A stretch of DNA of 63,833 bases, counting the filler, from Sluysia triapertura (lineage: Eukaryota), in NCBI GenBank assembly GCA_046118255.1. It is 5 parts of 5 records of this genome, joined end to end, with 100 filler letters (N's around TTAATTAATTAA, not from the genome) between each part and the next. Parts side by side here need not be neighbours in the genome. Positions count along the whole stretch, not along the records: positions 51,665 to 63,833 come from JBJNIA010132621.1; 4 more parts are not named here. One strand, 5' to 3'. The first letter of the stretch is position 1. Each line of letters starts with the position of its first letter. The position numbers and the translations under genes are program-made. This document shows, one piece after another, positions 1 to 63,833 of the stretch. The notes beneath the pieces are model-generated. The model had not been told where the DNA came from and did no database searches. It saw only the letters and a program-made list of their open reading frames with translations.

Positions 1-257
1 AGTCATTATTGTTATATAATATGATTATCAAGTAATAACTTTTATAATAATTTTCATAATAAATTTCAACATCAACATTTCAGTATTAATAAACATAATA
101 ACCATGTTATTGATATCATTATTATTATTATTCCTTTTATCCTTATTATCAATCCGTCTCTCTATTTTTTTGTTTTTTTTTCAATGTTTTTCCCCAATAC
201 GACACAAATTATAAGTAGCAAGTAAACGCTTAAAACATCATTACAAAACACAATCAA

Positions 258-616
258 AAATGATGCCAGTGAGATGAAATGGATCAAAAACATAATATTT
301 TTATGGAGAGCAGAAATATTTTATCATGTGTCAATTATGTAAAGGTATGGTTCCAACAGATACGCAGCTCTTTAAGTCACTGCCTACAACATTATCGAAA
401 AGGCTGGAAATTTCATTGTCGGATTGTTTAAAGGAACAATTCGTTGATTTTGTTTCAGATAAAAAATGTTGCTGTTGTTATAAGGAAGAATATACCCAAT
501 GCGTGTCTCAAATTATAAAATCGCCGATGTATCTAGTTATTTATTTAAATCGTGGTGCTTTTAAAATCACAGATGCAAAAAATGAAACATTAATTTCCAC
601 CACCAAAAATAGATAA
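258..616 (+). pseudogene. Ubiquitin-specific protease (peptidase C19) fragment
   Basis: NDASE (QDAxE-like) in another frame, then FYGEQKYFIMCQLC...SLSDCLKEQF...CCCC...IIKSPMYLVIYLNR, matching the USP finger region. Frameshifted; no Cys box or His box seen. Confidence 0.6.
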
Positions 617-776
617 AAATACTGAGATCCAAAACATATAGAAATTATATTTACTTACAATTCGATAACACAATTTACTACAAACCAAATAAATACTAAT
701 TTGATTATTTTTAATAATTTTTATGATATTACTATAACTAAATCAATAATTGATGCTTTAAGATTTTATTAAAATA

Positions 777-1546
777 ATGACTGTTTTAGTCCCTATCGCA
801 CTGTCTGTAATGAAGTTATGGACTTATATTTATGAAGTAATTACTTGGCCAATATACACTATATTTCAATCTACAGACAATTTGGCACCAATTGATTCAA
901 ATGAAAGATCAGGAATTTTATTTTCTAAGTCTGTTATTGATAATGCTCCATCAAGTCCATGGAGAAATGTAGAAGCTATAAATGAGTTGTCAAGATCAAT
1001 AGTTCCAAATGGGGAAACGTTGGATGTTTTGTTTTATTATTCATCAAAAAATGGTCCAACATCGTGCTTTGGGCACTAGAAAACTTATTAAAAATGAAAT
1101 GGAAAAGCAACTGAATGGAAAATTGTTTAAAAAGTTAAAATTAGAAAAATATTACTGGGAATCATATGAACAAGTTGATCAAAGAATACAAAATTTGGGT
1201 AAAGGTCTATTAAAAATTGGTTTAAAGTATGGTGTGGATAATGTATTGTTGTTTGAAGAAACACGCGCAGAATGGATGATAGCAGCTCAAGCATGTTTTC
1301 TATTTAATTTTCCATCATGGAAGATGCTATTGTTCACGGTATTAATGAATCAGAAACTAATACAGTGATTACAAGTGATGAATTACTACCAAAGCTTGAT
1401 TCAGTTATTATCAATTCCTTAAAGTTAAAACAGCTATATTTTCTGGATTAACATCAAAAATTTGTTGTACCTGGTACAAATATGATTAAAAGATCCATGA
1501 TGCATTTGAAAACAATACGCGAAATAGTATCAAATCATTGCTTATA
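777..1546 (+). pseudogene. Long-chain acyl-CoA synthetase ACSL3/4-like 5' fragment, disrupted
   Basis: YEVITWPIY, ETLDVLFYYS, ALGTRKLIKNEMEKQLNGKLFKKLKLEKYYWESYEQV, LFEETRAEWMIAAQACF, then EDAIVHGINESET in a shifted frame. Frameshifts near 1060 and 1317, loss of the VTxYATLG segment, in-frame TAA near 1449, truncated before the AMP-binding motif. Confidence 0.85.
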
Positions 1547-2753
1547 GAAATTGTTAAAAATTTTGGAAGATGTTCTAGTGGATGCACAAAACCACGTAAT
1601 TTTATTATTATTTACTATTTGTCTATTTTGTTCTTTTTATTTGTTCATGATTAATAAAACGACAAATTTTGTTAGCGTTTTAAGTTCTTTGTTACAGGCC
1701 TTATGCCTATTTTGTTACAAATTGTTAAATTAATGTTAAGATGTTTTCGTTTAATTAAAGATCGTATAATTAAAATTATTTTTAATAAAATTTTGAAAGT
1801 AAGTAAAAATAATAATAATTTTTGTAAATTTGAATTTTTCTTGCCCTCCACACAGAAACTATGTAAATTAATGATTATACAAAATAACAAAATCGCTTTT
1901 TTTCTAATGTGTATTATACTAAATTATGCAAGATTTTTGAAGAAATATAATATAAAGAATAAAATTATTGCGTTGATTAACTATTGGAGTTAATCCTTTA
2001 TCTTAAAATAAAATTTAAATGAATTTTACGTAGGAATCGTTAAAGGATTCCGTATGTCGTTAAAATAGATTTTAAGTTGGATTTTACGTGTGATACTCAA
2101 CGGTATGAAGCCTTACAAAAATAAACTAACGTTTAAATTACTCACATTAATCAATTTGTAATTGTTCCCGAGACGAGGTATTGATGCTTATGATCCTCAA
2201 CGAAGAGAAGATTTAAAATTTTTGAAACTCTTTATGTCGCGCTAATTGAATAAAAAATGTATGAGTGTAAAATTTTTTTTTAATATATACGTTTTTTAGT
2301 GGCCTTGAAGCCATTTAAAACAAGAAATAATTTATAAATTAAATGTTTCCGTAAATTAATATTTTTCTGTAAATTTTTACAAATTAATAAATACTTACAT
2401 TATTAAAAGAATTAAACTTCAGTTTAATCAAAAACAAACAAAATGTTTCCAGAAATTAGAAATATAAATTATAATAATCAAAAAATAATCAATAAATCGA
2501 TCAATTATTATTAGTCATAATAATAAGTTATAATTTGAATAGTACGTTAATAATACATCAATAAACATTAATAAAACTTAGTCATCACATTATAATTATA
2601 ATTATAATAATAATAATTATTATTACTTTGTCATCGCGAGTATCTAAATTCATAAAAAATACTCTGAAAGTATTTATAAGCCTTTAAGATCACTTAAAAG
2701 AAGAAAATTATTTTTTGCACAAGAAAATTCGCTTCTAAAAATAGAATAAATGC

Positions 2754-2776
2754 TTCTAGAATGTTCTACAACATTC
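2754..2776. promoter_or_regulatory. Heat-shock-element-like array (TTCnnGAAnnTTC), possibly inside a solo LTR
   Basis: TTC ta GAA tg TTC ta cAA ca TTC, followed by TATATGA and TCAGT within about 45 nt. Confidence 0.35.
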
Positions 2777-2989
2777 CATCGATTCTCATTGTCGGATGCC
2801 TAGTATATGAATTAGCATCAGTATAGTGAGAATTTTTTAGTCGAATTAACAAGGATTCTACAAGCATTAGCGATCAGTTTGGAAGAAATTGTGCTTTTAA
2901 TATTTTTATTTTCCCAAACTATTGAATTAGAACTAAATAAATTCGAAATCTCAATATATTCTTTATCTTATTACAAAATTACAACTAAA

Positions 2990-3091
2990 ATATTCTTTAT
3001 AACAACAAGGATACAATTTATCCTTTATAACAATAACAATACAAATTACTCTTTATAACAATAACCGTACAAATTATTCTTTATAACAATA
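2990..3091. repeat. About 29-bp minisatellite, 3.5-4 copies
   Basis: Unit approximately TCTTTATAACAATAACAATACAAATTAT. Confidence 0.85.
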
Positions 3092-4684
3092 TGAATTATT
3101 GTTCACTGACAAATATCTACCAGAGGTGACACAACTTATTTAAATTTTCGCACAAAATTTAATAATACAAAATTATTATTAATATAAAATAATTCACTAA
3201 CCATTATTTCTCTTACTCTAAATATTTATTTTAATTAATTACTAAAGAATAAGCCTTGATATCACCGTTAACCGCTGATGAAATAAGAGTGCATCCCTAT
3301 AGCTAAAAAGTCTTCTTTAATTTTCTTAACTTTTGCCTCTATCAGTATTTTCTTCTGATTTTATTGCAGTTTTATGACAATTAGTGAAATTAGAAATCAG
3401 AAATTGAAGAAGACAGAAATTAAAGCTGTCGACTAATTTCGCTGATTAAATGTCGACAGCAATTTCCAACTATATACAACTTCATTATCATTCTAATTAT
3501 CTAAAAATAATGGTATTTATGGTAAACAACCTCCTTATCTTCTTAATATCATCTAATTAAAATTTAAAACCATTGTTACATTGCTTTTAGAATAATAACG
3601 TAATTTTTCTCAACTTAATTTAAGGATAACATTTATGAAATAATAAATTTATTTATCACAGGAGTATTTTGTATTAATACGTTGTGAGTCAACCATATGT
3701 CGCATATCAAGTTCAATAACATATTTGAATTAATCTCTCTATAAATATCACTTTGATATATTTTTTATTAATACTGAAACATCGAAACATAGTTAACTTT
3801 AATTTTAAATTATAAAAATTATTTAAAATAACTAATTTTTACTTTATCTACGTTGACGTGCTTTGCAATACTTAATCATTAATAATAAAACTCAATATTA
3901 TACACTAAATCCAATATCAGTAAATCATATTTTATTGAGTTTTCAAATTAAAAAAATTTTAATTAAGTTAATTAACAAATGTACTTTAATATTTTAACAA
4001 ATAAATTTTGTAAAGGGTTGTTTCTTCATATTTCTCATTATTTTGTTTTAATTTAAGTATTTTATATGCTTATCTTATCATTACAGTTCATCATATTACT
4101 CCATTCTAATTCTTTAATAATATTGAACTTATTCTGTTATCTTGAGTCTTGACCCTTATGTTGAGATAAATGATGATGATTAAATTTAAGGTTATTCATT
4201 ACATTCGTTTGATTAAAGTTAAAACAGTTATTTAGTCTTAGATTAAAAGAGTATTCATTGAATTAAATTAAAATTACGTATTGAAAATTATATCTTTAAA
4301 GTTTTGTGAAAAATGTAAGAAGTAAGATTCACATAAAATTTTATTTATAAAAATTTTAAGTGTTTAACACTGTCTTCTGTACGTGTCTCCAGTGTAGTTA
4401 CAGGTTCCGCTATCTGAAGAACAAACATAATTTATAATATTATCACAATAAGGAAAAGAATTAATTACTTTTTGATAGTCTATGATCAAGTGATCGTGGT
4501 CAATAAACTAAAGCTCTTGACTAGTTCGGTAATTCTAAAAGAATGAGAATTGTAACTTGAATTGTTTACCTTGATGCACCGCAAACCTAGTGGGGGAACT
4601 TCCATTCTTTATGCATAAAACTATATTTATCAGTAGCGAATAGACAAAAGGCAATCATGTTAATTTTGTAATAATCATGTTGCT

Positions 4685-5058
4685 ACCGTTAACTTCATGA
4701 TAATCATTATTGTTACCTTTAACTTTATAATCATCATTATACTCTTTAACCTCATTGTTATTATATTTATGATTTTTAACTTTATGCTAATCATCTTTAT
4801 AATAATTAGGTCATTAACTTCATGATCTTTGACTTCATAATCATCACTTTATAGTCTTAAAACTCATTGTTAGCATCTTTATAATCTTTGTAATATTTAA
4901 CTTTATGATCATCATCTTTATAGTCTGTAACCTCATTATCATCATCTTTATAATCTTTAACTTTATAGTCATCATTTTTATAATCGTTAACTTTGGTAAT
5001 CAACATCTTTATAGTCTTTAAGAACATCGTTGTCGTTTATGGATTTATTTTCAGAATC
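4685..5058 (-). pseudogene. Decayed 30-bp coding minisatellite encoding (K/T)DYKDDDxxV repeats
   Basis: Minus strand reads KVNDYKNDDYKVKDYKDDDNEVTDYKDDDHKVKYYKDYKDANNE. About 10-11 units, with frameshifts and stops. Confidence 0.7.
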
Positions 5059-5704
5059 AAATTTCTGGTAACTTTTAGATTTAGGAGACAACATCAATAA
5101 GTTTATATTATCTTTAATATTCAATTTTTACAATTTTTTAGAAATGCCAGATATTTGTAGTTAAAGTCTTCACAAAAATTATTTTTTAAATTGTGATTGT
5201 AAATTTTTCAAATTAATTTTTAGAAAATAAAAATGTTGTGTGTACAACCAATCAAATCCACACCTGCGTGTCTGACTTTGTTTTTCAGTTAAATATAGCA
5301 ACAAATTTTTATCTCGTCGTATTATTGTGTCCATAAGTAACATTTGCATACCATGACCATTGATTGGTCATCCAAGCTACAGTTATTTTTGCTCTGGTTG
5401 GATGACCAGTAAAAGTAGAGAAAACAATTAAAAGGAGTGCACTTATTTAGAGATGAGCCACCATTAATGTTGACGTAAATTTATACATAGTGATTAGAGA
5501 TGTTACATTGATGGTGGTAACTGGTGATTTGTATAAAATTTTTCGCTTTAAAAATTGAAATGATAATAATAACACTAATGATAAAAATGGTAATAATAAT
5601 ACACAATCTTATTATTATTATTATCATTACTATAAAATTTACATAAATTCTTATAATAAACTGTACATGATTTTTCTTTGTAATCTTTGCCTTCTAAACA
5701 TATT

Positions 5705-6302
5705 AGACTTTTTAAAAAAATGAAGCTTATGGAAATGTGGATTAGTGATGTTAAGGCTTGAAGATATAAGATAATGCGTAAAGCCTTATAATATAACTTT
5801 TAATTGCTGATTTCTAGGTTTGAGTAAGTTTTAGATAATTGAGCCTAGTGTTCGAGATGGAATAATGTTTCTGACTGAAAGTGTTAATAGATCATGAGTT
5901 ATTATTATGTTATAGAGGTGTAGTTTAATGTATAAAAGTAGTGATGTCTTTATGTGTTGAGACTTATGTGATGCATATCATAAATTTGGAATGTTTGAAT
6001 TAGTTTGAAGATAGCAGGTGGTTAATTTCGAATAGGATTTTGATTGAATTGTTAAAACATGAAGATTTGAAATCTTTTGATAAAAAGGTTTATTTTGGTG
6101 AATGTGAAAACAGTTGCAGTATATAAATGGTTGCGAAGACTTTTTTAAAGTTTTTATGTGGTGTTAAGACGAGTATGATTTTAATTATATTAGATTAAAT
6201 TGTGAATTTGGAAATAAAGTTGTTGATCTTGGGATGATTGTTATGAAAAATCTGGATTATAAATTTTAATAAAATTGTTAAGGTTACTTGTTGGCCACCA
6301 CA
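5705..6302 (+). mobile_element. Solo-LTR-like element, copy A (G/T-rich, ends GGCCACCACA)
   Basis: Alignable by eye with 16985-17369 (AGGTGGTTAATTTCGAAT vs GGGTGGCTAATTACGAAT and flanks). AATAAA lies shortly before the CA terminus. Left boundary approximate. Confidence 0.6.
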
Positions 6303-7803
6303 CCTTACATCTACCTTTATCCTTCACCAATCCCAACAAAATTTTCACTGACCAATTCCATCTTAAACGTAAGTTCTTTTTATATGATGATACTAATTTT
6401 AAGTAAAAAATTATTATCGTAAAATACGTGTAAACTTCATTTTATAAAGAAAAATTAAGTTTCCCGATACATTGAAGGGCAAAATACAGGTAATCTAAAT
6501 TATAAATTAAAAAATTAAAGGCTAGAATAGCTCTAATTTTAATATTTAAAACGTTCTTATATTTTCTCTTACTCTTATTTTATAATTCAAAAATCGTGTA
6601 ATTCTATTTTAATTTGACTAATAAAGTTTTTGGATTTATAGTTTTCATTTCATTGTTAGTTGTATTAACCTTTACTTAGAGATAAAATAATTATCTTTAA
6701 CAAATACAAAGACCCTTAGTCATTATAACGAGCATTAGTGCATTTATTAGTGCATTAAAATCAAAGGTTTTATTAACTTATTAAGTTGCAGGAACGCCAC
6801 TATGAATTTAATGTAACCGTACCCTGCTCAAAACTATTTTTCCGTAGGTTAAAAAATAGTTCCCTGAGTTTTTTTGAATTCTTTTCAGATAATATAAATA
6901 CGTTTTATTCACTTTAGCAAATCGTGCTACAAGCGTAACAAAATTTTAAGATTTGAACACTTATATTTAATTTCATCTCAAGCGAGTCATAAAGTGCAGT
7001 ATATAAATACACAGAATAGTTTGTTCATTATGTTTTAAATAAACCTTAATTTATTTATTTAAATATCTTTATAAAATGCCAAATTTATTAAATGTAAATC
7101 ATTTGTAACATAAAATAACAAACAATTAAAAAAATAAAAACAAAAAAATCAATTTTTATAATTATTTTTAATCGTAACTAATGAAAGTTAATACTAAAAT
7201 TAACTACAATGAAGCTTTAGATTGTTTTAATTTTTTGAAGTATTTTATGTAAATTTTTAGAATTTGTATTTGTTTTAATTCATGATTTATGTGATTGTTA
7301 CATTAATTGTATCTAAATTTCGGTCTTTAAAAAACAAAATTATTATCAAAAAAATTTAACATTCAAATTAAATAAAAATTTAGAAATCTAAAGCACTAAA
7401 ATACTTAACGCACCAAAATATTTACAATAGAAATGTTTATTTTATTTCAAAATTCTGACATTATAATAAAAAATAAAGAAAAATAATTAATAGTAATAAT
7501 TATTGTTGTCATTCATTCAGGAAAATAATATTATTGCAACATTCCCTAATTTAAATGTAATTCTGAGAATTTAATTAACCCTTCCAATAAGCAATGCAAA
7601 CTTTGAAGTTGAAATTAGTTTGATGTACTAATTTGATGTTGAAATGGCTTTTATATATTTAATTTTAGTTAAAATATCTATAAACTTTTCTTTGATATCT
7701 TTAAAATGGGATAGGAAATTAAAATATATAACTATTAATTTGAAGCTTTCGCTTTTGTAAGTTATAATTACGATTAAATTTAATCTAACTAAATCACATC
7801 AGC

Positions 7804-9084
7804 TTATTTTAATAAAAAGGTCAAAATAAAACAATTAATATTAATTTTATTTACTTCAAATATAAAAAATTTATGCACATTAAAAGTTGTAGTTTCAAAC
7901 ATGATATTTGGTGAACAGTTTGCATTGCAGAAGTCTTGATTATTCTCCGGCTGTGGATTTCTAAAATAAAAGGGATAAAAATCAAATAGTAAACGGATAT
8001 AAAAGAATAAAATTACTTCAAACTCAAAGTTATCTGTACCGTTAATGAATTGACTAGTATCATCAACAACGTGTCTAGCCATGATTAAATTATTTACCCG
8101 TTGTGCATGATCATGAATTTCGTTAGAAATAATATCAATATAACTAATTTCATTGATATTATGATAGAAGACGTCAAATGGTCCGAATTTAATACATTGA
8201 TTCATTTCATTCAACTGAAATGGGTATTGTGCTGTTCTAAATAGTTCATAATTCTGTTGGACCAAAAAGGAATCGGTTAGAGATGAGATTGTCGTAGTAA
8301 TAAGTTTGTGACACTAAGTTCTATTGAAGTATCTGTTGTGATTTTACAATGACGTGCCTAGGCATTGTACGTATCGAAATCTGATATATTTGTAATAACA
8401 TTCATATTTATCTTTTGTAGAGTCATATCTATATACACAAACTTCGTTAAGGTAACAAGGAATACTTGGTGAGTAAAGTGTAACACAAATTTTAGCCACA
8501 AAGTCAGAATCTAATTCTAAATTATTAATTTCTTTTAAAATTATGTATAACTCAACCGCAAAATTATGAAATATCTTGAACATTTTTTTATTGTTATTCA
8601 CTTCTATTGTAACAAGGGTTAAAGACTGCGTAAATCGACTAACTTTTGAAAAAGAAGATGCATTGTTCTTCATTAAATTTTTATGTATGAATTTGACAAA
8701 AATACGATGCCACGATGATTTAAGAAGTTTCAAACGTACGTTAAATGGTAATTCATTAATTCGTATGATATGCTGACTGAAAGTGATTATATAATTTAGA
8801 GCCGTCAACCAAATATCTACGACTACTTTTAGTGCTTCTGATGGAAAATTGAAACTATTCGATACTGGAATTCTCATCAGCATGTAACCTGCTGAAAAGC
8901 TCCTTGATTTATAACTAAGGACATTAGTAGAACAAGGCATAATATGATCACTGTTGATAGCAATGTACTTTCGACATTGCAGACGAATCTAAAAGACTAA
9001 AGGATGAATCGCTTGTATTTTGTCTAATTTGAGTTGGAAATTCGCGATTGTTTGAAGCAGAATATGATCTAGATGATAAATTCA
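7804..9084 (-). pseudogene. Divergent nuclear hormone receptor ligand-binding domain, disrupted
   Basis: FSQHIIRINELPFNVRLKLLKSSWHRIFV matches the LBD signature (F/W)AKxxxxFxxLxxxDQxxLLxxxWxELF; also LKEINNLELD. ORFs 8344-8940 and 7804-8265 are in the same frame, separated by TAA and TAG. Frameshift near 8970. No C4 zinc fingers seen. Confidence 0.6.
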
Positions 9085-9671
9085 TTAGAGATAAAATAAT
9101 AAAATGATAAAATAACATTTTAGATCTTGGATAAGAATAAGCAAATTGAAAATTTATAGGTTTTATTTCATTGTGTTCAGACGCTAAAAGATCACATGAA
9201 AAACTTGATATATTTTGCTATTTAAATTGTACGAATTGTCATAATTACTATTAACTTTGACTAATTTATTGAGTTCTTTTGATTTAATGAGAAACATAGA
9301 AGAATTACTAATTAACGACAATAGTTAGATATTGCAATTTGTTTAAAAATTTTCAATGATAACCAATGGTGAAATATGTAACAAAACTAATTAAATATCT
9401 GTCTAGTATATTGACTTTTTTACAGAGCTAAATCATTAATTTTTATATTTCTTAACCATTTTTTAATTCCGAATTGTTTGAGAGTTCCATGTAGAAAATC
9501 AATAGCAATTAGATGTCCAATAAAACGACCAAAAACAATGTAAACTAATAATATTGATTGGACATCCAATGAAATTAGATATTTTAATAGATGTGTGACT
9601 GTATTGCTGCATTAAAAGAGTAGATGTAATGACACCAAATAAATTCTGGTTTTATTGATTACATACTTAGC

Positions 9672-9744
9672 AACTGTCATTAGCCGACAGTTTACCAAGT
9701 GGTGTGAACTAATTTTAATTACAACTTTCGGCTAATGACAAGTT
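9672..9744. repeat. Inverted repeat / hairpin
   Basis: AACTGTCATTAGCCGACAGTT ... AACTTTCGGCTAATGACAAGTT; near-perfect arms of about 20 bp with a 30-nt spacer. Confidence 0.8.
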
Positions 9745-9969
9745 AGATGAGAAGTAAAAGTACCAATACTGATCAGAGCAACAATAATGACAGTAATGTT
9801 AATAATAATTATGACGATAATGAAATAAAATTAATAATAATAATTATAAAATGCATAAATGCATGATCTTAATTTTTTTACAAATAAAAATTTCTTGACA
9901 TAAAATGAAATAAAATTCTTTTTAAATTCCTTACTTAAAATTAATTTAAATTAAGTTCTTTTGATTACA

Positions 9970-10326
9970 ATGTTTTAAATTGATTCTGAAATGTGATTTT
10001 AATGTTTTTCGATGATATACAAGATTGAGTATTGAAGGATTGTTAACTTGGACTGTTTTGGAATGGACTGTTTTCTATGATAATTTAAGATGTAAATTGT
10101 TATTCGAGTGTTGTAAAATTGTGGGTTAAAACGTGTTGACTGAAATTTGAAATGTGCATTAATGGTTTGCATGTAAGAATACTTTTGATGTTATAATTTT
10201 ATGAATTTAACTGTTTTGAAATGTAAAACAAAGGTTTTGATGGATTCTGAAAAATTAAAATGTAAAATGTTAGTAAATGTAATGAAATAATGACTTAAAT
10301 TTTAAATAAAAAGGTTGGCCACCACA
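9970..10326 (+). mobile_element. Solo-LTR-like element, copy B
   Basis: G/T-rich tract ending AATAAAAAGGTTGGCCACCACA, the same terminus as copy A. It abuts the hAT transposase remnant. Confidence 0.6.
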
Positions 10327-10732
10327 CAAGCGGTGGAAGATCATACTCAGTAATGTCGGAATAAAAGATTTTTTAAGATCCACATTAGGCCAACTAAAAT
10401 TAAATAATTTATCATTATTTTATACAGAAAAGGAGTTATTAAATAACTCTAATAATTATGATAAACTGATTGATGAGTTTGCAGAATTAAAAGTGAGAAA
10501 AAAGGTAATATAACTAATCAATCTGGGTATATTTGTTTAAGTATTATTGTTTGTTTTAATAAATTGTTTATTTTATTTTTGTACATGTAAATTATTTTTG
10601 TCCTTTTTTTTGTCTTGGGATCCGTTAATTAAATAGAACTACATACTATGTACTTTAAAACAAAACTACCAAACTCAAAGTATATGTCATGACTGAAAAA
10701 TAGGCCCGGAATTACAATGTTGTCTAGGGTCT
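10327..10732 (+). mobile_element. hAT (Tip100/ZMYM1-like) transposase C-terminal dimerisation domain remnant and probable right end
   Basis: SGGRSYSVMS / IKDFLRSTLGQLKLNNLSLFYTEKE...YDKLIDEFAELKVRKK* matches the hATC motif ERSFSxLKxIKxYLRSTMxQxRLNxL...IIxxFAxxKxR. One frameshift. GGCCC...CTAGGGTCTG subterminal/terminal motif at 10703-10732. Confidence 0.8.
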
Positions 10733-13700
10733 GCTTTAGCCTTAGTCTTCTACTAATAATAATAAGAATACAATAATTTAATGAAAAAACCAATAGCAAA
10801 AAATTTACTAAAAATAAGTAAAAAATCACTTATAAATTTTTTAGATATATTTGTTTATTTAATTTATCTTCTAAAATAACAAGAAGATTAAAAAAAATAA
10901 TCAAAATTTCAAATTAAATTAACGACTTGAATTCCCTAAAAATTTATCAGTATTATCAATTAAAAACAATTGTGATTCCCAAACAAAAAACATATCAATA
11001 AAAATGTTATAATCCTTCAAAAATGTAAAACTTATATAGGCCCAAAAGGGATAAACTCAAATTAAATTAATAATAAATTAAAATTAAAATCTTTACCCAA
11101 TAAAATTAAAGTATTACCAGTGCACAGATCTTATTTTTTTGAAATATTTTCTTCTGAAATTATTATTCCTAACCATTTCATTATATAGGTTATTTTCATC
11201 CAGTCATTTCTGAGTTTTATAATTCTCTCACACAAATTATTAGACCATTCTTTGAGAATCAAACAAACAATAATAACTTTGATAATTACATGGTAAATTA
11301 CGTGATAAATTGATTTATAATCATCTATTATTTTCTTCTACTCTACTTGATCTATTTTTATTTTAATTACTTCTCACATTAAAGTAACAATCATCAATAT
11401 TGTTAACATAAATAAAAATGATGAATTTAATTTTAGATTTTAGAATTTTACGTTTTTTATACTCAGCTTTCATATAAAGAATTGTTAAGGTTCTTATTCT
11501 CAAATAAACCACTCCACAGACATTTCAAACTCACTTCTTGATTCTTTTCGTCATAGCAATCATCTCGCATTCAATTCGTTATCTTTTCATCATTCGGAAT
11601 ATGAAAAATTCAACATTTCACAATTAATTAATTAAAATTTGACTTTGCTCAATATTGAGCCATTCCATTCATGAATTCGGTCAAACCATACCTTCATCGA
11701 AAAGTTTTTAAAACAAATAGATACACAGTTTCAAATTTAACATACCATTCCGCATTCAAACGTTCTTAACAAAACGTACTTTATCTTAAGTAAGTTAATT
11801 AAGATTTTAATTAATTAATCTATTTTTAGACTTAATCTTATTCTTATTTTTAAAGGTTTTATTAAGTTTCTAAAAGTGTTCACTACTCTATATGTTGCCT
11901 AGATGTTTTTACTTTCACCACTCTGATTTCTTTTTCCACTTTTTTTATGTTAATTACTACCATATGAAACTTATTTTTAATTTTAGCAACAGTGATTTTA
12001 TTTTTCAAATATTTTAAAAATTTCATTTACTTTATAAAGTTACTCAAAGGTTTTAAGATTATTTAAGATCTTAATTGATCTCAAGATTCAGAAGTTCAAA
12101 GGTACCATAATTCATTTAAAGGTTTTACAAGTCCGTCTCAAGTTCCCACAAGGTCTCACACCTTACATAGATCTTTGGAAATCAAAGGTATTATTATGCC
12201 GTAAAATGTTTACATAGAACATGATTCATATTCATAACATTCTATCTATCACTTTGTATCAATTCTTCCTTTATTTTGTGGTTCTCTGTTTTTCTCACTC
12301 GTTCCCTGATCGACATTTGAGAAATCCCAATAAGAATAGTAAAAATTATATGTGATAAAAAGCAATAATGTTAAAATAAATCATAAATCGAGTCTTTTGC
12401 ATCACCTGACTTATCCGAAGAACATGTATAAAATCAAGAAGAAATAGAAGAAATAAATGATTTATGTTTAAGTAAAAGAAAAATCGTGTGAAGTTTATGC
12501 AGATGTAAAGCTAAATAATAATTTTGGTGGGTTTTATGCTTAAGCTTCACTTACATTCCCAATAGAACAATTTAAAAAGTTCGCCTATGATCCTAGACTT
12601 ACTAAAATGGCTAAAGAGTTTAATTGATGTCGATTAATTTATTAAGACTATTCTCAGCTCAGAATTATGCAAAGGGTCTGCAGAAAACTTTAAAGAAATT
12701 TATGACGCTCTATATTCGCTTTCGAGCGAGATTATATGAAGTTTATAATTTAAGACTTAACGAATTGATTCATTTTCCGCTTTACAGCGAGATTAATTAC
12801 AACATTGATTTTGCGTAATATAAACAGCACATACAGGAAAATGTTGATTTTATTAATCGGTTTATACATCTAAAATATATTAAAATGTAAATTACGTGAT
12901 ATAACGTGACTAATATATACATAAATCCTAAAGCAATCAACGGTAATATTAAATAAAGTTTCCACTATTCAAAAGTAGAGTAATAAATTTAGATAGTGTC
13001 ACATTAATATAAACATGTTTTTTACAATGACTTATAATAAATTACTTTATATGTAATATTTGTAAAGTCACTTGGATATAATAATACTTTATAATAAATT
13101 ACTTTATCCGTATATTAAAAACAGAATTTATTCAAATTATTATTATAAAAATAATAATTCCAGTGTAATAACTTTAATCAAGATTTTATAATAATCAAAT
13201 TTAAATGTTATACAGAAAGATTCAATTAAATAAAGATTATGAGTCAATATTATTTCAATGTAAAAAACTGACGATTATAAAAAATAAATGTTTGTGGACG
13301 AAGTTGGGAATTGAACTAATGACCAGAAATTCAACAATTAAACAGAGATAAAATTGATTCATAAATTAATATATGATTTGAAATATTGAATTGTGTTTTC
13401 AATAACCATTTAATCGACTGAATAACTAATCGTACTATTTCGGCAGAATGATGACCTTTAAAGTTATAAGGTCTTGATGATTTAATTATTATGTTTAGTA
13501 CTTAAAAGTACTATTATGTAAAACTACAATTATTATTATTAAAATTATTTAAACATTTTAAACAATGTTCAAAAATTTTTTTGATTTCATAATTAAATTA
13601 TTTAAAACAATTTATAATAAAATATTTAAATTTAAACAATAAAATTATAATATATAAATTTAAATAATAATATCATTAAAAATAATATAAATAATACCTG

Positions 13701-13989
13701 TACATGTACAAAAATTATTCAAAATTAAGGTAGTTAGACCATCGCATAACACATCTTTCCAATATGGGAAAATTATTCCATAATTTTATTTCAAAATAAA
13801 AGAAACTATCACAATTCATCATAAAAAGTTGTAATCACCATTTGAGATCGAAATTACGTTCCTAATCTTTTTTTTAAATTCATAGATTCTTTTTAAATCC
13901 ATTATGTCGATTAAGATTAGTGTAAATTAAAAATGAAATATATATCGTTAATATTCTTTTTACCCTAATTAAACCCCGCTTTTGTTTCC

Positions 13990-14860
13990 AATTCACGTAA
14001 TAATTCTAATTGTATCAAGAGTCAACTGAATGGGTGCTTCTCCAATCACTTGTTTTCCTTATCTCCAGAATTATTTTCTGTGATTATGAATTACTTAGTT
14101 TCTTCAAATACTTTATTTCTCTTATTGCTCTTCGACGAATTTTGAAGAGTTCTTCGATTATTTATTATTGTATAAGCCGATGAATATTCAACCATCTTGC
14201 TGTGATTTCTCTATTACTCCTGTAAATATCAAATTTGCAGAGAATGTATTTTGTCTCTCTTTAACAAGACGCAAATGATTTTTACTTCATTAATCATGTG
14301 CTCAATATTAATGATAACTCACGGATTCTCCGATTGTATTTATTCCCTATTATAATACATTCATTTATCAGCAAACATAAGACCTTATATTCGCGTTAAG
14401 AATTTCCAGATATTGATAATATGTGTAGCATTTGAGTTGGTTTTTCTCCTGTTTAACTACTCGATACTTTGCGAGTAAGAACTTAATACTAATTCTTAGT
14501 ACCACAAACTTCTGCTGATCCTTTTATTATGACTAAACAAGTATTTAAAGTAATATGCTTATTTCTGTCTTAGTTTATCGAAATAGTTCGAAATTCCACT
14601 TTAATATATGATTTTGTAAGAAAAATGAATAATTTTCTTATTCCAAAATGTGTTGATTCTTACTGTTTTACCATTCTTTTATTTATTTTCTCCTTTATTA
14701 TTCTTTGTCTCTATCATCGACTTCCATCGACTTGCAATGGGACAACGATACAGTCCCGCGCAATAGCCATCTATATCAGATGCTATATTTCACAATTAAT
14801 TCCAAAAACCATCAACCTCACGTTTACCGATCGACATCGACAACTGAGAATGTAACTTCA
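13990..14860 (-). mobile_element. Highly decayed Gypsy pol remnant
   Basis: GSAEVCGTK resembles the ADVCxxKLREW motif of the same Gypsy group as 35536-37474. Weak protease-like segment near 14760-14820. Many stops. Confidence 0.35.
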
Positions 14861-15150
14861 CTGTGTCCAGCGCTGTTAACCTTTAAGAACTAGACGAGTA
14901 TGCGGGACTTCAACCCCATTGTGATAGATAAGATAACATATTTTGATTTCCACTATATTTTACAGTTTAAATTTTATAATAGTGATTATATAATAATGAA
15001 TAATATTTAATCCTTTTAATCTTTTTTATAATTTTAAGCTAATTAGAGGAGATTTTTTTAATGTCACAACTCTTTCCGAAATAAGAGTAATTAAATAATA
15101 TTATTACTAATTAAATAATAATTATAAAATTAATAACAATTTAAAATAAT

Positions 15151-15250
15151 NNNNNNNNNNNNNNNNNNNNNNNNNNNNNNNNNNNNNNNNNNNNTTAATT
15201 AATTAANNNNNNNNNNNNNNNNNNNNNNNNNNNNNNNNNNNNNNNNNNNN
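15151..15250. other. Assembly spacer (44N-TTAATTAATTAA-44N)
   Basis: Identical 100-nt structure occurs four times; the 12-mer gives stops in all six frames. Confidence 0.98.
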
Positions 15251-15270
15251 ATATATATGTAAAACATTTT

Positions 15271-16522
15271 TCAATAAGAAAACCATTTACTTTCATGCAC
15301 GTTTTTGTGACTTATAATTTGAAAATAAATGTATTTATTTTGTGTTTTAAGTTGTGATTTTAGTATTGTTTGATGATGAAATATTAAAGTTGACTGATAA
15401 CAATTTGGTATGATTAGGTTTTGAAACGTTAATTTTAACTGATAACAATTTGCTTGATTAAGAGACATTCATATAATTCTTATTTGTAGCATTAAATCTA
15501 AATTCGTTACGAATATAATGTTTTCAAATTCTATTTAGGTTTATTATCAACAATTTAATAAAATTAATCAAAAAGACATTAATAGCTATAATTATTTCTT
15601 TATTTTTAATTATAACAAAAGGTTTGAATTTATTTGTTATTGTTATATCCTCGCTTACGTTACTCAGCCTTCCCCAAGAATTATCATCTAAAATAAAATG
15701 AAAATTTAAGTTGTATACAAGGTAAACAAAAGAAATAATTACATTATAAGGATACTGTAAGGCTTGTAACGTCCACGCGATAATATTTTGGTCTCCAAAC
15801 CACAAGCGGTCTGTGCATCTAACCTCATCAGAATTCACTTTGACATTATTTTGGAATAAATAGCTTTTTAATAGAGCATAAACATCTTTTGTATCGGGCT
15901 TGGATAATTTTCGCATAAGTTTTGTATTAATATTATACAATTCATAAGTCGTGATGTAATCTTCGCATATGCAAATACTCATACAAGTACTCATACAAAC
16001 GTTTGTATAATCATCACTAATCACATCACCATAATCCACAATTTTATTTAATTTATCTGTTTTTGACCTTTTAAAGACGATGTTTATAATTTAAAACATT
16101 TGGTAAATCCAATAACTTGAGAACATCTCTGAAAATTCGATCAATTAATGTAAAAATAAAATCAAAAATCATGTTATCATTGACAAGATGGATGAGATAA
16201 CTCATCACATGATGAGTAGAATCACTACGAATATTTATTTCTTCTTTCGTATTTAACACAAAATAAGGTAAGTGATCGCAAAACGTTATTGTTGAAAAGA
16301 TGTAAAATAGCTGAATAAAACTGTAACATGTAGTAGAACATTATCTTGTGCTACAAATTTTAAATTATCTTTACTATAAGGAGTCATCAACATAATAAAT
16401 GAAATGGCGATACTCTCGTTAATACGATCGTAGCCTTTCAGAAAATCAATTAAAAGAATCGTAGATTCATTCATATTATTCATTTGATTTAATGTAGTAT
16501 TACTTTTTCTCTTTTTAAACAT
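15271..16522 (-). pseudogene. Unknown protein-coding gene, apparently disrupted
   Basis: Chain of co-oriented ORFs (16286-16522, 16071-16259, 15524-16039, 15271-15468) with globular-like composition and a probable small intron near 15688-15740. No family recognised. Confidence 0.45.
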
Positions 16523-16984
16523 ATACTCTAAAAGTAAATGAGCATCGGAAAATATAATATATCTTGTTAAAACGATCGCTATTATCGACTGAACTTGTTC
16601 TTTAAAAAATAATAACGCTTACTATATGTATACATTGGATCCAATGATAGAAAATTATAAATTTGAAACAAACTTTTTATCCATTCTAAAACTGGAACTA
16701 TGTATCCTGAATTGCGTACGAGAATTGAATAACCTCGTTCTATACACTCAAAATTGACACATTTTAATCATGCATATAAGTTACTAATTAATAAACTAAA
16801 TAGATTACTGCTATTCTCAGTTGATACTAAAGAAAACTTCATTAAGATATCGGATATTTGGCAATTAGAATCATATTGCGCTCCAAATAGCTTTTTAATT
16901 TCATTTACTGATTGACGAAATAAAATTAAAAATCTTTAAGTGAATGTGAAGGAGATAAATTATAGTACACTCTTAGTATATTCG

Positions 16985-17369
16985 AAAGGTTATGTTGATA
17001 ATGTTGATAATGTGATTTGATCTTTTTCTATTTTTAAGTGGTATTGTCTTTTGTGCTGTTAGTGATTATGTGATAACAAATGATTAATTTAAAATGTTGA
17101 AATTGTTCGAAGGTGTCGGGTGGCTAATTACGAATGTGGTTGTAGTTTGATTGTTATGAATATCGAGTAACATATTTTTGATGGATCTGTTGATGTAAAT
17201 TGATGGTATTGGATGTAAGTGTGGTTTGTATGTTATGAGACTGTAGATACGACTTAATTTTGCAGATGAACCGTTTTAGTGAGTGTAGAGCAGATAGATA
17301 TGTGAATATTAGAGTGTTACAGGATTATTTTTTTATAAAATTTAATAATATTAAAGGTTGACTACCACA
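16985..17369 (+). mobile_element. Solo-LTR-like element, copy C
   Basis: Homologous to copy A over about 350 nt; ends ATTAAAGGTTGACTACCACA. Confidence 0.65.
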
Positions 17370-20300
17370 GTAAGTCAAAGTTGTTTTAAGATATAATAAT
17401 TAACTTGTTTAAGCAAAGCTATTGTGCAATAAAACACTGTTTTACAATAAAATAAAATTGTTATAAATTAAGATAAAGTTTTGATACAGCGAAACAAAGT
17501 CTCAAAGATAAAGCTTAACCGCACGAATTTGATCAAGGCATAGTTACCTAACAAGAGCTTAAATAAATATAATTATAAGAATAAATTAGTTGCAAGCACT
17601 TCCATCTCGAGTACAAGACTCACGACGTCACAGATAAATATTTTAAATAAGACTTTTAAGCAGTATAACTGAATTAATATCGGTGAACAATTGTAGATAC
17701 TCAAGAGAGTCAACCTAAAGTACGTTCTGACACATTATATACGTACTTACAAACTTTAATTATAATATTTACAAAATAATTCAAGATTGTATTTATAGGT
17801 ATTGTAGAGATGTATAATTTTATTTTTACTTTTAATCTGTTTCAATGTTCTGGTAATAATTGCAATGATCATATTCTTACAAAAACATTCATTTTGTTCT
17901 ATTAATTGACACTGTGCTATTAATTTTAGAATTTAGACTTGTATACACAACATATATTGTAAGGTTGATATTTTCATTAATCTGTTTAAACATTTTAAAT
18001 TTGATTCTAATCAAATGTTGTTCAAGGGGACAGTTAGAGTTTATTTCAACTCAAACACCGTATCCATAATCACATAACGAATTTATTTGAATTTTTATAA
18101 TATTTGTACTCTACTAATTTATTCAATAGTGTTTAAATAATAAGGGCAATGTTAGCCATAATTAATTTACTCAAACTTAAAAAAATATCCTTATTTTTAC
18201 ATCGTTTTATTTCATTTGTAAGTTTAAAACTAAAATATTTGGGCATTAATTAAAATATGATTGTAGGTTTTTTTATCGTTCTGCATCATATCATATTTCA
18301 TATGGACTGATTAAATGATATTTTATTGATTTTTTTACACATTATTCCATATTTCAAATTACAATTGTAAGCAGAAAAATCACCCCTTTGATGCAAAATA
18401 ACAAATACAGTAATAAAAAATGTAATGAATATTTAAAGTTAACATAATACGAGTAAACATTTATGATTATATTAAAGTAATCAAAAGTACTCACGCTATA
18501 TTTTCGAAAAAAATTGTTAGATTAAGGTCATACAAATATTTTGATTATTTTAATTATCTCAAATTGTTTGTAATATCTATTAATTTTATCTCCTATTAAA
18601 AAGATCAATTGGAAGTTTCCAGAACATTTATAGCTCGGAAAGTGGCTTTTAACTTGTTTAAGAATTAATTTCAAATCTGCACAGATTTAAAATTGAGTTT
18701 TAATAAAAATTTTACCCAGCAAGTAATTATAATCTAATTGAGCATGGAAGACATAATATCGTCGATTAATCTTTAAGACATACCTTTTTGAAATGGATAA
18801 CTCAAAATTTCACCTCAAAAAATTTCACTATTCGGAAATTTACGTGATTTTGTTCTATATATAGTTTCCTTGCACAATATAATCGATAAATTGAGAATAT
18901 CGATTTCATCTTTAAGTTCTTTGAGAATAGTTTGATCAACATATTCAACATTAACTTTAATGAGTTATAATATATCTGATTTATTTTGCAATGACCGAAA
19001 CAACATACAGAATGAATTATTATACCACTCAAATAATAAGATTTACTAATATGTGATGCAGATGATGATTGTTGATTATTAAATTTATGGAATTTATATG
19101 ATTTATTATTATTCATTATGTTAATTATTAATCTCTTAACTTTGTTATAGAAGATTTTATCATCTCCGCTAATGAAAAGGTTACTTCTGTGCTAATGTAC
19201 TTAAATAATTTATTATTATTCTCAAAGTTTACATTAAGAATACAAAGATAATGAAAACAGTTTTTATTTTTGTTACAAATTAAGATATAAAAGGAGGCTT
19301 ACAATCAAATAATCTGCATATCAATTTTGGATTACCTTGAATAAAATTTTCAGTCACTAAGATAAATTTACTAACATTGGTCAGTATTAGTGAACTTGAA
19401 TGATTTCCATTTAAGTCATCAGAACAGCAACATTGTTAAGTTTTCCGACACTCCATGACATTTTGTAGTACCAAAAGTACTCGATGCAACTAGTCATAAG
19501 AAAGACTCAAACCTGATGAGTACCTGACGAATTGGACCACGCCATTAATTCCTCCTTGTATTGAAGACGTGCAGATAGAAGACAAAAGAGAAAAGATATT
19601 GTTTTTACTTGTGATTTCAAATGTTATATTATTCGGAAGATAATGGTGATTAGCCTTCATAACATCATAGCATTTTATTAACAAAATTTCAATTTAAAAA
19701 GATTAAAAACATAACATCTATAATTACTAATAAAAAAAGAATTAACACATCTGTAGATTCGTGCACACACGATTAAAAATTAAGTTGTCGACTAAATAAT
19801 AGAACTTGATATTACTCCGAGCTCGATTAATGTACGACTCGCAAAATACGCAATCACAAGTAACAATAACATAGTGAGCATTCTCAACATAGAACCATGA
19901 ACATAGAATGTGTAGCTTTAACACGCTAGGCCAAACATGCATGAGAGTGATTTCCAAATTTAAACAATTTAAACTATTCGTAAATTCATTCAATTTTGAC
20001 TTCCTATGTTGAAAACTTTTAACCTTAACTTTCGAATCGTATTCTTTGAATGGAACCTCGAGTAATTGTTAACTTGCTCCATTTTAATAAAATTTTTTTA
20101 TTCAGGTTTATCTTCAGACCTAAACACTCTAATTAAAAGCAATGGACATTTTTAGTTTATTATTATTTTGAGAAATTTATCTTGCTGATATAAAGAATTA
20201 GATAGACTAAATAATCATTACTATTATTTTCTAAAATTTTAAATTTTTTAAATTAAATTTTAATTATGGCTTAAAGCCTGGTTTTTTAACGGAGCAATTG

Positions 20301-21579
20301 ACCCAAACAAACAATAATAAACTGAAACATATTTACAAAAACAATAAAACTACTTGACCTAACTAAATTCCTGAATGAAATTTTGCTTTCATCATGAATA
20401 AAAAAATGTTACGATTAATTTTATTTGCCATGTATTTGACTTAAAATCTTCGCATAATAATTGGAAACTTAATAATAATAGTTGAACTTAATTACTTTGA
20501 GTTACTTGGCTACGTGAATTTTTTTATAAAAGAAATTTGATTACATACAAATAACACAGATAAATATGTATCAAATTTCCTGCTAATTTGGTCGGAATTT
20601 CTGTGATCAAATTAATATTTGTCCTGCAAAATTTGCCGAATATCGTTTAGTAATTCTGGATAAACTAAGTTGATTAATAAAATTACATTGATAGCGATGA
20701 TCCTAATTTATCGCGAGAAGTTGATTTCAATTAAATAAGTGCATTATTATACAAAAATTTAGAATTATATATTGTTGTTTAATGCTATAGTTTAGGATAG
20801 TTTATAGAATCCATAATGCATTGATTTTTTAATTTCCTTTGAATTATTTTACATATTATTTGTAATTTAATATGAAATTTCTACATTTTTATTACTATTT
20901 AAATGAGAAAAGATATATTGTAATGGATTTTTTTACTCTTTGTACATTTTTATTACAATTTCTGAAATTATCTAAATTAATTAATTGTGAACTTCGATCT
21001 TTCGATGATACTGATGATAATTAAATAATAACTTCTGCTTAGTATTCTTTCTCATTTGATTTACCACATTGGTAAAATATATCTGTTTTCATTTTACGAC
21101 GATTAACTTCTATTTCATCGATTTATTTTAGACAAACTTCTTACTGTTATATTTCATACATTACTATTCCACTAATCATAAAAAGAAATATACCAATTTC
21201 ACTAAAAGCAGATCGAAATAATCCAAATAATGTAATGCCAAATACGAAACATATGCCACCATTTGAGAGAATAAGCCATGATATTTAATAGCAAATTGAG
21301 AACAAAAATGATCTCATACTCAACAGTTGAATTATTATGAATAAATAAATTTATTGTGTTTAAACCATCAACTTTTAACGAAAATGCAATATAAATTCAT
21401 CACTATATTGCAGATAAACATAAAAGTAATATAAAAATATGTACAAAGAAACAAAAATGAGAATAAGAGTGATAAAAGATAATAAGGAAATGATAGTGAC
21501 GCTACATAAAAGAACTATGACGAAGCAATAATAACAATAGAAGTCAAGTAACAATACAACAATTCTTTAATTTTGTAAA

Positions 21580-22124
21580 TTTTAGATTATGAAGAAATTT
21601 GAAATGTGTATAACTAAGTGTAAATGTAAGTAACATGTTAAAACATATTACTGGTATTTCGACTGTTGTGTGTGATTTGTTAAGTTTTTAAGTGGCTTAA
21701 TTTGTTTATGATGATTGCGTGTTGGAATTGAATTCACCACAATTATTAATGTCATAATGATGATGGCACGATCATTGAATTACACTGAATTTAAATATGT
21801 GGTCTAAACGATGTGATATATGAAACTTTTTCAAGAAAATTAAAATGATAATTATCAAATTTCTGCCTTGATTTCGTTGAATGAGTTTAATTTCCAATAT
21901 GTACTTGGATATGTATTTAGATATAATTGAAATTATGTAACTGAGGTTTAGAATGTATGAAAAGAGTATGAAAGATGTCACGTTAGCTGAAAGGTATGAT
22001 GTAAAAAAGATTGAGAGAATTTATATATAATTTGTAATTGATGGGTTGTTGTTATTATGGTATTGAAAGTAATATTTTGTGATTTTTGCAGGTGATAAAA
22101 CTGTAAGTTATAGTGAGCCACCAT
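21580..22124 (+). mobile_element. Solo-LTR-like element, copy D (possibly two nested pieces)
   Basis: G/T-rich. Internal AAGTGGCTTAATTTG and TTCACCACA at about 21740; ends GTGAGCCACCATA. Confidence 0.5.
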
Positions 22125-22559
22125 ATTTGATATTAAACATTAAAAGATAATACATTTGTTGAGGTACAGACCAAAAGTGACATCTAGAACAATGATACTA
22201 TAATTGACTTTTTAATTAGAAGTTTTACCGAATCCTTTGATTAAATTATAAACAAATAATTCAATATCATAATATGGATTATTATCGATTATTATTTTAA
22301 GGCGCAAAATGGAAAAAGATTAGTATTTGAATAACGTAATATGCAAAACAATTTATATCATTTTAAAAATGTATTTATTTCTTAACCTCAATGGATACCT
22401 AACTTTTTAAAAATTTAAATTATCCAATCGAAAGATTTAAATTAATTTACCAATAAAACATAATTAAATTATATTAAATAATAAAATGTTACTTCTGGTA
22501 AATTAGAATTTAACATTAAATTGATAATTTCTTGTAAACCATTTTCAGTACAATTTTCA

Positions 22560-23050
22560 AAATAATTCTTCATATTAGCAATATTCTCAGAAAGAACGAT
22601 TTTATTTCTTCCACAACTGCTACTTTGACTAGAAGAATACTGTTTTGAATTACGATATTTCTTTTGCCAATAACATAAGCCAGAACATAATTGGTGTGAC
22701 TTTTCAGCTTCATCAAATTGAAATCGGCAAACTAGAAATAACGTATAATGTTATTAAGTAATCATGGAACGTATAATATTTGGAAAGTATCATATTATAC
22801 ATTGTGAACTATAAAATATCTAAAACTGATATTCCAAAAGTTTGGATACAAAATTCAATAAATAATGTTATAGTTGAAAATAAATACGTATGAAAATGAC
22901 AAGATGAACAAATGTGATAGAACTTATAAGAACGACAAGAAAATGACAAAATATTTCCAATCAATATGATGTGGCTTTTCTTAATCTTCATCTACGGCAA
23001 AATAATTTTTAGCAGAGTTTGATTAAGACGTGTATTAGGCGTTCCTGTAA
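22560..23050 (-). pseudogene. Possible class A GPCR relic
   Basis: HIILIGNILSF(L)VV resembles TM1 GN; IRSMIT..ITLYVISSLPISI resembles TM6. Frameshifts and stops; far shorter than a full 7TM gene. Confidence 0.35.
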
Positions 23051-23906
23051 CTATAAAATGACAAATCATGAAGTGTAATGTTTAACCTCTTAAATATACC
23101 TAACTTAAGTATATTTGTTTTTTCTCGCAGATCTAATATAATAGTGTTAATTAATATAATTATTCCTCAGAAGTTAATTTAATTACTTTTAGTTTCTACC
23201 GATAACTAAAGGATCTTAAAAATTTTCTCAATTATTTACCAATTTAGTCACAAAACAGTCTTTAAAACAGAACACAAATTATCAATTAAATTAATGAAAT
23301 CTTTACGAACGAGAAAAGTTCTTGACAATAATAAAATTAAAACCACAAAGATATTTAATTTAAATTAATCGGATTTTAATTGCAAATTTTCCCCTCGATA
23401 ATTCGCGCGTGTGAAAACTGTACTTAAATTTAATAAAATTTTTATCAGAAGGTTCTTTCACGAATTTCTGGATGAATAATTGCATACGAAATTGAATAGG
23501 TTATTAAATAGAATGGAAAATGAGGACCCGTGCATAGGTAGGTAATTGTAAACAAAGAGTATTATAGTTTTATTAGTGATAGGAAATAATGTTATTGAAG
23601 TCGTAGTTAGACTTAGAAAACAATATGACTCATAGTATCTAGACGTTGTGAATTAGAAGTTGTCATAAAAGGATTACATTTATACATAAATTGGAAAGTA
23701 ATTATCCTACAATACGTGGAATGATATCAAATCGTAAATATAAGTTTTAATAAAAAGTGAATACATTTCTAGAAGAGTAATAAAGCAGATGAATTAAGTA
23801 GAATTCAAAAAAAGTATTTGTGTATCATTGAAATATGAAATGTTAGTTTCGTATCAGCTATATTTTAAAATTCTATTTCTTCCAGAAGTGTTACATCGAG
23901 CGAAAC

Positions 23907-25454
23907 TAAGGTGACCAGATTTTTAGAAGGGCAAAAGGGGACAACTCTGAAGGAGGGGGAAGTATCAACAAAAAGTTTCATACAGAATAAAAATAATATC
24001 GTAATATTTTTTTATTTTTAACATAAAACTTACCTTAATTTTCTATAGTAAGTAGCAGATTTGTAATACTTATCTGTTTAATTAGCTTGCTAGCACGCAG
24101 TACGAACACGAAGTGTATTGTAACATAACATAATAATTAATGTAATATATTTTAACTTTTAATTAATTTTAATTAATTTAATATTTAAACATAATATGAT
24201 AAATTGTAACAAAATACAATGTAATATATTTTAACTAATTAATAATTAATAATTATATTTTAAATTTAAAAAAAGGAACAATTGATATTATTGCTAATAT
24301 TGTTATTATTATTATTATCACTATTGTTTGATTATAAAATGAACTATGTTTATATTTAAATTAGAATTATTATTCAATTAAAGCTATTATGTATTTATTA
24401 TTTGTCCAATTAAAATTATGTATTTATGTACAGACATTCATAATTAAGTATTCAAATGTATATTGCAATTACTATAACATTAACTATTGTAAATTAATTA
24501 AATCATTGTTCATACAAAATTAATTATCGGATTTACTATTACTATCGTCACAAAAATTACAACAAAACAAAAAAAGAAGATACTTTTTGATAAAAAAGAA
24601 TTTTAATAAAGAAACCAAATTTTTATCAATTTATCGTTTTCTGCTATCAAGCAAAGAAGCTGAATTTGAGAAATTCGAATTAACTAATTATATCCTGTTG
24701 CTGAGTAAAGAAACTGAAATTTTATTAGTGTTAGTGGTTAATATTAATTGTTCCTTATTATTTCTTTTATAAAACGACTATATTAAAATTATAATTGTAT
24801 ATGCTAAAATTCTTTTCATATTCAGTTTGTATTAATTCGTTTTACATTATATTTTAAATAAACTATTTAATTTTATTGTCTTTGTTATTTATTAATTCGA
24901 GAGTAGGGTCCTAAAATAAACATTTTTATTACAGTCGAATATAGATTAGAGTATAATCGTGTAACTATTAATAATACATTATTAAGCGCTTCTATCATGA
25001 ACAGCAAAGACGAGTATACTGATTCATACCTCCAGTTGAGTTCAAAATATAAAGTGATAGTATTAATTGAAAAGTTTTAAATAATTATAAATAGAGATTT
25101 GAATTAATAATATAGAGCAAGGATTTTTAGGGTATAAAATAGTATCCAGACATAGTTAAATTTGCTAAAGAATTAATAAAATAAAGAGACAACGTATAAT
25201 GTTTCAAAGACTTAGAAGAAGTCAAAATAAATTTTTACATTAACAAATACATAAAAACTAAAAAATAAAAAATTTATTACAGTATCATCTGAGAGACAAA
25301 CACAATGTAACTGGATAGCAAAAGCAATGATTTTCATAAATATAAAATTTAACTTAATTTTAAAAGTCGGGACTTTTGAAAAACGACGCGAGACGCGGAA
25401 CAAATTGTGAAAATTGGGACACTCCCACCAAAAGCGGGACGTCTGGTCATCTTA
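23907..25454. mobile_element. Non-autonomous hAT (Blackjack-like) DNA transposon, 1548 bp
   Basis: TIRs TAAGGTGACCAGA / TCTGGTCATCTTA, perfect 8-bp TSD AGCGAAAC (23899-23906 and 25455-25462), and subterminal GGGAC repeats. Confidence 0.93.
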
Positions 25455-26308
25455 AGCGAAACAGATGGTAATTTGATGAAACAGTATTTATATTATAATT
25501 TCTAATTTAAATTTTGTTAACGCATTCCAAGTGGCTTTTGAAATGCGAAGCAAAATCGCATTGAACTTCTGGTGTAAGTGATGTAATTTTTGACAATAGA
25601 CATCAGAAGATACTGTTTGACTCCATATTTCTTCAAACGTACAAAAAACCTTTTTATGTGTAAGCCATTTAGAGCAATTCATATTACATATTTACCGCAA
25701 CAATTTGGTTCAATAAAAGTTCAATACTTTGTCTTGATAGTAAAAAACTACAACTGAGATTATTAGGAACTTCTACTCTACTGTCAAACGCCGTATCAGA
25801 GGCTTTAAACATTATTTAAAACAATTATGCGGATGTTTCCAGTTACCATGGATATTTTTCTCTTTGAAAGTTTTGGATTGTTGCAACGTTTATATTTAGA
25901 ACATTAATATTATTATTCCGAAGATCGTTTAGATCTAGGTCTATCGTTTAAGTCAATTCATTTTCAATTGTTGTATGACTTACAGAATTTGAGTATGTTA
26001 CCATTAAGCTTATATTGTAAAAGGATGCAATGTCTAATATACACAATATAATAAGTCATCTGAAAATAAAAGAAATTTAATTTTGAAATTTAAATCTATG
26101 CTTACACATTTTTAATTATAATAATAATTAAAATAATAATTATAATTTTGTTCATATATTATAATAATTTTGTTCATATATTGACTATGCAATAAATATA
26201 TACAATAAAAGAAAAGTATAAAATATTAAGTTATAAATAATCAAATTATATATTTTATCAGTCTGCTTGTATCTTAATAATAATGAATATAACGCGAAAT
26301 TAAAAAAA

Positions 26309-26800
26309 TTATCTAATAAAACATGAAAACAAACTATAATCATTATCTTGAAATTGATTCAAATTGGAATCGTAAAATATAAATTCTTGTTTCACTGATC
26401 TTTGTTTGACTGCAGCTAAAACGGGAATAGAAGCACCAAGATATTCCAAATACAATGTATATTTAATGGTACCGTTCTTATTTACTGATGATTCATAAGT
26501 AAAATAGCTAGATGATTTGTGCGGCAAAACAACGTACTCACGGAAACGATTTGGAAGTGGAAGTAATACTTGTAAGGTAGATTCAAAAGCATTGTAAACT
26601 TTATTTTGTAAAAATTTTGGTATAGGTAGTTGGTGAACATTTTCTGGTTGATGTTTTAATCTACTTCGAATAACTCGACAACAATTATATACAAGACTCG
26701 GAAAAGTATGCCATACTTTAATAGAATGAAGTATTTGACCAGCCGATACAAATATTCTCGAATCACCATGAGCCCAACGCACACTTGATATTGGCTTATT
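26309..26800 (-). CDS. TULP4: Tubby-related protein 4 (TUSP) exon: last WD40 repeat, SOCS box and start of the tubby-like region
   Basis: NKPISSVRWAHGDSRIFVSAG, PSLVYNCCRVI...LPIPKFLQ (SOCS box), YTLYLEYLGASIPVL...EFIFYD. Acceptor ttgcag at 26801-26806. 3' boundary uncertain (possible donor at 26334). Confidence 0.9.
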   Translation of the reverse strand, partial: NKPISSVRWAHGDSRIFVSAGQILHSIKVWHTFPSLVYNCCRVIRSRLKHQPENVHQLPIPKFLQNKVYNAFESTLQVLLPLPNRFREYVVLPHKSSSYFTYESSVNKNGTIKYTLYLEYLGASIPVLAAVKQRSVKQEFIFYDSNLNQFQDNDYSLFSCFIR

Positions 26801-27566
26801 CTGCAAAACAAAAAAGATATTGAGTTTAATTTTATAATACCATTTGAAGTAAGGGCTACAGTAATTTCGATTTAAGATTAAAATTAAGTCTCCAAAGTCG
26901 CAAAATTTTAGAAATAATTTCTATTATCCATGGGATTTCACGAAACAATTATAAAGCTAAATACATCAATTAAAATTAATTGTAGGTGGTAAAAAATCTA
27001 AATTTGAAAAAAACAAAAATAAATATGAAATAAAATATGAACTGCATCACGAAAAACTGTTTATTACCAATTGAAAAAAATATCAAATTATATAACTTTT
27101 ATTAATAAAGATACAACAAAACTAATTGTACATTCATTGATAACTAGTACTCAATTAGCAAGAATAATTTTTCCAAGTATTATATTATAAATGCAAAAAT
27201 CTATATGTTTTATCATCATGGATTTATTAATCACAATGCTTTTACAAGTTACAATTAATATATCTAAATTATTTACTGATCCAATTGTATCATTAAAATC
27301 TAAAATTAGTATTTTACTGACCTTGTTTTTGAATGACGTATTATATTTTAATATATTAATGTATAAACAAATAATTAGCATAGCGTTGCTTTATTTTTTA
27401 ATGTATACATAATAATCGCACAAGCTTTCATTTAAAAAGTTTTCAAAACATTGTCTTATAAATAATAAACATTTAAATAAATATAGATATTTGTTGTGAA
27501 ACATTTCGTCACAAATTATTAAACAATGTTTATTATAGGTACAAAAATATTAACTATAATTATTAC

Positions 27567-27808
27567 CAAAGAAAAAACTGGTATAAAATATATAAGACTT
27601 CCTTGAATCGAATATAGTTTTAAATAACACTGGCATTCAAGATTCGCTGATCTGACAAATCCACCTACAGCTAATACTGATCCAGAAGTATTCCACGAAA
27701 TACTAGGTCGCGTTAGTCCAGTATCAATACATAAAGGTGACATGTCGTCAAGATTTTGTAATAGAAGCACATGACCACTGGAAAAAGATACTGCCAAATA
27801 AAACCCTT
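27567..27808 (-). CDS. TULP4: TULP4 WD40 exon
   Basis: LAVSFSSGHVLLLQNLDDMSPLCIDTGL...WNTSGSVLAVGG...LKLYSIQG. Acceptor tttcag and phase-0 GT donor join in frame to the 26800 exon. 5' exons not seen (assembly gap upstream). Confidence 0.9.
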
Positions 27809-28103
27809 CTGAAATTTTAATATTAATATAATGTATATAAATGTAATAATAATATATATAATATATAGGCTTATCAAACTTTAAACATAGTTTATGACTT
27901 TTATTTACTTTGTAAATTACTTGTAAATTTTACGAAATTCTAAAGTTCATAAAACTTTTACTAAATTATTCCAAATTAACTTTATAATCGATTAGTTTGA
28001 ATTATTTAAACTTTCACAATAACTTAACTAGTTTCAAAACCCCACAATATTTCTGTTCAATTTGCAGCTCCTCTCTTGGATAATTACTGGATAATAATAA
28101 TAA

Positions 28104-28104
<1 letters not shown>

Positions 28105-28167
<63 letters not shown>
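28105..28167. repeat. (ATT)n microsatellite at contig end
   Basis: About 21 perfect units. Confidence 0.95.
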
Positions 28168-28267
28168 NNNNNNNNNNNNNNNNNNNNNNNNNNNNNNNNN
28201 NNNNNNNNNNNTTAATTAATTAANNNNNNNNNNNNNNNNNNNNNNNNNNNNNNNNNNNNNNNNNNNN
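28168..28267. other. Assembly spacer
   Basis: 44N-TTAATTAATTAA-44N. Confidence 0.98.
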
Positions 28268-28337
28268 CATTATGAGCGGGGCGGGTATTAGTACCCGTTT
28301 TATGGACTGTCACTTAAGGATACCCGCTCATAATGTG
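28268..28337. mobile_element. Minimal piggyBac-type MITE / hairpin
   Basis: CATTATGAGCGGG ... CCCGCTCATAATGTG followed by TTAA. Body similar to 38857-38910. Confidence 0.7.
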
Positions 28338-29077
28338 TTAACATTTAAATACTACTAGTAGTTCAAGTAAATTCATTAACATTTCATACATTTATCATTA
28401 TTCAATTTTTTATCAGACCTTCACCAGTAATATATTTTATTCAAGCATACATTTATTAGTAATCAGAGAGTAATATACATTTATCATCATTCAATATTTA
28501 TTCACATGCAATCAGCTAATTCAAAATCTAGAATTCAATTCATTTAAAATTCAATCATTAGAAATAATAATAAAGAAAACTACTTGTGGAGATTTGAAAT
28601 GTGTCGTGTCAAAAATTGCTACATTTTGTAAGTACGAATAAAAAATCAGTATAAATAAACATATATCACATGCTCTTTGAGAATATAATTATATTTCTCA
28701 ACTAATTAAAATTAAATATTATTTAGTGAATCAAATGAGTTTCAAAAATAGTAACTTTATTTTATAATTTTTAATGAGATGTATTATTTATAAACTTTAG
28801 TATACATTCAGATAAGAATTAAAACCAATAATATTACAAGATAAATTAAAAGCCTTTATTAATGTAACAAAAATTATACAAAAATTATTTTTCTGTAAAA
28901 TAACGTAAGCATAATGCCAAACATTTTAGACAGCATAATGATTATGATGGTGAAATATGTGTTTGAATTTTTGTACTTTTAATTTTTCTTATTGTAATTG
29001 CAAATATATTCCATAATTTAGTGAAAAATCTAAAAAATAATTAATTACACTTAAAGAAAAAGTTTTAGTATTTTACT

Positions 29078-29253
29078 TTAACGGTACTCGTCTTTGTGTT
29101 TGTCAAATACAAGTCATTCTTTTTTCACTGTGTAGTTTTCTCGTCTTGCATTTCACTTATCTTTTTGCTCTTGTTTTTGGTTTTTTAGGTAATGACTTTC
29201 TTCATATTGGTTTTGTTTTACGTTGTGCAAGTTTAGTTTTACGTTTAGTTGGT
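29078..29253 (-). pseudogene. Lys/Arg-rich basic (protamine-like or H1-tail-like) coding relic
   Basis: PTKRKTKLAQRKTKPI*RKSLPKKPKTRAKR*VKCKTRKLHSEKK; one frame with two stops. Confidence 0.35.
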
Positions 29254-30439
29254 TTTATATTAGAATAATACTCAACACAATACTCAATAAAATCTCTCTA
29301 ATATTGTACGTTAATATTCAATACTTTTTAATTAAAATATTTAAAAATGAAATGCTTGCTCCAATCGCATGCCTGAATAAGTCAAATGTGTGAATATAAC
29401 CTAATAATTCTTGAATAAATAAAATATTTTAGAATAATATAATGCTCATTAATTGAATGATTGAAAAGAAAGTAAATGAATAGTAGAATTGAAGGTTTAA
29501 AAATAAGCTGTAAAGTGTAATAATACTTGCATTAATGTTTTAATAAATTAATCCTGAAACATCAATAAAATTTTAAAAATAAATCTAATCTATTCTTTTC
29601 ACTTATTACCACTATTAGATTTCAACCATTATCGTCATTGTTATTACGATTTTCTTAGGAAGGGTAATTCTTGAACCTACTTCATTATACATTGCAGAAG
29701 AACCATAACATGAGAAAAATGATGAAATTACTCTGGGAAATGTTGGAGTTGAACTTCAAAAATTGAATTTAATGATAAAATCTGTATTTGTATTATAATA
29801 AATAAAGTGTATTATACTAAATAAAGTATAAAATGTAAATGAAGTTATTTAAATTAAAAATTGTGTATAAATAAAATTAATTAAATTAAAATATAAATTG
29901 TGTAAATTAAATAAATTGTAAACATAATATAAAATAAATTTCAGTTTTTAATTTTGTATTTTAATATTTCAAAATAAAATTTACAATATTAATTTTTGTT
30001 TCAATCGATCAAATAATATCAACACCTAAATAAACAAGATGGATGCTTATAAAAAGAACAAAATTTGCAAATAAAAGCACACACAATTAGGACACAGGAT
30101 TTTTACGTAGTATTATTCGACATGATTTTTCAACAAGATTTTTAACATGATTCTATATTTGGCAAAGCTATTATCGAGAACTTTAATTATGTTCAGAAGT
30201 AAGTTTAATTGATTCTCACTTTATACAGGAGAAATTTAAAATATTACTTAAATTAATTAGTATTTTATCCTAGACCTTAACTTTTAATTTTAAATTTTCA
30301 AGTACTAAGATATAGAAATCTTAAGTCTCGTTTTAAGACTCGTTTATTATAATATCTGTCATTAATTGAGTGTATCCATATAATTGCTTCTCATAATTGA
30401 AGATAATATATTTTTTGAGGCTTATACGTATTATTATTA

Positions 30440-30640
30440 CTAGATAAAATATATTGTCATTTGCTAGGCCGTAATAAGGCTAGCTTAAATTATAATTTTT
30501 AATTACGTGATTGACAGCGAATATCTTAATATTTAGTTAACAACTAAGTGACTGACTTTTACATTCCTAATAGGACGTCATCTTCGTAGGTGTAACTCGT
30601 ACTTATTAGGCGAACTGATCTCCAGATATTTTTGTAAGAT
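30440..30640 (+). repeat. Dispersed repeat, inverted copy of 42890-43140
   Basis: CTAATAGGACGTCATCTTCGTAGGTGTAACTCGTACTTATTAGGCGAACT matches the reverse complement of 42912-42962; flanks also align. Confidence 0.85.
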
Positions 30641-31479
30641 TGGGATTATTTAAGAGAAATCTTACACTACAATTTAAGTGTTATTTGAAACTCAAAATAT
30701 AGTAAATATGGTATTATGGTAGGAGGTCGTGTTGATAGAATTGTGGTTGCTATTATGAAGTACAATAATCTGTTTTTAATTATGCTTTTGTTCAAATGGA
30801 TCTACGATCTTTATCAGATCACCATATAATTTAAACATATGTTGGCAACAAATGTCACAATTATTTTTCGAGTGCTATAATTGATAAAGCAATAATTATA
30901 TCATTTGGTTATCGTCGGTTCATTTACTTTGTATAGAATCTAAATTAACTCGAAAAATAAATGTTAGTGGATCTCAATTAAGTGCTTTAATGACTATTAA
31001 TGATTATTACAACTAGAATGTCCTTGTCATAGTAATATTATTTGTTCGAGAATTGGCGAACATTTGCAAAAGAATTATCGTATAGGTGCCTTCGATTATC
31101 GCCATAAAATGCTAAAGTGGAAAGATCAAGAGTAGTCAAACTATTTAGTTTTAAAGTTTCTTTTGTTTAATAATAATAATTTGTTTTATTACTATTTAGG
31201 CATAGATATCACAGTGGGATCCATTGTTTAAATAAACGAAAGTTTCTGCCGCCTTAAGCCGAGCTTAAAAAAATTATTTTTAAAAGAATTAATTTCAATT
31301 ATATTTGTTGTAGTATTGAGATTTTTTATGTAAAATTAATTTTCATAGTTTTTAGTGAAATAAAAATTAAAACTTTGTTACTATAAATTTTATTAAGTAA
31401 AGATCAAATGTTTATTTATTATAACTTTTATTATATCTTTATTGTGAACCTTGACGTGTTATTAACTTAAATTTTAATT

Positions 31480-31647
31480 TATATTAGCGGATTATGACTT
31501 TATTGGTTATGATGTTGTAAATATAACTGAAATGTGATGGTGAAAATATGAGATTTGACGTGATGTAAGTGAAGCATGTAGAAATGTATTGTGTATGATT
31601 GTTGTTATAAATGTAATATGATCGCAGTGGCAGGCTGAACCACCACA
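31480..31647 (+). mobile_element. Solo-LTR-like element, copy E
   Basis: G/T-rich tract ending GGCTGAACCACCACA. Confidence 0.5.
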
Positions 31648-33540
31648 TCTCAAAATAATAATATAATAATAATAGCTAAATAACTAATAACAATAATGTA
31701 ATAAAAATAATAGGCTTTATTCTAGATTTTATTTTGCAAAATAAAGAGTACTTTGTATTCATCAAAAGAAAAGTGAGCAAATAGTACATAGGGACTCAGA
31801 TTTTAGTATTTAAATAAAGCTATTGTGCATTACTCATTGTTTAAAAAATTTTTAATTTAATTGATAAATTCTCAATTCCTACTGCAATCATTATTTCAGT
31901 TGTAATAATTATTCCAATTTTGTGGAATACTAACAAAAATTTTTAATTGAAAACGCAAACTTTTTCATCGAATCTTATTTTAAAGCCGTTAGTATAATAA
32001 GTTTTAATCTTATTTAATATCAGATGAATATTCTTACTCAAATCATGTAATTACATTTTAATTAAAATTTACTTTATTCAATCTATGCTCATTTTTTCGA
32101 TAAATTAGAATATATTATTAGTTCAATTAACCGCCCAAATATGAAAACTACTCACACCATTTTTGTAAATCTTTTTTTAAATAAGGATACAAATACATTA
32201 ATTTTTGTAAATCTTTTCACGTCAGTTTAAATACGACGATAAAATCTAGCTTTTCGTCCTTGTTTAAAAAGGACTGATATATTTTATTTAAATTTAAACT
32301 ACTTGAATCTAGAAAATTAATTCTAAAACTCAACCAGAATTCACATAGCAATCACTACGCAATCTTTATACAGTTACAAGATTGCTGAATTATCAGTATT
32401 CGACCTCACTTGACTATTCTAGACTTAAATCCCGTGGACGACCTTTAAATTGTGTAAGACTGAGATCACAGGCAAACTCTTAAACAATTGTTATTGTAGG
32501 ATTTCATTAGGAAGCCATATCAAATGTATATTGTCATCACTACTCTAACTTTTAAAGATGATGCTCTTAATGATAAAGTAAAATTAGAGAATGGATTTTG
32601 AGAACTTTTGTGATACCTATTTTTTCATTGTAATTTTTATGATTGTTTCTATTCATATCATACATTTGTATCCTAAATTTTTATTGTGTTCGTAATTCGA
32701 GCGGTTCATATTATGATTTTGTATAATTATTTTTGGAGTTTCAGTCATCCTTATAAATATGAAAAATTAATTATATTATTTAAAGTTAACTAATTGTTTC
32801 GACCTACATTGTGCTTTACTTATTTTTAAATTTTTTTATCTGCAACTTTTTTTCAATTTTGTACTATGAATACAAGTATCTGTAATATACAAAAGCATTG
32901 GTAATTTAAATTAATTTTTTTATTAATTCCAAAACCTTTAAACAATGAAAAATATTTCCAATATTGATATCTTTTCTTTAAAAGTCATTAAAACATAAAA
33001 TTAGTTAATTATTCTGCTGATTTGAAATTGGTTGACGATACTTCGTAGTAGTAATTAATTCTCCGTCGATGATTCTGAAGAGCAGTTCAAATTTTTGCCG
33101 AATCAGATTTTAATTAACTGAACTACTCGCTATTTCTTCGGATACTTATAAGCGAATCTGTGATATACGATAGGAAATCAATATTTTCCAATTTGTCTTT
33201 AATTCACTTTATTGCCGTATTTCGACCAGATTTATTATGATACTCAGATTATCTGTTATGCCACTAAGTTAATCATTGTATCAGTGATCTTGCCTAATTG
33301 AATTTGACATATCTAAAAATAAATAAAATTAAAAATTAAAATACTTACGATCACAAATAGTACAATCACATTATATTTATTAAATAAAATAACATTAAAA
33401 ATTTCAATCATTTCGAAAGTTGAAGATTTACTAATTGTATCGGTTTATAAAACCAAAATAATTCAAATAATGATTAAAATTCAATAGTAGTACCAAGAGG
33501 TAGTTACTTTGATAATGTTTTATTTCAGACAACAAATAAG

Positions 33541-35511
33541 ATGCAGGTTGTCAAATCAGCTCTCAAGGCGGGCACTATTCGTTTAGATGATACTTCCTCC
33601 TGTGGTAGTAGCAGTCGTAAATCAACTGCTCCAAATTCTATTAACAATCGCCATAGTAACAATTCAACTACTGGTTCAGCTTCTAAATTGTTTCTTTCCG
33701 ATTCTTACTTATATACAACAGCCAGCAGTAGTTGTAATAGTCATAGTGGTTCCAGTTGTAGAAGTAGAAGTAGTGATATTAGTGAAAGTATTAATTCTGA
33801 CATTGAAGTAGATAATGATAATTCTACAAGAATTAATTCAATATCAGCTTCATATCCAAATCGACATAATCGAAACAGGTATCATAACAAATCCAACGGA
33901 CCGTCTTATCAATTAAAACAACGTCGTAAAAATAAAAAACAAAAAGACCTTAAAAATAATACTAATACTAATAATAATAATAATGATAATAATAATATAA
34001 TTGATAAATCTAATTCAACGTCATCACCACCATTATCATCATCAACTAATACTTCAAACACAAACACTGATAAGAATAAAATGGAACAACACACAACACC
34101 GTTGACAGTAGATATTCCACAAAATCATTTCAACAATGAGTTAGGAAGTACTACAGGTGGTGAGTCTGTTGATTCAAGTCAATTTAGACCTTTATCACGC
34201 TGTTCTCAACCATCTCCTATGATTACAACTAATACTGTTATGGATCAAAATCAACTTGCACACAAAGAATTATCACCTAAAAAACGTTAGCTTTTTTAAT
34301 ACACTATTATTTATTTTTTTCATTTTGATTGTTATATTAATTAAATATTAACGTAATTGTAATTTTTCGACGAAAATAGCATTAGAATTTTCCTTGCGTA
34401 CGTAATTGATATATGCTTAATTAGGGTTTATTATTGTTAAAGTTTGTCTGATAATGTTTTAGTTTATTATTTTAATTATTTGAAATTCGGGATGTAAAGG
34501 TTTTGAATAAACTTGTAAATTGTTATGAGCATGTTTTGAAAAGTTTTCGAGATTGTTGTTTATTTACGGGAAACCGAAAAATCAAAAATCAAATTTTATT
34601 TTTAAAAGAGATTCTCTCTACATATTCACATATATTTTCTTTAAAGGATTTATGTTATTTTATCAATTACGATCATTATTTTATTGTAGAAGATTAGTTA
34701 TCATTAATTGAAAAGCGAATAGCAATTTCTGAAATAAATATTTAGTAAAATATTCTGTTTGAGATATTCAGCATAATAATATTTCCAAAGCAAAGCAATA
34801 TTTTTTAAAATTTATCTAATCTTACACTATCTAGATTACAAATTTCCTTGACAAATAATTTCACATAATTTTTCATACGTTTTGATTAATTTGTCGCAGA
34901 ATAGCAAAATCTACCGTTTGAAAAAATTAAATAAAAATGTGAATTTTTTAATCAAATTTATGTAGCATTATAAATCCAATATTTTTTGAATTATAGATGG
35001 ATCAAATGAATCGAAAATCGCAGACACTCCACCGTCTTCCGGTCCACCTTTTATTAAATTAGTTAGTCCAGTTCAATATGTATCTTCACCAATAAATTCA
35101 TATCCTCCAACACCACTATGTACCTCTTCATCTGCTTTATCTCCTAAAAAACAACCACAATTGCAACCGTCTGTTATCAGTACACCAACACCAGCTTTAG
35201 TACCATTAACAACTATTACAAATATTACAAATCTTCCAGCATCTAACACAGCCGCCTTTTTATCTTTACCGATTTGTCGATGGTCAGTCAATGATGTGTC
35301 GGAATTCGTACGTAGCACTCCTGGTTGTGAAAGTTACTCCAGCTTATTTTGCAGTCATGAAATTGATGGTGAAGCTTTATTATTGCTTAGTAAAGATAAC
35401 TTAATACAAGGTGCACTTAATATGAAAATAGGACCTGCTTTGAAGTTATGTGCTCGAATTGATAAGAAACGAGCTCAAGACGAATTAGATGGGTATACTG
35501 GACAATTTTAA
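33541..35511 (+). CDS. Polyhomeotic-like Polycomb group protein with C-terminal SAM (SPM) domain; exons 33541(or 33529)-34285 and 34997-35511
   Basis: Ser/Asn/Thr-rich region, a phase-1 GT-AG intron (34286-34996) that joins in frame, and terminal WSVNDVSEFVRSTPGCESYSSLFCSHEIDGEALLLL...LNMKIGPALKL, typical of Ph/Scm SAM. An in-frame acceptor at 33528 suggests further upstream exons. Confidence 0.88.
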
Positions 35512-35535
35512 TTTTATTATTATTTATATTAGTAT

Positions 35536-37474
35536 TGTTGTATGATGATTATTTTGAAAAATTAGGTTTTGTCGTAATATTGAACTATTAGTTAAATTTG
35601 GATTGTGAATTTATTTAGAGTTATGAATGTAAAAGTTCTGAATTTGATATTTTATTTCTTTATTAAATTGTCTACCACAGGTTATTTAGACTAATCAATG
35701 CATGCAGTCAAAATTCTTTGACAGAGATTTGGAACACTGGAAATGAATATTGCAACAAATCGAAGAACTAATAAAATTGATTTCGTTTTTAATGTTTGAA
35801 ATAACTCTTAATCAGATGGATTTAGAAAATATCTTTAAGGCTCTTGATTTGTCCTTTAGAGAAGCTTAAGAAAATTAGAATTAAAGAATTTTCCAACATT
35901 TGATGATTGCGTAACTGAAGCGAGAAAAGTATTAGTAAAAATATAAGTTTTAGAAATATCTAAGTTCATAACTATTTTACCAAATGATATGATACACAAT
36001 GGGAATAGACTATGGAAAGAAAACGAGTCTAGATTATTTAGTCGGAGCGTGCAGACAATACTTAAATATAAATAAATCATGAATCTCACGAGATTGTCTT
36101 CAGAGCACGCGATGGTGACTCTTGTAAACCTTGACACTAACATGTGTTAAATGTTCTTAAATGTTCTCGGCCATATAAAATTTTTATTTGTTTTAAATTC
36201 CAAAAACAAAGACTGCTAAGTAAATGATAATAATATATTGTTCTCAAACTGTAGTAAAGCACGAAATATTATTGGCTGACACAATGCGTTGGAACAATAT
36301 AAGAATGGTATTGCAAAAGCTATTATTCGTGTTAATGAATTTGAATTTGATTGTTTTGTGATAAACAAGCTTCAAATTGGAATGAATGCGATAAACAATT
36401 TAAGAGTACAATTCGTTTTAGTAAAATCAAATGAGATGTGAACCTTTATGCAAAAATATAATTCGGATGTTTGATTAGTAAAGGAAATATTCCAAGAATC
36501 TGGATTTCTACGGAAATCGAAAGTAGCTAATGAGTAGATTATATTTAATGATAAATGGCGTATGGAATGGTATTAAAAAACCACTGAAGCTCCTTAATAT
36601 TTACCAAACCACTTGCCATCATTTCCTATAGAGAGAGCTAAAAATAAAATAAACTAGATTCATTAGATTGAGCTAGGAATTATAATGATAAAGTCATGAA
36701 TGAATCAGTAGGATCTATTCCAATCTTTGGAATGATGCAGTAAAATAAAGATAAAGTATGTCTTGTATTTGATTTTATATTGATTTTTATAATGGTTCAC
36801 CTGATGTATACCAAGAAATATTGTAAGAATATATCATAAGTCTATGTGCAAATTCATGTAGGTATATCTATGTGTTGTTATTCATCTTACATAAAACTAA
36901 AAAATATGTTAAGTATAATGAGATTTGGCCCAATGATTATGACAGAAATAGTGACAAGTATATTGAATCATAGTTATGTGGTACAAAAAGCAGCAGTATC
37001 GTAAACTGATGTAATTATTAAAGTTTGAATTAATATACATGTATCGAGAAAGAATTTCAACAAAGTATGTTAGAATTATGGAAATCAATAATTATGAAAT
37101 TGACGAAGTAGTTAAATAGAAATGAGCAAAGAATTGCTGTGGACAGCTTGCAAGAATATTTTCTGTCTTTGGCATGTTCCTATTTAAACGACTGAGACGT
37201 TCTTGAGATTTATGAATCGCACGAGAAAATGAATTGGTTATTAACTGATTATTATTACATATTAACTGATAATTTTATTTTAAATATAAATCGCATTAAT
37301 AAAAAGTTAAAGTGAAAGGCTTTTAAATAAAATGAAAAATGAAGATCTGTGTAAAGTTATAGTACTGTCGCACGATGAAAGTTCGGATACTTAGCAAATA
37401 TTAGATTTGGGTTTTTGAATGCATTTATTGATCTGAATTTGATATTTCATTTCTTTATTAAATCATATATAACA
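35536..37474 (+). mobile_element. Degenerate Gypsy LTR retrotransposon with both LTRs (35536-35679 and about 37348-37474)
   Basis: LTRs share TCTGAATTTGATATTT(T/C)ATTTCTTTATTAAAT; TGTTG...AACA termini; TSD AGTAT/ATTAT. Ordered remnants: protease CSQTVV, FNDKWRMEW, GSIPIFGMMQ*NKDKVCLVFDF (GLIPLMAVxQxNKxKVRPVMDY), SYVQIHV, MRFGPMIMT, S*TDVI (YIDDI), INNYEIDEVVK (RNase H). Confidence 0.85.
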
Positions 37475-38856
37475 ATTATTATTATAAACACAATTAAATT
37501 TACAGTAATCTTTAACTAAATTTTTTTCATAATGTATATTAAAAACATAACTGCCAATTAAAGTTAATTAAATTGTTTTTACTGCTTTGTTGTCGAATTG
37601 TTTCTATTTATAGTATGTTTTATTTATAAATACTAAATTAATTTTTTTTCATCGTGTTTTGACAATTTTTTCTGTTTATATTTTATATTATCATAATTGT
37701 ATTTATTATATATTTAATTTAATACTAAAAATATTTTTAATGCAATCAATTTTAACATGTTGACGGACTAGGGGACTACAGCAGTGATCTTAAATGATGA
37801 TTTGCGAGCCTTATCCGTCAAAATGTTAATATAGTCTTAAATATTAATTCAGAAACATCTAAAGTTATTCTTCTCATGCAGAGTTTTTCATTACATTAAT
37901 GATACATTTTAAACTAACATAAAAATTTCTTGCACAATGACGTAAAATTATCTACAAATAAAATACAAAGCATTAATGGATTAGGTTTTGTTTGATAAAA
38001 TGTTTAAAATTATTTTTATCTTAATTCTAAAATTTCCTCATTAAAAATTCATTAAATTTGATGTTAGTTTACTTGTTTTTAAATTTATTAAGAACTAGGT
38101 GATGCTAAAATAAACAAGTATATGAAACATTGGAAAATTTCAGAATTTATTAACTTACTAAAATATTTTGTTTCATATTTCACTTTTTTTTACTACAAAA
38201 TCTTGCATTCACTCATAGCAAATAGAATGGAAAAGACAGTAGTTAAATAACTTCACAAAATGTGCATTTCAAATAACCCGAAGTAAGTGTACATGTTGTC
38301 CAAAAAGTAATGCACTATTAATAATACAGCTAATATCAACCAAATATTATTTCCGAAATATAATGAACATATTAATATTTTAAAAGTTATGTCTTTCTTT
38401 TATTGCGAGGGATCAAATTATTAATGGAAGCTGATCTTATTTGGCAAGAAATGGTTATATAAACCAGTTATCCTCGGAACACTCATTTAGGAAAATTGGT
38501 TGATATGAGCAGAAACCATGTTTCAGTGTATCTTTTAAAGGTTAGTATTCTGTTATGTAATTTCAAATTTGTAAGTTAGTCGCTTGATATTTTGCGTAAT
38601 GAAAAGATTTTCGTAAGCAACAGTTACACTTTCATTTCTTGTGTAGTATTGTATTTGATAATGAAAATTCTATCTTGAATGTAATTTGCACTCATATTGT
38701 ATACCGAAGAGAGGTATTTTCTAGAATGTATTATGATTGGCTAATGTGAGAAAAATAAAAATTGTGCTTTGTTTACCTTATTGATTTTATGACACATTCA
38801 TTTTTGTCATTAATATTTTTTATAATTTGTAAATAATGTTTGAGTAAAAATCATAA

Positions 38857-39361
38857 CACATTTTGAGCGAGACAGGTATTAGTACCCGTTTCGTGGACTG
38901 TCACGTAAGAGTATTTATATCATTTGAAAAGTATTTTTTAAAAGCGGGGCAATGTACTAGTAACTATTGGCTACCTTGCGCAATATTTAAATAAATACAT
39001 ATATTATTTCATATATGCGGTTTAACATTTTTTAATAAATATAAGTAGTGTATGTGCCGTTTGTATTTAAAAAAGTTTAACTTGTTATATGTACCAGTTT
39101 TGTGATGTTTCTTTAAATATTAGTGTTTAGTTTTAGCGAGAAAGTTTAAAAAATGATGATGATTTTTTTATATTATCTATTAGTTTATAAGTGAAAATAT
39201 ATCAATTTAGGTTTACTTTATATTTAAATAAAAACAACCATATTTACAAACTGACTAACTTTTACTTATAAATTTATTGTTTCCTTGCCAAAATATACAG
39301 CGTTTTGCTTATCTTTCCATTTTTGCCCGCTGCGGACTTTAATTAGGTCTGTCATAATGTG
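38857..39361. mobile_element. piggyBac-type MITE, 505 bp
   Basis: TIRs CACATTTTGA / TCATAATGTG flanked by ATAA and TTAA. Left end shared with 28268-28320. Confidence 0.75.
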
Positions 39362-40587
39362 TTAATAATTTCAGGAGTTATATGTATTTTAATGTAAGAT
39401 TATTTTCACATTAAAAAATGCTAAATTTGGTTTAAAATTAATATGTATTTTAGTACTTAATAAAATTTGAGAAAATATATGATTAAGCGCAATATATGAA
39501 CGTTGAAGTAAAAATGGTGTAAAAAATATTGCACTAAAATACACTACAAACATCACCTGACAAAAATACATATTTGTCTAATTTAGTTAGTGTATTGTTT
39601 CTTTTCAAAGTTGTGTCAATAAAACCAATTTTCATCTAAAATTTGAATAAAAACCACTAAAAATTTTTAAATTGGATAATTTTAAAAAATTCACTATTTG
39701 TTATGAGTAATAATAAGCATTTATTAATCATAAAATTCTATATTTATCGTAAAATATAATACAACCGGGAAGAAGCTCAATCATTTTGCTAAATGTAACT
39801 AAAATTAAAATAAAATTTAATTATTAGATTTATATAATTGAAAACAATTTTAAAAAATTTTATCATTATGTAATAAATAAATTTCGATTATAATTTTCGG
39901 ATAATTGAGTTTCCTTTGTATTTATATACGTTAATTTTGTTTTAAAAATATGATAATTGTTAATTGTTTTTAAGTCGGTTATAAATCCATGTTTACATAA
40001 AATAGAATTTATTTAAGATTTCGCACAAATTTTATTCAAATTTAATTTGTTTGTGTTTTATTATTATTATTATTATTTCAAACGGCGTTTTTATTCTCTA
40101 TGTTTGTATATATAATTCATTTATTATATGCTTTCCATGTTTTAGATTTATTTAATTTTTAAAATAAAATTTAATAGTTATTTTTGTTAATTAATTTGTT
40201 AAATTATTAGTACATTAAAGTAATAATAATAGTCCACCACATGTATAAGTATCAACTGTATACAAATTTTAAAACCAAAGTAAAAATTAGTCTTAAAGAA
40301 TTTAAAAATAATGAGTGTTCGATTTTGTTTATATCTTTATTTCTTCTAACAATACCGAATTTTAAAGGATTCTTATTTTTAACAGAATCTGGGTTAATTT
40401 ACAGTTATGTATTTGATTTTTTACTATTATTTGCATTAATTAATATTTATTAATTAATTATCTTTATTAGCAATTACCGCATTCAACTTCTAAAATGTAA
40501 TACATTTTATAAACTTACAACAGGAAGATCAGAAATTTTGAAAGGATAATTTTGTGAACATTTGAGGCTTTTTAGTATCGTATAGAT

Positions 40588-40659
40588 CAGTGATTCTCAA
40601 CCAATGTGCCGCGGCACTTTTGTGTGCCGCGAAATTCTAAAAATGTGCCGCCGAATTTT
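40588..40659 (+). mobile_element. hAT (Charlie/Buster-like) left terminus
   Basis: CAGTGATTCTCAACC TIR, three TGTGCCGC subterminal repeats, and a preceding GTATAGAT (nnnTAnnn) target. A degenerate right end (AATGTGCCGTGAC...TTATAGAG) lies at about 42480-42517, beyond the gap. Confidence 0.8.
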
Positions 40660-40759
40660 NNNNNNNNNNNNNNNNNNNNNNNNNNNNNNNNNNNNNNNNN
40701 NNNTTAATTAATTAANNNNNNNNNNNNNNNNNNNNNNNNNNNNNNNNNNNNNNNNNNNN
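40660..40759. other. Assembly spacer
   Basis: 44N-TTAATTAATTAA-44N. Confidence 0.98.
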
Positions 40760-41505
40760 GTTAATTTTAATTCTCAAAATAATAAAAATTTATTAATGAT
40801 TTTACGTGAAATCTATTATAAGATTTCGGAAATGATTATAGAATGTTAATTTACGTCTTTTATGCGAGAATATATTCCATATCCAAAACTTAACATCATA
40901 AACTAACGTGTTAAGTAAAAATTTAATTTTTTCTTAGTCCTCAAAAGTTTGGTTCCTTTCTTTTTTGCTTCGAGAAAAATATTTGTAAAAACTGATTAAC
41001 AAGTTTGAATTAACAGAAAATTGTGTTTTATTGTTAAATTTTATGACTATAGTTGATCTAACTAGTCTTGGCCAGATTAAAACAAATTATTTATTTTATT
41101 TATTAAAACAAGATTAATTTTATAAAATATTAAAGCTTATATTTAATTAATAATTTACAATCTAATATAATTATTTTATATTTAATTAATAATTTAAAAT
41201 TTAATATAATTACTCACGTTAGTTTATCCAATTTGAAAATAATTAAATATTATAACAATTAATAAAATAAAAATAAGTAATTACAACAAAATCGTTATTA
41301 ATAAATTATTGATTATTATTATTTAGTCCACAATTAAAGCAATAATAAAATTATAATGAAACAATAATTACTATAATCAATAAACACACACGAAATAAAA
41401 TAATCAATAAATTGTTAATGATTATAAATATAAATTGTTACACACTTTGAATGATGTTAATGATGTGTTTGAATGTTAAATACACACTTGAATGATGTTA
41501 ATGTG

Positions 41506-41509
<4 letters not shown>

Positions 41510-41545
<36 letters not shown>
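41510..41545. repeat. (TA)n microsatellite
   Basis: About 18 units. Confidence 0.95.
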
Positions 41546-41548
<3 letters not shown>

Positions 41549-41898
41549 TAAAGAATCATATCCTGTAAAAATTAATGAATTGCTGACTAAGACTGCATTC
41601 AAAAATTTTCTAATTTGTATATCTTTTTGGCCTACGTGGTTAGCTAAATTATATATACGAACAAAATAATCGAGTTTATAATAAGAATTAACTTTTATAA
41701 TAGCAAATTCAATCAAAAGATCTTTTTAATCGTATTCAAATTATTTGCAAATATAATTTCGCTGATATTAGCGAAAACGTAATTGACAATATTTTCTTTA
41801 ACCTCCGGTGCTACTATTTTCTTTAACGCTGAAATCCATGCATCGGCCCGTGAGCGTGTAAGTCCGGTATCATAGAGGACTCCCGTATGTAAACGCAT
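41546..41898 (-). pseudogene. Unknown coding fragment, frameshifted
   Basis: MRLHTGVLYDTGLTRSRADAWISALKKIVAPEVKE... continues in an overlapping ORF; GC is higher than in the flanks. No family recognised. Confidence 0.35.
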
Positions 41899-42889
41899 AA
41901 ATAAAAATAAAATTAAATATTATTATTTATAAACCAAATTCTCATACACTGTTACTAATTCTTTGAAATAATTTGATGTTTAGAAATTTTAATTTCATAT
42001 TCTTTCTATTGAATCTCATTTTAAAATAATTATTTATACAATTTCACTTTAAATTTGATTGTTTTTTGTTACTAAATTTTGAATTCATATTAACTGTACA
42101 TAATCTTATTTCAAATTGAAATAACGTTATAATCTCAGTAATTTTCTGAGCATTATTTTTAATAATATTTTAATATTATTTTAGAATTAAAATACTCATG
42201 AATAATAATTATTTTAACAATATTTTTGTAATAAAAATGAGTATTATTGTTAAGATCTGACCATTATTTTATAAAATAAGTATTACGAAATATTATATTA
42301 CAATAATAATAATAGTAATAATAATAATGATAATAATAATAATAATCATAATAATTATAAGATTGATTATGCATTTGTTAACTTATTAAAAATTGATAAT
42401 TAAATTAAACAATTAAAAAATTGAAATTCTTTTAAATTTATCTTACTGTTAATGTACGCCAAATATTTTTTGTTACTAAAAATGTGCCGTGACAATGAAA
42501 TCATTAAAATTATAGAGGAGTTGAACAAATACTTATTTTTCTTGTACGGTAAACAGTGGATGAACTCCGTCTATGAATGTCGGATAAAACATCTCATTTA
42601 TCTAATAGCTACATGAATTCCTAAAATTTTCTATCTGCGAAATCACCATCTATTTGTAATGATTGAAGGAGACTGCCCTTTGGTCGAAAGCGCCATTTCC
42701 ATTTTTCACTAAGTCGTGTTAGTTATCAAGTTGCAGCTTGTGGCCAGTCTTTATACTTATTTAATTCTGTCAGATGCCACAAACATTGTCCTATCAATTG
42801 TACCTTTGGCGTGTTATAATCGTCGATCATATCCTGGAACAAACCATTTCATCTTCCTGCTGAATTTTTCTATGTAATAATTTAATTTA

Positions 42890-43140
42890 TCCTAGCAAAA
42901 TATCTACAGGTAAGTTCGTCTAATATGCACGACTTAAACCTATGAAGATGGCGTCCTATTAGAATTTTAAAATCAGTCATGTGTTTGTTTAACTAAATAA
43001 TTCGTAATATTTTTACGCCATCTACTATGTCGGATATGCAACATAGTTAAATAAGAAATTACACTTTCCTGCGGTCTAGCAGGTAACAAAATAAAAATTG
43101 AGCTAGACTTTTTACGGTCTATCAAACAATAACTATGTTT
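42890..43140 (-). repeat. Dispersed repeat, inverted copy of 30440-30640
   Basis: See partner copy. Confidence 0.85.
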
Positions 43141-43234
43141 TTCTCGAAAGAAAATAAATATTAATACCTATTAAATTTTTATTAATAGGAAAGAGAACTT
43201 AATTTATGCAAAGCAATTAAGATACAACAAATTG

Positions 43235-43292
<58 letters not shown>
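43235..43292. repeat. (AAT)n microsatellite
   Basis: About 18 units. Confidence 0.95.
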
Positions 43293-43293
<1 letters not shown>

Positions 43294-43714
43294 TAAGGTA
43301 TATTTGTATATATTTGTGTATTCATTTATGAATAACTTATAATATTTTATAAAATATAGTATTAATAATGTATTAATTATATTAATTAGAAAAAATAATC
43401 TTTTAAATGTAATTATTCTTATCAACCTTAAATATTCTGATAAATCAATTTTAAAAAGTAATCTGACATTTTATTTATAAACAAATCATTTATGCATAAA
43501 TTTTTAATTCATTTATTTTAATGGCAATAAACAAATTATTTTAAAAAATCATTTTTATTTATAACACTATTTATTTTGAATAATCGGAAAAATAAAAGAA
43601 ATTCAATTCATATTTAAACGAAAACTTATTTTTAACGACTCAAAAAAATCTCAACAAGCAACAAAATCTATCTTGTCTTTGGAAAACATTATTTCAAGAC
43701 ATTCTGAAATTGAT

Positions 43715-43830
43715 TATTTGATTTGACTTGCAATCTTTGAATTGGAAATTCTATTTGCCTCGCGATTTTTTGATTGGAATTCAATTTGACGCACAATTCT
43801 TTGCTTGGAAATTCAATTAATTGCAATTGA
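43715..43830. repeat. Degenerate tandem repeat, about 31-bp unit
   Basis: TTGGAAATTC(A/T)ATTTG...ATTxTTTG recurring 3-4 times. Confidence 0.65.
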
Positions 43831-45392
43831 TCTAATTTAATGTCCACGTAAGTTTTGTTTGAATAAGTTTATCTATTATATTAGATTTAAAATCTACTTA
43901 AATTATTTCTACATTTTTACGCCCAAGAATTACTCCTGGGTTAAACTACATTTTTAAAATCCGTACATTGTATTTAAATATCTAATTTATATACATCTAA
44001 TATTTATCACGTATTACATTTTTATATTTATTCCATTAGTAAAGTCTTCTATAGTTATTTTTATTTAATATTTTAATAAACCAGCATTAAGATAAGACAT
44101 TTTGACGTAAGTTGGATTTATAATATTAAAATAGCTTGTTAAAGATAGTTTTCGTACAATTTAGATTTAAGCATTGTTAAGCGCGTCTTCGTAGCATAAG
44201 AGGAATTCGGAATGCGTTACGTACATAAGAATTTCTTTTTATAACAGAAAAATCGTGCAACAACGTCTTCTACGTATTTAAATCGTTGACTTAAAGCGAA
44301 CCCATTAATTAAAATTTATATTTGTTAGAGTATAATTTTTTAGATAAGATAAAATACCATCAATAGTAATAAGAATTTAGTAATATTCAGAAAATTTTGA
44401 TATTGAAATATATATTAAAAATTAAAATAATATTTTGAGTAAAATTTTAGGTCCTTTTTTAAAGTAAGGACTGTAGACCTATGAAACAAACTTACATTCA
44501 TGGATTTTATGAATATTGTTCAGACGTTGTACAAAAATATTGTCCAATTTTCTTGTAAATTTCGCTATTTATAGGAAATTAAGTTAGGCCTCCCCAATAA
44601 ATCCGTAATGTTTATTTTTTATTTATTAAAACAACATTTAAATTTAAATATTTTATGTTCTTTGTTTTTCAACTTTTATGTTAACTTAATTCTTATAATA
44701 ATAATATTTAAATCAAAGTCATGAAAATTGTTTTTTTTAACTTTTTAAACTCAACATTTCTAATCATCGGATTATTGGATATTAAAGGTTTTCTTGTGAT
44801 TCGCAATTTTTTTCCGATGCAACGTTTTCAATTATTGAGATTTATTCCGCAACTTTTCCTTCACTTATTCATCGATAGACTCCAATAACAACGAGCTGTA
44901 AATCTCTATAAAAGCAACCTGTTTAGTGTATATTTCCTCCTCTTTATTCACACTGGAACTGTACAGTCGCTAAATAATTGATTCAAGTGAAATAATGTTA
45001 CATGTTGAAGCTTTCTGATGAATGAAGAAGAATAATGATTGAAGAAGACAATTTATTTGTGTACAAATAAAACATTGAACATATTAATACATATTATGAA
45101 ATTATTATTAGTAGTGAGATCTTTCCATGGAGATGTCATTTGGGCAGGTGAATCGAAACCAAAAATTCTTTGTTTCACATGCAATAAGACTGTTTCAATA
45201 ATACTCGCAACATTAACACTATTCATTCAATCACGTATCATTAAATTTCTACATTCCATCTCACTTGTATCATTACTAATATCCTTAACATTTGTACCAC
45301 ACATAATATCTCCACTAAATTATAATTTTCGCATTATTTCGCATTGAATTATTCAAGAGTCAATACAACGATTTACTGTAGGATTACATATA

Positions 45393-45746
45393 ATGATATT
45401 AATTATGGCAATAGGAGTATTGATAATGTTAGGGTTTATTTTGTTTTATAATTGTAGTTTTAAAAATAGATTCGAAAGGTATATAGATTCGGATTACACG
45501 GGGCAGTGTAATCCGGCATATGTATTTACAGTACCAGCTACAAAATTTTCTACATTTAATAGCATTGATCAGGAATTATTGTGGTTAGATGAGTTTGCGA
45601 AGACTGTTGAGGATCATGATGGTATTTATGCAAATTGTGGTGTGTTTGTAAAAAATAACTCTCATTGGAATCTTATGTTTAATTTGACGTTGATAATATT
45701 TTTTTGTAAAAGGACTACTATACAATTTATACTTTATAACTTATGA
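45393..45746 (+). CDS. Hypothetical 117-aa protein with hydrophobic N- and C-termini
   Basis: ATG-initiated ORF with a signal-anchor-like N-terminus and a polar middle. No family recognised. Confidence 0.3.
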   Translation: MILIMAIGVLIMLGFILFYNCSFKNRFERYIDSDYTGQCNPAYVFTVPATKFSTFNSIDQELLWLDEFAKTVEDHDGIYANCGVFVKNNSHWNLMFNLTLIIFFCKRTTIQFILYNL

Positions 45747-48339
45747 TTTATAATTTATAGTGTATAATCTATAGTTTCTAGCTTTTGATCTACTACTTAA
45801 TTTACAATTTGCAATTTATGGTTTGTAATTTATAGAATTCTAATTCATGATTTATTGTATATAATTTATAATTTTTAGTTTGATTTTTTATTTTATAACA
45901 GGGTGAACAACATTAATAGTGAATGTATTAAAACACTTGTTTCATTTATATAATTTTGAGACGTATATTGCTATATAAATTGAAATATAAAATCTTTAAT
46001 TTAATTATTTTATTATATTGTGCTTTGTGTCTTGTACTTTTGTCAAATTTGTTGTTTTTTTTAATGAAGGAAGTAATAAATTATGTTAAGTAAGGTGTTC
46101 AAGTTCGTGTATGGCTAGATAATATTGAAAATGATATTAATCAAGGTGTTGAGCATAGGGCAGCTCGGGAAGGAAAATATACAATAGTGCCGCGTAGAGT
46201 TCGAATAAGTGTTACTGGCGTGGGTGATTATACTTTAGGTAGTTAAGCTCATGATACCATTTTTGGGTATAACGTTTTTGAAATGAGTTAAAAGTTGACA
46301 ACGTTCTTTTACTTAATGTGAGAGCGTTTTGGGACATAGAAGGCATTAAGTGTTTGAAATTTGAAGATGGGAAATTAATATGAAAGTCTAAGTATTGTTA
46401 TTAAAAGAAGTTTTATACTAGATGATGAATAAAGGTAAACTATGATGATGTATTTTTATATTTGTTTGCATAATTCTAATTGTAGTATTAAATTGTTATT
46501 CGAGTATTTTAAGAGACATGGGTTTGTTCTTCACAAAACTCATTATCTCCAGATAATTGTTGGGCAGTCTAAAGTCGGAAATTCATTGGAAATTATTATT
46601 GAAATTTCATCTTAGTAATTGGTTGGCATAAAACCGATTCTAAGAAAATAATATGTGTAGTAGACATGAAAAATAATTAAATTGAATGCCGGACTATCTG
46701 ACAATTATCTAGATACTATATAAAGAGCTAACTTTTGTAAAAAAATCACAAAAAAAGGAAAACGATAACAGTAACAAGCGACAAAATAGTCAAAAGCCAA
46801 AGATTAGAACTATTGAAACAACTTCTTGCTCTAAGGACGCTGGATTCAATTGAGTTGTGGATAACACTCATTGAATCTTTTTCTTCAGTAATAATGCTAA
46901 AATAAGACAAGTTTACGTAGTTAGTAGAGAGCTAGGACTCATTTTATTTTTTTATTATTTTATATTTTATTTGTGGTAACATCATTTATGTTGTGTAACC
47001 CCTGCGATTTTTAAAAGTTGGACAATAATTTATTAAAGAATTTGATTTAAAGAATTAAAAAGTTTTATCTAGAGAACTATAATTGTAACATAAAAAGGTT
47101 GATTTATAGAATTATTTATGTCATAAAAGATTTGATTTTGTAATTGTTATATAAGAATATATCGATATTCAGTTTTATTTGATTTTTAGTTATTACAGAG
47201 AGATATTAGTAAACAAAACAGATAAACACAACACATCTCATGACTTCACAACATATCATTCAAATTATTAAATACAGATAACAGGATCATGGGCTCAAAT
47301 TTTTATACAAAGTTTTCATTCGTGTTGATTATTTTTATATTAGTGTACTCTCAGGATATTCCGACTTCAGTTATTTAATTTTATTTTTATATAGTTATTT
47401 ATGCTGTACTTTTCTTACTTAGACTTACGAATAAAGTAAAATATTTTCTTATGGTGAGTCAACCAACGTACTAGGCTTACTAGTTAGGACTAGCCGTTAG
47501 GTTTAAATGAAAAAACTTTGTACGGAAGTTAAAATTTTATTTGCTTGCACTCTATGGCTTAATTAATTTATCTTGTCACTAATTTTCCTATGAACGTTAA
47601 TTATCAGTTTGGGGTAAATCCTATGGAAAAGGATTCGCATTAAATCTAGATTTTACGTGTCCGAATAAAATTCGTGGAAAACTTTTATGTGCTGTATAAT
47701 TTATTATTTGAAAGTATAGAAGTTACAACGATTCGTTAAATGTATCTTTTTAAAATTAAAATGCAATTACGTATTTTTCGGAGATACGTAAATATATCTA
47801 TATCTTATAGAAATAAACAAACCTTTACATAACATTGTCTTTTATCGTTCGTAAAACAATGAAAATTTTTGTTCAGTTATTATATTTAGTTATTGTGAAA
47901 ATTGTAAAACATTTTAGTATATTTATAACGATTTTTTTGACCTTGAACGATTATCAACAATATTTATTTATTTAACCAATAAATTACGTTATAAAATATT
48001 CTTAAAATATTTTAAAATTAAACAAACTAACATAATATTATTTTCAAAATAGTAACAAAATTAAATCAATATTTAATCAATATAAATCAATATTTATAAA
48101 GACATAGATAATTATAGTGCGTAAAAACAAAACATAAATAATTATTATGAAAATATAATTACTATGAAAACCAACAACAGTTACATTTAATTAACAATTT
48201 TAAAGTACAATTTAGTAGAGTTAATTGTTGCCCCAATTGGTAAATTTAACCTTAAGTCCGATTTTCGTTATAAGTTAAACATTTTCAACTCATTTGTCTT
48301 CTCTAATATAACATAATTAATATTAATTTACGGCCACAA

Positions 48340-48850
48340 TAATCAAAAGAGTTGGATTTTCTGAAGCAGTTGCACATCATTTGAATGTATTGGAAGTTGT
48401 AATGTATTCTTTTAGTCAAACAGATGTAAGAGACATCACGAGGTAGAGATGTTTATATTATTGAAACGGATAGTAAAATTATTAATTTTCGTATGCTCGA
48501 CAATCACAGTTGCAATGCCATATTTATCTTATCGTAAACAGTTTGAAATGTATAAATGTGGATCCTAAAAAGAAGTCTCATCAGACTGAAGTTGGAGATG
48601 TCGGTAGAAAAATTGCTGTTATTTTGGACGATATCATTGATGATGTATACCAGTTTGTAACGACTGCTGATCTGTTACGTGAAAGAGGCGCTATTAATGG
48701 CTACTTACGATCTTCCGAATTCGGATTCACTCGAAAGCTCGATGAAACTTCAATAGACGAAAGCTACAAAAGATGTAGTGTCACAAAGTTAAAACCGTGA
48801 TGTATCGATTTTATTACTGAAACTCCTCGGCAAATGCATGTATTATTTGT
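48340..48850 (+). pseudogene. PRPP synthetase-associated protein (PRPSAP1/2-like) pseudogene compressed by deletions
   Basis: In order: FSEAVAHHL, RGRDVYIIETDSK, LLIFV, PKKKSHQTEVGDVGRKIAVILDDIIDDVYQFVTTADLLRERGA (the PRPSAP-type DDIIDDV, not the PRPS-type DDMADT), LDETSIDE, ITETPRQMH. Large internal segments are missing. Confidence 0.85.
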
Positions 48851-50949
48851 TGGTGGATATTCCAAAAGATGATTACACAGAGAAGCAGGAAATTATTAGT
48901 TGAATTAACTGCATTTTTAAGTATTAGAAGGCTAAAAATTATAAAACTTTTGGTAAAATTCAATTTTATAAAAGTTATTATTGTAGCTACTAAATTCTTT
49001 GATATATTTGATTTAGCAGAATCAGTACTCTTTTCATAATTATTTCAGAGCAATTTGTCGTTGCTTTTTGCTGTATTTTCATCGATTTCGCTTTTCTAGG
49101 TATTAATTTTTTGTATTATCGCAATGGATTCTGTCATTCAAATCCATCTTTGTGATATTGTAATCCAAATTTGATAATAAATTTTTATTAAAAATTAAAA
49201 TATGATTAAATTAGTGACTACGATTAAAATATTACTGCAACTTCTATGTAAAGTACAACTCTTAAAATAATGAGATCATGTCACGTGCTCCATAAAGTAT
49301 TGATAATTTTTAATAATTTAATAAAATTTAATGAAACTACTTACATTAATCTGGCACTTGTATCACCACTTTTGGTGGCAGCTACAATAATAGCATAAAT
49401 CAAACAACGATAAACAAAGTAAAAGTAGATCTAAAATTGAAAAATCCAAATGAGCACATTACAATAATGTTTTGAAAAGTTTCAAATATCCCCAATCCAC
49501 CACAAAAGCAGATATTAAATGTTGTAACAATACTGAAATTAGAAAACCAAAGTAGATGCTTCATGTCAGACAACTATCGATTTGAAAAATTGAATTGAAA
49601 TTAAAAAATTCAAATGATATTGACTAAGAAGAATAATCCTTAGATAATTATCAAATCTGACAAGAATTGTCAAACTCGAAGAGGATTGTTAATTAAAATA
49701 TGTAATTTTTAATGTATCCATAGTCCTTATATAGTCTATTGAAATTTACTGCTACTTTGTTATGGCTTTTATATTTGTTAATATCTCTTATGCGAGTTCT
49801 CCATGACACTGGGCTTTCTCACTAAAAGGGCGATCGCATAGATGGCAGCGTCGGAAGAACAATATGGATAATGTTGGAGGTCACTAATCAGTGTATTGTC
49901 TACAATACAATTATAATTTTATTTTTGATCTAAATTGATCCTTTTGCGTACTTACTTAAAGGTGAGATAGTAATTAACTATTCCAAAAGAATTACAAATT
50001 GCAACAATAAATATTTATTAAACAAAAATGAAAAAATATTTAAATGGTTAATACACAATGCAATACACTTAACGATAAAATAATGTTTTTACGAATGTAA
50101 TTAGAGAATATAAATAATCACAAAATATATTTAATGCATAGTAATAAGTATATCTGGATAATTTGATATTATTTTCTTCGATTAATATTTCAAACAAAAA
50201 ATTAACAATGCACATATTATATTGTAACATATTTTACTGCAATTTATGATTTTATTATCTTTATAAAATGAATAAATCTTAATTTCATAAAACTAACGAT
50301 TGTTATAAAAATTTCGTAATCCAATAGGTTTAGTACATAAATTTGAGAAACTTATTTTTCAATAAAATATTCTTACGAGAGTTATCTTCTATAAAATTTA
50401 ATAATTCTTCTTTAACTATTACTTATTAAGTTTATGAACTTGTGTTCTAGTATTTATATTGTTTATAATCGTTTACAATTCTATTTATGACAATAATACA
50501 ATAATTTCAGTTTTTTAATATTTTGTAAACAATAATTTTAATTTTATTTATTAAAAGGTTAATTCAATTAATTTAACATTTTAAATAATTTTTCATTTTA
50601 ATTTAGCAATTTATTTTATTAAAATTTTTATTTTCAAAATGAGTAAATTTTTACGTTTCAATTATAATTTCTAAAATACATTTACAATACTAAAATACGT
50701 TTACAAGTCAATTACTTGACCTTGACTATTCAATAGATATTAACAAAATGAAAATGTACAATAATAATTATTATAATATACATTAATAATATTCTAACAC
50801 TGTACAAATAAATTTATTTCCTTTTTAATTTCAATATTAATATCTATTATTAATTTATAAAATTCTATTTTATACCTCTACCTATTCATGTTAATTATTA
50901 CTATACTAGATTTATTTTTAATACCAATAACAATGATTTTAGATACTTT

Positions 50950-51496
50950 ATATGTCTACTAAAGGAATAATAAAAGTAATAATAAAACAGGTATCTAACA
51001 ACATAGGATTTATCAATGGTATACTGCACTTAATCTCACATAGAAACGTAAAAATTTGCAATTAATAATTAATGAAGAGCAAGACCAATTTTCCAAGTAG
51101 GTAAACTATCTCATCTTAAAGAATTCATTGGTCGGCAATAAATGCAAGAGTAGAATTTAAAAACATGACAATAATTTACAAATTTTGCATTATGGAAGTC
51201 CTGAATATCTCTTAGAAATAATGAAAAAATTGGAAACTAAGATGAAAATTTCATTGAGACACAATCTACGCAAAGTCCACAGTGATAATAAGCTAGGTAA
51301 TGGGTCAGATATCGTTTATGTTTCAAAAATATACAACAACCTACCAGAAAATATCAAATTATTGGAAGATTATGAAATATTTAAGAAAAAGGAAAATTCC
51401 TTTTTGTTTCAGAAATATTATGAATGCTTTATTTTAAGTGCTTCTGAGTACTTATTTTGTAGTAGATATGAGCGCAATATATTATTAATATTATTA

Positions 51497-51564
<68 letters not shown>
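50950..51564 (+). mobile_element. L2/CR1-group LINE 3' fragment with (TTA)n tail
   Basis: IHWSAINARVEFKNMTIIYKILHYGSPEYL matches LHWLPVxxRIxFKxxxxxYKxLHGxAPxYL; also RHNLR and IYNNLPENIK...FKKK. Followed by a microsatellite tail at 51498-51564. Confidence 0.85.
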
Positions 51565-51664
51565 NNNNNNNNNNNNNNNNNNNNNNNNNNNNNNNNNNNN
51601 NNNNNNNNTTAATTAATTAANNNNNNNNNNNNNNNNNNNNNNNNNNNNNNNNNNNNNNNNNNNN
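51565..51664. other. Assembly spacer
   Basis: 44N-TTAATTAATTAA-44N. Confidence 0.98.
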
Positions 51665-52151
51665 ATATAGACTCTGATTTGTTCAAAACTTATATATAAA
51701 AATATTGGTTTTGTAGCTAAATCCAGAACATAATAGAAAAAATTTTTTGACACAAATTTAATTTGAGATTAATTTGGAAAACGATTTTGTGATTTTAACA
51801 AGATTGTTACATAAAATGTATTGTTACAACACAAAATAATCCATAAAATATAACATAATATAACAGCGTAATATTCAAAAAATGTAATGCTTTGTTGAAA
51901 CAACGTAACATTCAATAAAACATAATGCAATGCTTACCATACGACTGAATGTTATATTAAATGCTTGGAAAATGATGTAAATACAATACTCTCTTAAAAG
52001 TTATGCTTGAATGTTATACCGAATGCCTGAGAATATGAAAATAAAAATAATATAACCGAAAATTTGAAGGTAAATGGTGAGCCACTATTGACTAGAATCA
52101 TCAAAAATACTTTATAATAATTTATAAGTATGTATATCTATTTAATACTGT

Positions 52152-52282
52152 AAACAACTATGATGTAAACAACCAATTGATTTTTCATGCACAAACAACT
52201 ACCATGTAAATAACTAATTGATTTTTCATGACACACAATTATAAATTTTGATTTCAACATGTAAATAATTATTGATTTTTGA
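52152..52282. repeat. About 40-bp tandem repeat, 2 full and 1 partial copy
   Basis: AACAACTAxxATGTAAAxAACxAATTGATTTTTCATG repeated. Confidence 0.8.
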
Positions 52283-55200
52283 TTTATATCATATTTTATT
52301 TTATTTCAATTTTGAATTTTGATTTGGATAAAGTGAGATTTTAATTTAATTTAATTTAATTTAATTTAATCTGATTTAATAATACAATTTAACTCAGCGT
52401 GATTGCTATTATTTTAAATTTAAATTATTTTTCGGTTTGTTTTAGTCTGACCGTAACAATTATCACAAAACACACAAGATAAAAATTTTTTAAATTTTCG
52501 AGCGGAGCAAAATCTTGGTAACAACTTTTGGAATATCTATCGAATTTCATCTGAATTTTTTATTAGCAATCACGTTACAATAAGATCGATATTTTCTAAA
52601 TTTCACAAACAAAATCTAAGTAAATTCAGTTAATTCATTTGGATCATATATTGGATCCTTGGTAAAATATAATTTTAAAATTATTTTATTAGTTCCGTAA
52701 TTTATTATTATTATTACTGATAATTCTTATAAAATTTTGTATAATCTTGATAATAAAGCTTTTTCTTCATAATTACTTATTCAATTAAATTGTATAGTTT
52801 TAAATTCGTTAACATTTAATTTCAAGCTAGAATTTAATTCTAGTAAGTAAAATCTATCACAACGATTTCATATAACGGAATCGACGCAAAATCATTAAAT
52901 AAATTTCACTTTTCATTTATATTTTAAGCATTAAAGTTTTTAAACAATTCTTTTTAAATATTACAATATAAAATTTTCAAGTTAACTTATAGAAAACCTT
53001 AATCCGACCATTATTACTACAATAGACATTAATAAAGTTTACCTCCAGATACGATTAAACATTGGGACTCATCTTAAATTATAAAATCAAACGGCTGGCC
53101 CTAGCTGGTAAGCCCACTACGTTGATGAACTCACTTTAAGCTAAGTTTTATTCTATTTACTTCACTTATGTGAATGCTACTAAATATATATATCTACTTA
53201 ATGAATATTAAGTTCTGACAATAGTAATCGACACAATAATACATGAATAAATCAATCTAAAAAATGTGTATGTATACTAAATTTTGAATAATAATGAAAT
53301 ATAATTTGATTAATTTTTTATTAATTAATTCTTTATTAATTACTGATAAAAATTTATAGCTGTGAATAAAAAACTTGGTGGAATTAAAAGGAATCATATC
53401 AACAAACTTCTGCATAAATATTAATAAATTTAACATAATAGTAAATTATAAATCACATTATTAATTATATAAACATTTTTTGCTGGAATTATATTAATAG
53501 ATTTGTGTATAAATATCAATAACAATCGGAGTTACAACGCAACGAAAGAACTATAGACACATTTAAGTTAAATAATTTGAAGACATTCCCAAACGTTACG
53601 ATTGATTTTGTACCTGGTTGTAAGGTAATTCAAATAATTCCAGCATAAGTCGATAACATCTAAACTAGCTAAATCTCGTTCAATTTTTTTATTTAACTCT
53701 ATATATAAACTAAATTATATTGTAGTTGATGACTTTAATTATTTGTCGGTTTATATACAAGTTTTTATCTTCGATGCTTGAATAAAAATTTTGTTTATTT
53801 TATTTGTTAATTTAACTTATTGAGTAAAAGGGAATTGAGAGATAAAGTCTAGCGAATCAATATCACACTTCCATCTCTAACAACAGAGACGAGTAAAGGA
53901 CTCATAAAATCAATATACTATGTCATAAAGTAAAATTGATCAAGATTGTAGAGGCTAAAATTAGCTTGATTAGTGAGACAGATTAAATACATAACACACA
54001 GACAAGACAAACAGAGTAAATACAAAAAGCCAACGCATATTATTAACATAAAAGTAATTAAAATTTTATAAGATTATTTTAAATTATTAAAGAAACCAAA
54101 ATATCATTTTAATAGCTGTTCTCTTAAACTCTGATTTATGAGGAAATTTTTTAACTTAAAATCCGAAAATCCTAAAATGTTCACTTTGTTTAATTAAAAC
54201 ATATTTTATTCTATTAATTTTTTGTACAAAATATTAATTTCAATTGTTCAATTTTTGTAATGCATTCATACTTAATATTTTGATATAAATTAAACTTACA
54301 TAATAAATTAAAGGAACAGATTAAGTCTTTAGTGCTATTAAGTGCCTCAAAGAAACAGCGCAGGGTCTGAAATTAATTAAGAAATGCACTTAATTTGAAA
54401 GATAAATAAATGAAAACACAAATGCAGAAAACAATTAGAGTGGAGGAAACTATGCAGCATTAAAAAAATGATTTTAATGAAACAGAAACCAATACATAAA
54501 TACGCATGATAAAAATAGAAATAAGGCCAAACCAACTAACATATGGAAATTTCCTATATTATTATGAGCTTTTATTAAAATCATTTATATAATTTTAATT
54601 ATAAAATAAACCAGTGATGTGATAAAAATAAACTATAGAGAAAATTTAACTACAGGAAAAAAGTATGACATTTAAATCGAAGTTTTCCAATGATATCCGA
54701 ACAAAATACAACTTGTATGTGAAAATTGAATTTATTATTTGTGGTTATTCGGTTAGAACAAGCCATTTTGGACACTAATGTATTCATTAATTTGACTATA
54801 TTTATAACACAATTTATTATTGTAATATTTGATTAAAGTAACTGAAATTTTCACAATTTTTAAAATTTTCAAAACATAAAATTAGGAGTTCTTACACTTA
54901 TACTTAATGAATTTTATTTTATCTCAGTATAGAAAGATCTAAATTAAGTGCAAAAAATATTTTCACTCAATCATTAAATTAAAACAAACTATTTAATTCA
55001 TTTCCAAAAGTTATCATCTAAGTTATAGTAATATTAAAAAGTGAAACGTAAAATAAATTATAAAAGAAATAAAAAACATCTATATTTATAATTTTTAAAC
55101 ATTATTGCAGTATTATAAACTTTAACAAATGATGGGTAATCTTTATTTCAAGTAAATGCGGTTAACGATCCATATCTATAATGCAGTGGTGGGGATGGAG

Positions 55201-57688
55201 GCGCAAACTCTGTAATCCCGAATGACTAATCAAACACTTAATTAAATTTAATTTTAATTAAAACTTTTATTGATTAGAATCAAATGTACTATTAAATTTC
55301 CAATATTTATTTTCAATAGAATAAAAATTCTAATAATAATTTGACAATAACAGTATCAAAAATTGATTTGTGTTCATATCAGCAACTGCTACATTCTAAC
55401 TTTTTATTTTCACATTTTAAATTATTCATATTTACCGATTCTTTGCCATTGATCATAATTCAAAAAATATAAAATATAATATTAAAACTATAATAATAAT
55501 TATGTAATAATAATGGAAGTTGAAACAATAATGACACTATTAGTATAGGTTATAATAATTTTATGTACAAAAACCTAACTTCGAAAATGACTTGAAACTT
55601 AAGACTTTCTGCTTGATTTATGTATGCTAAGATTACAACTTGAATTTAAAATAATTATTTTCTAACACTTGTAATAATAACTGGAGGTTACTGTTCGCTC
55701 GTCTCTGATGGAAGAAATGGAAGTACAATATTATGTGATTTTAGGATTTGAGTTCTCTTCCTCTTGTCTAGCTAGTAACTAAAACGAACTAGTTTAAAAT
55801 CTTTATTCACACTAATCAAAATGTACTAAAATGTTTATTCGTATTGTCTCAACTGAATAATAATAGAACAGATGATTGTAAAACTAACTAAAAAATTTAA
55901 AATATTCACAAACACTGGGGATAAAATGATTTTAAGATGTCAAACGCAGATCAATGTTAACGAATATAACAAGAATAAAATCCAAAAAGATTTAATGTTA
56001 AATAAAATGTTTTTAAAATAACTACAAATACTACACATAATTTAAATGTTCTTTAACTTTGGAGAATTTTAACAACGTTATAATTATTCAAATATTATCT
56101 CAATAATAAATATGTTAAAATCAAAATTTTTACAAAGAAAATAATCAAATTATACCTTACAGAGTCTTAATATTGTCTAATAACTTTATCTCTATGCCAA
56201 ATGTCAAATGTATTTCATGATCTTCTTCACAACCAAATTTTGATGTATCAGATGTTTCTTCACAATCTTCACGATCGAATTAATGTATCTTCTTCTTCAT
56301 TCACAATCGAATAAATAATACCAAATATTAATGTACATTCGCAATCGATCGTTTCTTTATATACTCTTTAAAGTAATAATTTCTGTCTTTTTTGTAATAA
56401 AATAATAAACCCTATATTATTCATTCTTTTTTCTCTACTCTAATTTATTTATTACATATTTATTATTATTTTTTATTACATACTTTAATTATTATTTTTC
56501 TCATAAAATAAACTCTATTAATATTTTGCGTATCTATTATTATTCGTTTTTTAACTATTTACTATATGTTAATTTGAATAAAATAATAACGATAACAATA
56601 GGCTTTTGTTATTATTTTTTACTATTACAATAGGTACTAATGCATTCTGCTATTACGGTCTCTTAGGACCATTGTGATATTTTGATATTGTGATATTGCA
56701 TTAAATATTTATTCGGTTATTCTTTGTAATATTTTGTACAACGTAATTTTGTTTTATAATTTGATTTTCAATTTTGATTTTTTTAATTTAATTTTGTATA
56801 TTTAATTTTAATTTTAAAATTTACATATTTTAACGAAACATAAATTTAACAAATATTAACTTAACATTTAAAATAGACAAAAATAATAATTCAATATTTT
56901 ACAAATGATAAAAACATTATTAAAAAATTCATAAAACGAATAAAGGTTAATTTAAAACATTGTTTGAATTACATTTGATAAAACATTAAATCTAAAAAAA
57001 GATAAAACCAAAAAGGCTAAATATTTTAAGTTTTCCTTATGAATATGTTTGTTTCAACGAAGAATTCGTTTTTTCATTTTAGAACTAGATTGTACTCCGT
57101 TCTATTACATCATATTCTATTCTTAAATAGTTCATACTTCTTAACACAATCAAAATCGAAATCACAATCTAATAGTAAATTAGTAATAGAAACAAAATAT
57201 AATTAAAATGAAATAATTTAGAATATTGAACGTAGGTTCAAATATAAATGGGCATCTTCTACAAATGATAGTGACAAGATTTTTGCAAAGAAATTTATGG
57301 TAAATATTTGGACGAATCTTAATGAAAAAGAAATGGTTAAGAATTAGAACTCATTAACTACTTTTTTTTCAATTAAATGATAAAAATGTTATATATTATA
57401 TAAATAGAAACGGTATTTTTTCCCTGGAAGAAAATGATATAGTAGCTGTTTATTTATTATTATTTTATAAGTTTAGCTGGAATTGGATAAATAAAATTTG
57501 TTTTTGGTATTTCCAAATAATAATAATAATAAGTATTTCATTCATAAAAATTAAGGCATCATTTTAATTTTATTTTTTTGTAATAATAAATTATACAAAA
57601 AACAATAGTTCAGCTACGATATTGTTACCGTTTATTTTAAAGTTAATTTTTATATAGAACATTAAAAATTTATAAATATCAATCTAAC

Positions 57689-59443
57689 CAAAGCAAAAAC
57701 TCGTTCTCTGATATTCGTATTAGTAACTAGTTGTGTAAGGTTATGCGCAACTAAATTCAATCAATTATGTAGAAAATCAAAATTCAGTTACCTAATAATA
57801 AATCAACACCATCTAATAAATCTGCTTCAACTAATTCTCGCGCAAGTACATCTACTGAATCTAAATAAAAATAAAAATACAATGAAATTAAAATTGACAA
57901 ACGATAAAATTTAAATAAATCACGTTTGTGTCACTATTCGACATCCGTCAACTTGGATAAGTTTATTCCGGTAAAATTCAAATATCTATCTCACATAAAA
58001 TTTTCATTAATGTATATTAAGATGATATAACAGTGATTTTTTCTAATTGCAATATATTCTGATACTGAACAATAGCTTCATCGGTTTTAGGCTTATTTAT
58101 TTTTGTTTTCATATTTACTTTGTTTCAATTGAAGAAATTTTTGAATTTTTAAGAGATTTAAAAGTATTCATAATTTAATTTAGTAATGCACACATTTAAT
58201 TATAACTGAGTTTTTGACTTGAGAATAATCTTGTTTATAAATATAAATGAAATTTACTAAATCTTAAATACACATCATGTGTAATCAGTGTTAAAATTGG
58301 CTATTCTAAGTGTAAACAAAAGTTGAGGTATCTATATTCAGGAACTATCTGATAGATTAACTAATTAAAATAAGATAAATATAATACGAAATGATACATA
58401 TGTAATTACGATGATAATAACTAAGTTAGTTATTCTTATATTAGTGAATTAACTATTTTTATAAGAAAGATGAATTTAGTTAAATGTTTATATTTTATAT
58501 AATTTGGTTAACTAGAAAATTGAGTAAGAGTATCAATTTTACTTAAGGATATATCATTAATCTTAAATTCAGTTGCTGATTTTGTTCTCACAAATTAGGA
58601 TCAACGTCAAAATGTCAGTGATAGAATTAAAACCATATGTAATTCAATTAAATTTTCTTGATATTATTCTTGAATATATTTAGTCTTCTTAGACTATTAT
58701 TATCAATTAATTTTTTAAGCTTCATTTTATAATTATTTTTTCCTTATTTTATTCATTTTATAATTATTTTATTCTTCATATGACCAATTTAATCTATATA
58801 TATTATTTAATTTTTCCTGTATTGTTATTTACATATATTTATTTTCTAGTTATTTGATTGCTATTCTTCATTTCCATTTTAATAAAATTATGCTTGTTCT
58901 TACTTCTGACGCTACCGTTTGGTTCGTACTTTTTGACTTGCTAACTAATTATGTTGTATTCAGATATATGTTTGTTGCGATCCACTTTTAATTTCCTTCA
59001 TAATTTTATTGATTTTAAGACATTTAAAATGTTTATTTTGAGGTTAATAAGATATTTTTTGTATTAATTTTATTTTGAGATTACTTCGATGTTTCGATAT
59101 TTTGATTTTATTGTAATTTAATCTCATACATAAATTAAATCGAACCTTTACCAACTACAAAATTAAAACTAATATCTTGTAATTCATAATTTTGTTTCGG
59201 ATTTCGTTTTCTTAATGTTATTCTGTAAAATGTGTTTGATTCTGGCGTTTTTGATTGTTGTTCTTTTTTAACGTTATTAGGTACTTTAGTTTCTTTACTA
59301 ACGACATTTTTTAAATTAAAATTCCATTTATCAATGAATTCCTTAGTAACTCCAATATCATTCTTTTCGTCTTTAGATTTTCTAGTTGGGCAAGGAGGGC
59401 AACTGGCAGTTAAAAGAACTTTTGTTAATAAATCTCGATCCTT
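57689..59443 (-). CDS. OSR1/SPAK (OXSR1/STK39/fray) kinase 3' part with CCT/PF2 domain; exons about 59443-59146, 57860-57792, 57750-57689
   Basis: Spliced translation RITLRKRNPKQNYELQDISFNFVVGK-DSVDVLARELVEADLLDGVDLLL-VAHNLTQLV...RVFAL matches LRLRNxxxELNDIRFEFxxGxDTxxxVxxELxxAxLVDGxDLxxVAxNL. GT-AG introns in phase. Kinase domain and last exon not found. Confidence 0.88.
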
Positions 59444-61197
59444 GATCACCTGAGACAAGCCAGCGTCTATCACGACTAGCTGCTGTGCACGTTATATTAG
59501 TAGTGTGTCCATGTAAAATTAAAGAATCATTGTAATAGTAATCATATATGATTAATAAATGAGAACAAGCATAAAATATGCGACATGTATCTTCCTGAGA
59601 CAAATTTATGATTGGTACATACCGATTGAAACCCAAACAAAACACTGGAGTTAAAGAGGATACTGTTGGTTTATTTTCTGGTAATATGTTACTAGATAAC
59701 CGTTTTAATTCTGTAAATTAGTTAAAATATATAAAAAAATTTACGTTATTTTTAAATATTGAATGTCAATTTTTGCATAGTAAAATTGAGGCCCGGATTA
59801 AGATAGGAATTTTTTATTAGTTTACCAATCTTTTATAATTGAGCTTCCATTAAAACCAATTTGTACTATAATTTATTTATGAAATTTGGTTTCTTAAAAA
59901 TAAGTCTGTTGTAAAAAGAAATCCGTTACCTGGAAGAAATTTATTTAGCTATTGATGCTACAAATTCGTTTGTCAATCTAAAGCTACTTTTCGATCGTAC
60001 GTTACGACTTTATTGCTTTTTCATGATCGGTTCCCCAAGCGCATAGCAAGTCAGAACACATTTTAATCTAATTTTATGTGTCCACAAAACACACATTCTA
60101 AAAATACATATTTATTCTTTATTTATATTTATTTATGTTTATTTATTTATTCTTTATATATGTTCGAACATAATTATTAGATTTAAACTCAATAAATAAA
60201 TATTAAAATTAAAATCAAAACCGTAACCTTTAATTTCTTTGTAGTATCGTTCTTTTTTTGAAAGTCTTCTTAAACTTTTCTTCGAATTATTAAATTGGTT
60301 TACATTGTTATTACCTTTGTTGCTAATATCATTTAAATCACCATCTTCAAATTCCGATTCTTCAAATTTAGAACTTTCATCATTATTTTTATCACTTTTT
60401 ACACTATTTTGAGATTTATTTCTAAACTCTTTATCTGAATTTATTTCAAAATTATCTGTTTGTTTTGTATCACTAATTTTACTTTCTAATAGTTCTTGTG
60501 ATTCTACATTACTATCTGCTTCTAACTTATTTGTATTAATTTCTGTTTTATTTTCTTGTGATTCGGTATTTTCTTGTGTTTCTAATTGATTTGTTTCTAA
60601 TATATCTGTTTCTTCTGCTTTAATTTCTTGTGACTCCATATTGACATCTGTCTCTAATTGATTTCTGTTGCTTTCTTCGTAATCTTCAATATTTTCACTG
60701 ATATCCATTGTTTCTTCTTTCAATTCATTTACTTTTTGTGCATCAATAGTCTCAGAATAATTTATTTCTTCTTCCCTTTTTTCATATTCGTCAAATTGTT
60801 TATTATGTAAATTAACATCCTCACTAGTTATCATTGTTCCGTCTGTAACTTCAGAATCATCAATCAATCCTTCTTTTGCTTCAGTTTTATCATCATTATC
60901 ATTCATTTGGATTTCTTCTCTAGATGTTTCGCTTGTTTCACCTTCAGCATTTTGTGACTGTTCACTTATTTCACCTTGTTGACTTATTTCATCTTGAATT
61001 TTGCTTACATTTGTAATTGTGTGCTCTCCATAATCAATAGAATCGTTTGTTTTTGTATTTTCATTATCTAAAAAGTATATAATAAGTTCTATATCATACC
61101 GAGTTTTTTCAAGGATTCTTCTAAATCTTTATCTAATAATAAATTCTTAGACTATGTATATAAAAATACCTTCTTTAGAGGATTCTTGTTCATCCAT
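59382..61197 (-). CDS. CFAP251: CFAP251/WDR66 5' part (acidic N-terminus plus first WD40), truncated; exons 61197-61170, 61132-61100, 61067-60228, 59710-59382
   Basis: ATG, introns of 37 and 32 nt, long Glu-rich exon, then SLTPVFCLGFNRYVPIINL...IFYACSHLLIIYDY...LHGHTTNITCTAASRDRRWLVSGDQG. Similarity ends abruptly at about 59440. Confidence 0.82.
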
Positions 61198-61675
61198 AAA
61201 TGTTTAATTGAATACTTTGAAATTAATTAACAATTAGTAACTAAGAATGTCAATTATAAAAACAAAATGTAATTATAAATAGATTTCTAACATTCACCTT
61301 ACTTTTAATGAAGGAACAATCTTAACAATTTAAATTTTATATTATAAATTGATTTATAATTATGCTAATTTAATTTTAAATTGATCAACAGTATTTATAT
61401 ATTCTTGATAATATCACAATCGATATGATAAAAGAACGTATCAGTAAAATGTATTAATATTTCAGGAAGAACATTTTCATGATGATCATTTTATGTTTGA
61501 GTTCAAACAAAAATGTAATACTGTTGTTAAAACAACCATCAGTTAGCAGAAAACAAATCGGTTAAATATATCTAAGTTAAAAGTAATGTCACTTGTATTG
61601 AAATAATATCCGTCAATATCAAGGGAATTTTTGTAATAAAAAGTCCTTTTTTAATTTACTTACCGTATGTCGTAC

Positions 61676-61810
61676 TGTGGTGCTTCAACCCTGACCTATG
61701 ATTATATTGTAACATTTACCTATACACTGACACACACCCAAACCTCAATTCATTTGAAAATACACCTAAAGAACATCAATATTTAGGACTTTCTTAAGTC
61801 TTTCACTTTT
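61676..61810 (-). mobile_element. Reverse-oriented solo-LTR-like end
   Basis: TGTGGTGCTTCAACC (reverse complement GGTTGAAGCACCACA) followed by a C/A-rich tract. Confidence 0.45.
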
Positions 61811-62409
61811 GTTTACAAAAGTCAACCTTTTAAAATAATATTAATTAAAGTTAAAATTTTAATTATAAGCAGTAATAATATCTATTTCTAATTTTTTACG
61901 AACATTATAACGATGTCTGTCAGCATATTGTCGTTGTTATTGCAAGTCTCACTGTCATTGTCTTGTTTTATTATTTTTTTGTTTTTTTGTTCTATTTTAA
62001 TAGTTGTATGTACTCTAAAGTGTGATTTTTTAACTGCATAATCGGAGGAAGTATTAAAAAACATAAGCTTTTGCAGTAAAAGAATGTGCAATTAGAAACG
62101 GTTCAATGAACATGAACAGATTATTGCATACGTGACCCAGAACATATTCACTCAATTTGTAATTAAAGATGCCATTCTATGCCACATAGCTAAAATGCCA
62201 GACATAAGAAATGTTATTAATGACATTAAAGAAACCGATAATTTAAGAATATATCCGCATTAAAACAAAAAAACAAGAATTATTGAAGCCAGTCAAATAG
62301 ATGGAAGAAGAAATAGAATTGGGAAAAATAAAATGAGTTAGTGTTGGGATGAAAAGGCCTAAGGTGCTATTTTGTAAAATTGACTATAATAAAATAAAAT
62401 TGTTAGACG

Positions 62410-62482
62410 GGGCTGATAGCTCAGTTGTAGAGGAATCGAACTGTGCAGCGAGAGGTTCCGGGTTCGATCCCCGGTCAGCCCA
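62410..62482 (+). tRNA. tRNA-like gene or pseudogene with disrupted anticodon arm (Ala/Pro-like body, isotype undetermined)
   Basis: Perfect acceptor stem GGGCTGA/TCAGCCC + A, T arm CCGGG-TTCGATC-CCCGG, A box TAGCTCAGTTG, TTTT terminator. D stem has a mismatch; anticodon stem has 3 pairs and an 8-nt loop ACTGTGCA. Confidence 0.75.
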
Positions 62483-62548
62483 TTTTATGAAGTCTAACAT
62501 TAGAACGAGAATAACATTTTCAAAGGATCATAATATCGTTTAGAAGTA

Positions 62549-63595
62549 TTAAATTACTGATAAAGTAGTCCTAAACGTTGCTTCGAAAGGTCCTCCGATT
62601 ATTTCAAGCTTGATAAATCGACTTCTTATATTCAATTTCCAATCTACATCTAGAGCTTGAAATAATTTATCAAGTACTACAGGAAGTGCAGAAAGTATGT
62701 AAAATTTGTATAAAACTATTCGATTAAGAAACAAAAATTAGTGTTACAATAATGTTTCGTCTTTAATGTTATCTGATCAATTCACTTAATAGATCTCAAT
62801 GAATTCAATAATCACAAAATCAATTATCCAAAATTTTCTTATTTTAACAATGACATTTATTAAACCCAATAGTATGTTTTGTTGAGGTGTAATTATTTTA
62901 TTTTAATTATGAAGTATAAATGATTTCATGTATATTTGAATTTAAAATAATTAATTTTATTATTGTTGTGGTTTAATGTTGGTTGAAGAGTATTGTTAAA
63001 AACTTAATTTATTATCAATATTTAAATTGAAATTATCAAAACATTTATAAATTTAACAAGATTATTACATTTAAATATTGTTGACATATAAACAATAAAA
63101 ACAAAAAAGAAACTATCTAAAGATCTATTTAAAATATTATTAATTATTTTAATTCTAGTCCTCCTTCCTGATAAAAGCCATGGTTCGCTATCTAAATAAA
63201 AATCAGAAGTTAATACAACGTTTATAAAAGAATAAAAATTGTTTACTTCGATTCTATCTTCTTCAATCAATAAAGGTCCATCACTTTAAAACGATGATCA
63301 ACATTCAGGTTCCTTAGGTCACCGAAAATAGTTTCTCTGATTATGTTAAGAGCTAATATATTTATATCGATGTTGGACTCACTCTCTTTTAAGCGCATGC
63401 TGGATGGAAATGGTATACCCAAACTGAAAGCACGTACGGTGGCACTAGTATCAGACTGACGCATTAGTGATTTTGTGGATCCATGAATGGATTGACACGT
63501 ATTCTAGATAACTAATTTAGTTTGTTATTGTAGATCTGGTTTTACAAGGTATACTGACTCAATGATATTTTCTTGCTGAAGTGTGGAGGGCCTAA
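62549..63595 (-). CDS. Unknown multi-exon gene (fragmentary, possibly disrupted)
   Basis: Exon-like blocks SIHGSTKSLMRQSDTSATVRAFSLGIPFP..., DSEPWLLSGRRTR and ALPVVLDKLFQALDVDWKLNIRSRF..., separated by short AT-rich intron-like spacers. Confidence 0.45.
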
Positions 63596-63833
63596 CAATT
63601 TTTATCTTAAAAAATTTCGTTTTTATTTTATTTTTTAATCTACTGAAAATTATTTTTAACAAACAACAATTTATTAAGCTCATTTTTAAATTAACAAACA
63701 AGGGCTTAAGGCCCGAAACAATTGAAAACCAAGATATAATTAAATTTAATTGAACAACAAAACTTGTTAATAATATATATAATATATAATAAATATAACA
63801 AATATTTAATAAATATAAATGATAGAATATAAA

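What the first reader, a model, noticed from the sequence alone, without database searches (positions are those of the whole stretch)
57689..61197. Chimeric locus: CFAP251/WDR66 5' half fused mid-exon to an OSR1/SPAK kinase 3' half
Seen: four clean exons encode an acidic N-terminus and the first WD40 of WDR66, up to RRWLVSGDQG. At AAGGATC (plus-strand 59437-59443) the sequence switches without an intron to KDRDLLTKVLL in the +1 frame. That frame continues through three clean exons encoding an OSR1/SPAK CCT domain. Both halves lack stops and keep their splice sites, unlike the decayed pseudogenes nearby. As written, the transcript gives a 409-aa truncated protein; a +1 shift would give an acidic-WD40-CCT fusion with no kinase domain. 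Known: CCT domains bind RFxV motifs of WNK kinases and cation-chloride cotransporters. Inference: a recent microhomology-mediated deletion or rearrangement, a young chimeric gene, or a library/assembly chimera (two GATC sites sit at the junction).
Basis: partly seen in the sequence, partly recalled or inferred. Interest (0 to 1): 0.75.

Follow-up and report, generated by a model that had tools for sequence, protein, structure and literature searches.

The report
Out-of-frame CFAP251–OSR1 gene-fragment chimera
In an AT-rich flatworm genome the start of a cilia gene (CFAP251) is joined, one base out of frame, to an internal piece of an OSR1/SPAK kinase gene; the joint is real DNA, but it most likely marks a young chimeric pseudogene, not a working fusion protein.

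Summary
On the minus strand, six GT..AG exons give an acidic N-terminus and the first WD blade of CFAP251 (human CFAP251 245-321, E 1.5e-11). Inside exon 4, at 59443-59437, this changes by +1 frame into the post-kinase linker and CCT domain of a flatworm OSR1/SPAK kinase. The as-written product is 409 aa.

New points:
- The OSR1 part starts exactly at a phase-0 exon start (K|DRELL) that is conserved in tapeworms and flukes.
- It lacks two further ancestral introns but keeps three downstream ones.
- It has no kinase domain, no ATG in its frame, and not the conserved last CCT exon. It is therefore an internal gene fragment.
- Contigs from two public runs, from two studies and two organism labels, carry the junction. 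A library or assembly chimera is unlikely.
- One run also holds intron-less copies and a diverged copy, so this is a small family.

Best reading: a real, young chimeric pseudogene or gene-fragment mosaic, joined at exon level. Expression, the parent genes and the long-range linkage could not be tested. This is an ordinary kind of event with a neat junction; interest is modest.

The parts
61170..61197 (-). Exon 1 with ATG (61197), start of the acidic N-terminus
   Evidence: ATGGATGAACAA..., donor GTATTT at 61169
61100..61132 (-). Exon 2 (33 nt)
   Evidence: acceptor TTATTAG, donor GTATGA; keeps the frame open
60228..61067 (-). Exon 3 (840 nt): acidic, E/Q/N-rich low-complexity N-terminal region with internal 60-72-nt repeats. 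No homologues were found.
   Evidence: X1 contig contiguous with intron 3 at depth 22.8
59441..59710 (-). Exon 4, first part: start of the CFAP251/WDR66 beta-propeller (first WD blade), ending ...RRWLVSGDQG
   Evidence: human CFAP251 245-321 E 1.5e-11 and four other CFAP251 chains; WD40 E 3.3e-4 (below cut-off)
59437..59443 (-). Junction AAGGATC. CFAP251 homology ends here and OSR1 homology begins, with a +1 frame offset and no intron.
   Evidence: crossed by contigs of runs X1 (59146-59469) and X2 (59285-59478)
59382..59384 (-). TAG stop of the CFAP251 frame, giving the 409-aa product. It lies upstream of two splice junctions.
59146..59440 (-). Exon 4, second part: OSR1/SPAK post-kinase linker (DRDLLTKVLL..., KWNF motif) and the first CCT strands (FYRITLRKRNPKQNYELQDISFNFVVGK). 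It begins at the conserved exon start and lacks two ancestral introns.
57861..59145 (-). Intron (1285 nt) at the conserved GK|D position. It contains multi-copy AT-rich repeats around 58714-59061.
   Evidence: X1 contig 57833-59175 with 0 differences at depth 12.5, and intron-less joint 57860->59146 at depth 65.6
57792..57860 (-). Exon 5: CCT middle part, (D)SVDVLARELVEADLLDGVDLLL
   Evidence: OSR1_C E 0.0088; up to 91% identity to fluke OSR1
57689..57750 (-). Exon 6: VAHNLTQLVTNTNIRERVFAL, with donor GTTAGA at 57688. The conserved last CCT exon that should follow is not found in the 6 kb downstream.
   Evidence: intron-less joint 57750->57792 at depth 91.7 in X1

Best explanation
This is a real DNA junction in a flatworm genome. 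A 5' fragment of a CFAP251/WDR66 gene is joined inside one exon, one base out of frame, to an internal fragment of an OSR1/SPAK (STK39-type) kinase gene.

The CFAP251 fragment carries the ATG, three short introns, the acidic N-terminus and the first WD blade. The OSR1 fragment starts exactly at the conserved phase-0 exon start that follows the kinase domain (K|DRELL). It has lost the next two ancestral introns, keeps the three downstream intron positions, and stops before the conserved last CCT exon.

The locus can therefore encode only a 409-aa truncated CFAP251 N-terminus with a 19-residue frameshift tail. Its stop lies upstream of two splice junctions. The CCT frame has no ATG and lacks about a quarter of the domain.

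Shown:
- the anatomy of the locus;
- the identity of both halves;
- the coincidence of the junction with a conserved exon start;
- the presence of the junction in two independent read sets;
- the existence of intron-less copies.

Inferred:
- The joint was made at exon level. One route is intronic breakpoints giving a hybrid intron that was later removed, together with its two neighbours, by a cDNA-mediated or microhomology-mediated intron-loss event. The other is the joining of partly spliced RNA copies.
- The phases do not match (phase 1 into phase 0), so the result is a young chimeric pseudogene.
- That pseudogene has since been copied, and some copies are processed.
For: - Gene model, frames and the 409-aa stop.
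- CFAP251 identity, with homology ending at the junction.
- OSR1 identity. All flatworm OSR1 proteins align from 59443, at their K309/310-DRELL.
- A phase-0 intron exactly between AAG(K) and GAY CGN (DR) in H. diminuta, Fasciola hepatica and Schistosoma mekongi. In S. mekongi the exon begins GATCGA, as it does here.
- The two next introns are conserved in those species and in L002 but absent here. The GK|D, LL|VAH and F(P/A)L| introns are conserved here.
- No kinase-domain match anywhere in 51665-63833.
- The conserved last exon is absent. That exon is part of the solved CCT fold.
- Reads:
  - X1 has a 324-nt contig covering 59146-59469 with 1 difference and no indel. Its k-mers span the junction.
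  - X2, from another study and organism label, has a 194-nt contig covering 59285-59478 with 4 differences. It bridges the junction by 35 nt.
  - X1 contigs are identical to the window over introns and flanks (57833-59175, 59666-60814, 61209-62000).
  - X1 shows intron-less joints 57860->59146 and 57750->57792, and a diverged intron-less CCT copy at depth 12.2.
- Open frames are far beyond chance.
Against: - Long-range linkage of the junction to the intron-bearing flanks rests on the assembly alone. The contigs laid are short k=31 contigs with forks at 59695, 59534/59505 and 59469.
- The kind of run X1 (DNA or RNA) is not on record. The intron-less joints could therefore be transcripts rather than processed DNA copies.
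- No flatworm CFAP251 gene could be fetched, so it is untested whether the CFAP251 side also ends at an exon boundary.
- The parent genes were not seen directly.
- The piece ends 4.4 kb upstream and 7.8 kb downstream of the junction. Kinase exons or the last CCT exon could lie outside it.
- Open frames on both sides are compatible with youth but also with selection.
Confidence: 0.55

Rival explanations
1. The junction is real but belongs to processed (intron-less) chimeric copies. The window is then an assembly mosaic threaded from the true CFAP251 locus, through a processed copy, into an intron-bearing OSR1-like locus.
For::
- The X1 majority contigs over exon 4 differ from the window at 5 sites (59356, 59604, 59622, 59631, 59647) and have 3-6 times the depth of the flanking introns.
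- Forks with 30-nt overlaps lie at 59695, 59534/59505 and 59469.
- The fork node 59469-59440 ends exactly at the junction, as expected if another copy shares the WD side and continues differently.
Against: - The X1 contig 59146-59469 has no fork between intron 4 and the junction, so the intron-bearing copy carries the junction.
- The window has private variants on both sides of the junction, as a separate copy would.
- A long-read assembly would not be confused by repeats of 100-550 nt, although the assembly technology is unknown.
Confidence: 0.12
2. Two intact genes are interleaved on one strand. The OSR1 kinase exons lie upstream of the piece and splice onto the AG|GATCGA acceptor at 59441|59440. 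CFAP251 exon 4 ends at a donor such as CAG|GTGATC (59451|59450) and continues downstream of the OSR1 exons.
For: - An AG dinucleotide stands exactly in front of the conserved exon start, as in S. mekongi (aag|GATCGA).
- A G|GT donor-like site lies 10 nt upstream.
- Both frames are open.
Against: - There is no kinase exon in 4.4 kb upstream, where CFAP251's own ATG and exons 1-3 lie.
- The conserved last OSR1 exon is absent from 6 kb downstream, although introns here measure 32-1285 nt.
- No WD-like exon or GC bump with a WD reading lies downstream.
- CFAP251 homology (GDQG against human ADKG) runs on past the putative donor.
- The two neighbouring ancestral introns are missing.
Confidence: 0.08
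3. This is a functional young chimeric gene and the CCT part is expressed. Possible routes are spliced-leader trans-splicing onto the retained acceptor (flatworm leaders end in AUG, giving M-DRDLL... in frame), alternative splicing from the phase-1 end of the WD exon to phase-1 exon 5, or +1 frameshifting.
For: - The OSR1 frame is open for 143 codons (P about 2e-6).
- The acceptor is in phase 0.
- All reported parasitic-flatworm spliced leaders end in ATG and can supply a start codon (PMC12582326).
- Intron-less joints in X1 could be transcripts.
Against: - The last part of the CCT fold is missing.
- The X1 contig runs unbranched across the acceptor.
- Divergence among copies is only 1-2%, so an open frame needs no selection.
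- Of the variant sites, 5 of 8 change the amino acid.
- No RNA run is on record.
Confidence: 0.07
4. The junction itself is a library, amplification or assembly artefact, for example ligation at GATC.
For: Two GATC sites flank the joint. X1 may be the sample that the assembly was made from.
Against: - The junction is present in contigs of two runs from two studies and organism labels. The X2 copy carries 4 differences of its own.
- There is no GATCGATC fill-in signature.
- The OSR1 side starts at a conserved exon start whose natural sequence in S. mekongi is also GATCGA.
Confidence: 0.03

Closest known systems
CFAP251 / WDR66 (radial-spoke-3 base protein of motile axonemes; PDB 8J07, 9D2F, 9E5C, 8GLV chains)
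   Same: A non-conserved acidic N-terminus is followed by the start of the WD beta-propeller. About 77 residues align to human residues 245-321.
   Different: Only the first blade is present. The rest of the roughly 1000-aa protein is absent from the locus, and the frame ends 19 codons after the junction.
OSR1/SPAK (OXSR1, STK39; Drosophila Fray) and their CCT domain (PF12202; PDB 2V3S, 7OKW, 7O86)
   Same: The post-kinase linker and the first three quarters or so of the CCT domain are present. CCT exons are 60-91% identical to flatworm OSR1, and three intron positions are conserved.
   Different: There is no kinase domain and no last CCT exon. Two ancestral introns are missing. The frame has no start codon and is fused out of frame behind a CFAP251 exon.
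Sdic of Drosophila melanogaster (chimera of AnnX and the dynein intermediate chain gene Cdic, amplified into a tandem family; PMC3502208, PMC10589255) and jingwei (retroposed Adh fused to yande; from my own knowledge)
   Same: It is a young lineage-specific chimera built from parts of two unrelated genes. One is an axoneme/sperm gene supplying the 5' end and presumably the promoter. The chimera is present in several copies.
   Different: Sdic and jingwei have intact reading frames and shown expression and function. Here the frames are offset, both domains are truncated, and expression is untested.
Intron loss by cDNA recombination or by microhomology-mediated repair (PMC3698931), and semi-processed retrocopies
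   Same: Adjacent ancestral introns are missing precisely while others are retained. A short AAGG-type identity sits at the joint. Fully intron-less copies exist in the reads.
   Different: One of the 'lost introns' would have been a hybrid intron between two different genes. That was not observed directly.

Membership tests
CFAP251/WDR66 | Sequence homology to the CFAP251 propeller | tested here: met
   five CFAP251/FAP251 chains at E 1.5e-11 to 2.8e-7, over query residues 18-95 only
CFAP251/WDR66 | Complete WD40 propeller body downstream of the first blade | tested here: not met
   Homology ends at 59441. No WD-like ORF or Pfam hit was found elsewhere in the piece. This is a weak test because no flatworm CFAP251 reference could be fetched.
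OSR1/SPAK (STK39-type) kinases | N-terminal Ser/Thr kinase domain | tested here: not met
   tblastn of more than 30 flatworm OSR1 proteins: no kinase-domain match in 51665-63833
OSR1/SPAK (STK39-type) kinases | Complete CCT domain (Pfam OSR1_C, PF12202) | tested here: not met
   Exon-wise Pfam hits fall below the cut-off (E 0.09 and 0.0088). tblastn covers P0001 residues 454-536. The conserved last exon (NSPPAPGQVPVESELHGYAK...) is absent, and it is part of the solved fold.
OSR1/SPAK (STK39-type) kinases | Conserved flatworm gene structure (intron positions) | tested here: inconclusive
   Three downstream intron positions are conserved, two ancestral introns are absent, and the fragment starts at the K|DR intron position
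Young chimeric genes (Sdic/jingwei type) | Junction of two unrelated genes present in genomic DNA, seen independently of the assembly | tested here: met
   contigs of X1 and X2 (two studies, two organism labels) cross 59437-59443
Young chimeric genes (Sdic/jingwei type) | One reading frame across the junction | tested here: not met
   +1 offset, stop at 59384-59382. Neither run shows an indel at the junction.
Young chimeric genes (Sdic/jingwei type) | Transcription of the chimera | not testable with these tools
   No run on record as RNA. Intron-less joints in X1 are ambiguous between RNA and processed DNA copies.
Young chimeric genes (Sdic/jingwei type) | Intact parent genes elsewhere in the genome | tested here: inconclusive
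   An X1 fork node at 59469-59440 suggests a copy that continues differently after ...CAAGG. A diverged CCT copy sits at depth 12.2. The genome itself could not be searched.

The most novel reading that the evidence does not exclude
The retained phase-0 acceptor AG|GATCGA at 59441|59440 serves as an internal spliced-leader acceptor. The flatworm leader's terminal AUG then yields a kinase-less M-DRDLL...CCT-like protein. Alternatively, a WD-exon to exon-5 splice gives an in-frame acidic-WD-CCT protein. Driven by a cilia/sperm promoter, such a protein could act as a decoy for RFxV motifs of WNK kinases and cation-chloride cotransporters.
Probability: 0.04. Interest if true: 0.6.

Novelty: new member of a known kind. 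Interest (0 to 1): 0.3.

Why it matters
If the reading is right, this is a clean, datable example in flatworms of how gene fragments are joined at exon boundaries and then copied. It is a chimera whose joint coincides with an ancestral intron position, with neighbouring introns lost and processed copies present. That bears on the roles of cDNA-mediated intron loss and retroposition in flatworm genome evolution.

For annotation, it warns against calling a CFAP251 or an OSR1 gene here. It does not open a new biological question unless the CCT part proves to be expressed.

Tried and rejected
- The word search with the acidic exon 3 ORF and with the WD ORF found nothing in the allowed length ranges. 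This says nothing about full-length relatives. No flatworm CFAP251 reference could be obtained, so the CFAP251-side exon boundary and any downstream CFAP251 exons could not be tested properly.
- The PDB search with the OSR1 ORF of exon 4 and with exon 5 found nothing useful. Identity came from the representative search and from tblastn.
- The protein atlas gave only generic WD40 clusters.
- Pfam on ten other ORFs of the piece found nothing. A six-frame reading of GC-richer bumps showed no WD or OSR1 exon.
- No internal duplicate of either half lies in the piece.
- The exact 27-nt junction word is absent from the JGI metagenome contigs.
- H. diminuta has no CFAP251 within 10 kb of OSR1. Cichlidogyrus OSR1 has an NYD-SP28 gene beside it, not CFAP251. 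Neighbourhood of the two parents is therefore not supported.
- I considered a candidate last exon (57613 onward, LNYCFLYNL...). I rejected it because it does not match the strongly conserved GQVPVESELHGYAK motif.
Exons were searched one by one by reference. Joined translations were made only inside local scripts, to count codons and stops.
Full report
**What is there**

The piece 51665-63833 is very AT-rich, with 18-33% G+C in 500-nt windows. The exons are 61197-61170, 61132-61100, 61067-60228, 59710-59146, 57860-57792 and 57750-57689. All are bounded by GT..AG. The introns measure 37, 32, 517, 1285 and 41 nt, at 16-24% G+C against 27-36% in the exons.

Exons 1-3 total 901 nt, so exon 4 is entered in phase 1. 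The frame reads (E)LKRLSSNILPENKPTVSSLTPVF...RDRRWLVSGDQG, then 19 unrelated residues, then TAG at 59384-59382.

One base further on, the frame reads KDRDLLTKVLLTASCPPCPTRK...FYRITLRKRNPKQNYELQDISFNFVVGK. It continues through the next two exons as DSVDVLARELVEADLLDGVDLLL and VAHNLTQLVTNTNIRERVFAL. The heptamer AAGGATC is at 59443-59437, and two GATC sites lie at 59447-59444 and 59440-59437.

Both open frames are far beyond chance for this composition: P about 2.6e-17 and 1.8e-6. Stop-free runs in the non-coding part of the piece average 10.7 codons.

**Identity of the halves**

The WD ORF matches solved CFAP251 chains. The human match covers residues 245-321 at E 1.5e-11, and there are four further CFAP251/FAP251 chains. 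The alignment ends at the junction.

The acidic exon has no detectable relatives. That fits the unconserved N-termini of this family, but it is not evidence either way.

For the second half, exon-wise Pfam hits to OSR1_C are weak (E 0.09 and 0.0088). The exhaustive representative search gave a 566-aa protein with Pkinase and OSR1_C domains, named STE20/SPS1 proline-alanine-rich kinase of Hymenolepis microstoma.

A panel of more than 30 flatworm OSR1/SPAK proteins was laid on the piece by tblastn. Every one of them starts its match at 59443, at its own K309/310-DRELL directly behind the kinase domain. They continue over 59263-59141, 57861-57793 and 57760-57689, with up to 91% identity in the CCT exons. 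Flukes and tapeworms score about equally. The organism is therefore a flatworm, and I cannot place it more closely.

No kinase-domain match exists anywhere in the piece.

1. *The OSR1 part begins exactly at a conserved exon start.* In Hymenolepis diminuta the upstream exon ends ...GCC AAG|gtgagt and the next begins ag|GAC CGT GAA. Fasciola hepatica and Schistosoma mekongi have the same phase-0 intron. In S. mekongi the exon even begins aag|GATCGA, as here.
2. *Two ancestral introns are missing.* They lie after KRD(P)K and before PxxYR(I/L)TL. They are present in those three species, and the second is also present in the Logan contig L002. Both are absent from the window's exon 4.
3. *Three intron positions are kept.* The GK|D, LL|VAH and F(A/P)L| positions are conserved here.
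4. *The last exon is missing.* The strongly conserved last exon (NSPPAPGQVPVESELHGYAK(V/I)LIR) has no counterpart in the 6 kb downstream or anywhere else in the piece. That exon corresponds to the last part of the solved human OSR1 CCT fold.
5. *There is no start codon.* The OSR1 frame contains no ATG.

The OSR1-derived part is thus an internal, partly intron-less gene fragment. It is not a '3' half'.

A CFAP251 exon ending in phase 1 (CAA G) joined to a phase-0 exon start (GAT CGA) gives exactly the observed +1 offset.

**Is the junction real?**

Only two public runs hold the stretch, both as k=31 contigs. X1 holds 91% of the sampled words. X2 holds 6% and has another organism label and study.

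- In X1, a 324-nt contig covers 59146-59469 with one difference and no indel. It reaches 26-29 nt beyond the joint. That is short of the tool's 31-nt rule for bridging, but every 31-mer across the joint is in it.
- In X2, a 194-nt contig covers 59285-59478 with four differences, so it bridges the joint by 35 nt. A 258-nt contig continues over 59479-59716.
- The frameshift is therefore not a sequencing error, and the junction is not peculiar to this assembly or to one library.
- X1 contigs are identical to the window over intron 4 (57833-59175), intron 3 plus exon 3 (59666-60814) and the upstream flank (61209-62000), at depths of 12-23.

**A small family**

The following observations are also.

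- Over exon 4 the X1 contigs have depth 62-78. They differ from the window at 59356, 59604, 59622, 59631 and 59647, and X2 shares all five states.
- X1 also has joints that remove exactly the introns: 57860->59146 (depth 65.6, two contigs) and 57750->57792 (depth 91.7). Further intron-less variants sit at depths 14.6 and 12.2. The last of these has seven differences in 59180-59203.
- No spliced exon 3-exon 4 form is seen. One contig runs unbranched from intron 3 into exon 3.
- Contig ends with 30-nt overlaps mark forks at 59695, 59534/59505, 59469 and 59146. The fork node 59469-59440 ends exactly at the joint, as expected if another copy shares the WD side up to ...CAAGG and then continues differently. 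That copy could be a parental CFAP251.
- No fork lies between the joint and intron 4. The intron-bearing copy therefore carries the joint.

The variant types are mixed and not editing-like, and five of eight change the amino acid.

I read this as several genomic copies of the same junction, some of them processed. The library type of X1 is not on record, though, and a transcript origin of the intron-less joints cannot be excluded.

**Most likely explanation (confidence about 0.55)**

This is a real, young chimeric gene-fragment mosaic joined at exon level. It encodes at most a truncated CFAP251 N-terminus. Its stop lies upstream of two splice junctions, so the transcript would be an NMD candidate by general knowledge.

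How it arose is inference. The breakpoint coinciding with an ancestral intron position, together with the loss of the two adjacent introns, points to an RNA/cDNA step. One route is a hybrid intron, formed by intronic breakpoints, that was later removed with its neighbours by recombination with a spliced cDNA. Microhomology-mediated repair between AAG|G-type ends is another way to lose an intron (PMC3698931). A further route is a copy made from partly spliced RNA. The intron-less copies in X1 fit such activity.

**Rivals**

- *Assembly mosaic threaded through a processed copy (0.12).* The junction would be real but the flanks mis-joined.
- *Interleaved intact genes using the AG at 59442-59441 as OSR1 acceptor (0.08).* Against this: no kinase exon in 4.4 kb upstream, no last exon in 6 kb downstream, and the missing introns.
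- *A functional chimera (0.07).* Flatworm spliced leaders end in AUG (PMC12582326). Trans-splicing onto the phase-0 acceptor would read M-DRDLL... in frame. A splice from the phase-1 WD exon end to phase-1 exon 5 would also be in frame. However, the CCT fold is incomplete and nothing shows such RNAs.
- *A library or assembly artefact of the joint itself (0.03).*

**Comparison with known cases**

Each half is a fragment of a well-known family: CFAP251 at the base of radial spoke 3, and OSR1/SPAK with its RFxV-binding CCT domain. The locus fails the defining features of both. It has no propeller body, no kinase domain and an incomplete CCT.

As an event it resembles young chimeric genes such as Sdic (PMC3502208, PMC10589255) and jingwei (from my own knowledge). 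Unlike them, it has no common reading frame and no shown expression.

**Limits**

- The genome itself could not be searched for the parents.
- Only the one read-laying run returned contigs, not reads.
- No flatworm CFAP251 gene could be fetched.
Exons were searched singly by reference, and joined translations were used only in local scripts to count codons and stops.

**Verdict**

The thing is an ordinary kind of object, a chimeric pseudogene or gene-fragment family, with an unusually tidy exon-boundary junction. Interest 0.3.

Noticed in passing
window 62410-62482 (+): Rfam finds a full-length tRNA match (41.7 bits, E 3.6e-6), while ARAGORN reports none. It lies in a GC-richer block, 62005-62704. 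It may be a tRNA pseudogene or a tRNA-derived repeat.
   Followed up: no
window 60493-60666 (exon 3): The acidic exon contains three diverged 60-72-nt direct repeats, 74-81% alike. They correspond to repeated ...ESQE...LE(T/A)... units in the protein.
   Followed up: no
window 58714-59061 and 61672-62000: Summed contig depth in X1 is 150-200 here, with many short joints and loose ends. These look like multi-copy AT-rich repeats inside intron 4 and upstream of the gene.
   Followed up: no
window 59180-59203 and 57738-57811 (X1 contig, depth 12.2): A diverged, intron-less copy of the CCT-coding exons exists in run X1, with 7 differences in 24 nt; one of the changed codons becomes Val, the residue P0003 has at that position. 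It may be the bona fide OSR1 or another paralogue.
   Followed up: partly
window 63175-63634 and 52985-53204, 55085-55284, 55605-55824, 59885-60124: These are GC-richer bumps (30-44% G+C) with no recognisable coding reading and no Pfam hit. Their nature is unknown.
   Followed up: partly
L003 (Cichlidogyrus casuarinus contig): The monogenean OSR1 gene is intron-poor. Residues 1-448 align (94% identity) to one uninterrupted stretch of L003, 1001-2416, so the K|DR intron is lost there. A divergent NYD-SP28 (sperm-tail) gene lies beside it.
   Followed up: no
L002 (Logan contig of SRR29362725): A 40% G+C flatworm-like contig carries the OSR1 CCT exons with the same three intron positions. Its organism was not identified.
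   Followed up: no
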